Positions 1 to 44,290 of a DNA stretch of 44,290 nucleotides are shown piece by piece. The position numbers and the translations under genes were made by a program. The stretch comes from a virus. Its lineage: Duplodnaviria > Caudoviricetes. The notes below the pieces were generated by a model that saw only the letters and a list, made by a program, of their open reading frames with translations, made no database searches and was not told the DNA's origin. The DNA lies in the IMG/VR virus record IMGVR_UViG_3300020045_003367, positions 1 through 44,290 of that record. The stretch is one strand, 5' to 3'. Every line of letters starts with the position of its first letter. Position 1 is the first letter of the stretch.

Positions 1-93
1 CAAAACTAACCTGTCCAGAAGCTAACTTCTTAGCTATTCGTGGCGGGATGTCATCATCAGTGAGCTCGAACCCTGGATGCGTCGCCTTGAACT
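1..93. repeat. Terminal overlap, identical to 44198-44290 (circular assembly)
   Basis: CAAAACTAACCTGTCC...GCCTTGAACT occurs at both ends and lies inside a CDS. Confidence 0.95.
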
Positions 94-436
94 CCTCAAG
101 TTTAGCTAATCTAACTTCAGATTCAGATGCTTCTGCTAACTTATTTTGAAAACTACTATGTGCTTCACTTTCTAGAGCCTGTTTAGCTTTATACCAAGCA
201 TCAGGGTCTGAAAATTTCAAATCCTCTAACTCGGCAAGTTTACCTTGGTCTAGGGCCGGTCCGCCAGTATCTTTCATCACTTTAAGTTGTGCTCGAGTTG
301 CAGCTAACTCTTGTTGTGATTTTGTATAAGCCGCTTGCGTATCTCGGCGCCTTTTCTCCGCTAACTCAGCTTCGGCTTTCCAATCAACGCTTTCGTTGTT
401 GGTAGCAGAAGGCTCTTGGCTCTCTGGAGTACCCAT
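1..436 (-). CDS. Putative capsid scaffolding protein, 5' part (about 201 aa, wraps to 44197..44028)
   Basis: Manual translation MGTPESQEPS...AEKRRRDTQAAYTKSQQEL; AAAGGA RBS; helical and charged; lies between TerL and the major capsid gene on the circle; missing from the ORF track. Confidence 0.75.
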   Translation of the reverse strand, partial: MGTPESQEPSATNNESVDWKAEAELAEKRRRDTQAAYTKSQQELAATRAQLKVMKDTGGPALDQGKLAELEDLKFSDPDAWYKAKQALESEAHSSFQNKLAEASESEVRLAKLEEFKATHPGFELTDDDIPPRIAKKLASGQVSF

Positions 437-466
437 CTTTAGTCCTTTATATTAACTTAAAACCCT

Positions 467-490
467 ATTATAACATGACCTAGTTTAAAC
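467..490 (-). promoter_or_regulatory. Extended -10 promoter (TGTTATAAT) for the scaffold/capsid operon
   Basis: Minus strand reads TTTAAACTAGGTCATGTTATAAT, then AAAGGA and the ATG at 436. Confidence 0.65.
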
Positions 491-503
491 TATTATTTTA
501 TAG

Positions 504-2102
504 CTATACATCATACCCTTGACTTTCATATTGATGTATAGCACTCTTAGGTGTCTTATAACCATCTGAAAGCTTAGGTAAACTTTGACACATATATCTA
601 ATAGCATCAGCTGGGTTAGACCACTCATTATGTAACGGTTTATTATTCCACATACCAGTTCTATCATTCCACTCCTTACTATAGCTATTATATGTCTCAA
701 TAATATATTGTAAGTCCTCATCTATATAAGTATAAGGTATCCAACTTCTAACTAGTTCAATACCATCATGAACATCTGACCGTGGTAATACTCTACCTCT
801 AATACCATGCTCACGAAAGATATCTACTCTACTCTTAGCATCATTTAGTGACCTAACATTGGCATCGTGTGGAAATATAAATGCGCCATATTTATAGGGT
901 TTACTTTTAATTATCTCAGCATAATGAGCTATAGCTTCACCTGAATTATAATAAACATCTATTATCCTTAGTTCCTTGCGGTATAGTTGGAAGAAGATAA
1001 GTACCATAGTGTCATTCATACCAAGGTCCATTGCTACATTAACATCCAAGTTCTCATCATATAATTTAGCTATAATCCTCTTATTCTTAATGACGTGGTC
1101 CCTAAACATCTTACTATAGTATGTACCATCCTTAGCTGCTGTAAATGCCTCTTCAGGTGTAGATGGATACTCCTGTTGCATATCATCGCCTAGCTCTTCC
1201 TTCTTTTTAGAGTACCACCACTTTTGTTGACTAGTTAATGAGATACTTAGTAATTCCTCTAGGTTAGTAAAGTAGCTATTTAATTGTGAACTAATAGTTA
1301 CCTCAAAATCCAGTTGACAGTCTGGGTCTTCCATCCAACTTAAGAATATAGGTTGGAAATCTAGCGGTGTTAGAGCTTGCCCTAAAGCTAATCTAGTCTC
1401 AGCTTTACTCCATATCTCCCAAAATAACCCATTTTTACCTTCAGCTGTCGACTCTATAGTTATCTTGTTTTTAGTTGAGACTGCTTGGAAAGCTCCAGTC
1501 TTTAGTTCTTTAGCTTTCTCAGGAAATTTCTTAGCTATTTTAGCTAGTTCACTAACATGTAAGCTCTGTAAAGTATCACCACGGAAGTTACCTATCTTTA
1601 ATATAGCCCCATTTGAGAATGTTATTCCCTTCTGGTTATCACTAACGACTTTAAGGCCCATTAACTCTTTAATATTAGGGTCTAAGTCCTCCCACATAAG
1701 TCTTGCTCTAATACTTAACTTATCACTCTCATCCAAACCATAAGATTGTATACCAGCGTTATACCCAGGTTTAAAGAGACAATCATCTAAGTTATAAGCT
1801 AAATATAATGTGGAAATTCCTTGCTGTCTTGACTTAAGAATTATCTTTTTATTATGCTTAAATTTAGTTAATACCTTAAGTTGCGCATCATTTAGTTTAA
1901 GAGTCCGTTTAATAGCATTCTTATCACGAATAGTATATAGGTTATTTAGTCTCCATAGCTTAGAGCTAAGTTTAGAGCTAATAAATTCTTGTTGTTCATC
2001 CGTTAGGTTTAATTCGCGGTGGTCATAGCTATTAGTTAAACCTTCCCTTACCTTAAGGTCTTCGGTTGTCTCTTCTAATAGGTTAAAGTTATCAGACGTC
2101 AT
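504..2102 (-). CDS. terL: Terminase large subunit
   Basis: KSRQQGIST Walker A, LHVSE Walker B, IESTAEG motif, nuclease acidic motifs MDLGMND and NPADAIRY. Confidence 0.93.
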   Translation of the reverse strand: MTSDNFNLLEETTEDLKVREGLTNSYDHRELNLTDEQQEFISSKLSSKLWRLNNLYTIRDKNAIKRTLKLNDAQLKVLTKFKHNKKIILKSRQQGISTLYLAYNLDDCLFKPGYNAGIQSYGLDESDKLSIRARLMWEDLDPNIKELMGLKVVSDNQKGITFSNGAILKIGNFRGDTLQSLHVSELAKIAKKFPEKAKELKTGAFQAVSTKNKITIESTAEGKNGLFWEIWSKAETRLALGQALTPLDFQPIFLSWMEDPDCQLDFEVTISSQLNSYFTNLEELLSISLTSQQKWWYSKKKEELGDDMQQEYPSTPEEAFTAAKDGTYYSKMFRDHVIKNKRIIAKLYDENLDVNVAMDLGMNDTMVLIFFQLYRKELRIIDVYYNSGEAIAHYAEIIKSKPYKYGAFIFPHDANVRSLNDAKSRVDIFREHGIRGRVLPRSDVHDGIELVRSWIPYTYIDEDLQYIIETYNSYSKEWNDRTGMWNNKPLHNEWSNPADAIRYMCQSLPKLSDGYKTPKSAIHQYESQGYDV

Positions 2103-2577
2103 CTCTAAAGCTCGCTATTAAGTTATTAATTAATACATTGATGGTTGTGCCACCTTGAGTTATGCCAGCTATTGACTTATCTATGTCGTTAACTATTGCT
2201 ACTACATCCTTTATTTCTTTTATTTCCGCAAACTTGGCATCATTTGTAAGGAAGTCTTTACATTTAGTAATAGCGAGTTGTTTACATGTACCTATATCAA
2301 GTTTTAGTTGAGCTATATCTAGGTTGCCTTGGCTAGGAGTAGGTAGTGTAGGTGGAGATGACATGGGTAGAGTTAATACCTCCTCTATTACTGGTGTATT
2401 CTCGTCTTCTAAAAAACTAGTTATATCCAGTTCTGCCTCTGGTTGAGTTATTTTCTTCCAACTCTTATAACCTTTAAGTTCTTTTAGAGGTATACCGTGG
2501 TAGAGACATAAATCATCTATTGTAATTGTTGTTGTTTCGTACTCTTCTCTGAGTAGGCTTAGCCTGTGAGTTGTCAT
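2092..2577 (-). CDS. Putative terminase small subunit
   Basis: Directly upstream of and overlapping terL; N-terminal HTH-like segment; size is typical. Confidence 0.6.
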   Translation of the reverse strand: MTTHRLSLLREEYETTTITIDDLCLYHGIPLKELKGYKSWKKITQPEAELDITSFLEDENTPVIEEVLTLPMSSPPTLPTPSQGNLDIAQLKLDIGTCKQLAITKCKDFLTNDAKFAEIKEIKDVVAIVNDIDKSIAGITQGGTTINVLINNLIASFRDDV

Positions 2578-2595
2578 TGTGATACCTTTTAACCT

Positions 2596-2620
2596 ATTAT
2601 ACTATGCTCTGGGTTAAACC
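2596..2620 (-). promoter_or_regulatory. Putative -10 promoter for the terminase genes
   Basis: TATAAT at 2601-2596 with upstream TTTAAC and a downstream AAAGGT RBS. Confidence 0.5.
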
Positions 2621-2670
2621 AAATTTAGAGGGTTATGTTTATTAGTACTAGTACATACTTATTATAAACT

Positions 2671-2784
2671 GTATATGCTATAAGATTAAGTTAAACTGTG
2701 AGAATGATTTTAACTTTTACTATAACGTATATACTATAAGATTAAGTTAAACTGTGAGGAATGATTTTAACTTTTACTATAAAC
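2671..2784. repeat. Tandem duplication of a unit of about 56 bp
   Basis: GTATAT(G/A)CTATAAGATTAAGTTAAACTGTGAG(G)AATGATTTTAACTTTTACTATAA twice, at 2671 and 2727. Confidence 0.9.
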
Positions 2785-2837
2785 TGACGATATATCGTAA
2801 AAACTGGGCGGGCGGCCAGGTCGAGCAGGGCGTACCT

Positions 2838-2913
2838 AAATATTATCATCATCAACACATACCTAATTATTATCATCAAATATTATCATCAACACATACC
2901 TAATTATTATCAT
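2838..2913. repeat. Tandem repeat of about 37-40 bp containing four TATTATCAT
   Basis: CATCAACACATACCTAATTATTATCAT twice; TATTATCAT at 2841, 2868, 2881 and 2905. Confidence 0.9.
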
Positions 2914-3040
2914 AATGCTTACCCTCTTAAGTCTACTAGCTAATGTTATTTTAATATAACTTATGATATATCGCATGCGTGCGTCTCATTTATATATACC
3001 CTAAAATAAAGATTGAAATTCTTTTTAGTTCAACCTCAAA

Positions 3041-3074
3041 TTTAAGCTTCGTTTAATAATTATTTCTATATAAT
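3041..3074 (+). promoter_or_regulatory. Early promoter
   Basis: TTTAAGC..TTTAAT..TATAAT (3069-3074); same layout as 14251-14283. Confidence 0.65.
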
Positions 3075-3125
3075 TACTGTAACGAAAGAAAGAAATTTCT
3101 TTTAAATCAACACAAGGACCACCAA

Positions 3126-3581
3126 ATGGCAACTGCATCTAAATCAAACGTATGGGCACAAGTTGAGGCAATTCTTGCTTCTCACAAAGTTAAAACTATT
3201 GTAGTTGATGAACTAAAGGCAATTCTTGCTCCAAAAAATGGAGGTTCAGTATCTAACCCTTCTTATATTGAAAATGGAATAACTATGTACTTTTGCAGGT
3301 TTCATCAAAGATATGAGGCCGAATGTGATATGGTTATGAGTCAAGGTAAACCTAAAGGTTATTGTAAAGCATCAATCTCTAAATGGAATAAAACTAACTC
3401 TCAAATCAAAAGACTTGAGGCACAAGCGGTTGGTGAAATGACTCGGGATAACTTTGATAAAGCAAGAGAACTTGCAAGCGAGGCAAAAGTACTAGGTGAA
3501 AGTCTTAATAGCCCTGAAAACTATGACTATGAGGCTGACTGGAAACTATTTAATGGTCAAGTAGACGAAGTACAAGCTTAG
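3126..3581 (+). CDS. Hypothetical early protein, probable paralog of 14313..14807
   Basis: AAGGA RBS; N-terminal similarity to the 164-aa ORF. Confidence 0.8.
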   Translation: MATASKSNVWAQVEAILASHKVKTIVVDELKAILAPKNGGSVSNPSYIENGITMYFCRFHQRYEAECDMVMSQGKPKGYCKASISKWNKTNSQIKRLEAQAVGEMTRDNFDKARELASEAKVLGESLNSPENYDYEADWKLFNGQVDEVQA

Positions 3582-3585
3582 GTAG

Positions 3586-3609
3586 TTAGTGCCCTTTAAG
3601 GAGGGTACT
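3586..3609 (+). terminator. Intergenic hairpin (terminator or processing site)
   Basis: TAGTGCCCT-TTAAGG-AGGGTACTA; no U-tract follows. Confidence 0.45.
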
Positions 3610-3630
3610 ATAAAATCTAAGGAGGTAATA

Positions 3631-3864
3631 ATGTGTAGTAGTCATATAGAATTAGAACTAAATAATACTAATATGTTTACATGTAGTATAAGCGGAGGTG
3701 TACTTAAGTATACTCGCTCAATTGACTCTAAAATTCATACGTTGATAATAACTATTGAAGATAAGATTGATGCTTGGAATAAACTAAGTAATATAGCTAG
3801 TTTAGATAACAGTGGGTTTATACAATTTGTGGAACTACAAAGAAGGCATAATGAACAAGAGTGA
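3631..3864 (+). CDS. Hypothetical protein (start moved to ATG 3631)
   Basis: AAGGAGG RBS precedes ATG 3631. Confidence 0.65.
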   Translation: MCSSHIELELNNTNMFTCSISGGVLKYTRSIDSKIHTLIITIEDKIDAWNKLSNIASLDNSGFIQFVELQRRHNEQE

Positions 3865-3925
3865 ACTAGCTATATTGTTGGTTAGCTATTGTACTTGTTG
3901 GTTAATCTATTTAGCTTCTCATTAG
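3851..3925 (+). CDS. Putative 24-aa hydrophobic micropeptide
   Basis: MNKSELAILLVSYCTCWLIYLASH; AGAAGG upstream; overlaps the end of the previous gene. Confidence 0.4.
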   Translation: MNKSELAILLVSYCTCWLIYLASH

Positions 3926-3943
3926 CTATTTAGTTGGTTGTAG

Positions 3944-4285
3944 TATTGAGTTATTGAATTATATTTATTAATAATTATACTTCAATACCTCAAATACTTC
4001 AATACTTCAATAATCGGAGTAAAGTTTAACTGTGGTAAATTTATATATTATAGGAACGCTCCCGATTATGGAAGTATTGATGTATATAGACTTCAAAATC
4101 GTCCTATAACTCAATATTTGACCTAAAATAGGTCTATACTTCAAAATATAGGTCTATACTTCAAAAAAAAAGACTTATATTTTATATATACATTATTGAA
4201 GTATAGCAGGTATAGTTCCTATAACTCAATAATTAGCTCCTATAACTCAATAATCAGACTTATATACCTCAATTATACTTCGATT
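3944..4285. repeat. Iteron-like array, putative replication origin
   Basis: More than ten TA(C/A)(T/C)TCAA-type motifs in both orientations; ATAGGTCTATACTTCAAAA at 4128 and 4148; TCCTATAACTCAATA at 4102, 4217 and 4238; AT-rich flanks; upstream of the primase-helicase. Confidence 0.7.
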
Positions 4286-4363
4286 ATAAAATTATCCTAT
4301 TTACCCTAACCCTTTAATGTATATTTAATAAATATTATGATAGACAATGCCATTTAATATTGG

Positions 4364-4386
4364 TTTAATATATATTATCATATAAT
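4364..4386 (+). promoter_or_regulatory. Promoter for the replication initiation operon
   Basis: TTTAAT...TATAAT (4381-4386), then a GGGAG RBS. Confidence 0.55.
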
Positions 4387-4412
4387 ACAATAAATCAAAT
4401 GGGAGTTTCCAC

Positions 4413-4820
4413 ATGTTACAACTTCAGCACCTCTTAGAACTAGGTATCACAAAAGAACAAATATTACAAAGTGCTTACAACACTCCTCGCAAAGCATTCA
4501 TTCGTATACGTTTATACAATACAAGTCCAAAGCTAGCAACAATACCATCACTATTCCAAATTAATAGTTCTAAAGTCTCACGTCTAACAAGAACATGCTT
4601 TAAAGATAGAAAAAATGTAACCAACTCAATTATAGATTATAAAATCAATACTAGTGAGAGGACAGGTAATAGACGGATAGATATGATAACAGACCTCTTA
4701 TATCTAGAGGACTTAAAATTAGCTTTAGATAACCCAGATTATACAATCTCATTCGAGACTCAAAATCAGGAGACTACATATACTATACGTACAAAATCAA
4801 CCACAACCGTTGGGGCATAA
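4413..4820 (+). CDS. Stand-alone paralog of the primase-helicase C-terminal domain
   Basis: ELGITKEQILQSAYNTPRKA..RLYNT..VTNS..TSERTGNR aligns with EFGITNEMIAESCYTSPRKA..RLFNT..VTNS..TSNRTGSR in the next ORF. Confidence 0.8.
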   Translation: MLQLQHLLELGITKEQILQSAYNTPRKAFIRIRLYNTSPKLATIPSLFQINSSKVSRLTRTCFKDRKNVTNSIIDYKINTSERTGNRRIDMITDLLYLEDLKLALDNPDYTISFETQNQETTYTIRTKSTTTVGA

Positions 4821-4822
4821 CT

Positions 4823-7126
4823 ATGTACTCATTAGTGCACTTGCCAGGAGCAAGACTACATAGAGATGAGCATGGTAAGAAGCTTATAGATAATAAGCCA
4901 ATAGCATTCCCTCATTCATGGGATGACTTAATTAAAACATCAGAGACTTTAGAACCTGATAACACAATAGCACTAGTTCATACAGGTAGGTCTAATATCA
5001 TAGCTATAGACTTCGACTCTGAGTTATATGATATGGCAATAGAACTTAACAACTCACTAGACAAGTCAATGCAATGTCAATACATAGCTAAAAGTATGGA
5101 TAAGGAAGGTGGGCACCTGCTATATAGATATTCTGATAACTATCTTACAGACTATATTAATAAGCCAAATGGTAGAAAGTTCGCCAAGCTAGATACGCTA
5201 TATGGTGAGACACTGTGCTTCTTGGCTACGGAGAGTAATAAGACTAAGACGCTAATTAGATATCAAGAGCCATTGACTGAGATACCATTAGCTATGCAAC
5301 TATTAGTTATTAATCACTATAGGCAAGCTGAGGGTGCTAAGTCATTAGCTCAACAACCAACACTAAACTCATCTAATATTCAAGGTAGTAAGCTAGGATT
5401 TTTGGCAGAGGAAGCACTAAAGACTGATAATGCCTTGATACATCTATTAAGTGTCATAACACCGAGGCAATGGAAGGATATATTAGAGGGTAATAATGAT
5501 AGCACCCTGCCTAAGAACCACCCAGATAGATTGCCGATGGCTGAGAGTGCTCACATGTATATAGTGTCGCTGAGTGCGGTGCTAATGCTAGACTCAAGCA
5601 TTGACCAGGAGACCCATGCTAAGCTAATTAAGAAAATTAATAGTATGTTTAGTGTGCCATTAGATGCACCCAGGCTTAACACTATACTTAAGCGAGACCT
5701 TAATAAGTCAACATTTGATAAGGATTGGCAATCGAAATCATTTATAGTTATGAGTAAGACTTCTCAACCACTAGAGGTATTTAAATATACAGCTAAGGGT
5801 ACAAACAAGTTCATAGTTTATAACCATGTGACTAATAATATCCTCCATTATGATAATAGTGCCTCAGTACTAGATTATCTTAAATCTATATCAATAGCTA
5901 GGGTTGATAAAAATAGATTAATTACCTCATCAAGTCACATAACTATTATAGATAGACCAGATGAGCCATTTGGGCATAATCAAGCTAATGAGACATTTAA
6001 CCTCTATAAGTGGACACCAGAGCAAGAGATATTTTATAACCCTGAGATGCATGAGAAAGATTATAAGTTGCCCTCAGTAACTCTCAAAGCATTAGAGAGT
6101 TCAATGGGAGCTGCCCAGTTATACAACAGGTTCTTACCATTCATGAGGCGCAAATTTATGACACATGCCCATAGTCCTCTGTTCTTTGTATTTTATGGCG
6201 TGCCACATTCATTCAAGTCAGCAGTTGTTAATGGAGTCTTTAAGAACTTAGCACATAGAAGGGTTACACAACCAAGTCTAGAGGTATTAACAGATAAGTA
6301 TAACGACTTCTTAGTTAATAAAGACTTCATAGTTCTAGATGAGATACAACACTATATGGCTCATGAGTTATCCAAACTAATTAAGGTAGTTAAAGAGTAT
6401 ACAGGTAGCGCAACTATAGCTGGTGTTAGAGCTATGCACACAACACAGGATAACAACACCTACCAACAAGAGGCTACGTTTATATTAACTACCAATGCGG
6501 CGACACAGTTAACAACTGAGACAGCTGATAGAAGGATGGTAGTATTTAAGTCATTGAGGAGAGTAGCTGATGTCCTTGGGATGAATAATACGGCAATTAG
6601 GAAAGCTATTGAGAGTGAGACAAAAGACTTTGCCTATTATCTTAGCACTCAAGTGGAAAGCTTATATGGTGATACATATGAAGAAAACTATGAGTGGCAA
6701 GATGACGCCTATAAGTTATTCCAAGAGACAGCACTATGTGTTGAGGATAAATTAGCTAAACTAATTGACATAAACGACTATACTGAGTTCTTAGCTATAC
6801 TAAATGAGTTTGGTATTACTAATGAGATGATAGCTGAGTCCTGCTATACTAGTCCTCGCAAGGCCGGATATATACTAAGGTTATTTAATACACGTAGTGA
6901 TGTTGCTACAGTTAAAGGTATATTTGACCACTCAGACCTTGACTATAAAAAGATTAAAAAGAAATTAGATAATATAGAACATGTTACTAACAGTACAACT
7001 GAGTATGAGCCAGGAACTTCTAATAGAACAGGTAGTCGCAAGACGGAAATAGTTATCAGTAAGTTACCTGAAGAGATAGCTAAACTCGTCGTGGATGAGC
7101 GAGTAACACCAATACCAGAAATGTAA
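4823..7126 (+). CDS. Primase-polymerase (AEP) fused to an SF3-like helicase (DUF5906-like)
   Basis: N-terminal IAIDFD and GGHLLY; C-terminal GVPHSFKS P-loop variant, FIVLDE, FILTTN and ADRR. Confidence 0.85.
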   Translation: MYSLVHLPGARLHRDEHGKKLIDNKPIAFPHSWDDLIKTSETLEPDNTIALVHTGRSNIIAIDFDSELYDMAIELNNSLDKSMQCQYIAKSMDKEGGHLLYRYSDNYLTDYINKPNGRKFAKLDTLYGETLCFLATESNKTKTLIRYQEPLTEIPLAMQLLVINHYRQAEGAKSLAQQPTLNSSNIQGSKLGFLAEEALKTDNALIHLLSVITPRQWKDILEGNNDSTLPKNHPDRLPMAESAHMYIVSLSAVLMLDSSIDQETHAKLIKKINSMFSVPLDAPRLNTILKRDLNKSTFDKDWQSKSFIVMSKTSQPLEVFKYTAKGTNKFIVYNHVTNNILHYDNSASVLDYLKSISIARVDKNRLITSSSHITIIDRPDEPFGHNQANETFNLYKWTPEQEIFYNPEMHEKDYKLPSVTLKALESSMGAAQLYNRFLPFMRRKFMTHAHSPLFFVFYGVPHSFKSAVVNGVFKNLAHRRVTQPSLEVLTDKYNDFLVNKDFIVLDEIQHYMAHELSKLIKVVKEYTGSATIAGVRAMHTTQDNNTYQQEATFILTTNAATQLTTETADRRMVVFKSLRRVADVLGMNNTAIRKAIESETKDFAYYLSTQVESLYGDTYEENYEWQDDAYKLFQETALCVEDKLAKLIDINDYTEFLAILNEFGITNEMIAESCYTSPRKAGYILRLFNTRSDVATVKGIFDHSDLDYKKIKKKLDNIEHVTNSTTEYEPGTSNRTGSRKTEIVISKLPEEIAKLVVDERVTPIPEM

Positions 7127-7211
7127 TTTTAATATTATATAAATACAATCTAATGATATAAAGCCAGTCCATATTGAGTCCTAGCATATTGATAGGATAT
7201 TTATCAATATG

Positions 7212-7268
7212 GACTAATAAAACTCGTCCATGGACCACCAGGACATTAAAATAAATTTAAAGGGTTAT
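7212..7268 (+). repeat. Dispersed leader repeat, copy 1 (copy 2 at 21990-22046)
   Basis: GACTAATAAAACTCGT(C/T)CATGGACCACCAGGACATTAAA, 38/39 identical between copies, plus a similar RBS segment. Confidence 0.9.
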
Positions 7269-7270
7269 CA

Positions 7271-7345
7271 ATGATAGTAGACCAAGCTATTGCCGTCACA
7301 GTTATATTTTTAATAAGTGCAGTTTTAATCAGATTTAATAAATAA
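7271..7345 (+). CDS. Putative 24-aa membrane micropeptide
   Basis: MIVDQAIAVTVIFLISAVLIRFNK; AAAGGG RBS; same position relative to the leader as the helicase start after copy 2. Confidence 0.5.
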   Translation: MIVDQAIAVTVIFLISAVLIRFNK

Positions 7346-7378
7346 GACGTTATAATTCTATTATAAATTCAAGGAGAA
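7334..7378 (+). promoter_or_regulatory. Promoter and RBS
   Basis: TATAAT at 7351-7356 followed by TATAAATTCAAGGAG, nearly the same as 9626-9651. Confidence 0.65.
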
Positions 7379-7382
7379 TAGA

Positions 7383-7877
7383 ATGCAAATCTTTGTTACA
7401 GACCCTAACCCTTATATCTGTGCACGAAACTTAGATGATAAGCGAGTAGTTAAAATGGTTCTTGAGTCATGCCAACTACTTAATAATGTCTTACTATTAA
7501 AGTATAATGATAATAGTGTTGGCTATAAACTAACTCACAAAAATCATCCATGTACTAAGTGGTTACTTGAAGATGAAGTTAACTATAACTGGCTAGTATG
7601 CCATTTCTTTTATTTATGCGATGAGTATACTAAAAGATATGGTAAAACTCATAAATGCTATTCACACTATGAAAAATTCCTTAATCGTACGGAAAGTATA
7701 CAATATGCTGAGACATTTGTTAACTGTACTACAAACCATAAGCATATTGAGAATGTGTTTGAAGCTTACAAAGCTGAATTAATTATGAAATGGGATAATG
7801 ATGTTAGACCACCAAAATGGACTAAAGACTCAGAACCAATGTTTTATCTTGAGCATAAATATAGGAAAGTATCATGA
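7383..7877 (+). CDS. Pyrimidine dimer DNA glycosylase/endonuclease V family protein
   Basis: MQIFVTD..A..LDDKRVVKMVLESCQLL..YKLTHKNHPCTKW signature. Confidence 0.8.
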   Translation: MQIFVTDPNPYICARNLDDKRVVKMVLESCQLLNNVLLLKYNDNSVGYKLTHKNHPCTKWLLEDEVNYNWLVCHFFYLCDEYTKRYGKTHKCYSHYEKFLNRTESIQYAETFVNCTTNHKHIENVFEAYKAELIMKWDNDVRPPKWTKDSEPMFYLEHKYRKVS

Positions 7878-8182
7878 ACCAAAATGAAGTAATTACCATC
7901 AATCTAGATGGTACAAGAAGTACTATGGCATTCCTTTATGTTAAGGATACAACTAATATGGAAGGTGTACTCTATATAGTTAATAATGCTAAGTGCTTAG
8001 AAGATGCTTTATGGCATATTAGCTTAAAAGAGAGTAGAAGGGTATCTTATATCCTTCAACAGCAACAACTTAAGAAATTTAAGTATAAGTTTCTTAAGCA
8101 TCAGGGTTATGAGAAACTATCTAAGCTAACATTAGATGAGCTAAATGAGAAGATATATCAACACTTTGGAGTAGACCTATGA
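7874..8182 (+). CDS. Hypothetical protein
   Basis: ATGA-coupled ORF in the early operon. Confidence 0.7.
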   Translation: MNQNEVITINLDGTRSTMAFLYVKDTTNMEGVLYIVNNAKCLEDALWHISLKESRRVSYILQQQQLKKFKYKFLKHQGYEKLSKLTLDELNEKIYQHFGVDL

Positions 8183-8379
8183 AATTTTTAAATTGGTTTA
8201 AAGTTGAATTAATTGAGGTTGCTAGTGCTAAGCAGGTTAAAGAGTTAGAGCAGAAACTAAAGCAACAAGATTACGAAATAGCAATGCTTAAAGGTGAAGT
8301 TAAGAGGCTTACAATGATATCTAGCCATTTACTAGATAGAAAACCTGATTTATATTGCTATAGAAGAAAGAGGTGGTAA
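8179..8379 (+). CDS. Hypothetical coiled-coil protein
   Basis: Overlapping ORF with a GGAG RBS. Confidence 0.65.
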   Translation: MKFLNWFKVELIEVASAKQVKELEQKLKQQDYEIAMLKGEVKRLTMISSHLLDRKPDLYCYRRKRW

Positions 8380-8380
8380 A

Positions 8381-8629
8381 ATGAGAACTAATATAGCTGG
8401 TGAGGAATTATATACTCTTGATGAGTTAAAAAGTTATTTAGCCCAAAGTCCTAATATGGCTATGCAAGTATTTAAAATTAGATTACATATTATAGTTGAT
8501 ATTTATAATAAGTATCTTAAAGCACTTAGTAATAATATTACTATGGAAAAGCGAATTAAAGAATTAGAGTTTAAAGTTGCATCTCTTGAGTTAGAGACTG
8601 CTGGTAATAGATTTGTAATAATTGCTTAA
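8381..8629 (+). CDS. Hypothetical protein
   Basis: GAGGTGG RBS; tight packing. Confidence 0.7.
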   Translation: MRTNIAGEELYTLDELKSYLAQSPNMAMQVFKIRLHIIVDIYNKYLKALSNNITMEKRIKELEFKVASLELETAGNRFVIIA

Positions 8630-8639
8630 GGAGCATAAA

Positions 8640-9083
8640 ATGTATTTAGTAACATGTGTATATAAAGAAACTCAGTCAAGTAAATTTGGTGGTAAAACAT
8701 ATGATTTTGTCTCAGAAAAAGAAGAGGTTAAAGGTACTTTAGTTGTTGTCAATGACAGATATGGGTACTCACTAGTAAGAGTAGTAGATTGCTCACCTGC
8801 TTCTGCATTAGAGGCAAATCAAAACTTCTATAAACCTGTTGTTAACCTTGAAGAGATTAATAAAAAGATAGCTGATACTCAAACTAAAAAGCAATTACAA
8901 CAAGAAATTGCAAGTGAAATGTTACAACAAATTCAAGATAAAGCATTTGAGTCTTTATGTAATACTAACCCTAACCTTGCTGGTAAGATTAAACAATATA
9001 GAGACTTAGGTGGTGACTATACTCAACTCTTACCAAGTATCACTAATATTAGTATGATACAAATCGAAGGTCCAGAGTTATAA
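8640..9083 (+). CDS. Hypothetical phage protein (start moved to ATG 8640)
   Basis: AAGGAG RBS; N-terminal beta-rich segment followed by a helical C-terminus. Confidence 0.7.
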   Translation: MYLVTCVYKETQSSKFGGKTYDFVSEKEEVKGTLVVVNDRYGYSLVRVVDCSPASALEANQNFYKPVVNLEEINKKIADTQTKKQLQQEIASEMLQQIQDKAFESLCNTNPNLAGKIKQYRDLGGDYTQLLPSITNISMIQIEGPEL

Positions 9084-9613
9084 TGCAATACATTCCTGAG
9101 AATTACCTTAATCCTCTAAACTTTGAGAAGAGAATAGTTAAAATCTCTTCTCATGAGAAGTGTAATACTATAGGTGTAGCAAAGGTTTTAGATAAGAAAC
9201 GTCTAGAGCCTTCACAATATACCAAGAAGTACTATAGTAAGAGTTTTATTGATGAAGCTACTGTATATGGTACTGATACATATGCTAATAACTTAGAGCA
9301 AGCCAAAGATAAGGTAATAAAACTATACTATATAATATCTCAATACCTTACTAACATTGAGATAGCAGAGATATTACATAGTATATATTCTGATACTACA
9401 GTTAGAGCTTGGAATACTTTTATAAGAGATAGGATGAATACCTGTATGTATCATTCACCTTATCTACCTAAAGTATATAAAGGATTTATCTATATACTTA
9501 AATCACCGCATTTAAAGTACCATAAGAATACAAGAATTACTAAGCCAAATGCTTTCTTTAAAACAGTACGTATTAACCTTAGTGAAGAGATTAACATTCT
9601 AATAGAAGACTAA
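9083..9613 (+). CDS. Hypothetical basic protein
   Basis: TAATG-coupled ORF. Confidence 0.65.
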   Translation: MQYIPENYLNPLNFEKRIVKISSHEKCNTIGVAKVLDKKRLEPSQYTKKYYSKSFIDEATVYGTDTYANNLEQAKDKVIKLYYIISQYLTNIEIAEILHSIYSDTTVRAWNTFIRDRMNTCMYHSPYLPKVYKGFIYILKSPHLKYHKNTRITKPNAFFKTVRINLSEEINILIED

Positions 9614-9653
9614 TATAGTCTACGATATAATTCTTATATAAATTCAAGGAGTT
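9610..9653 (+). promoter_or_regulatory. Promoter and RBS
   Basis: TATAAT at 9626-9631, then TATAAATTCAAGGAG. Confidence 0.6.
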
Positions 9654-9657
9654 GAAG

Positions 9658-10101
9658 ATGGAAGTTAAAGTACAATTTTATGATGAGGCTGAAAGATTTA
9701 TTAGTAGGTCAGGTAAACATAATTTATGCTCAATTAAAGAGATAACATTAGAGTCTGAAGATTACTATGTTCAATTAGATGAAAGAGCTAGTAAAGAAAT
9801 AGCTTCATTTGAACTAGCAAAGCATATTATTGATAGGTTAGGCTATTATGAAATTAAAGATATACCATTTAGTGATAAGAGATTATTTACTTATCATATT
9901 GCTTTATTAACTGAAAAAGAGAAACTAAAGCTAATTAAAGAAATTGAGGCTTTAAAAGAAACAATTAAGACTTATAATCTTAGCTATACTAGTAATAATA
10001 TAGTTGAGCTTATTAAGGCTGAAGCAAGAAGTTGGAAAGATTTATATAATACTCAACTTAATAAGTCTTTATGGACTTTAATCAAAGAAAGGATATTCTA
10101 A
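9658..10101 (+). CDS. Hypothetical protein (start moved to ATG 9658)
   Basis: AAGGAG RBS before ATG 9658. Confidence 0.7.
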   Translation: MEVKVQFYDEAERFISRSGKHNLCSIKEITLESEDYYVQLDERASKEIASFELAKHIIDRLGYYEIKDIPFSDKRLFTYHIALLTEKEKLKLIKEIEALKETIKTYNLSYTSNNIVELIKAEARSWKDLYNTQLNKSLWTLIKERIF

Positions 10102-10337
10102 TGAGAGTAATTACAGATAATAACTATGGTGCTGATGCAGATGGACATAGAGGTATTACTATAAAGTTTTATGAGATTGAAGAGTCTGATAGAGAAGAGA
10201 TAACTAGTCAAGTACAAGAAGCAATTAGTATGATGAATGAGGATGAAGATTTGCCAGAAACTTTATCAATAGTTCTTATTGACCCAATCTCTGAAGAAGA
10301 TGTATACTTAGAGATAAATCCCAAAGATTACTTATAA
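10101..10337 (+). CDS. Small acidic hypothetical protein (start moved to ATG 10101)
   Basis: AAGGA RBS and TAATG coupling; YGADADGHRG motif; rich in Asp and Glu. Confidence 0.7.
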   Translation: MRVITDNNYGADADGHRGITIKFYEIEESDREEITSQVQEAISMMNEDEDLPETLSIVLIDPISEEDVYLEINPKDYL

Positions 10338-10353
10338 CACAAGGAGCAAGATA

Positions 10354-10548
10354 ATGTGGACATTAATATTCTGGTTTGGTTTTGGAGATACACCATTTGT
10401 AGTAAGTAATATAGAGTCAGTTACTGCATGTAAATCAATAGCAGGTCAAATTGAAACTACACAACGTATGCAAAGACGCCAGCATAATCGTATTGATAAC
10501 TTTAATTTCGACTTTCTTTGTGTTGATAGTAAAGGAAAGAGGGAATGA
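10354..10548 (+). CDS. Small hypothetical protein with a hydrophobic N-terminus and two Cys
   Basis: AAGGAG RBS. Confidence 0.7.
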   Translation: MWTLIFWFGFGDTPFVVSNIESVTACKSIAGQIETTQRMQRRQHNRIDNFNFDFLCVDSKGKRE

Positions 10549-11090
10549 AAGAGTATCCAACATGGCCTTTAGTTCTTACAGGATTTTTAATGGTAGGTAT
10601 TAGTGGGCATACTATTTTTACTATGCATGAAGAACATCAGCTAGAACTACAAACTCTAAATGCTAAGTTAGAAATTGTTGAGCACATAAATGAAGATTAC
10701 TATAATGAGAATAAGATACTTGCTGAAGAGATTGTATTAAGGCAAGATATTACCTCAGTTATAGTTGACGCAGCTCGTGAGTACAATATTGAGCCTATGT
10801 TATTAACTAAGGTAATTAAGTCGGAGGGTAATTTTAGACCTAATCCTTACCACAAGTTACCTTACGTGGTTGGCCCAGGCGGTATTAATACTAAAGAATG
10901 GAAACACCTTAAGCATAATCCACATAGTTATGTTGGTAATATATACTGTTCAGCTGAGATACTTAGTAAGTATTTAGAGAATAGTAGTAATCTTACTAAT
11001 GCAATAGCTAAGTATAAAGGCTTTAGTAAATTAGGCTTAAAACAAGCAAAAGAAGTAGTAAAGGATTATAGTGGGCAAGATAGAAATTAA
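10545..11090 (+). CDS. Membrane-anchored lytic transglycosylase (SLT-like)
   Basis: N-terminal TM, coiled coil, AAREYNIEPMLLTKVIKSEGNF catalytic Glu motif, NI...A.IL..Y and AIAKY. Confidence 0.75.
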   Translation: MKEYPTWPLVLTGFLMVGISGHTIFTMHEEHQLELQTLNAKLEIVEHINEDYYNENKILAEEIVLRQDITSVIVDAAREYNIEPMLLTKVIKSEGNFRPNPYHKLPYVVGPGGINTKEWKHLKHNPHSYVGNIYCSAEILSKYLENSSNLTNAIAKYKGFSKLGLKQAKEVVKDYSGQDRN

Positions 11091-11307
11091 TTGTCAGAAG
11101 TTAGCTGATACAGGTGAACAAATAGTATTTGACTCAGAAATTAACTCTGAGATGGAAGATGAAGAATTTAAGTTTATGGTACAACTATTCTTTAGTTGGC
11201 TTAAAAATAGACAAAGAGTTGACTATATGCAAGTTTCAGATTTATTAGATAGCATTTACTTACAAGATGGAGACTTAAAATTTAATGAAGGAGAGTTAGA
11301 TGAGTAA
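11071..11307 (+). CDS. Hypothetical acidic protein
   Basis: AAGGA RBS, GTG start. Confidence 0.65.
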   Translation: MGKIEINCQKLADTGEQIVFDSEINSEMEDEEFKFMVQLFFSWLKNRQRVDYMQVSDLLDSIYLQDGDLKFNEGELDE

Positions 11308-11860
11308 ACACGTAATGCTAGACCTAGAAACCTTAGGGTTATCTAGTAATTCAGCTATTATGACAGTATCTATGGTTGAATTCGGTTTGGAAACAGGTAG
11401 TATTGGTAGATGCCTAGAATTAAAGTTAAATGTTATTGAGCAATTAACTTTAAAAGGTACTGAAGTTGATATCGGAACTATACAATGGTGGCAAAATCAA
11501 TCAAATGAAGCTAAACAAAGTTTACAAATAAAAGAGGTTTCTTTTAAAGGTTTTAAAAATTGCTTTACTGCTTTTATAGAAAGTATTAAACAAACTAATA
11601 CTGAACAAGTTTTTATTTGGGGTAATGGTGCTACATTTGATAATGTTTTACTACGTAACATGTATAAAAGATTTGGTGATGAGTTGCCTATACCTTTTTA
11701 TTGCGATATGGATGTTAGAACTATAACTCAAATTGTTGATTATAGCAAATTAAAAGAACGTGTAGGAGATTTTATGGGTATTAAGCATAGAGGTCTAAGT
11801 GATTGTACGCACCAAATAAAAATGGTTCATGAAGCTATTAAAATGCTAAAGGAGAGTTAA
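11300..11860 (+). CDS. DEDDh 3'-5' exonuclease (exonuclease VIII/DUF5051-like)
   Basis: HVMLDLETLG, TIQWW, WGNGATFD, DVRT, H...SDC..Q. Confidence 0.85.
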   Translation: MSKHVMLDLETLGLSSNSAIMTVSMVEFGLETGSIGRCLELKLNVIEQLTLKGTEVDIGTIQWWQNQSNEAKQSLQIKEVSFKGFKNCFTAFIESIKQTNTEQVFIWGNGATFDNVLLRNMYKRFGDELPIPFYCDMDVRTITQIVDYSKLKERVGDFMGIKHRGLSDCTHQIKMVHEAIKMLKES

Positions 11861-12286
11861 ATGTTTGAAGAGATTAAAGAAATTTTAGTAATGCTTGCTC
11901 AGGCAGGAGGTGTTACTCTAACAGCAGCACTTAGTATAGTAGTTGCCTTTGGTATTTATAAGTTACTAACACTTGCAAGTATCTTAGTATTAATAAAGTT
12001 TATTGTAGAGAAAGTTTATAACTATGCAATTACTAAGAAAGTTAACCCAGTAGAAGAAGTTAAATACTCACTTAAAAATTCTAATATATGCGTGAGTGAT
12101 GAAATTATGTTAATGAAAATTAGTATGCTTAGTCAAGACTTGGTACATCTAAGATATAATAAAGACCTTAGTGGAATAGAATATAGAGAAAATTGGCTTC
12201 ATTCTAGTCATATGGAAGAATGTATCAAAGTCTTAAATAAAGCTTTAAAAGAGAGAATGAAAGAGCTCACTAAGGAAAAAGAATGA
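11861..12286 (+). CDS. Hypothetical membrane protein
   Basis: Two N-terminal hydrophobic segments; AAGGAG RBS. Confidence 0.7.
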   Translation: MFEEIKEILVMLAQAGGVTLTAALSIVVAFGIYKLLTLASILVLIKFIVEKVYNYAITKKVNPVEEVKYSLKNSNICVSDEIMLMKISMLSQDLVHLRYNKDLSGIEYRENWLHSSHMEECIKVLNKALKERMKELTKEKE

Positions 12287-12468
12287 GACTCTATAACCTT
12301 AATGGTAAGAGTCTTCACGAACTTAAGGCTCTTAAGACCTTAGTGGAAACTCATAATGAGTTAACGGTTGAAGAAAAAGAGGCTAATTTGCTTGCAATTA
12401 ATACTAAAATTATGGATAAAGGTGATGCTTTAGTAATAACATCAGGATTTGAAGATGCAAGTGAATAG
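12283..12468 (+). CDS. Hypothetical protein
   Basis: ATGA-coupled; AAGGA RBS. Confidence 0.65.
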   Translation: MRLYNLNGKSLHELKALKTLVETHNELTVEEKEANLLAINTKIMDKGDALVITSGFEDASE

Positions 12469-12913
12469 GCCATCAGCATACTATAAGGAGCTAGCGTATA
12501 TTACGTTAGCTCATAATCTACTAGTTATAGCTAGTACAGATATAACTATTACAGATGAAAGATATCATGCTAATAAAAAACTTACTAGAAGATTAGTAAC
12601 TTTACAACAAGAGTTAGAAGTTTTTCTAAATAAATATTTATCAGATTTTGATAAGATAAATATGCACTTAGACAAGCTTCTATGGTACCTAAAACGTGAG
12701 AAGGAAATACAACCAGATTATCTATCTTGTTATATCTTATTTACTCGTTTTATGGAGATTAGAAGAGGAAGAATTTTGCACGAAGACTTTCAATGGCTAG
12801 TAAACAAAGATGGATTAATGATAGAATGCTGTGACTTACTTAAAGAGGTAATAACAGATGACTATGAGTTTCCATCTTTAAAACTAGCAACTAAATTATC
12901 AGAGGTATTATAA
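12449..12913 (+). CDS. Hypothetical protein (start uncertain)
   Basis: Fills the operon gap; coupled to the helicase start. Confidence 0.65.
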   Translation: MKMQVNRPSAYYKELAYITLAHNLLVIASTDITITDERYHANKKLTRRLVTLQQELEVFLNKYLSDFDKINMHLDKLLWYLKREKEIQPDYLSCYILFTRFMEIRRGRILHEDFQWLVNKDGLMIECCDLLKEVITDDYEFPSLKLATKLSEVL

Positions 12914-14250
12914 TGATAAAAGAATTTTTAGAGTCAGATGAACCAGAGGCCTTTATAACTGGTCCTGCAGGTAGTGGTAAAACTACAGACTTAAAGCAAA
13001 CCGTTATTACTCTTAATGAGTTAGGTATTAACTATTTAGTTACTGCTTATACTCATAAGGCTAAAGAAGTTCTTGAGAGTAAGTTACCAGAAGGTACACC
13101 TATTAGGACTTTACACTCTTGGTTAAAGAAAAGACCAGGTATTAACTCTAAAGCTAAGCATATAAAGCATATCATGACTAATCACCAGCAAGGTAAACCT
13201 GAGCACTTACAACTACTTATAGTTGATGAGTTTAGTTTTATTAATGAAGAAGACTATATGAGTATAGGAGAACTTCAAGATGAACTAAATCTTACTACTT
13301 ACCATTGTATGAAATGCGGTACCGAAGCATCAGAAGACACAGAGTTAGAATATGATGGAGATGTATGTGGTTTTTGTGAAAAATGTAATGCAAATATGTT
13401 ATTTGAAGAGGTAGTTATACCACCTATTAAAGTACTTTATGTAGGTGACCTTAATCAACTTAGCCCAGTTAAAGGCTGGAGTGCAGTATCTCCACATAAG
13501 CCATTCTGGAAAGAGTTAACTGTAGTACATAGAAATAGTACTCAGTTACTAAAACCTCTAACTAAATTAGTTAGAATGATTGAAGGTAAAGAACCTATTA
13601 GTTATTTAAAACCTAATGAAGACTTTGTACGTAATCTAAATATAGATGAACATTATAAGTTATTGGTCTCAGATAAGATTATGCTTGCTTATACTAATAA
13701 AGCTGTAGAAGAGCACAATAGAAAAATACAAGGTAGAAGTATTCCTATTGAAGGTGATATTATCTATATACCTACTTTACGGTGTGATAAGCAATTAGTT
13801 AAGATACACTTTAAAACTAATAAGCTTATGCAGTTAACAGTACCTAGAGGATTACTAACAAGTGAAAGTAAATATAATCCATTTAAAACACTAGGAGAAT
13901 TAAACTATGTAAAATACTATGAATTTGATGATGGCACTATAGTACCAGGGATTTTTGGTAGTTACCAAAACAAACTTATTAGAGATGAACTAGGTAAAAG
14001 CTTAGTTGCTAAAAATAAAAATAATCTTGACTCTATAAAAGAGTATAAGTTATATAAGTGTATTAATGACTATGTGTCTATTATGGACTTTAATCATTGT
14101 ATGACTATTCATAAAAGTCAAGGTTCTGAATTTGACTATGTATTTATAGATAGCGCTGACTTAGCTATTTGTAAAGATATTCAAGAGCAAATGAAGTTGT
14201 TATACGTTGCAATTAGCCGAGCTCGTTGTTCTGTTTATATGAATAACTGA
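12913..14250 (+). CDS. Dda/RecD-like SF1B helicase with a Cys4 insertion
   Basis: GPAGSGKT, AYTHKA, IVDE, VGDLNQL, TIHKSQGSEF, LYVAISRA. Confidence 0.9.
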   Translation: MIKEFLESDEPEAFITGPAGSGKTTDLKQTVITLNELGINYLVTAYTHKAKEVLESKLPEGTPIRTLHSWLKKRPGINSKAKHIKHIMTNHQQGKPEHLQLLIVDEFSFINEEDYMSIGELQDELNLTTYHCMKCGTEASEDTELEYDGDVCGFCEKCNANMLFEEVVIPPIKVLYVGDLNQLSPVKGWSAVSPHKPFWKELTVVHRNSTQLLKPLTKLVRMIEGKEPISYLKPNEDFVRNLNIDEHYKLLVSDKIMLAYTNKAVEEHNRKIQGRSIPIEGDIIYIPTLRCDKQLVKIHFKTNKLMQLTVPRGLLTSESKYNPFKTLGELNYVKYYEFDDGTIVPGIFGSYQNKLIRDELGKSLVAKNKNNLDSIKEYKLYKCINDYVSIMDFNHCMTIHKSQGSEFDYVFIDSADLAICKDIQEQMKLLYVAISRARCSVYMNN

Positions 14251-14283
14251 TTAAGCTATTTTTAATGTATGATATGTTATAAT
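14251..14283 (+). promoter_or_regulatory. Extended -10 promoter
   Basis: TTAAGC..TTTAAT..TGTTATAAT, then an AAAGGA RBS. Confidence 0.7.
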
Positions 14284-14312
14284 TATTCATATTTAAAATA
14301 AAGGATTAACAG

Positions 14313-14807
14313 ATGAAAAAATCTGAACTCGTTACCACTGTTGTTGCTGCCCTGGCAGTTATTTTCGATGGCAAAGTAAAGCCACAAATTATTGATGAAG
14401 TAAATGCTAAAATCGAAGAGTTGCTTGGCCCAAAATCCCCAGGTGCTATTGTTGATACTGAGTCTGTTGTTAAACGTGATGCTGAAGGTAAAATCGTTGA
14501 ACTACAATGTGCTGTTTCTGGTGTATTCTTACCTGCAACACTTGATTACTTCTATGAAGATAAATCAGGTAAATCAGTCTTTGTTGATGCCGATGGTGTC
14601 GCTCTTAGACGTCTTTCACGTCAAGCTGAAGGCATTAGAAAAACCTTTATCAAAGTTAATACAGCTTCTGAAAAAGCAGTTCTTGAAGATGCTCTTAGTG
14701 GCGCAATCACTCAAGAAGACGGTCAAGCAAAACTGGCAGCTTTACGCGTAGCTAAACCAGACTTTAGTACTGTTGGACTTATTGTTCCAGAAGTACCGGC
14801 TGAGTAA
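14313..14807 (+). CDS. Hypothetical protein, probable paralog of 3126..3581
   Basis: Own promoter and RBS, downstream hairpin; N-terminal similarity. Confidence 0.8.
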   Translation: MKKSELVTTVVAALAVIFDGKVKPQIIDEVNAKIEELLGPKSPGAIVDTESVVKRDAEGKIVELQCAVSGVFLPATLDYFYEDKSGKSVFVDADGVALRRLSRQAEGIRKTFIKVNTASEKAVLEDALSGAITQEDGQAKLAALRVAKPDFSTVGLIVPEVPAE

Positions 14808-14808
14808 T

Positions 14809-14832
14809 TTATGAGGGAGCAATCCCTCATAA
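14809..14832 (+). terminator. Hairpin with GCAA tetraloop
   Basis: TTATGAGGGA-GCAA-TCCCTCATAA, then GTATTTT. Confidence 0.6.
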
Positions 14833-14941
14833 GTATTTTATAAGTATCACTAGTTACGCCATCAAACTCCTTGAATTGACTAGTGGTACGTATAAAGTAC
14901 TTATAATACGATAAGCACTAAACAAACCAAAAGGGATTAAA

Positions 14942-15607
14942 ATGGCAACAAAAGGTACAAAACTAAAAACTCCAATTGGAGAACTAGCGTATGTGTTTAT
15001 CGCTGGCGAAGGTAGAAATACAGCAATGCCTGGTGAACCAGCACGTATGATGTTTACTGTTAGCGTAAAGTTCAAAAAAGACTCAGCTGAGCATAAAGCT
15101 GTTAAAGACTTAATCGATACTGAGTGGAAACGCTATTGTGATGAGTCAGGTGTTAGAGGGCGTCCAAAAACTACTGGTATCAAACCAGTTATGATTGATA
15201 AAACTGATGCTAAAGGTGTAGTTGAACAAGATGAATACGGGGCACCTATTAAAATTGAAGGCCCTGATGTTTTAGTTAACTTCAGTACATCAACTAAATG
15301 GGCTGACGGTAGTGCTCAAATTGTAAAAATCTTTGACCATAAAGGTCAAGATATCACAACAGCAGTGCATTCAGCACAATGGAAAATTGGTAATGGCTCA
15401 CTAGGTATCATTCATGGTATGGCATGCGGAAATAAAGGTGGTGGTACTGAAAAAGTATCTCTATACTTATCTGCGGTTCAACTAGCTAAATTAGTTAAAT
15501 ATGAAGGTACTACAATTGATGCTGAAGAAATCGAAGGTGAAGAAATTGACCTTGGTGACTCTGGTGTACCAGCTATTCCATCACAAGATAGCACTCCAAC
15601 TCTCTAG
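14942..15607 (+). CDS. Single-stranded DNA-binding protein (T7 gp2.5-like)
   Basis: TP.GEL.Y start, IGNGS and VSLYLSAVQL motifs, acidic tail, located before DNA polymerase. Confidence 0.8.
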   Translation: MATKGTKLKTPIGELAYVFIAGEGRNTAMPGEPARMMFTVSVKFKKDSAEHKAVKDLIDTEWKRYCDESGVRGRPKTTGIKPVMIDKTDAKGVVEQDEYGAPIKIEGPDVLVNFSTSTKWADGSAQIVKIFDHKGQDITTAVHSAQWKIGNGSLGIIHGMACGNKGGGTEKVSLYLSAVQLAKLVKYEGTTIDAEEIEGEEIDLGDSGVPAIPSQDSTPTL

Positions 15608-15614
15608 TAACATT

Positions 15615-15640
15615 AGGTCTAGCGTATTCTAGGCCTTTTT
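15615..15640 (+). terminator. Intrinsic terminator
   Basis: AGGTCTAG-CGTATT-CTAGGCCT followed by TTTT. Confidence 0.7.
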
Positions 15641-15683
15641 ATTTACTAACAAATTACAGTTTAATTAAACTGAAAGGAATACC

Positions 15684-17333
15684 ATGAATTTTAAAGTTAT
15701 TAAAGACCTTAAAGAATTACCAAAATTTAGTATAGAGTACCCATGTTTTATGGATATTGAAACTGAAGAGTTCTATACTTACATTCGCTTAATTCAAATC
15801 TATCAACCTGAAACTAGTGATATTATCTATGTTCTAGATATGGATGAGCTAGACTTAAATGAAGTAAAAGCACTTATCAAGCCATTATGGTCAGTATTTC
15901 ATAATGCCTCATATGACTTTGGTACTCTTAATATGACAACTGATAAGTTTGATGATACAATCTACTTAGCACGTACTGCATACCCAGAGTGGCAAGAGTA
16001 TGGCCTTGATGAAGTAGTTGCTAAACTTGGGTTTAATAATCTATATGATGGATTAGATAAACATAAGTTACAAAAAGCAGGTTTTATTAAAGGTGCTTAT
16101 CTATCAAATGACCAGCTTAGGTATTCAGCCACTGATGTTTATGCTTTATCTCTTATATGGAAAAACGAGAGATTACAAGCAGTTAGAAATATTATAGCTT
16201 ATAAAGTAGATATCTTATCTATGAAGTATGCTATTGAGTATCAACAAAATGGGTTAATTGTTGATAGAACTTCAGTACGAAAAGAGTTAGATAAAGTTGA
16301 AATAGATATTAATGCTAATGACTCATCACTTAATGGTATTAATCCAAACTCACCAAAACAATGTAAAGAAGCTTTAAATGTAGCATCAACAGATAAACCT
16401 ACTCTTATTAGGCTTATCTCAGAAGGTAATTCATTAGCTAAAGCTATCTTTGACCAACGTCGACTTCTTAAACGTCGTACATTTTTAACTAGTTATAACA
16501 AACCAAAGGTCTTTACTAAGTTTAATGTTGCTGGTGCTGTTACTGGTAGATACACTGCTTCAGGCGGTGATTTATCTAATGGTATTAATGCTCAACAGAT
16601 TACGCGTAACCTACAGTATCTATTTAACCAAGATACCGAAGATACAGTTGTTATTGAGTGTGACTTTGGTACAGCAGAGTTACGAGCAGCAGCCTCTATC
16701 ATGAAAGAAAAAGTAATGTATGAAGAGTTAAAAGCTGGTTTAGATTTACATAAGATTGCAGCAAGCTTGGCTACAGGTAAACCATTAAGTGATATTACAA
16801 AAGACGATAGGCAAAAAGGTAAAGCAGTTAGCTTTGGATTAATCTTTGGTATGTCTGCCGCAAGCTTTATGGAATACGCTTTTACAACCTACGGTGTTAT
16901 ATTTACTTTAGAAGAATGTAAAGAGATTAAACGTAAATACCAAGAACGTTATCCTGCTATTACTAAGTATCACAATGATTGTTGGTTTAACTATAAAAAT
17001 CCTGGCTACTTTGTTACTACGGCTTTAGGACGTAGAGCAAAACCAAGACTTGGTACAGATGCAATTAATATACCTACACAAGGTACTATTGCTGAGACAA
17101 CAAAATTAGCTATCCATTATATGGTTAAAGAAGATGAACGTATCTTAGGTTATATCTATAACGTAGTTCATGACCAAATTAATGCTAGAGTTCCAAAAAC
17201 TGAGTTATTATATTGGAAAGAGTTAATGGTTAGGAACATGCAAAAGGCCTGGACAGAAATCTGCAAAACAGATTTAATGTACTATAAAGATATTCCTATG
17301 CCAGTAGATGCTGAGCATAGTCAAGCAGCTTAA
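15684..17333 (+). CDS. polA: Family A DNA polymerase with 3'-5' exonuclease
   Basis: DIET, HNASYD, YSATD; TGRY; DFGTAELR (motif A); RQKGKAVSFGLIFG (B); VHDQ (C). Confidence 0.93.
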   Translation: MNFKVIKDLKELPKFSIEYPCFMDIETEEFYTYIRLIQIYQPETSDIIYVLDMDELDLNEVKALIKPLWSVFHNASYDFGTLNMTTDKFDDTIYLARTAYPEWQEYGLDEVVAKLGFNNLYDGLDKHKLQKAGFIKGAYLSNDQLRYSATDVYALSLIWKNERLQAVRNIIAYKVDILSMKYAIEYQQNGLIVDRTSVRKELDKVEIDINANDSSLNGINPNSPKQCKEALNVASTDKPTLIRLISEGNSLAKAIFDQRRLLKRRTFLTSYNKPKVFTKFNVAGAVTGRYTASGGDLSNGINAQQITRNLQYLFNQDTEDTVVIECDFGTAELRAAASIMKEKVMYEELKAGLDLHKIAASLATGKPLSDITKDDRQKGKAVSFGLIFGMSAASFMEYAFTTYGVIFTLEECKEIKRKYQERYPAITKYHNDCWFNYKNPGYFVTTALGRRAKPRLGTDAINIPTQGTIAETTKLAIHYMVKEDERILGYIYNVVHDQINARVPKTELLYWKELMVRNMQKAWTEICKTDLMYYKDIPMPVDAEHSQAA

Positions 17334-17342
17334 GGAAGATAA

Positions 17343-19046
17343 ATGTTAGATGGATTTGAAATGCCAGAAGGCTTTAAAGAGTTAGACTTAACAGAGTTTG
17401 GCACTGTAATGGCGCCAGTAACTAATAAGATTGCATTAATTGATGCTGATACACTAGCATGGACAAGTGCACTTGCTGCTCAACAAGAGATGCAAGTATT
17501 ACCAGATACTTTCTATACAGAGATTGAGTTAGATGCAATTAAAACTAATCCAACATTTGATGAAGAGTCAATGACATACTCATTGATTGACATCGATATG
17601 GCTATGCAACTTGCTGATGATAAGTTACAACGTATTTATGAACTATCTGGTTGTAGAAGTTGTGAGATGCACTTTTCTGGTGGTAGAGAGAATTTTAGAT
17701 ACATGCTATTTCCAGAGTATAAAGCTAATCGTACAGGTATGAAAGTACCAGATGGCTTATATGAGTTAAAACTAAAACTTTGTGAAAAGTATAATGGTAT
17801 AATTCATACAAAATGGGAAGCAGATGATTATGTAGTTTTTGTTATGCAACAAGCACCTGAGAACTATGTTCTTTGCGCGGTTGATAAAGATGTTATTAAC
17901 TCGGTAGTTGGTACACATTTTAACTATTATGAGTCAGGAGCATTTAATAAAGATATGCATTATGTAACTACAGATGAGAGTACAGCAAAACTTTGGCCTT
18001 ATATACAATGTATGACTGGTGATACTAGTGATGGTATTGCTGGTGTTAAAGGTATTGGACCTAAAACTGCACTTAAGTTTATAAATGATACTATGACTCA
18101 TCAAGAGTTATGGGAAGGCACGCTAAGCGCATATAGGAGTAAAAATATTGATGAAAGCCAAGCTCTTCTTAATATGAGACTTGTTAATATGCATCAACTT
18201 ATAGCACCTATTGGTTGTGAAGTAGGTATTAAACTATGGGAGCCTACACACATGAACTATGAACAAGACTATAGGCAATTAGTTAAGAAAATTCTTGATA
18301 CTGGTGAATTAAGAGAAGGTAGAAATGGTAAAACATTAGCTATCTTCGGTGAAACTATTAAAATAGATTTAAGTAATTCTATGGAGTTTCCACTTTTAAC
18401 AGGGCGTAAGATTTTCTATAAAGGTGTGCTAGGTGAACTTGCAGCAATGCTTAGAGGACCTAAAACTATTGCAGACTTTAAAAAGTTTGGTTGTAACTAT
18501 TGGGATTTATGGGCAAAAGAAGATGGAACTATTAATGTTGATTATGGTAATTCATGGATAGATTTTAATGGCGTTGACCAGCTTGAAAGGTTACGTGAAA
18601 GTCTAGCAACAGACCCAAGAGGTAGAAGACATCTAGTTACTGGATGGAGGCCTGATAATTTATGGGCATTAGACTTACCATGTTGTCATTATGCTTACCA
18701 ATTCTATATTCGTGATGGAGAATATATTGATATGCTATGGCATCAAAGAAGTTGTGATACTATGATAGGTTTACCTAGTGATGTTATCTTTGCAGCAACC
18801 TGGTTAATCTTCCTAGCAAGTGACCTAGGTTATATGCCAGGCACTATAACTATGACTCTTGGTGATACTCATATCTATGAAGAGCATATTGACCAAGCAA
18901 AAGAGTACCTAAAGACTCTAATGTCAGATGCCCCAACATATAGAACTACTACTATATATCAAGATTTTAGAAAGTTCGAACCAGATTGGTTAGTAATTGA
19001 GAATTATAATCCAGTTACAACTATGAAGTTTGAGTTAAAGGCTTAA
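17343..19046 (+). CDS. Fusion of a 5'-3' exonuclease (T7 gp6/T4 RNase H-like) and a thymidylate synthase homolog with Asp at the Asn177-equivalent position
   Basis: N-terminal LIDAD, YKANR, EADD, DKD, GDTSDGI.GVKGIGPKTA; C-terminal from M304 GRN, FPLL, RR, PCCH, QRSCDTMIGLPSD, GDTHIY. Confidence 0.9.
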   Translation: MLDGFEMPEGFKELDLTEFGTVMAPVTNKIALIDADTLAWTSALAAQQEMQVLPDTFYTEIELDAIKTNPTFDEESMTYSLIDIDMAMQLADDKLQRIYELSGCRSCEMHFSGGRENFRYMLFPEYKANRTGMKVPDGLYELKLKLCEKYNGIIHTKWEADDYVVFVMQQAPENYVLCAVDKDVINSVVGTHFNYYESGAFNKDMHYVTTDESTAKLWPYIQCMTGDTSDGIAGVKGIGPKTALKFINDTMTHQELWEGTLSAYRSKNIDESQALLNMRLVNMHQLIAPIGCEVGIKLWEPTHMNYEQDYRQLVKKILDTGELREGRNGKTLAIFGETIKIDLSNSMEFPLLTGRKIFYKGVLGELAAMLRGPKTIADFKKFGCNYWDLWAKEDGTINVDYGNSWIDFNGVDQLERLRESLATDPRGRRHLVTGWRPDNLWALDLPCCHYAYQFYIRDGEYIDMLWHQRSCDTMIGLPSDVIFAATWLIFLASDLGYMPGTITMTLGDTHIYEEHIDQAKEYLKTLMSDAPTYRTTTIYQDFRKFEPDWLVIENYNPVTTMKFELKA

Positions 19047-19047
19047 T

Positions 19048-19461
19048 ATGCAAGTAGGTATTTGCTTATTAAGTAAAAATGGATACTATTTAAGGGAGGA
19101 CGGAAGTCTTCCTATTAGGCCATCATGGGATAAAAAGTTTTTAGTTGACTTAGTAACAGGTATGTCAACTATTTGTAGTCAAAATACGTTTAATACTTTA
19201 CCTCTTAGTATTAAAGAAGTTTGTCCTTTTAGCTATATTTATATTCCTAGTGAGGATACTAGATTTGATTTACCTTGCCAAGATATAAACCTAGGTATTG
19301 CAACATTTAAAGAAAATCCAGAACTTATGTTTATAGTTAGGTCAAAATATGAAGCAGATGGTGGTAAGTTATTAAGACTTGATAACTATACTAAGATTAT
19401 AGATTTTACAAAAGATGATGGAGACTTTGAAATATGGAAACTAAAGACTTTGAGCAACTAG
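19048..19461 (+). CDS. Divergent dihydrofolate reductase-like protein
   Basis: NG....DGSLP...SWDKKFL and ICSQNTFNTLP resemble FolA N-terminal motifs; directly after the TS homolog. Confidence 0.55.
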   Translation: MQVGICLLSKNGYYLREDGSLPIRPSWDKKFLVDLVTGMSTICSQNTFNTLPLSIKEVCPFSYIYIPSEDTRFDLPCQDINLGIATFKENPELMFIVRSKYEADGGKLLRLDNYTKIIDFTKDDGDFEIWKLKTLSN

Positions 19462-20081
19462 CATTATCAATCGCTAGTAAATCACTTGCAAAGAAACGTA
19501 AAGTTGGAGCAGTAATAGTTGATTGTAACAATTATATATTAGGTACAGGGTTTAACTATAATCCTAGTGGTGGATTATGTGAAGATGACCTAGGTAATAC
19601 TTTTCCTGGAGTTATTCATGCTGAAGTCGCAGCTATAGACTCTATGGGAATTACATATCCTAAGTCATTAGCCTATCCACTTACTATTTTCGTTACTCAT
19701 TCACCATGCGAAAATTGTCAAAAAGCAATTTCTAATGCTAATATTGATAATATAGTAGTTGTTAATCAGTTTATGAAGTTTGATACAGGTAAACCTAGAT
19801 ATGACTTAATTCCACCAAGCGCTATGGCAGGTATGGCTAAAGTATTAACATACGGAGCTAAGAAGTATAAACCAGGTAACTGGAAAGAAGTAGAAAGTTT
19901 AGATAGGTATGTAGCAGCTTTATATAGGCACCTAGAAGCCTGGAGGCAAGGTGAAAAGACTGATAGTGAAAGTGGGTTACTTCATCTAGAACATGCTTTA
20001 ACTAATGTAGCCTTTCTACTTGAACTAGATAAACCTAAACTAGTAAGGAGACGCCGTGGTACAAATCAAAACTCTAATTGA
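19434..20081 (+). CDS. dCMP deaminase fused to DUF5664 (dATP/dGTP diphosphohydrolase-like)
   Basis: KVGAVIV, HAE, SPCENC; then KFDTGKPRYDLIP..YGAKKY..NW..RHL..DSESGLLHL. Confidence 0.88.
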   Translation: METKDFEQLALSIASKSLAKKRKVGAVIVDCNNYILGTGFNYNPSGGLCEDDLGNTFPGVIHAEVAAIDSMGITYPKSLAYPLTIFVTHSPCENCQKAISNANIDNIVVVNQFMKFDTGKPRYDLIPPSAMAGMAKVLTYGAKKYKPGNWKEVESLDRYVAALYRHLEAWRQGEKTDSESGLLHLEHALTNVAFLLELDKPKLVRRRRGTNQNSN

Positions 20082-20304
20082 AGAGATGAGTGCTAAAGGT
20101 CTTAAGGGTTATGAGATTGCTGAACGACTAGGAGTATCAAATTCTATGGTTAGCAGTTATACTACACAAGGTTTTGATGCTAGTTTTAATGTAGCAGTAA
20201 AAGTATATCAGGATATGAAAATAGTTCTGCATCCATTTGCTGAAGAGAGTTTAATCTACGAAATTAATAAAAGGGGTGAAAATGCTAAACTTAGACGAGC
20301 TTGA
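20056..20304 (+). CDS. XRE-like HTH DNA-binding protein
   Basis: GLKGYEIAERLGVSNSMVSSY; AAGGAG RBS. Confidence 0.75.
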   Translation: MVQIKTLIEEMSAKGLKGYEIAERLGVSNSMVSSYTTQGFDASFNVAVKVYQDMKIVLHPFAEESLIYEINKRGENAKLRRA

Positions 20305-20815
20305 GAAAGCAACAACTGAATGGGCAGATGCAAGAGGTATCATTAGAAACGGTAAACTAGTTACGCAAGTAGCTAAACTATTTGAAGAGTCTGGTGAATT
20401 AGCAGGTGCTATTCTAAAAAATAAAGATAAAGAGATTAAAGATAGTATTGGTGATAGCATAGTTGTACTTAATAACATAGCTAAAATCTATGGTACTACT
20501 TTAGAAGAGTGCTGGAACTTAGCTTATGAAGAGATTAAGGACCGGAAAGGGTATCTTAATGAAGAAGGTAACTTTATTAAAGAAGCAGATATGCAAGAAG
20601 TTATTAAGGCAGAGAAAATTATTAGTAATACAGATTTTATGTATGACACTAGACCTTTTACTATAACTATTAGTATAACTTATGATGACAAGACTAGTGA
20701 AATTTTAACTATATGGTCAACTATTTTATCTCCTATTGAAGTTCCAAGAGGTAAATATTTAACGCTAAGTCAATATAAAGAAGTATTAACAGGATTATTC
20801 TATGAATTTATATGA
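20276..20815 (+). CDS. MazG-like NTP pyrophosphohydrolase with a C-terminal extension
   Basis: WADARG..KLFEESGELA..IKDSIGD..AYEEIKDRKG. Confidence 0.85.
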   Translation: MKMLNLDELEKATTEWADARGIIRNGKLVTQVAKLFEESGELAGAILKNKDKEIKDSIGDSIVVLNNIAKIYGTTLEECWNLAYEEIKDRKGYLNEEGNFIKEADMQEVIKAEKIISNTDFMYDTRPFTITISITYDDKTSEILTIWSTILSPIEVPRGKYLTLSQYKEVLTGLFYEFI

Positions 20816-21668
20816 ACAACAAAAAGGTAAAGCACTTGATAAGTTACCAGGTAAAATTAATTTTAATACTACAGAATACCTAGTATCAACTAAATATGAT
20901 GGCAATCGTATCTTTATTGTAAAAGGTAAAGATAGTGTAAGGTTTTTTACTTCTGACTGGAAAGAGTTTAACTTACCATATAACTATGATGAGTTATATA
21001 ACATACCAGATGACTTCGTTCTTGAAGCGGAACTAAACTATGGTTGTATTGGTAAACTAGGCGATAGACCTAAGTCTGCTATTATTACAACATGGAGAAC
21101 AGACTTTAATAAAGGTATTAAAAGTAAAACTCCAGGTCTTTCAGTCTTTATTAGAGTATTTGATATAGTATTCTTAAAAGATGGTAGAGTACAAGGTCTT
21201 AATTTTACTTATGAGCAACGTCTTGCATGGTTAGGTGTTCTTAGATTACCTAATTATATGAAAGTAATTACCACAGTTAAACTATTAGGTTATGATGCTA
21301 TTCAAATGGCTAAGAACCATGTTAAAGATGGTTGGGAAGGTTTAATGTGTGTTGAGCCAACCAGTTACTATACTTATGGTAAACGTGGTAATCACATAGT
21401 TAAACTTAAGTACCGTAAAACTGCTGATTTACTTTGTATAAGTGTAGAAGGTGGTGCAGGCAAATATAGAGGTATGATTGGCGCACTAATTCTTAAAGAC
21501 TCTAAAGGTAGAATTGTAAATGTTGGTAGTGGACTTCAAGATGGTGATAGAAGTACTAATAAGGATTATATAGGTAAAATTATAGAGATTGAGTATGAGC
21601 AAATACTTGATACATATATCCAACCTACATTTATCCGTGTTAGAGATGATAAGCAATTGAGTGACTAA
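20802..21668 (+). CDS. ATP-dependent DNA ligase
   Basis: KYDGNR, EAE, VFD, EGLM, KLK, VGSG and an OB-fold C-terminus. Confidence 0.9.
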   Translation: MNLYEQQKGKALDKLPGKINFNTTEYLVSTKYDGNRIFIVKGKDSVRFFTSDWKEFNLPYNYDELYNIPDDFVLEAELNYGCIGKLGDRPKSAIITTWRTDFNKGIKSKTPGLSVFIRVFDIVFLKDGRVQGLNFTYEQRLAWLGVLRLPNYMKVITTVKLLGYDAIQMAKNHVKDGWEGLMCVEPTSYYTYGKRGNHIVKLKYRKTADLLCISVEGGAGKYRGMIGALILKDSKGRIVNVGSGLQDGDRSTNKDYIGKIIEIEYEQILDTYIQPTFIRVRDDKQLSD

Positions 21669-21973
21669 TGTCAGAGCAACAAATACAATCAAAATTTATT
21701 AAGCATCTTGAAGAACGAGGTGCTTATGTAATTAAGGTAATAACGGCAAGTAGAAAAGGTGTATTAGACTTAGTTATATGCTACAAAGGATTATTTGTAG
21801 GTATAGAAGTTAAAGATACAGGTAAGTTAAATGAGGTAAGTCCACTTCAAGAGTACAATCTAAACAAAATTAAAGATTGCGGTGGGCAAAGTCTATTATG
21901 TGATAAGTTATCTAACCTAGTTGAATTCTTTGACTATTTAGACAAGCACTATCAAGTTATATTTATCCCATAA
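21668..21973 (+). CDS. VRR-NUC nuclease (Holliday junction resolvase-like)
   Basis: SEQQIQ..G..D...IEVK...SPLQ. Confidence 0.85.
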   Translation: MSEQQIQSKFIKHLEERGAYVIKVITASRKGVLDLVICYKGLFVGIEVKDTGKLNEVSPLQEYNLNKIKDCGGQSLLCDKLSNLVEFFDYLDKHYQVIFIP

Positions 21974-21989
21974 TAGGTTTATATTAATT

Positions 21990-22046
21990 GACTAATAAAA
22001 CTCGTTCATGGACCACCAGGACATTAAATTAAGTTTAAAAGGTTAT
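21990..22046 (+). repeat. Dispersed leader repeat, copy 2
   Basis: Near-identical to 7212-7268. Confidence 0.9.
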
Positions 22047-22049
22047 AAA

Positions 22050-23261
22050 ATGATTGAACCTTGGGCTCATCAAATTGAAAAAGCAGAAGCATGTTGGGAG
22101 ATATTAAAACAAAAAGGTTATGTATACTTACAAGGTAAACCTAGAAGTGGTAAGACATTAACTTCTATTTTAGTTGCTGAAAAATCAGATAAGATTAATC
22201 ATGTACTAGTACTTACCACTAAGAATGCTATTCCTGGTTGGTTACCTTTTATAGCAGGTAGAAAACATAAGTATACAGTTACTAACTATGAGCAAGTTGG
22301 TTCAATAGTTAATAATAAGATAGTACTTAAACTTAATCCTAATGACTATCAACTAGTAATTATTGATGAGTCTCATAGAATTGGAGCATTTCCTAAAGCA
22401 TCAAATCGTATTAGAGTAATTCAAAAACTATGTTGGAACCTACCTCATATTCATCTTAGCGGTACAGGTATAGTTGAGTCACCATGTTCAATATATCCAC
22501 AGATGAGTATATCTAAATTTAATCCATTCCCATTTAAGAACTTCTATCTATTCCATAAACTATACGGTGACCCTTATTATATTAAGGTTCATGGTAAAGA
22601 TATGATGCAATATGATAGGTATAATAAAGTCTTACTTGATAAGATAGATGAGTTTACAGTATATATGACTCAGGAAGATGCAGGTATATCTAAGGACTTA
22701 CAAGCAGTTGATAGGTTACACTATATAGAGCTAGAACCTAAAACTAAAGCTACATATAATCAACTACAAGATAATCAAATTATTAAGTTTGATTTTGGTA
22801 TGCTAGTTGCTGATACAACTATGAAGTTAAGAACTAGTTTACATATGATTGAAAGCGGGGTGGTTAAAATTGAAGATAATTATTTCTTTCTTGGTAATAC
22901 TGAAAAGATTGAGTATATTAAAAAGACTTGGGGTGATACGGAAGATACAGGTATTATGTGTCACTTTATTGGTGAGAGGTTATTACTTGAGAAGCATTTT
23001 AAGAAAGCTAAACTCTATTCCTCCAATGCTCATGCTGAGGGTATTGATTTGTCTATGTTACATAGCTTTATTATACTCAGTTCTGATTACTCTGGAGCTA
23101 AGTTTATACAACGTCGTGAACGTATTATTAATATTAATGGTAGTAACACTCTTGATGTACATCATATTTTAGTTAAGAAAGCTATAAGCGAACAAGTTTA
23201 TAGAAGAGTAAGTAAAAAGCAAGACTTTAATAACGAGACTTACGAGAGAGCTAAACTTTAG
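22050..23261 (+). CDS. SF2 (SNF2-like) helicase (start moved to ATG 22050)
   Basis: PWAHQ, GKPRSGKT, NYE, IIDESH, LSGT, EGIDL, QRRERI; AAAGG RBS. Confidence 0.88.
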   Translation: MIEPWAHQIEKAEACWEILKQKGYVYLQGKPRSGKTLTSILVAEKSDKINHVLVLTTKNAIPGWLPFIAGRKHKYTVTNYEQVGSIVNNKIVLKLNPNDYQLVIIDESHRIGAFPKASNRIRVIQKLCWNLPHIHLSGTGIVESPCSIYPQMSISKFNPFPFKNFYLFHKLYGDPYYIKVHGKDMMQYDRYNKVLLDKIDEFTVYMTQEDAGISKDLQAVDRLHYIELEPKTKATYNQLQDNQIIKFDFGMLVADTTMKLRTSLHMIESGVVKIEDNYFFLGNTEKIEYIKKTWGDTEDTGIMCHFIGERLLLEKHFKKAKLYSSNAHAEGIDLSMLHSFIILSSDYSGAKFIQRRERIININGSNTLDVHHILVKKAISEQVYRRVSKKQDFNNETYERAKL

Positions 23262-23267
23262 CTCTCT
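23245..23267. terminator. Perfect inverted repeat where the two transcription arms converge
   Basis: AGAGAGCTAAA-C-TTTAGCTCTCT; contains both stop codons. Confidence 0.55.
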
Positions 23268-23413
23268 TCCTCTTGCTTTTGCATCCCACTAGAAACCTCC
23301 TGTAATTTATTATCTACTATAGTCTCATCCTTAGGCACAGTATTAAGCGCAACTCTAGCTTCTGGGTCTATATGAAGGTTTAAAGCATCTTGCATTAGTT
23401 TATCACATTTCAT
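23258..23413 (-). CDS. 51-aa hypothetical protein not in the ORF track
   Basis: MKCDKLMQDALNLHIDPEAR...EEES; ATGA-coupled to the upstream gene; GAGGT RBS. Confidence 0.55.
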   Translation of the reverse strand: MKCDKLMQDALNLHIDPEARVALNTVPKDETIVDNKLQEVSSGMQKQEEES

Positions 23414-26049
23414 TTACATACCTCACTTAGCATTTCTTTAAATTTAAGGGCTATAATCTTATCTGCTTCTTCTTTAGGTAGTTGAATGCCAAAGTCAGTT
23501 TGAATACGTTTAATCATTAATTCTGCTTCCCCTCTAATTATCTTATCTAGTATAGCAGCATTAGCCTCACGCTCACCCATTTTAAGCTGACCTCTAGTAT
23601 AGTCTATAAGTTTAGTAAACCTAGAATTATCCATATATTTAGTTGCTTTTTCGACTATTTCATCGTTACTAATTTTACTAGTTGACTGCCAGATAAAGTC
23701 TGAGATAATATCATCAGTTCTATCTTTCATAATAGCTGATGTTGGGTCTCCAGCTATTGTACCTTTAGTAGTAGCATAAAGAGTATTACCTACAGTATCT
23801 AGTTCTCTAGTCTTAGCATCAGTAGGTTTTTTCCATACTAGTCTTGGTGGAGCTTCCTTACCATATAATTCTTTTATCTTAGCTTGTCTACCGGCATACT
23901 CTTGTCTTAAGCCTCTTAGCTGCTCATCAAAGTTTAACTTATCTCTAAAGGTTCTAGTCTCCTTAGGGATAGCTCGCATCATATCTTTAATACCTTTATC
24001 ACTAAGAGGGTTCTCCATTAGTCTTGCAGTATTCTTAATAAGAGCTAAACTATTTGCTTCATCCCCTGGCATTAACTGTTTTACATAGTTAAATACTCTA
24101 GAAGCAAACTCATACTTAATTCTAACTACAGGGTCAGTAGTTAGATATGATTGGAATTTAGGTATCTCAATATTACCTGTAACTTTAGCTAAGTTTACAT
24201 CGTTTTTAAATACTTCAGCCATACGATGAATAGTTCTAACAGTCTGTTTAGCTTGCGGTGAAGTCCATCTCACTTTCTTAAGCTCATCACTTAGCATACC
24301 AAAGTGAATAGCTCTATTACCACCAACTTGACCTGCTGAATACTTCTCAACCATCTCATTAAGTATTGAGCCATCAATACGACTTCTAACATTCTTGGGT
24401 AATTTCTCCATTACCTCAAAGAATGTATTATCACCAGCAGAAATATACTTAGATAATAACTTAACTACTCTATCTTCGTCTATACCAGGTCTAGTCATAG
24501 CTTTATAAAGAACGTTATTTTCTAACTTCTTCATATTACTATACTCACTCTTAGCTAAGTTCCAGTTATCTTGCCAGACTTTGCTATTAGGAATATAGGT
24601 ATCAGCAGCTCTACTAATCTCTTGGTCAATGGAGCCTAATACTGTATCAAGGGTTTTCTTATCGCTGTATGATAAAGTGTTAGAACTAAACTTAACATCA
24701 TTAACTACTTGACGTAAATCTATTAAATCCTTAAATGTTCGCCCTTCAGTAATATCATTAATTCTAGTAAGTAAACTAGCGAATCTTTGTTCAACAACAG
24801 GGTCTTTAATATCTGCACCAATCTTAGCTAGTAATGGCTGTAACCCTGTAGCTTCAAAATCAAATTGATAGCCTTGTGTAAACTCATCACTAGACTCTTT
24901 TACCTTATTATAGAAAGTTTTTACTTCAGTAGTATAATTATCTAAGCCATCTCTAACTATTGCTTGTACATTATCTGCTGATAAATTCTTAGTCTGAGTC
25001 ATTAAGTCTTGAGCTCTATCAAAGATTTGCCTAGCTATATTACCGCTGGCTTTAGAGTCAAATATATTAGCTTTTTCAGCAATAGACTCACCACCAGGTC
25101 GTGTCATAGCTAATACTTTAAGTACTTTTTCTTTCTCTGTACCTTCAACCTCACCTACTAATTTCTCGAATACCCCTACTAACTCTTTAGCTTGAGTATC
25201 AGATACACCATAATGGGTTAGAGCATGTTCATAAGCCCCGTCAATATTGCCAGCTACTACTTGACCATATACAGACTTTAACCATTTAGCAGTGCCCATA
25301 GCAGGGCGTATAGCTATATCTCCCAGTATACCAGCTGTTAAGTCAAAGATACCGGCTTCAGCCATTTGGTCAGTCAATAACTTGTTATCAACTTTCTTAA
25401 TTAGGTTAACCTGGTTAATAAGAATATCTGCGCCCTTACCTATGGCTGCTCCAGTAGCACTACCTAGGTACCTGCCTACCATACTACCAACTGGACCTAC
25501 TCTACCTCCTACTAAGCTACCTACTGCATAACCACCAATAGCTCCAGCCAACTCAGCCTTAGATTTATACATATCTTGTAAGAAGTTAGTATCAACTGGA
25601 ATAAGCATTCCATCTTTCTCAACAGTTAATTCCCCTCCTTCACTAAATTGTGCATTCTCATAACCTTTTCTGGCTAACTCATTAACTACTTCTTGCTTAA
25701 CTAGGTTTGTATCATTAGTTGCTTCAATTCTAGCATCTTCATTCCATAATCCCTTGGCTGTCTTAAGTAGTGTAGAATACTTATTATGAATATTTTCTAC
25801 ACTACCTACTACATCTTGAGCACCTTTCTTAGTTTCAAGGCCAACTTGACTCTGTTGTTCAGCTTGCTTATCTACAGTAGCTGTAGTATCAGCATTGTAT
25901 ACAGTTTCAAACTTCTGAGGTTGACTATTACCTATATCAAACTTTATTGCTCTTGTATCCTCATTCATAATCTCAAAACCAGTTGGTAGCTCACCTATAG
26001 TAGGATTAGCGTCTCCAATAATCTCAAAGCCACTAGGTAATTCGTTCAT
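23410..26049 (-). CDS. Large internal virion/DNA ejection protein
   Basis: N-terminal ELPxGFEI twice, Gly/Ala-rich hydrophobic segment, long helical body; end of the structural arm. Confidence 0.65.
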   Translation of the reverse strand: MNELPSGFEIIGDANPTIGELPTGFEIMNEDTRAIKFDIGNSQPQKFETVYNADTTATVDKQAEQQSQVGLETKKGAQDVVGSVENIHNKYSTLLKTAKGLWNEDARIEATNDTNLVKQEVVNELARKGYENAQFSEGGELTVEKDGMLIPVDTNFLQDMYKSKAELAGAIGGYAVGSLVGGRVGPVGSMVGRYLGSATGAAIGKGADILINQVNLIKKVDNKLLTDQMAEAGIFDLTAGILGDIAIRPAMGTAKWLKSVYGQVVAGNIDGAYEHALTHYGVSDTQAKELVGVFEKLVGEVEGTEKEKVLKVLAMTRPGGESIAEKANIFDSKASGNIARQIFDRAQDLMTQTKNLSADNVQAIVRDGLDNYTTEVKTFYNKVKESSDEFTQGYQFDFEATGLQPLLAKIGADIKDPVVEQRFASLLTRINDITEGRTFKDLIDLRQVVNDVKFSSNTLSYSDKKTLDTVLGSIDQEISRAADTYIPNSKVWQDNWNLAKSEYSNMKKLENNVLYKAMTRPGIDEDRVVKLLSKYISAGDNTFFEVMEKLPKNVRSRIDGSILNEMVEKYSAGQVGGNRAIHFGMLSDELKKVRWTSPQAKQTVRTIHRMAEVFKNDVNLAKVTGNIEIPKFQSYLTTDPVVRIKYEFASRVFNYVKQLMPGDEANSLALIKNTARLMENPLSDKGIKDMMRAIPKETRTFRDKLNFDEQLRGLRQEYAGRQAKIKELYGKEAPPRLVWKKPTDAKTRELDTVGNTLYATTKGTIAGDPTSAIMKDRTDDIISDFIWQSTSKISNDEIVEKATKYMDNSRFTKLIDYTRGQLKMGEREANAAILDKIIRGEAELMIKRIQTDFGIQLPKEEADKIIALKFKEMLSEVCK

Positions 26050-27866
26050 TAAAATCCTCCAGAGTTATTTACTGCTTTAGCAGGTGTTGTTTGCCCAGCA
26101 ACTTGCCCTTGTTGCATTGCTTGTGTTGCCGGATTTCCGCCAGATAACATCTGTGCTGTCTCATCTAAGATACTAGAAATTTCTAAACTATATTTAGATT
26201 TAAGGTTCTTAACACCTAAGCTGGCAGCCTTAAAGTAACCAGTAGGATTTACTTGACTTAGCATATTACCTAATGGTCCATTAATAAACTGCTCAAGCAT
26301 TACTTGGTTACGCTCATCTTCATCATTATAGGCTATGCTATCTACTGACACGTCTGCTTTTGTGAAAGCTATCTCAGTCTGTTTATAAGGTATAGGCGCC
26401 ATAAGAATATTACCTTGGTCATCAACCATAGGCTTATTAGTTTCTGGGTCTATAACTTCTTCAAGTACATACTGAGTCTCAGGCATACCGTTAGGAAGTG
26501 TTTTACCAGTGGGCATCTCAATAGGCTTATTAATCTCTATCCACTTCATACCTTCATAGTTATCAGCTATTCTTAAGACATCGTGAGCAGTATAATACTG
26601 CTTAATTAAGTTCATAATATCCCAACCTAATAATTTATAGAATTGTTCAACTTTACTAGTAACGTATCTAAGTGCTACTACTGAGGCATTTTGCTGTAAC
26701 TTAACTTTTGAACCACTATCAGACGCATAAGCCATACCTAGGAAAGAGTCATTAATAGATAAGATACGTTGTACTCTATCTAGGGCTCTATCAACTACAG
26801 TATACTGGTCTAATACCTCCCTAGTTAAGTTTTCAATCTTAATACCAGCTAAGGTTTTAACAGGGATAATAGCATTAACTCTATTAAACTGGTCTGCAAA
26901 AGTAGCTAAATTTTCTACAGCGCCATCTTCAACAAAGGCTTTCTGAGTATTAACCATTAACTGGATTTTTAATAGTGCTTGGTTAATTGCATGTTGAGTC
27001 TCAATTACTTCTCTAAAGATACCATAGTATTCTGCTTTATTAGAGTCATGTAACCTATGAACTCTATAAGGCATTTTAACTTCTTTATAAGTAATTTCTT
27101 TCTTACTGAGAATAGTATCTCCACTCCAGTATATAGACCAAGTTTTATTATTATCATCATCTGTAATTACTGTATGAACTACTAGATAGTTATCAAAAAT
27201 TTTATAATAACCAGAGAACTCAGTATTAAAGTATTTAGTAAACTCAGCCTCATCGATATTAAGGTGATTATGGTAGCTATCCAACTTTTCAACTAGTCTA
27301 GCGCTAAATAGGTTTTCGACCACTTCTTTACTAAGCCACTTAAATCTATGAATATATCTAGCATCTGAATAGTCGCTAAGTACGCTCATTGGGTCAATAG
27401 CTATTTCAATAGAAGGCACATGATTAATTTTAATAGTTCTTTTTGGTCTACCAAACTCATCAATTTCTCCGGTTTTTTGCACGTCAACATAGCTACACAT
27501 TAAACCTGTAAGCATACAATCTAGTTTAACTTTATCACCTTCGGCCTCAAAATTATTGGTTCTAAAGGTATAGTCAACTATATCGCCCAAAATTGCTGCG
27601 GTCTGAATATCATCCGTCTGTAGCGGGTTAACCTTAATAGTATTAACTACCGTTGAGTAGTAACCTAAAAGCATTCTACCAAACATTTTAACTATGTTAA
27701 AAGTTTCAGCTGGCTGCCCGCGATTAGCTAATATCATAAGTTGAGTATCTGTATACTGCCGATTATGATATAAGTCTAGTACTTTAAGAGATTCTTCTCT
27801 AGAATCCTTAAAAGTATCATAACTAATTTTAAAGGTATCTTTTAATGTTTCAATATCTATTTTCAT
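26049..27866 (-). CDS. Portal protein (P22-like)
   Basis: RGQPAETFN.VK, IDP...DYSDARY, Q.AIN, LG...SG..V..QQ; 605 aa. Confidence 0.85.
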   Translation of the reverse strand: MKIDIETLKDTFKISYDTFKDSREESLKVLDLYHNRQYTDTQLMILANRGQPAETFNIVKMFGRMLLGYYSTVVNTIKVNPLQTDDIQTAAILGDIVDYTFRTNNFEAEGDKVKLDCMLTGLMCSYVDVQKTGEIDEFGRPKRTIKINHVPSIEIAIDPMSVLSDYSDARYIHRFKWLSKEVVENLFSARLVEKLDSYHNHLNIDEAEFTKYFNTEFSGYYKIFDNYLVVHTVITDDDNNKTWSIYWSGDTILSKKEITYKEVKMPYRVHRLHDSNKAEYYGIFREVIETQHAINQALLKIQLMVNTQKAFVEDGAVENLATFADQFNRVNAIIPVKTLAGIKIENLTREVLDQYTVVDRALDRVQRILSINDSFLGMAYASDSGSKVKLQQNASVVALRYVTSKVEQFYKLLGWDIMNLIKQYYTAHDVLRIADNYEGMKWIEINKPIEMPTGKTLPNGMPETQYVLEEVIDPETNKPMVDDQGNILMAPIPYKQTEIAFTKADVSVDSIAYNDEDERNQVMLEQFINGPLGNMLSQVNPTGYFKAASLGVKNLKSKYSLEISSILDETAQMLSGGNPATQAMQQGQVAGQTTPAKAVNNSGGF

Positions 27867-29377
27867 TCAGCTACCCACCCTTTACCTGTTCTATAAGTTA
27901 GTATATCTCCGACCTTATTTTTAGCCTTAGTTCCATCTTTATAACTAGTTGCGGTAACTGGAGGTGGAGTTTTATAATCTTCACTAGTATTACTAGTAGC
28001 AGTTTTACTAGGTAATGGAATATTAGGTTTAATTGCTTGTTTACTTTGTTGTTTACCATCAATAGCTCCAAGCATACTATCTATATTATTAATAATCTTA
28101 TTAAGCTTAGTAGCATCAGCCCCATACCTAAAATGAGTAACTGCTTCATCACCGGTATCAGTAAAGGCTTCCATCTTAGCTTTCATAGCCTCAAGTGATG
28201 TTTTCATTGCTGATTTAACAGCTTTATCTTGTTGGTATAAAGAACCAAAGGCTTGTGTAAAAGAAGACATTTCAGCAGCAGGTACTGTTGCCCCATATAA
28301 GCTATTTCTAACTGTAGTCATCATTTGATTATAGGCATTTTTAGCTTCTGATGGCGCTTTATCACTTATATATTTACTTACATTACCAACTAGGTTATCT
28401 ACCATACCAGTATCTTCAGGTGTTAATTCCTTAGCTGTATCACTAAGTGTAATAATACGCTTAATATCTGCTATCTCTTTCTTATCAGTTGAATTCATCT
28501 TAATACCCATAGCTTTTTCAATCTTCTGGATATTAGGTTCCATTTGGCGATACTCATCTGTACCAGGAGTATAAGTAGTCTCGAAGAATTTTGGGTTCTG
28601 CTCAACTATTTTAGCTTTAGCCTCATCTACAACTAACATCTCTTTAGTAGAAGTTGTTGGTGCATATCCTGTTTCCTTAGCTAGAAATTTCTGCGCTAGT
28701 TCTGGACTAGATTTATTAAGCCAGTTAAAGTTTTTTTGCATAGCAGTAGGTTCACTGCCATCTCCACTCATAGAATATTTTGTAGCCTTAGCATTATGCT
28801 CAGCTATTTGAGCTTCAGTTAACCTGGTTTTTAATTGCTCATCGTTCCATTGTTTAAAAGCACCTGTCTTTTGAGCCAGTCCAAAAGTATCAACTAGACT
28901 AATATTACCAGAGTTATCAATAGCTTTAACATAGCGTTTAAGCACTGAAGGGTCATCCATCGTAACTCCACCTGCGGCCTCAAACATCTTAATATCATCT
29001 TGACTATTACTATTTAGTGGTTCAATTCGTGTTATACCACCAAATAACTTTTGTAACTCTGGGTTTTCTTGTAAAGCCCCATTAAGCCATCTAGGATTAC
29101 CATCTGTTAAATATCCATTAATAGCGTTATGCGTAGTTTCTTTTAACTTAGCCTGTTTTAAACCATCAATTTGAAGTTGCATTTGTTCAATTTGAACTTT
29201 AGATTGGTCTTGTTGCATGTTAAGCATTTGTTGTTTATACTGTGAGTCTTCAGCCATTTTCTGAATTTGTAAACGCTGACTTACTCCTTGATTTTGAATA
29301 TTATAAGTATTTTGTATACCTCGTTCTAGTCCTTGAGCTATACCTTGTCCTATACTTCCAATTGTATTTGCATCCAT
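27863..29377 (-). CDS. Internal virion/ejection protein
   Basis: Gly/Gln-rich N-terminus, helical, position among ejection-type genes. Confidence 0.6.
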   Translation of the reverse strand: MDANTIGSIGQGIAQGLERGIQNTYNIQNQGVSQRLQIQKMAEDSQYKQQMLNMQQDQSKVQIEQMQLQIDGLKQAKLKETTHNAINGYLTDGNPRWLNGALQENPELQKLFGGITRIEPLNSNSQDDIKMFEAAGGVTMDDPSVLKRYVKAIDNSGNISLVDTFGLAQKTGAFKQWNDEQLKTRLTEAQIAEHNAKATKYSMSGDGSEPTAMQKNFNWLNKSSPELAQKFLAKETGYAPTTSTKEMLVVDEAKAKIVEQNPKFFETTYTPGTDEYRQMEPNIQKIEKAMGIKMNSTDKKEIADIKRIITLSDTAKELTPEDTGMVDNLVGNVSKYISDKAPSEAKNAYNQMMTTVRNSLYGATVPAAEMSSFTQAFGSLYQQDKAVKSAMKTSLEAMKAKMEAFTDTGDEAVTHFRYGADATKLNKIINNIDSMLGAIDGKQQSKQAIKPNIPLPSKTATSNTSEDYKTPPPVTATSYKDGTKAKNKVGDILTYRTGKGWVAE

Positions 29378-29378
29378 G

Positions 29379-30029
29379 TTATTTTCCTAGTGCTGACTGT
29401 AATAAAGAATTTTGTTGGTTCATAGCATTATAAGTCATATAACTATTAATACCAGAACTAAGTGAAGAACCTATACCAGCTGAAGCAGATGCTGCTTGTT
29501 GATTATACATACTTGCTTGGCTCGACGCTAACTGAGCTTGGGTATTATAGGCGCTACCTACACTAGATGCTGCCTGCGCCCCTTGACCTAGACCTAATGA
29601 AAGGAACTTCATCTTTTCTTGTGCAGCAAGAATAGGCGCTTGTACTTTTAAAGTAGCTGTATCTTGGGCTTGTTTAGTAGCTAAGTCTACCATAGCTTGC
29701 CCTTCTAGTCCTGAGCCTGAAATACCTCTTTGTGCTAATGATTGAGTAATTTGCTTATTAGCCTGTGAATACTGCTGGTTAATGTTTTGAATACCAGAAG
29801 CTTCAATAGCATCTGGAGTTAAATTTTTATAATAAGCTGCTAAGTTATCTTGTACGTCACCAAATGTAGCTTTCCAATCTGCATACTGCTCTTTAGCAAA
29901 AGCTATTTGTTCTGCCGAGGCTTCAGAAGATGCTGCTGTAGCAGCACTAGCTGATTTTGATGCTTTACTTGAAGCAGACATTGAAGCTCCAGCACCTAAA
30001 ACAGCTGAACCAATAATTGCACCTGTCAT
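29379..30029 (-). CDS. Ejection/pilot protein (Ala/Ser/Gln-rich)
   Basis: GAIIGSAVLGAGAS start and an LAQRGISGSG motif typical of podovirus ejection proteins. Confidence 0.65.
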   Translation of the reverse strand: MTGAIIGSAVLGAGASMSASSKASKSASAATAASSEASAEQIAFAKEQYADWKATFGDVQDNLAAYYKNLTPDAIEASGIQNINQQYSQANKQITQSLAQRGISGSGLEGQAMVDLATKQAQDTATLKVQAPILAAQEKMKFLSLGLGQGAQAASSVGSAYNTQAQLASSQASMYNQQAASASAGIGSSLSSGINSYMTYNAMNQQNSLLQSALGK

Positions 30030-30403
30030 TTAATTTCTCCTATTTTATAAAACTTTCCATTGTAACCCATTAAAGGCCCAAAACGAGTCTGGCAATATCT
30101 AATCATTTGTTTTGCCTTACCTTTGTTTCTTTCACTAGGCACAATATAAATTCTTCTTACTAAGTGATAGGTCGAGTTTAGTAATAACTTATCTGTCATA
30201 TCCTCTAAAACAATTAAACCTGTTAAATCTTTTAGGACTAAGCATTTTCTTAAATTACAATCTTCAATAGTTGAAGAAATATAGTCATCCATATTATTAC
30301 TAATTAATAACTCTGGGTACTTACTATGATAAGCTTCCCAGTGCATTCTAGCTAACTTATGCAATATTTCTTTATTTGGGCTATCTATTAAGACCATACA
30401 CAT
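30026..30403 (-). CDS. GNAT-fold protein
   Basis: RRIYIVPSERNKGKAKQMI resembles GNAT motif A. Confidence 0.6.
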   Translation of the reverse strand: MCMVLIDSPNKEILHKLARMHWEAYHSKYPELLISNNMDDYISSTIEDCNLRKCLVLKDLTGLIVLEDMTDKLLLNSTYHLVRRIYIVPSERNKGKAKQMIRYCQTRFGPLMGYNGKFYKIGEIK

Positions 30404-30779
30404 ATCCTAGTAATTTATGCCTTTTAAGTAATACTTTATTATGTTCACTATTAACTTCAGTAAAACCTAAAATAGTGCCATTAAAGTTATCAAACATATA
30501 CTTATAGTATTCTTTTAAGGCTTTTGATTTTCTAAACTCTGGCTTAATATATACTGAAACACCATTCCATATTCTTTCTTTATTAATGGGTAAAGTTTCT
30601 TCACGCATTATAAAAAATCCTCTATGGTCTAGAATAACTATATCTCGTTCTAAATGCATACTAGCTAATGCCAACCAAGAAGTAATATCTTCTTTATAAG
30701 CACTGGAGTCTAATTCAAAATACATAGCTTTAAGTAGTATAGAAAACTTTACTTTATCTGCTTCTACAGCTATAGTCAT
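30381..30779 (-). CDS. GNAT-fold protein (degenerate motif A)
   Basis: SVYIKPEFRKSKALKEYY. Confidence 0.5.
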   Translation of the reverse strand: MTIAVEADKVKFSILLKAMYFELDSSAYKEDITSWLALASMHLERDIVILDHRGFFIMREETLPINKERIWNGVSVYIKPEFRKSKALKEYYKYMFDNFNGTILGFTEVNSEHNKVLLKRHKLLGYVYGLNR

Positions 30780-30798
30780 TAGAACTCCTTTAATGCTT

Positions 30799-30826
30799 AT
30801 TATATCAAAATTAGTATTAGTTTAAG
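30799..30826 (-). promoter_or_regulatory. Extended -10 promoter for the GNAT/ejection/portal operon
   Basis: Minus strand TTTTGATATAAT, then AAAGGAG. Confidence 0.7.
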
Positions 30827-30829
30827 TTA

Positions 30830-30952
30830 TTAAGGTTCAAGTTTTTTAAGGCGCTCATCTAACTCTGCTATTAAACTAATTAGATGCATAATAAATCTTC
30901 TAGTATTAGTATCAGTAATACTAGAAGGTATTTGAATATTCTTAACGTCCAT
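30830..30952 (-). CDS. 40-aa hypothetical protein not in the ORF track
   Basis: MDVKNIQIPSSITD...AELDERLKKLEP; GAAGGA RBS; overlaps the end of the upstream gene. Confidence 0.5.
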   Translation of the reverse strand: MDVKNIQIPSSITDTNTRRFIMHLISLIAELDERLKKLEP

Positions 30953-32438
30953 TTTGTCTTCCTTCTACTTTATATTCAATTTCATATAAATTCCCAGAGC
31001 CAGTAATCTCAAAACTAATGCTATATCCATTCTTTTGTACTTGCGGTACTTTAACCTCATTTAAGCCATCTTCCAATACTTGTGTACTTACTTTAAGTTT
31101 GTCTATATAAGTACTAAAAGTTAAATCACCTGAGCTATACACATATATAGTTTTATAGTTCTTATAGTTAGATAAAGAACTATCAGGAAAGTCAGCAGTT
31201 CTATAAGCTAAATCCCTAGGATACTTTGAAGAAAATAAACTATATAGCCTATTATTTAAGGCATAATAGAGTTTATCATTAACCACACAAAAGCAGTTAG
31301 CTGTACCGGTTAACTCACTGAATACACCACCAAGTGAAAAGTCTACTGCAAATATACCATCTTGATGTGATAAGTAATATACATCCTCATGAACTACTGC
31401 ATTAGAAGGATAGTTAAAATCTATCCTACCTAATTTATTCCTAGTTAAAGATACTACATCAGTACCTGATGATGTACACAAACTATCATTTGATAGCCAT
31501 ACAATAGCATTATTTACATACCTAATACTATCATGTAGTATACACCCATTATTACCATTTAATAAGTACTTACTAAATGCTGTAGGGGAGGTACCAGTAA
31601 TAATATATGTTTTATAAGTAGTAAAAACTAATAACCCATTTTGTGTTACGCCTATACCTGTAATCTCTTCCTCGAAATCTATATAGTTATAAGGACTCCA
31701 AGCATCAACAAAAGCTATTTCCGAGAAGTATAATTTATCATCTACAGCACCAAAAAACATTGCATATGCTTCAGTTAGATATCTTAATCCTAAAGGAGGA
31801 GTTCCATATAATTGACTAGTTAGTATACCTCCAGGTAAGTTAGTATCTACAATATTATCATTATAGATAACTGAAGTATTAGGTAAGTCTACTGCTAAGG
31901 TCATTACTGAGAAGTTACCACCTAATCTATAAACTCTAATCCTAGTTACTTGAGGGTCAACACTTGCTACTACTTGTATATTAAAACTTTGTGAAGTTGC
32001 CGTAAATACCCCTGAATACGGAGAAGGTTGTGACTCAGAACCATCAGCACTATTATAGTATGTATAACAATATTGATAATCTCCGGTTAAATTACCAGTA
32101 CCACTTATGCTAATAACTGGAGCAGTACTAGGTTTGGCTATTCCTAAGTTATACCAAGTTATACCATCATTACTCTTCTTAGTTTCTCCACCACTAGTAT
32201 AGTAAAGTTTATCTTGAAAGATAACATAATTAACTTTATTAGTATTAAATATCCACTGATTTTTAAAGAAGATAATAGATTTACCCACAGTAGTATTTTC
32301 ATCTGTATCTTTCTTATGTGGAACTATACAACCAGAAGACATATTAACATTTGTATTAACTTGTGATTCATTTATACCTATTAAGTGTGAGGCAGTCTTT
32401 TTATTTAAACCACCATTGAATAAATTTAATTGCGCCAT
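30942..32438 (-). CDS. Tail nozzle/stabilisation protein (tubular B or P22 gp10-like)
   Basis: FNGGLN start, beta-rich, LYFSE...AW pattern, position. Confidence 0.7.
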   Translation of the reverse strand: MAQLNLFNGGLNKKTASHLIGINESQVNTNVNMSSGCIVPHKKDTDENTTVGKSIIFFKNQWIFNTNKVNYVIFQDKLYYTSGGETKKSNDGITWYNLGIAKPSTAPVISISGTGNLTGDYQYCYTYYNSADGSESQPSPYSGVFTATSQSFNIQVVASVDPQVTRIRVYRLGGNFSVMTLAVDLPNTSVIYNDNIVDTNLPGGILTSQLYGTPPLGLRYLTEAYAMFFGAVDDKLYFSEIAFVDAWSPYNYIDFEEEITGIGVTQNGLLVFTTYKTYIITGTSPTAFSKYLLNGNNGCILHDSIRYVNNAIVWLSNDSLCTSSGTDVVSLTRNKLGRIDFNYPSNAVVHEDVYYLSHQDGIFAVDFSLGGVFSELTGTANCFCVVNDKLYYALNNRLYSLFSSKYPRDLAYRTADFPDSSLSNYKNYKTIYVYSSGDLTFSTYIDKLKVSTQVLEDGLNEVKVPQVQKNGYSISFEITGSGNLYEIEYKVEGRQNGR

Positions 32439-32453
32439 TTATTTTCCTTTATA

Positions 32454-33590
32454 TTAATTTCCAAGTACTAAGTAGGACATGTTTAATGATATAGAGAAGT
32501 AATCATTAGGGTAGTAACCAGTTCCTCCTAGATATACTCTTTTATAATAATATACTTCTAAATCTACATGCGTTGTATAAACAATTACTTTAACTCTTAA
32601 TACATCTGCATCTCCAGTTACACCACCCCTATCTACTAAGTTAGCACCTATTAGATAATTAGACTCACCATTCGGGGATGCCATAAAGCATACACTTCTA
32701 CCCCAGTTAGTAGTCCAAGTTAAAAATACAATTGAATTAGCAGGTAATACTGCTGGAAAACTTAATGCTGTCATACCAAATGTAGTATTTGTGTAACCTT
32801 CTAATATAGGAGAAAATAACCCTGTATATCTTATCTCCATATTTTTACTAATATTAGTACTTATAACTGGTTTACTACCTTTATATATTGAAGTTTCACT
32901 ACTATTACTCTTAAATACTAAACTACCGCTAGCAGGTATACTATTTAAAATCTGAAATACTCCAGAACTTGTTGTTCCAACTATATCATTATAATTAGTT
33001 ATACCTGGTGTCATAAATCTAAAATTTAAAAAATCTCTTCCTTTAATTCTTACTTCATTAGTTCTAATAAGAATATCTGTTTCAAGAGGTGAAGGTAATA
33101 AAACCTGACCTGTATTTGTAACATTTGTTATACATACTGAGCATGCTCCTAAATACCTAGAATCTATACCATTAGGATAGAAATTTCCTCTAATTGACCC
33201 GTCATATAGTAATTGTACTAACTGGTAAGATAAACTTCCATTAACCCAACCAGAGGTATATGGATAAGCCCCAGTAGGTTCACTTTGCCACATATTTACT
33301 TCTAAGGCACTTTTAACTACTTCGCCGTTACTAGCAATTATAAACCATATATAAGATTCCATTAAGTTTTTTGTATTTTGATCGACATCAAACCGGGTAG
33401 ACCTTACATTTCCATAAAATTCATGTATATATATGTTACTACTATATAAATGTTGTATATTTACATAATTTAAATTACTATGAAAAACTGTTGTATCAAT
33501 TGGAGGGCCTTTTATATTACCTAATTCTGTACTACCTTTTGTAATATGTAGGATTTTACCTTGTGAGCTATTACCCATAAACATACTCAT
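32454..33590 (-). CDS. Putative receptor-binding/tail tip protein
   Basis: Beta-rich; follows the fibre-like gene with ATGA overlap. Confidence 0.45.
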   Translation of the reverse strand: MSMFMGNSSQGKILHITKGSTELGNIKGPPIDTTVFHSNLNYVNIQHLYSSNIYIHEFYGNVRSTRFDVDQNTKNLMESYIWFIIASNGEVVKSALEVNMWQSEPTGAYPYTSGWVNGSLSYQLVQLLYDGSIRGNFYPNGIDSRYLGACSVCITNVTNTGQVLLPSPLETDILIRTNEVRIKGRDFLNFRFMTPGITNYNDIVGTTSSGVFQILNSIPASGSLVFKSNSSETSIYKGSKPVISTNISKNMEIRYTGLFSPILEGYTNTTFGMTALSFPAVLPANSIVFLTWTTNWGRSVCFMASPNGESNYLIGANLVDRGGVTGDADVLRVKVIVYTTHVDLEVYYYKRVYLGGTGYYPNDYFSISLNMSYLVLGN

Positions 33591-34408
33591 TTAATATGTA
33601 TCTCCCCTGCATTTAAATCAATTTTCATTGTATAAGTATAGGCGTTACCACCAGAATTATAAATAACGCCTGTAGTAATCTTACCTCCATCTATAGTAGT
33701 TACATTACTCATATCCTTCATAGCAAAGTCACTAAATGTAGTACTACCAGCCAAGTCGATATTCTCGGCACTAATTCTAAAAGTACTATCAAACCCAGAA
33801 CCATCGCCATATTGCCAGCCAGTAACAAGTTTAGTAATAGGGTCTACTACTAAGCTAGATGCCCCTGCTACCCAACCTTTAACCTGGTTAGCTGTACCTA
33901 ATGCTGTATTATTAAAAGGTACCCACATTGAACCTGTATACTGGTAAGTTACTCCTCCTTCAAGTTTAAGTTGTGAAGCTTTAATTGGACTTATACCATC
34001 CCAGTAGGTAAATATACCTGCCATAGCATTTTCAGAAGTAACTAGCCTAGCTGAATGCTCTTCAGTAGTAGCCTCCAAGACAGTAGCTCTACCGGCTAAT
34101 GCTTCATCTGCGGTGCTGAGGGTATGTAAACTAGTTTGTATAGTAGCTATATTAGTATTAAACGAAGTAGTTAAGTTAGTTATATAACCTGCTAATACTT
34201 GGTCCTCTTCTATCCTTAGTTGAGCCTCAGCAGTAATAGCAGCATTTCTATTATTTACTTCTTCAGACATTTGTAAATTAAAATTAGCTATAACATCAAC
34301 TACTGCAATACCTTTTTCTACCCAAAGAGTATTCACACTAATGTTAGTGAAAAAAGAGGTTTTCTTAATCTCTAGATTACTCTCCTTAATTCTAATTATA
34401 GTAGGCAT
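33587..34408 (-). CDS. Tail fibre/needle-like protein
   Basis: Coiled coil, then F.ISAENI and TTIDGGKITTG motifs. Confidence 0.6.
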   Translation of the reverse strand: MPTIIRIKESNLEIKKTSFFTNISVNTLWVEKGIAVVDVIANFNLQMSEEVNNRNAAITAEAQLRIEEDQVLAGYITNLTTSFNTNIATIQTSLHTLSTADEALAGRATVLEATTEEHSARLVTSENAMAGIFTYWDGISPIKASQLKLEGGVTYQYTGSMWVPFNNTALGTANQVKGWVAGASSLVVDPITKLVTGWQYGDGSGFDSTFRISAENIDLAGSTTFSDFAMKDMSNVTTIDGGKITTGVIYNSGGNAYTYTMKIDLNAGEIHIK

Positions 34409-34506
34409 TATAATACCACCTTAATATACTTGGATACTTCTCTTATAGTAATAACTTGGTTTACTAACGTAGTTTCCAAAACTATAAAAGTAAGAGTTGT
34501 CGTCAT
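34408..34506 (-). CDS. 32-aa hypothetical protein not in the ORF track
   Basis: MTTTLTFIVLETT...IKVVL; coupled at both ends (ATGA and TAATG). Confidence 0.4.
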   Translation of the reverse strand: MTTTLTFIVLETTLVNQVITIREVSKYIKVVL

Positions 34507-34832
34507 TTTGTAATATCTTCTATAATATTAAGTTCAAAAGTCTCAGAACTTTTAATTAACTGACTAACTTGATACTCAATATCTACTAAGTATCTGCCTA
34601 TAGGAAATGTTATAGTACTAAGAACTATTCTATATAAACCTAAGGTAGCATTATACTTATCAATACTATTATCTTCAGTAGATACTGTAAATAATACTGT
34701 ATCCTTATTTTCCTTACTCCTAGCCTGACATTTAATAGAGTAAGTAGTTAAATTAACTACTCCTCCTAAGTCATCAGTATAAGTACCTTCCCAGGAAATA
34801 GTATCCCCTCTTTTATGGTCAATAATAAACAT
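34503..34832 (-). CDS. Small beta-sandwich virion protein (BppU N-terminal-like)
   Basis: KRGDT..VNLT....Q.R...G.Y..DIEY...SETF. Confidence 0.55.
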   Translation of the reverse strand: MFIIDHKRGDTISWEGTYTDDLGGVVNLTTYSIKCQARSKENKDTVLFTVSTEDNSIDKYNATLGLYRIVLSTITFPIGRYLVDIEYQVSQLIKSSETFELNIIEDITK

Positions 34833-35281
34833 TATACTCTCTCCTCAATATATGTTTTTCCATTACTTGTAGTATAAAATTGTGTAGGTTGATTTACTTC
34901 AGTCTTGGTCTCTACATGAAGCCACTTAGCCCCTTTAACACTTTCAAAGATACATTTTTTAAGCGAAGGACACTTATCTTTATTACTTTTTATAAGTTCA
35001 TAAGCCTCTTCAATACTTATACCAATAGGTTTAAAATCAACACATAAACCCTTAGTATGCCCACTTGTTGGTGAACCTCCAACAACTTTATTTAAAACTG
35101 TATTACGAAAACCTGAAGTAATCTTCATTGGTACTTTAAGTACTATTCTAAGTTCTTCTAAAGTACAAGCAATATACTTCAATTGTTTCTCATAAGCTTT
35201 TGCATCAATTCTATTTTGAGAAACTAAATCTTGGTGACTAGAACTATCTGTTAATTCTAAAAAACTAAAGTGCTCACTCAT
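34832..35281 (-). CDS. Endolysin, peptidase M15A family
   Basis: SEHFS..E, ITSGFRN..N..VGG..TSGH..G...D, WLHV. Confidence 0.88.
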   Translation of the reverse strand: MSEHFSFLELTDSSSHQDLVSQNRIDAKAYEKQLKYIACTLEELRIVLKVPMKITSGFRNTVLNKVVGGSPTSGHTKGLCVDFKPIGISIEEAYELIKSNKDKCPSLKKCIFESVKGAKWLHVETKTEVNQPTQFYTTSNGKTYIEERV

Positions 35282-35290
35282 CTCTATCTC

Positions 35291-36004
35291 CTACTTTAAA
35301 TTTGAATAAATAATACCTAGTAACCCAGACATGGAAGTCAAAGTACCTGTTATAAGCCAAACATATAACCCTGTCTTCCATTTTTCATTTGTTTCTTGGT
35401 ACTTCTCTAAGTCTTCTAACCTATTATTAGATACAGAAATCTTTTCTTTATGGACATTACAATCAGATTGAAGAACTTTAATTTCTTCTCTATTTTTCTC
35501 GGTAGCAGTTTTTAAATTCTCTACTACTGTTGCTTGGTGTTTAAATTCTAGTTCTACAGCTAACTTGAGGTTAGTAGTAAAAGGACATCCTTTTACTTGC
35601 ATGTCTTTAATCTCTTTTAACTCAACTTTAGTTTCATTTTGCTCTTCAAGAAGTCTACCTATTTTATCAGTAGTAGAGTCCTGATTAGCCCAATGTTTAG
35701 CTTGTTGGGCCTGGTAGTCCTTCTTAAAAGCCCTATCTTCTTCTTGTAATTCTTTTAAGAGTACAATAAAGTCATTTAAGGCTCTATTCAAATTTTCAGA
35801 AGTAGCAACTACAACCGAAATAGACTTCCCTTGGTCATTTACTTGCGCTTTAACAGATTTTAATTCCTTAGATAATTGCTCAGTTGCTACCTTAGAAGAC
35901 CCAATAACTTTAATTTCTTTATAAATAAGTTTTAAAGTCTGTTCTGCAGTAGTACTTGTGTTATCAGGTAAATCTATATCTATCACCTTCTTTCTAGGAG
36001 GCAT
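35291..36004 (-). CDS. Coiled-coil protein with a C-terminal TM helix, lysis-associated
   Basis: Heptad-rich; TM segment LYVWLITGTLTSMSGLLGIIY; lies between holin and endolysin. Confidence 0.55.
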   Translation of the reverse strand: MPPRKKVIDIDLPDNTSTTAEQTLKLIYKEIKVIGSSKVATEQLSKELKSVKAQVNDQGKSISVVVATSENLNRALNDFIVLLKELQEEDRAFKKDYQAQQAKHWANQDSTTDKIGRLLEEQNETKVELKEIKDMQVKGCPFTTNLKLAVELEFKHQATVVENLKTATEKNREEIKVLQSDCNVHKEKISVSNNRLEDLEKYQETNEKWKTGLYVWLITGTLTSMSGLLGIIYSNLK

Positions 36005-36447
36005 TAATTTCCCTTAAATGGATTTTTAAATTCTAACACTGTTTTTAATAAACCTCGCATACCATAAATAACAATAACCATACCTATAATTATATATCTA
36101 TACCACTCAGGCATTTTTTCAATAGTCTCAAACCCTTTTAAGGCATATTCTTGTGCTGCAGGTACAAAAGATAAAATCATAGGAGTTATAAATACTAAGA
36201 GTATAAACTCGTCTTTCCAACTATGGGCCATTTCAGTCATAGACATTTGGTCTAAATTAAAATCAATCTGTTGACCTTGTTTAGCCATCTCAAGTTGTGA
36301 CGTAGCTATTGCAACTTTAGCCTCATGTTCTAATTTTTGTATCTCAAACTCTTGCTCAACTGCAAGAGTTTTTCGTGCTTGCCAACCTTTAATAGGTTCA
36401 GTTATGAGGGAACTTAAACTTCCTAAGATAGCACTAAATATTTCCAT
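36004..36447 (-). CDS. Putative holin
   Basis: SWKDEF, two TM segments, PEWY, YG.R pattern; in the lysis cassette. Confidence 0.65.
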   Translation of the reverse strand: MEIFSAILGSLSSLITEPIKGWQARKTLAVEQEFEIQKLEHEAKVAIATSQLEMAKQGQQIDFNLDQMSMTEMAHSWKDEFILLVFITPMILSFVPAAQEYALKGFETIEKMPEWYRYIIIGMVIVIYGMRGLLKTVLEFKNPFKGN

Positions 36448-36480
36448 TATATCCCCTTATGATTATTTAGTATATAAATA

Positions 36481-37164
36481 TCAGTTTTCAAACTTTTTAA
36501 TTGGATTGATACTTACCGTGAAACTATACTTATAGAGCACTCCAACTTCTTTGATATTGAAGTTCTTATACCCAAGGAAGCATTCTATACCTACATTTCT
36601 TAGGTATGTGTAACTAAACTTATCTAAGTGCTTAGTTCTCACAGCAGTATACACATACATTACAGTATATGCAATGAATGACATGATGTTTCTTACAATC
36701 TCAGATATCTTAAACATTTGACACCATCTGAACATCATATACACCTTGCCACTTTCACCAATAGCCTCACTGTAGCACCAACCTTCTTTACCTACTCTAT
36801 CCTCTGTATATCTATTACCAGCCCACACATACGAACTAATAACCTCATTCACTCCCATGCTAAGTGCTAGATTATGAATAGTGTTCCTAATAGCTACCCA
36901 ATTGTACCTAGTCTTCATATCAAGTTTTTCATACTTTCGTCTGTAGTAGATATCACCATCTACACCATCCTCAATATTACCAAACACAGCATCAATCCAC
37001 TTATCCTTGAATCTCAACGCTGGTCTGCTAGTCTCATTGGTACACTCGAACTCTTCCACCCGCTTCAAGAAGAGGGGTAGTATTAACATACCTACTACAG
37101 TCATCAGTAGTTGAAACACAAGCAGCACCAATGTCTTAAGCACAAATACTAAGTACTTCATCAA
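36481..37164 (-). CDS. Phage membrane/envelope-type hypothetical protein
   Basis: N-terminal TM, N.EDG.DGD and W.AIRN..HN motifs. Confidence 0.65.
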   Translation of the reverse strand: MMKYLVFVLKTLVLLVFQLLMTVVGMLILPLFLKRVEEFECTNETSRPALRFKDKWIDAVFGNIEDGVDGDIYYRRKYEKLDMKTRYNWVAIRNTIHNLALSMGVNEVISSYVWAGNRYTEDRVGKEGWCYSEAIGESGKVYMMFRWCQMFKISEIVRNIMSFIAYTVMYVYTAVRTKHLDKFSYTYLRNVGIECFLGYKNFNIKEVGVLYKYSFTVSINPIKKFEN

Positions 37165-37484
37165 TTAGCTCCTTTTAGAAATAATTTATATTCTTCTCTT
37201 TTATTTATTACTGGCCATTTAGAGCTATCTTTAGGAATTAGTTCTAATCCCAAATCATGTCTAATTTTATAAGTTTCTACCCAATCAGTTTTAACTAGGT
37301 ATAACTCAGCTTCTTGCACTTTCTCTTGTAGCAATTGTGCTTCTGTCTTGATTGGATTGATGTGCAACTCAGCTTCTTCATCTGTCATCGATACCATATC
37401 TTTACCATAACCTTGAGTTACTTGCTCGTTATCATATGCATAGACTTCATTGCCTTGTCTAAAATATTTCATTATGTTCTCCAT
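37161..37484 (-). CDS. Tail fibre assembly chaperone-like protein
   Basis: MKYF...EVYAYD and A..YL..TDW motifs; downstream of a fibre gene; real start may be the second Met. Confidence 0.6.
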   Translation of the reverse strand: MENIMKYFRQGNEVYAYDNEQVTQGYGKDMVSMTDEEAELHINPIKTEAQLLQEKVQEAELYLVKTDWVETYKIRHDLGLELIPKDSSKWPVINKREEYKLFLKGAN

Positions 37485-38188
37485 TATCTTAATTCAAACC
37501 AAGCAGCAGCCGTAAATGAGCCAGAAGCAGATTCGATCTTATACGTAGCACCGGTAGGAACCTTTATAGCAAGTCCACCAAAAGTAGTTGGAGAATTGGT
37601 CGCCATTAGAGGTATTGAAACTGAGTTTATTACAATATTTACTTGGATTGCTGCAGTACTAGAATACCCATATACAGCTAACTCAATAGCTTTACCTGTA
37701 GTATTGGTGTAAGTAGTACCGGTAACCCTACTTGTTGTAACATTCTGCCAAGTGCCCGCACTTTCACTGACTCTTCCATTTACTGTAGAATACCCTTTAA
37801 CTGTCGCACTAGAAACTCCAGCGGTTCCTGTTGGTGTTGCACCTAGTGTAAACACTATTGTTGTAGTTGTAACATCGGTAACCAATTGAACACCATTTGC
37901 TGCATACGTTGTTGCAGTTAATCCTTGTATCTCAATACAGTCACCAGCAATAAATGTATGTGCTGCTACATTGAGTGTAATTGTTGTACCAACATAGCTC
38001 CATGACGTAATAGTCACAGGTGTACTCTTATAACTAGTATCCTTATGATTACCTGCGTACTCCTCAGTAGCTAACACACCACCTTCTTTAGGTACTACCA
38101 CTGGCATATTACCAGTAGCACCATCCTCAAACGTTATTACAGCTACCTTCAAATCATTAGCTTGAAGTAGCATGTTACCTGCTGCCAT
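37484..38188 (-). CDS. Tail fibre protein
   Basis: Thr-rich; WQNVT.SR..GTTYTNTTGK.I...VP.GATY...WFELR distal fibre motif. Confidence 0.75.
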   Translation of the reverse strand: MAAGNMLLQANDLKVAVITFEDGATGNMPVVVPKEGGVLATEEYAGNHKDTSYKSTPVTITSWSYVGTTITLNVAAHTFIAGDCIEIQGLTATTYAANGVQLVTDVTTTTIVFTLGATPTGTAGVSSATVKGYSTVNGRVSESAGTWQNVTTSRVTGTTYTNTTGKAIELAVYGYSSTAAIQVNIVINSVSIPLMATNSPTTFGGLAIKVPTGATYKIESASGSFTAAAWFELR

Positions 38189-38189
38189 C

Positions 38190-38504
38190 TTATACCTCCA
38201 ATTCGTTAATAATTAATCTAGCAGCAGCTCTACGAGTTAGTACTTCTTGTGGTATAGCTTTACCACTTGATGGGTCATTCAATCGTTCAACATACCAAGC
38301 AGTATCTGCTAAGTATTTCAACGCTTCTGCTATCTGTTTACTAATTTCTTGTTGAGTTAATTCTTCTTCTGTAAACTCTGGTTCAGGAATGTTGCCCTCC
38401 GCTAGCCATTGTTTATACTTTTCATAATCACCATTCCCGTTTGCGAATGGGATAATCGCACCATCTTCTAATCTTGTTACTGAGTTTTTATTTAATTTAT
38501 ACAT
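38190..38504 (-). CDS. Tail fibre assembly chaperone-like protein
   Basis: IP...N.DY..Y..WLAEGN.PEP and A..YL..T.W motifs. Confidence 0.65.
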   Translation of the reverse strand: MYKLNKNSVTRLEDGAIIPFANGNGDYEKYKQWLAEGNIPEPEFTEEELTQQEISKQIAEALKYLADTAWYVERLNDPSSGKAIPQEVLTRRAAARLIINELEV

Positions 38505-38514
38505 TTATTTTTCC

Positions 38515-39720
38515 TTATAATAGTTCAGCTGAAACTTCAGCGTTACTTAAATCAACCCAGTGACCTCCACTAACTATACCGCTAATCAGTAATAAATTAC
38601 CTATAGTTGTTGTCCAAGTCACTGGTATATCTGAAGTCCCGCCATTAAATGTTGGAGCAACTCTCATTGTAACTGGGTGGTTAAAAGGAGCAAACCAATC
38701 TTCATTTGTTGCTCCAGCAATACCAAAATCATACCTATACGGGCCATGTATCTTATAGTAGTACCTCTGACGAGCCTGAACCTCCCCACCAAATTCACCG
38801 TCATATGGATGCCAACCATCTGTTGCTACTGAACCATCCTCAATCTTAATTTCGGCAATATCGAACGTCCCTGATTGTTGCCCAAGACTTGCTGTTCTAG
38901 TATCAAAACTACTCCCAGCATCAAACCAAAAAGAAAGCCCTGTAAAACTTGTATGCACTCCATCTGTGCCTAACGCCTTACCAGCCAGTGATGGTAAGGC
39001 TACTGTTATACCTTTCCATTGCCAAGTGTTTGTTAGTTGTATGAGTTGGGAACCAATTCCAGTTATTTGGGCAGATGGACTTCCTCCAGAACCAAAACAT
39101 TGAGTAAATTCAACTGCAATGTTCTTAGTACTATCAGCCTTAGCCAATAATGACAGTGTCACCGTTTTCCCTGCCATCTTGTTAACATTCTCAATCAGTT
39201 GTGTTTTTTGAACAAAGTTGCCTGCGCCTGCCACACTGCTTACGACAGTTCTACTAAAGTTTTCAGCACTAAATAGCTCTCTTTCTGTATTTGTAGAAAC
39301 CATCCTACTATGTGTCTTAGTTGAACCACTGTGTAGGTTATAGCCTCTATTATCGCTTCCATATCCACTACTTGTTTGGCTTGTTGCGTACTCCCAACTA
39401 GAAAAATCACCGTTGATTAAATAGTTTTTACGTTGACCAGTACTCAGTGGTTTGCCATCTAAGTTAATAGCATCAAAATTACCTTGTACTTTACTTATCG
39501 TACCACCTGCAGGAACATATAAGGTACCTTGTATGTCTAACGTGCCGTCTACTTGCAAGTTTGGATGAACAACTGTTCTACCTGCTGGTATAGTAATACT
39601 CTCACCACTAGCAATTATACTAGGCATTGTCACTAATCCAGATGTGGAGTCTGGATTAGCATTAACCTTTTCTATCCTTTGTTTTTGCTTATCTGCATGA
39701 CTATAACTTACTGCATCCAT
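38515..39720 (-). CDS. Tail fibre protein with a carbohydrate-binding-like domain
   Basis: KNYLINGDF..W, Q.IE...GKTVTLS, IEDGSVAT, QRYY..MRVAPT. Confidence 0.75.
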   Translation of the reverse strand: MDAVSYSHADKQKQRIEKVNANPDSTSGLVTMPSIIASGESITIPAGRTVVHPNLQVDGTLDIQGTLYVPAGGTISKVQGNFDAINLDGKPLSTGQRKNYLINGDFSSWEYATSQTSSGYGSDNRGYNLHSGSTKTHSRMVSTNTERELFSAENFSRTVVSSVAGAGNFVQKTQLIENVNKMAGKTVTLSLLAKADSTKNIAVEFTQCFGSGGSPSAQITGIGSQLIQLTNTWQWKGITVALPSLAGKALGTDGVHTSFTGLSFWFDAGSSFDTRTASLGQQSGTFDIAEIKIEDGSVATDGWHPYDGEFGGEVQARQRYYYKIHGPYRYDFGIAGATNEDWFAPFNHPVTMRVAPTFNGGTSDIPVTWTTTIGNLLLISGIVSGGHWVDLSNAEVSAELL

Positions 39721-39721
39721 T

Positions 39722-41650
39722 TTATACTCCTACAAATACTGCTGATGTCAGAGCACCATTAGTATATGATAATGTTGTTGTACCTTTCAATACACTTGCC
39801 ACATAGTGGTTAATAGTTGTTAGATTACCTAATGTATAACCTAATGTTTCATAGTTAACATCTGTAGATGCTAGATATTGTATTTTAGTTAAATTACCAT
39901 TAGTATATACCATATTTGAAATATTCTGTGCTGCTAAGTACTTATCTGCTCTCGTTAAATTAACAGTATCTAAAAGGTTAGTAGTAGCTGTACTAACAGG
40001 TTTATTTGCATCGCTAGTATTATCTACATTACTTAATCCTACTTGTGCTTTTGTTACTGAATGTGGATTACTTACACTGGCAATATGGTTTTGAATATTA
40101 GTATTAGCTAGTTCATATTTATTTTCGTCTAAGTTTGACCTTCTCACATATAATGTTCCATTAATATGTGAGATAACAACAAATGCTAATGGTACCTTAA
40201 CACCAGTAATAGGTTCTATATTAGTTAATCCTCCATCTACAGTAGCATATAGTACATCACCTTGTGACCACATTGATGTATCAGTATGCCTTACTCTACC
40301 TTCTCTAGTAGTAAAACCATCTTCACCGGCTAATATATCTTCTGTGGTAATACCTAGTATATACTTGGCATCAACTAAATCCCACGGGGCAACAACTAAT
40401 ATACCACTATTACCTATACTACCAGTAACCATTACTACTGTTCTATTAGGAATTGTTATTGCTGTACCATTTCGTACTGGAGTAACTTCTTCTTGCCCAA
40501 TTTGAAGTGTTACACCATTTAAACATAAATCTAATGTTCTATCAGCTTGATTCCAGGCCATCTGACCAGCTACCGTAGGAGCTATGGTATTTGTAGTATC
40601 AAATCCTACTTTAGGTAATACTGTTTGAACCTCAGTTTTAGTATAAGCATCAGTAATGCCATAACCAGTTATAGTAGTAGGTTTAGCGGTTACCTCAGAC
40701 CAGGCTATTGATGTATCATTAGCATTAATAGTTAAGGTACCGTTAATATTATCATAAACTAAAGTTACATTTGTGCCTGCTTTAACTAAATCTACTACTC
40801 TTTGATTTGTATAATACTTATTAGTTCCCTCAGGTATATTTGTAGTTACTAAACTTACTACACCTTGTAACCCATTAATACTCATAACTCCAATAGTATT
40901 GAGCACTTTCCAGTTACTTAATGTTGTTGCAGGAAGAGCCGTTAGCATTAACGTAGCTTCAGTATCATTTCTATAACAGATATCTCCCAATGAGGCATTT
41001 AATAATAGCATTGAAGCTTCGTCATTAGCATAAAATATATCTAAAATATTAAGACTAGCTAAATAGGCGGAATTTATTTTTCCATCAGCCTCTAAAGGCA
41101 CATAACCATTAGGTACACCTTTATTAGTTAACTGTTCTGCTGTATTAATCTTAGATTTTTCAACTTCAGTAACAAAATTTTTATCTATTGTCTCAGTTAT
41201 TCTGACTGCACTTAAATTACCTGTAGTTATTTCATCCATTGAATGTTGATGTGCGGATGGTGTATATGAAGCAGGTTTACCTTGTAATTCTGCCCATGTA
41301 GCATAGTCAAAACCTGTATTACCTAAAGTATCAGTTTTTACAAACATAGAAGGGTTAAGTGAACCATCTATAATATTAGCTGGATGTTTAGAGGGATGAG
41401 TATAATTATTAGCATTATTAGCTATTCCATCTAATTTATCTTGGTCTGCTTGACTAAAGAGATTATCTGAAATATCAAGTTTACTATTAATAGCTTCCAT
41501 AATGCTTTCGGTATCACTATATGGAATAACTGAGGCATTAATAGGATTAACAGTAACTACTTGACCATTCCTAGTTTGCTGAACTCCAGTATTATCTGCG
41601 GATAACAATAAATCTTGCTTAGCTGCTAATTCTTTTTTAATAAATGCCAT
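39722..41650 (-). CDS. Proximal tail fibre/spike protein
   Basis: NANNYTHP, W.....KPTT..GYGITD, NPH.VTKAQVGLSNVDNTSDANKPVSTA fibre repeats. Confidence 0.75.
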   Translation of the reverse strand: MAFIKKELAAKQDLLLSADNTGVQQTRNGQVVTVNPINASVIPYSDTESIMEAINSKLDISDNLFSQADQDKLDGIANNANNYTHPSKHPANIIDGSLNPSMFVKTDTLGNTGFDYATWAELQGKPASYTPSAHQHSMDEITTGNLSAVRITETIDKNFVTEVEKSKINTAEQLTNKGVPNGYVPLEADGKINSAYLASLNILDIFYANDEASMLLLNASLGDICYRNDTEATLMLTALPATTLSNWKVLNTIGVMSINGLQGVVSLVTTNIPEGTNKYYTNQRVVDLVKAGTNVTLVYDNINGTLTINANDTSIAWSEVTAKPTTITGYGITDAYTKTEVQTVLPKVGFDTTNTIAPTVAGQMAWNQADRTLDLCLNGVTLQIGQEEVTPVRNGTAITIPNRTVVMVTGSIGNSGILVVAPWDLVDAKYILGITTEDILAGEDGFTTREGRVRHTDTSMWSQGDVLYATVDGGLTNIEPITGVKVPLAFVVISHINGTLYVRRSNLDENKYELANTNIQNHIASVSNPHSVTKAQVGLSNVDNTSDANKPVSTATTNLLDTVNLTRADKYLAAQNISNMVYTNGNLTKIQYLASTDVNYETLGYTLGNLTTINHYVASVLKGTTTLSYTNGALTSAVFVGV

Positions 41651-42429
41651 TAAAAAGCCTTTCTATAATTAATTGTTAATGACTCTGGGTTTGTAGTAGA
41701 GTTATATATGTTATCTTTTTTAATTTCTATAAGTTCTCTTTCATAAAAACCAAGTTCTTCCCCAGCTACAGCCCTATTTTGAGCATCCATATCATCTCTT
41801 AAAGCTTTACCAACTACATAAAATTTAATAGCGTTATCATATGTATCTATAATATCTAATTCATCCTCTATACTATCTACTTTATTAGGTTGTCTAATAT
41901 AGTATATTACTAATGAAGCTATAGAAGCTATACCAGATGTAATTTCACTAGGCTCAATTTCTATAGAAGTTACTATACCATATATATCTTCTAGCGTATA
42001 ACTACCAATGGCCACAGTTATACCTACTGGGTCTACACTGACATCTACAGTATCAGCTGGTATAGGATATATTCTTACTTTTCTTTGAGCTAACTTATCA
42101 TAAACTATATAGTCTATTCTAAGTGTAGAAGATATTTCATCCTCCCAGTTTTCTATTTTGCTATCCATAGTATCGTGACTAACTATAGGTAACTTATTAC
42201 CCTCAAAAAGTACTCTATCTAAAGCTAGACAATCACTAGGTAATGAATATAAGTATTGCCCAGGAATTATAGCTATAGTAGTTTTACCTTTTAGTATTTT
42301 AGTTTGTCTACATATATCTTTTTGTGCTTCATCTACTAGTCTTAATAATCTTTCTGTAGACCATCGTTGTGCAGCTTGGTCTGATAAGGTATCTCTAGCC
42401 TTTACAAGTATATCAGTTATTCTTGACAC
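41650..42429 (-). CDS. Head-tail adaptor (tubular A-like)
   Basis: I...R..L.D....RWS...L....EAQ..I and Y.LPSD; position after the capsid genes; GTG start with AAAGGA RBS. Confidence 0.7.
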   Translation of the reverse strand: MSRITDILVKARDTLSDQAAQRWSTERLLRLVDEAQKDICRQTKILKGKTTIAIIPGQYLYSLPSDCLALDRVLFEGNKLPIVSHDTMDSKIENWEDEISSTLRIDYIVYDKLAQRKVRIYPIPADTVDVSVDPVGITVAIGSYTLEDIYGIVTSIEIEPSEITSGIASIASLVIYYIRQPNKVDSIEDELDIIDTYDNAIKFYVVGKALRDDMDAQNRAVAGEELGFYERELIEIKKDNIYNSTTNPESLTINYRKAF

Positions 42430-42455
42430 CTCTAGTCCTTTATTAAACTATTTTA

Positions 42456-42479
42456 TAGAAGACTCCTCAGAGTCTTCTA
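42456..42479 (-). terminator. Hairpin after the capsid genes
   Basis: TAGAAGACTC-TGAG-GAGTCTTCTA on the minus strand; no U-tract. Confidence 0.55.
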
Positions 42480-42482
42480 AAA

Positions 42483-42872
42483 CTAGTTTGTATATTTACC
42501 ACTAGTAACTTCAATTTCATCATATTCAATAACAATTCTAATCTTACCTGTGGTACCTGGGGCATCAGCACCAGCAACAACTGTAACTTGTCCACCTGTT
42601 GCAAAATAGGTTTTAGCAAGGGTACCTTCTTGGATACCAGTAACACCTACAACTACTTCATTAGCTACTACTGTTGAACCAACTTTGATATCTACTGTAT
42701 CAGTAGCTGTACCAGAACCTGCCGTAACAATCGCATAAGCTGCTCGTACTACAGACTGAGCAGGAAGCGTAAAAAGAATATCACTCATTGTAGCTGAAGT
42801 TGTAATTTCTCCAGATGCAAAAAGAGACTTAGTCTTTTTTTGATTATTTTTATTTACAAAAGTTAAATCCAT
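42483..42872 (-). CDS. Capsid decoration/minor structural protein
   Basis: Small beta-rich protein immediately after the major capsid gene; AAGGAG RBS. Confidence 0.6.
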   Translation of the reverse strand: MDLTFVNKNNQKKTKSLFASGEITTSATMSDILFTLPAQSVVRAAYAIVTAGSGTATDTVDIKVGSTVVANEVVVGVTGIQEGTLAKTYFATGGQVTVVAGADAPGTTGKIRIVIEYDEIEVTSGKYTN

Positions 42873-42882
42873 TTATTACTCC

Positions 42883-44016
42883 TTATGCTTGAACTTGGAC
42901 ATCTACAAAGATGCTACCAAAGTTATAACCAGCAACTTTTGCTTTAGAATAGTCACTATTTTCTGCAAGAAGCTTAGTATTCTTAGCCCCGCACCATACT
43001 TCCATGGCTGACTCAGAAAATTTCTCAAAATCTGTTGCCTCATATTTATAATCAGGCATTTTACCCATACCTAATTGAAATGCGCCAGCTCCTAAGATAA
43101 GGCCTCTTGATTTAAGAGTATTAGCACCGTCAAAACCAGTCTCTCCAGACCATTTAGAGGTATCAACATCATATTTACGCATACCAGCAATCTCAACACC
43201 AGTATTATTATAAGCATAATAGCCATCTTCAAGAATTGCGCCAGTAGTTGAACCAAAGAATGAGCCACCTTCAACAATTACAAAGTTACCAACTTTACCA
43301 AGAACGCCTTTAAATAATCTGTTTTCGTTACCACGGATATCTGCGTCTCTAAACATTTGTTGTGCACCAGTAGATTTAAGTAACATATTCTTCATAGCTA
43401 CATCAACTACCATTAACCAGATAGGACGCCCATCTGCAGTCATAAAAGGTTGTAAAGGCATACGAGTTGTAATACCACTTGGATTTGTTGTAAATCCTGT
43501 ACCATCTTTAACTACTCTTTCAAGGTCTAAGAATTGGTCAAAGGTAAAGGTTGTACCTAGGTCAATACCAAACTCTGCCCCTTGTTGGCCTAAGTCAAAG
43601 TATGCTTGGTCAGATGAGCGAACCCATAGGTCTGCAAGTTTACTTCTAGAGTCTGAGTGTTCATTAATTGATAAGTCACCGATTTCTTTACCATCAAACT
43701 TAGTACCATTATCAACTACATATCTATAGTCTTCAACAATAACTTTATCTGAAAACTTTTTCTTTTGCTCACCGGTACCTTTTGCAGTAGCATTACCTTT
43801 AACAGGTTTACCACTTAGGTTACCATCCATATCAAATACAACAGTATGTCCACTGTCAGCAGTATCTGTATTAGCTTGTGTAATAATACTATCTTTAGTA
43901 GTACCTTTATAAGCTGACCAGAATGATTTCGCAGAAGCCTGAATTAAGCCTTCACGCATCCATTTTTTTCTAATTAGGTCAGAGCCGTAAGCTACTTTAC
44001 CTGTTCCATTTGGCAT
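42883..44016 (-). CDS. Major capsid protein (DUF4043/N4-gp56-like)
   Basis: GHTVVF....L.G.PV.GN...G..E, N.LF.G.LG..., L.LGA.A; 377 aa; follows the scaffold. Confidence 0.85.
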   Translation of the reverse strand: MPNGTGKVAYGSDLIRKKWMREGLIQASAKSFWSAYKGTTKDSIITQANTDTADSGHTVVFDMDGNLSGKPVKGNATAKGTGEQKKKFSDKVIVEDYRYVVDNGTKFDGKEIGDLSINEHSDSRSKLADLWVRSSDQAYFDLGQQGAEFGIDLGTTFTFDQFLDLERVVKDGTGFTTNPSGITTRMPLQPFMTADGRPIWLMVVDVAMKNMLLKSTGAQQMFRDADIRGNENRLFKGVLGKVGNFVIVEGGSFFGSTTGAILEDGYYAYNNTGVEIAGMRKYDVDTSKWSGETGFDGANTLKSRGLILGAGAFQLGMGKMPDYKYEATDFEKFSESAMEVWCGAKNTKLLAENSDYSKAKVAGYNFGSIFVDVQVQA

Positions 44017-44027
44017 ATTATTTTCCT

Positions 44028-44290
44028 TTAATAGACTTCATTTTTATAGCTACTAACTATATCCATGGATGTAGCTGCAGCACTAGGAGTAATTCCACCG
44101 CCAACTTTTCCTAGATTTGGCTGTTCCAAAGTTTTATGTACGTCGCCTATAACCTTGGGTGTTACCAAATAGTCATAAGTCTCTTGTAAAAACTCATCAA
44201 AACTAACCTGTCCAGAAGCTAACTTCTTAGCTATTCGTGGCGGGATGTCATCATCAGTGAGCTCGAACCCTGGATGCGTCGCCTTGAACT
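44028..44290 (-). CDS. Putative scaffolding protein, 3' part
   Basis: In-frame continuation ...SFDEFLQETYDYL...SYKNEVY, stop at 44030-44028. Confidence 0.75.
   Translation of the reverse strand, partial: FKATHPGFELTDDDIPPRIAKKLASGQVSFDEFLQETYDYLVTPKVIGDVHKTLEQPNLGKVGGGITPSAAATSMDIVSSYKNEVY
44198..44290. repeat. Terminal overlap, identical to 1-93
   Basis: Exact 93-nt match. Confidence 0.95.

Follow-up and report, generated by a model that had tools for sequence, protein, structure and literature searches.

A predicted dCMP-methylating thymidylate synthase homologue in a nucleotide cassette of a 44-kb phage

The window analysed here (44,290 nucleotides) is a complete 44-kb phage, kin of KF-1, VPMS1, and PH1, and its sole ThyA-fold gene (one PF00303 match genome-wide) carries Asp at the Asn177 specificity position. 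This thymidylate synthase (TS) homologue is probably a dCMP methylase whose product goes mostly into DNA as 5-methylcytosine (5mC), with a deaminase turning part of it into thymidine nucleotide, as in Xp12. The enzyme would methylate dCMP to 5-methyl-dCMP (5mdCMP), most of which would enter the phage DNA once a host enzyme, or a phage protein that escaped recognition, had phosphorylated it, while the fused deaminase would convert another part of the methylated product. A DHFR-fold protein would recycle the dihydrofolate released by reductive methyl transfer, and an all-alpha pyrophosphatase would deplete canonical cytosine and feed the methylase by converting dCTP to dCMP; DUF5664 is the best candidate for this step, with MazG next. 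Residues, folds, gene order, and distribution are observed; all of the activities, whether deamination acts on mono- or triphosphates, and how much of the cytosine is replaced are inferred from them. The pathway is already published for Xp12-type phages, and the novelty lies in the range of the clade, not in the mechanism.

Table 1. Features of the cassette and its flanking backbone genes in the window
Feature	Position	Strand	Basis or remark
Family A DNA polymerase, backbone	15684..17333	+	PF00476 E 5.5e-41; candidate incorporator of modified dCTP
5'-3' exonuclease (FEN) domain	17343..18251	+	PF01367/PF02739, phrog_107
Asp177-type TS homologue, predicted dCMP C5-methyltransferase	18252..19046	+	PF00303 E 2.8e-60
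LPCCH: Leu143, catalytic Cys146, His147 equivalents	18675..18689	+	sequence; invariant in 64/64 aligned homologues
Asp169 equivalent	18756..18758	+	sequence; 64/64 homologues; Asn here marks dCMP hydroxylases (PMC13326640 rule)
Asp codon (GAT), Asn177 specificity position	18780..18782	+	sequence and alignment
Divergent DHFR-fold protein, likely folate recycling	19048..19461	+	AF2 model and Foldseek/VIA; Atlas lead 0.84
dCMP-deaminase-family domain fused to DUF5664 NTP pyrophosphohydrolase	19434..20081	+	PF00383 E 3.9e-17, PF18909 E 5.4e-32
Small HTH protein, backbone	20056..20304	+	weak HTH matches; not cassette-specific
MazG-like pyrophosphatase, backbone	20276..20815	+	PF03819, phrog_7855/715

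The GAT codon encodes Asp480 of the open reading frame (ORF) 17343-19046, within QRSCDTMIGLPSD. A preliminary description had placed this Asp at the Asn177 position and had found the catalytic Cys-His intact. Alignment with TS of known structure bears this out: the counterpart of Asp480 is Asn in the TS of Brucella and Cryptosporidium and, in L. casei N229D (1njc), the engineered Asp, and the Cys-His pair lies in LPCCH (Leu445-His449). Asp occupies the specificity site in all of the best 120 of 1547 matches and is thus neither chance nor error. In a motif census, Asp177, Leu143, and Asp169 occur together in 64/64 aligned homologues; the Asn177 of canonical dUMP-type ThyA, the acidic residue 143 that marks the hydroxymethylases T4 gp42 and MilA, and the Asn169 that marks the RB69 and DLP3 dCMP hydroxylases are absent. 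The published rule (PMC13326640) assigns Asp/Glu143 to hydroxymethylases, Asn169 to hydroxylases, and a methyl product to enzymes with Asp177, no acidic residue at 143, and a retained Asp169. Because the residue signature fits this rule, the dCMP-methylase reading is supported, and 5mdCMP is what the TS homologue likely makes from dCMP.

The next gene had been described as DHFR-like, and its DHFR fold is seen in a structure model while being undetectable by sequence: the ORF has no Pfam, PHROG, or NCBIfam match and no meaningful PDB match in a profile search, and profile comparison with the Xp12 DHFR gave a probability of 0.4. The AF2 model (pLDDT 63.6) matched DHFR in Foldseek (E 2.4e-6) and in VIA (Z 10.7, rmsd 3.2, 131 aligned), with RibD-type reductases reaching up to Z 9.2, about 1.5 Z lower. 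Asp28 and the LP and NLG motifs are invariant in 40/40 homologues, and Asp28 was paired by eye with the acidic folate-binding residue of DHFR, which we take to be Asp27 in the E. coli enzyme. Judged from the model, this is likely a folate-recycling DHFR-fold protein. Such a gene comes next in 15 of the 18 sister loci of the Asp cassette type and in none of the 12 hydroxymethylase-type loci, which, together with the residue signature, agrees with the earlier expectation of 5mdCMP as the product.

The deaminase-DUF5664 fusion, HTH protein, and MazG were present as first described, on Pfam and PHROG evidence. In the fusion, the deaminase domain (HAE..PC..C) spans residues 4-110 and DUF5664 residues 114-200. 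This PF00383 Zn-site domain lies in cis with an N177D TS, as do the mSCD deaminases, for which the available part of the preprint describes selectivity for 5mC as polyphyletic and gives no diagnostic residues (Yang et al., bioRxiv 2024.12.05.627091); the window deaminase is a candidate for such selectivity. The same study demonstrates 5mdCMP synthesis and the deamination of 5mdCTP to dTTP. In the mSCD-B5 system an N177D TS lies no more than 3 kb from the PF00383 deaminase, like in the window, but the substrate is 5mdCTP and not 5mdCMP; mSCD neighbourhoods include PRA-PH and DNA pol A, and the proposed role is the supply of dT from 5-methyl-dC nucleotides. A deaminase-to-thymidylate branch is plausible in the window; it is already published, at the triphosphate level in the sole enzyme studied in depth. 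The substrates of the DUF5664 enzymes characterised so far are dATP, dGTP, and dUTP, which leaves dCTP removal a putative role.

The closest known system is that of Xp12, with 100% 5mC, whose block (MT664984), common to PaMx74 and AXL1, comprises a PRA-PH hydrolase (QNN97215), TS (QNN97214), deaminase (QNN97213), and DHFR (QNN97212). Like the window, Xp12 has an Asp177-type TS, an adjoining deaminase, a DHFR, an all-alpha NTP pyrophosphatase, and a family A polymerase, without a recognisable dNMP kinase. However, the deaminases are only 26% identical, Xp12 has Pro147 and Asn143 instead of His147 and Leu143, and the sequence-undetectable DHFR, the deaminase-DUF5664 fusion, and the FEN-TS fusion distinguish the window. 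An HhH-GPD glycosylase adjoins the Xp12 block, whereas Pfam and PHROG scans gave none in the window. The window is a 44-kb P22-portal phage with 34% GC, and Xp12 is a 64-kb Mesyanzhinovviridae phage with 68% GC.

Nearer relatives are the Kafunavirus-like phages KF-1, IW-1, ETP-1, ZHX, Amaethon, PH1, and VPMS1, and also Kolga, whose TS are 45-54% identical to that of the window. The five translated ones (KF-1, Amaethon, PH1, VPMS1, and Kolga) have Asp at the site, and KF-1, Amaethon, and PH1 keep the order polA-TS-PPase-deaminase/DUF5664; in the Kafunavirus-like phages the TS is annotated as a plain thymidylate synthase, and the adjoining DHFR-like gene of the window is missing. We found no base or restriction analyses of these eight phages in a search beyond which most of the original descriptions lie. 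If the preferred reading is true, widespread small lytic phages, including cultured ones with a "plain TS", carry 5mC DNA, and different restriction systems would stop them. The clade, whose TS is 32% identical to that of Xp12, would widen the range of the known chemistry and pathway and be a source of new candidate 5mC-selective deaminases.

That 5mC goes into DNA, with dT as a by-product, is favoured because hydroxymethylase cassettes fill the same slot in sisters, because the relevant restriction sites seem little avoided, and because 19 of the 89 non-redundant Asp loci, some of them fragments, have no nearby deaminase. Sisters sharing the polA-FEN backbone carry a hydroxymethylase-type TS and a carbamoyltransferase there (L204, L237), the polymerase of L204 being the nearest relative of the window polymerase (69% identical). 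Other sisters have a T4-gp42-like TS, accompanied in several of them by a radical SAM gene (the L227-L232 set), and at least four other nucleotide-modification cassettes fill the slot overall. T4 gp42 and the pathway to carbamoyl-5hmC (Yang et al. 2021, PMC8670742), whose homologues these are, likewise have Asp at the specificity site, but they differ in an acidic residue 143, a missing DHFR, an often separate ThyX, and a lower structural match (Z 18 for T4 dCMP hydroxymethylase versus 30-32 for canonical TS).

Sixteen sites resistant in Xp12 DNA were avoided in 34/916 testable cases in Asp-type genomes, 13/152 in hydroxymethylase-type genomes, and 19/106 in relatives without a ThyA fold (PF00303 absence verified), counts to be read with hosts not identified, related rows, and cut-offs set after the data were viewed. 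Two in-clade Asn genomes avoid 0/29 sites, an outcome that the test did not predict. The window itself is depleted in CATG (0.60), TGCA (0.77), and GAATC and GATTC (10 versus 44 each), which counts against 5mC DNA because Xp12 DNA withstands the corresponding enzymes, NlaIII, HpyCH4V, HinfI, and TfiI; CCGG is avoided in PH1 (0.44). The avoidance of GATC (4 versus 197) was rejected as evidence against 5mC, as DpnII and MboI cut Xp12 DNA, and it also occurs in the hydroxymethylase-type sisters. CpG depletion (0.39) was likewise rejected, being also low in L233, L238, L225, and L124.

A somewhat unlikely alternative is that methylation of dCMP serves only to make dTMP, through deamination of 5mdCMP, in a phage whose DNA has ordinary cytosine. 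The best PDB match of the deaminase domain (4p9c, a dCMP deaminase) suits this route. ThyX occurs in 0/29 records of the Asp clade, which makes the cassette a plausible source of dT; it occurs in 5/9 records of three other TS cassette types, a contrast that was counted for the preferred reading too, by a search that is not fully sensitive, having missed a weak L225 match found by another search. A survey of Asp-type TS suggested in the preliminary description placed a deaminase within 8 kb at 70 of the 89 loci, besides the DHFR-fold gene near 15/18 sisters, and this counts for the preferred reading. No deaminase lies near either of two in-clade Asn loci, or near a third Asn locus, a short one. 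A quick TS tree suggests three probable independent Asp-to-Asn changes, each without a deaminase, which fits the route through dTMP. Against it stand the loci without a nearby deaminase, VPMS1 and Kolga, which have none genome-wide, and G004 (98% complete), which has no deaminase but has a kinase, as well as the modification cassettes in the sister slot and the seemingly weak avoidance of 5mC-blocked sites. The deaminases near Asp loci are of several distinct types.

The invariant His147 (64/64 homologues) also suits a route through dTMP and counts against 5mC in DNA, because position 147 divided modified from unmodified contigs in MetaGPA, an association and no strict rule, with a non-His residue on the modified ones, and because Xp12 has Pro there. 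Unmodified MetaGPA contigs carry 17 deaminase-linked TS, and dT synthesis was not predicted for about half of these, so that Asp-type TS, with a deaminase, may occur on canonical DNA; scanning the MetaGPA supplements for GLPSD or LPCCH strings gave none. The missing kinase and HhH-GPD glycosylase were counted against 5mC in DNA as well. In the window, phrog_139 gave no match and a P-loop motif scan, with a pattern blind to GKD-type loops, gave helicases only, and the preliminary description took the kinase absence to favour the dTMP route. This argument is undercut: neither the whole Xp12 record nor six complete hydroxymethylase-type sisters gave a phrog_139 match (a Pfam scan of 30 of the 84 Xp12 ORFs was blank as well), so the absence is uninformative and was rejected as a discriminator. 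Asp-type relatives with a dNMP-kinase-like gene are L222/G028, G004, and L280, and they count for the preferred reading. The first reading is supported in its dCMP-methylase part and not in its kinase argument. An extended form, in which the His147-keeping clade is a separate ThyA-derived dCMP methylation serving only a reversed, dUMP-free dTMP pathway on ordinary cytosine DNA, toggled by the Asp/Asn residue and housed in a swappable slot, seems unlikely.

It is improbable that the enzyme is an ordinary divergent TS that methylates dUMP, with the deaminase feeding dUMP from dCMP as in T4. The remaining active-site residues are ThyA-like, and the AF2 model (pLDDT 95.7) is nearest to canonical TS (Z 30-32, rmsd 1.4-1.6), with MilA (Z 23) and T4 dCMP hydroxymethylase (Z 18) scoring lower; deaminase, TS, and DHFR form the classical trio, and Asn variants occur inside the clade at ~50% identity. 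However, Asp is fixed among the best-matching homologues, the Asn variants are those without a deaminase, and in the TS of E. coli and L. casei an Asp at the 177-type site changes which substrate is used. In published assays, 5mdCMP was made by five of the seven Asp-type TS assayed, as predicted, and two gave none (Yang et al., bioRxiv 2024.12.05.627091). Those two, and the sister cassettes in the same slot, are what speaks for a 5-hydroxymethyl- or 5-hydroxy-dCMP product destined for hypermodification, which is very improbable given the retained Leu143 and Asp169, the DHFR-fold gene next to the TS, and the lack of any transferase family in 55 ORFs scanned. The natural Asp/Asn pairs offer material for a study of the specificity switch.

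The promoter scan of the window stayed at chance level (36 versus 41). MazG also accompanies other cassette types, and whatever the cassette type, most sisters have an ORF of similar size in the HTH slot. FEN and TS share one reading frame, in which the TS follows the FEN domain and an SD-like GGGAG stands ahead of an internal Met at 18252; FEN is a separate gene in most relatives, and the fusion recurs in L235 and P0162.

We found, by aligning the sequence with those of proteins of solved structure (the N229D mutant of L. casei TS among them), that Asp480 of the TS domain occupies the position of Asn177 of E. coli ThyA, which bears out the substitution pointed out in the preliminary description. 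This Asp is present in 120/120 of the best-listed TS homologues (the best 120 of 1547 matches). The equivalents of Glu58, Trp80, Tyr94, Leu143, Cys146, His147, Asp169, His207, and Tyr209 are invariant in a 64-sequence alignment; of the positions counted, two depart from ThyA, namely 176 (Phe to Ser/Ala) and 177. We regard the enzyme as likely, with good confidence, to be a dCMP methylase. The FEN domain precedes the TS in one reading frame; this fusion looks incidental because the internal Met is the start of an 87%-identical homologue and two other sequences (L235 and P0162) are also fused. The usual layout is two overlapping genes, and a one-base difference would yield the fusion.

Previous studies have already described the dCMP-methylation pathway, in Xp12 and by Yang et al. 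(bioRxiv 2024.12.05.627091). The accessible part of that preprint confirms 5mdCMP synthesis for 5/7 N177D enzymes, places deaminases beside the TS in 104/149 modified contigs, and describes mSCD-B5, which deaminates 5mdCTP and not 5mdCMP, a type of deamination proposed to supply dTTP without a second TS. Xp12 DNA is given as 100% 5mC in the text available of PMC7653180; its PPase, TS, deaminase, and DHFR genes adjoin one another, and AXL1, with the same genes, is resistant to 26/31 enzymes according to the accessible part of PMC9206674. The window cassette would work like the Xp12 module; its TS, which retains His147, belongs to a distant clade of that kind (32% identity), for which the literature searched reports no activity. 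The best single mechanism, ranked above three rivals and held with moderate confidence, is that the phage DNA contains 5mC and that dT arises as a by-product. The ORF directly after the TS has a predicted DHFR fold; a DHFR-fold gene follows 15/18 window-type TSs versus 0/12 hydroxymethylase-type TSs, in agreement with the earlier proposal that ties DHFR to reductive methyl transfer. An HhH-GPD glycosylase, a candidate T:G repair enzyme, adjoins the 5mC block of Xp12, and Pfam searches found no counterpart in the window.

A deaminase lies within 8 kb of the TS in 70 of the 89 non-redundant Asp-type loci (fetched loci with at least 3 kb downstream, after removal of 11/102 rows of insufficient length and of short variants with low scores); several distinct deaminase types are involved. 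Three Asn variants, which a quick tree places at separate points inside the Asp clade, are probable natural reversions to a dUMP enzyme, and all lack a deaminase (L144, a complete genome; L124, 49% complete; L134, 4.7 kb). The L134 TS is directly followed by a nuclease, where its Asp sisters have DUF6378 and a deaminase. These variants tie Asp to the deaminase and favour a cassette serving only as a thymidylate bypass, which we nevertheless consider unlikely: the other 19 Asp loci show no deaminase, including the complete VPMS1 and Kolga genomes, where the TS product has no phage route to dT. Matches to phrog_139 occur in 10/48 records, two of them strong (both Asp-type, G028 and G004) and most others weak P-loop hits within long frames; none was found in the window, Xp12, or six complete hydroxymethylase-type sisters. 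The missing kinase, once taken to favour the dTMP-only route, therefore does not, because Xp12 and these sisters equally lack a recognisable one. An Xp12-induced 5mdCMP kinase is known from older literature.

Restriction sites give a mixed picture for 5mC in the DNA. The panel consists of 4-5-bp palindromes to which Xp12 DNA is resistant (per the accessible portion of a published supplement), and "avoided" means observed/expected <0.5 with at least 20 expected. With 13 sites, a panel omitting CATG, GANTC, and CTAG that was chosen after their depletion was seen, 14/727 were avoided in Asp records and 14/85 in those without a ThyA fold. Adding these three gives 34/916 for Asp (63 records), 13/152 for hydroxymethylase-type (12), 19/106 without a ThyA fold (7), 25/104 for ThyX-paralogue type (7), and 0/29 for in-clade Asn (2), and CCNGG is avoided in 4/61 Asp records versus 5/7 without a ThyA fold; the rows are related, mostly partial genomes from hosts not identified, with cut-offs fixed after viewing the data, so small p-values overstate the case. 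Phages with a hydroxymethylase avoid few sites (2.4% versus 55.8%; available text of PMC6286503). The in-clade Asn value, CCGG avoidance in PH1, and depletion of CATG and GAWTC in the window run counter to 5mC DNA; CATG is also avoided by 7/12 hydroxymethylase sisters. On both strands of the window, GATC occurs 4 times against 197 expected, with CATG at 0.60 and CpG at 0.39.

Canonical TS is the best structural match of the predicted model, and the genome has a single PF00303 gene and no ThyX that we could find; under the residue rule in the accessible text of PMC13326640 (Asp177, dCMP; acidic 143, hydroxymethyl; Asn169, hydroxyl), the sequence reads as a methylase. A plain dUMP enzyme is improbable. 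A hydroxy(methyl) product is very improbable, as the alignment keeps Leu143 and Asp169.

In polymerase relatives (36-69% identity), polA is followed in turn by FEN, a variable slot, HTH, MazG, and ligase; the slot is filled with the cassettes tabulated below, so it usually carries nucleotide-modification genes; this polymerase lineage likely accepts modified dCTP. On a quick tree, no fewer than 9 changes are required to explain the slot types, versus a minimum of 7. The closest polymerase to the window's is that of L204, a carbamoyltransferase phage whose cassette resembles the carbamoyl-5hmC pathway of PMC8670742. The stronger candidate for a dCTPase is DUF5664, because each cassette type comes with either DUF5664 or DUF6378, and MazG and HTH are found with the other types as well; the DUF5664 enzymes characterised so far act on dATP, dGTP, and dUTP, as the available text of PMC12884076 has it. 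The ThyX-paralogue slot is possibly an undescribed modification cassette; its paralogue may make a different nucleotide, since two such genomes (G021 and G022) have a second, canonical ThyX. C-containing sites are strongly avoided in several genomes of this type. The radical SAM cassette is a candidate for 5hmC hypermodification in small podophages.

Slot types and individual features of the window and compared loci
Feature	Coordinates	Slot loci	Remarks
Window-like slot		18	
DUF5664 + hydroxymethylase-type TS	L204:7279-10044	3, two with carbamoyltransferase	With carbamoyltransferase, ThyX downstream; also L237, L242, L345
DUF6378 + T4-gp42-like TS	L228:11785-15257	9, radical SAM gene shown in four	Radical SAM protein, 240-290 aa protein without family; also L229, L231, L232, L243-L245, L254, L227
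Another TS type	L240:13089-15127	2	Beside DUF6378 and, next in L240, C5 DNA methyltransferase; also L239; ThyX elsewhere in G019
DUF6378 + divergent ThyX paralogue + nucleoside 2-deoxyribosyltransferase + HD hydrolase (5'-nucleotidase)	L215:10051-12277	12	Also L213, L216-L220, L223, L230, L233, L238, L247
DUF5664 only		1	
Asp480 codon (GAT)	window 18780-18782		
FEN-TS junction	window 18240-18257		FEN continues in frame into TS through an ATGA motif
Asn variants	L144:10001-10816; L124:8301-9128; L134:1237-2025		
PPase-TS-deaminase block, twice on one contig	L019:7004-12757		Duplication or assembly artefact
Tad2-like (Thoeris anti-defence) gene	L207:10608-11093		Inserted between FEN and TS, sister phage
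HhH-GPD glycosylase	L006 (Xp12):46973-47455		
Polymerase	window 15684-17333		Top GenBank match: hot-spring Aquificae virus, 31%, beside KF-1 group
Pyrimidine-dimer DNA glycosylase (DenV-like, PF03013)	window 7383-7877		VPMS1 annotated with one too

The 44,290-base window has a 93-nt terminal overlap, and the record is listed as a complete virus. Its gene content (terminase, P22-like portal, capsid, family A polymerase, primase, helicases, and ligase; Pfam and PHROG) is that of a small tailed phage. The nearest cultured phages by TS (47-54% identity) and polymerase (28-30%) are KF-1, IW-1, ETP-1, ZHX, Amaethon, PH1, and VPMS1; the accessible part of a review terms Amaethon a podovirus. One FEN homologue of the window carries a Sulfurimonas label. 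Avoidance of GATC, CATG, and GANTC would presumably suit a Campylobacterota host, and together with this label it offers only a lead to the host of the window.
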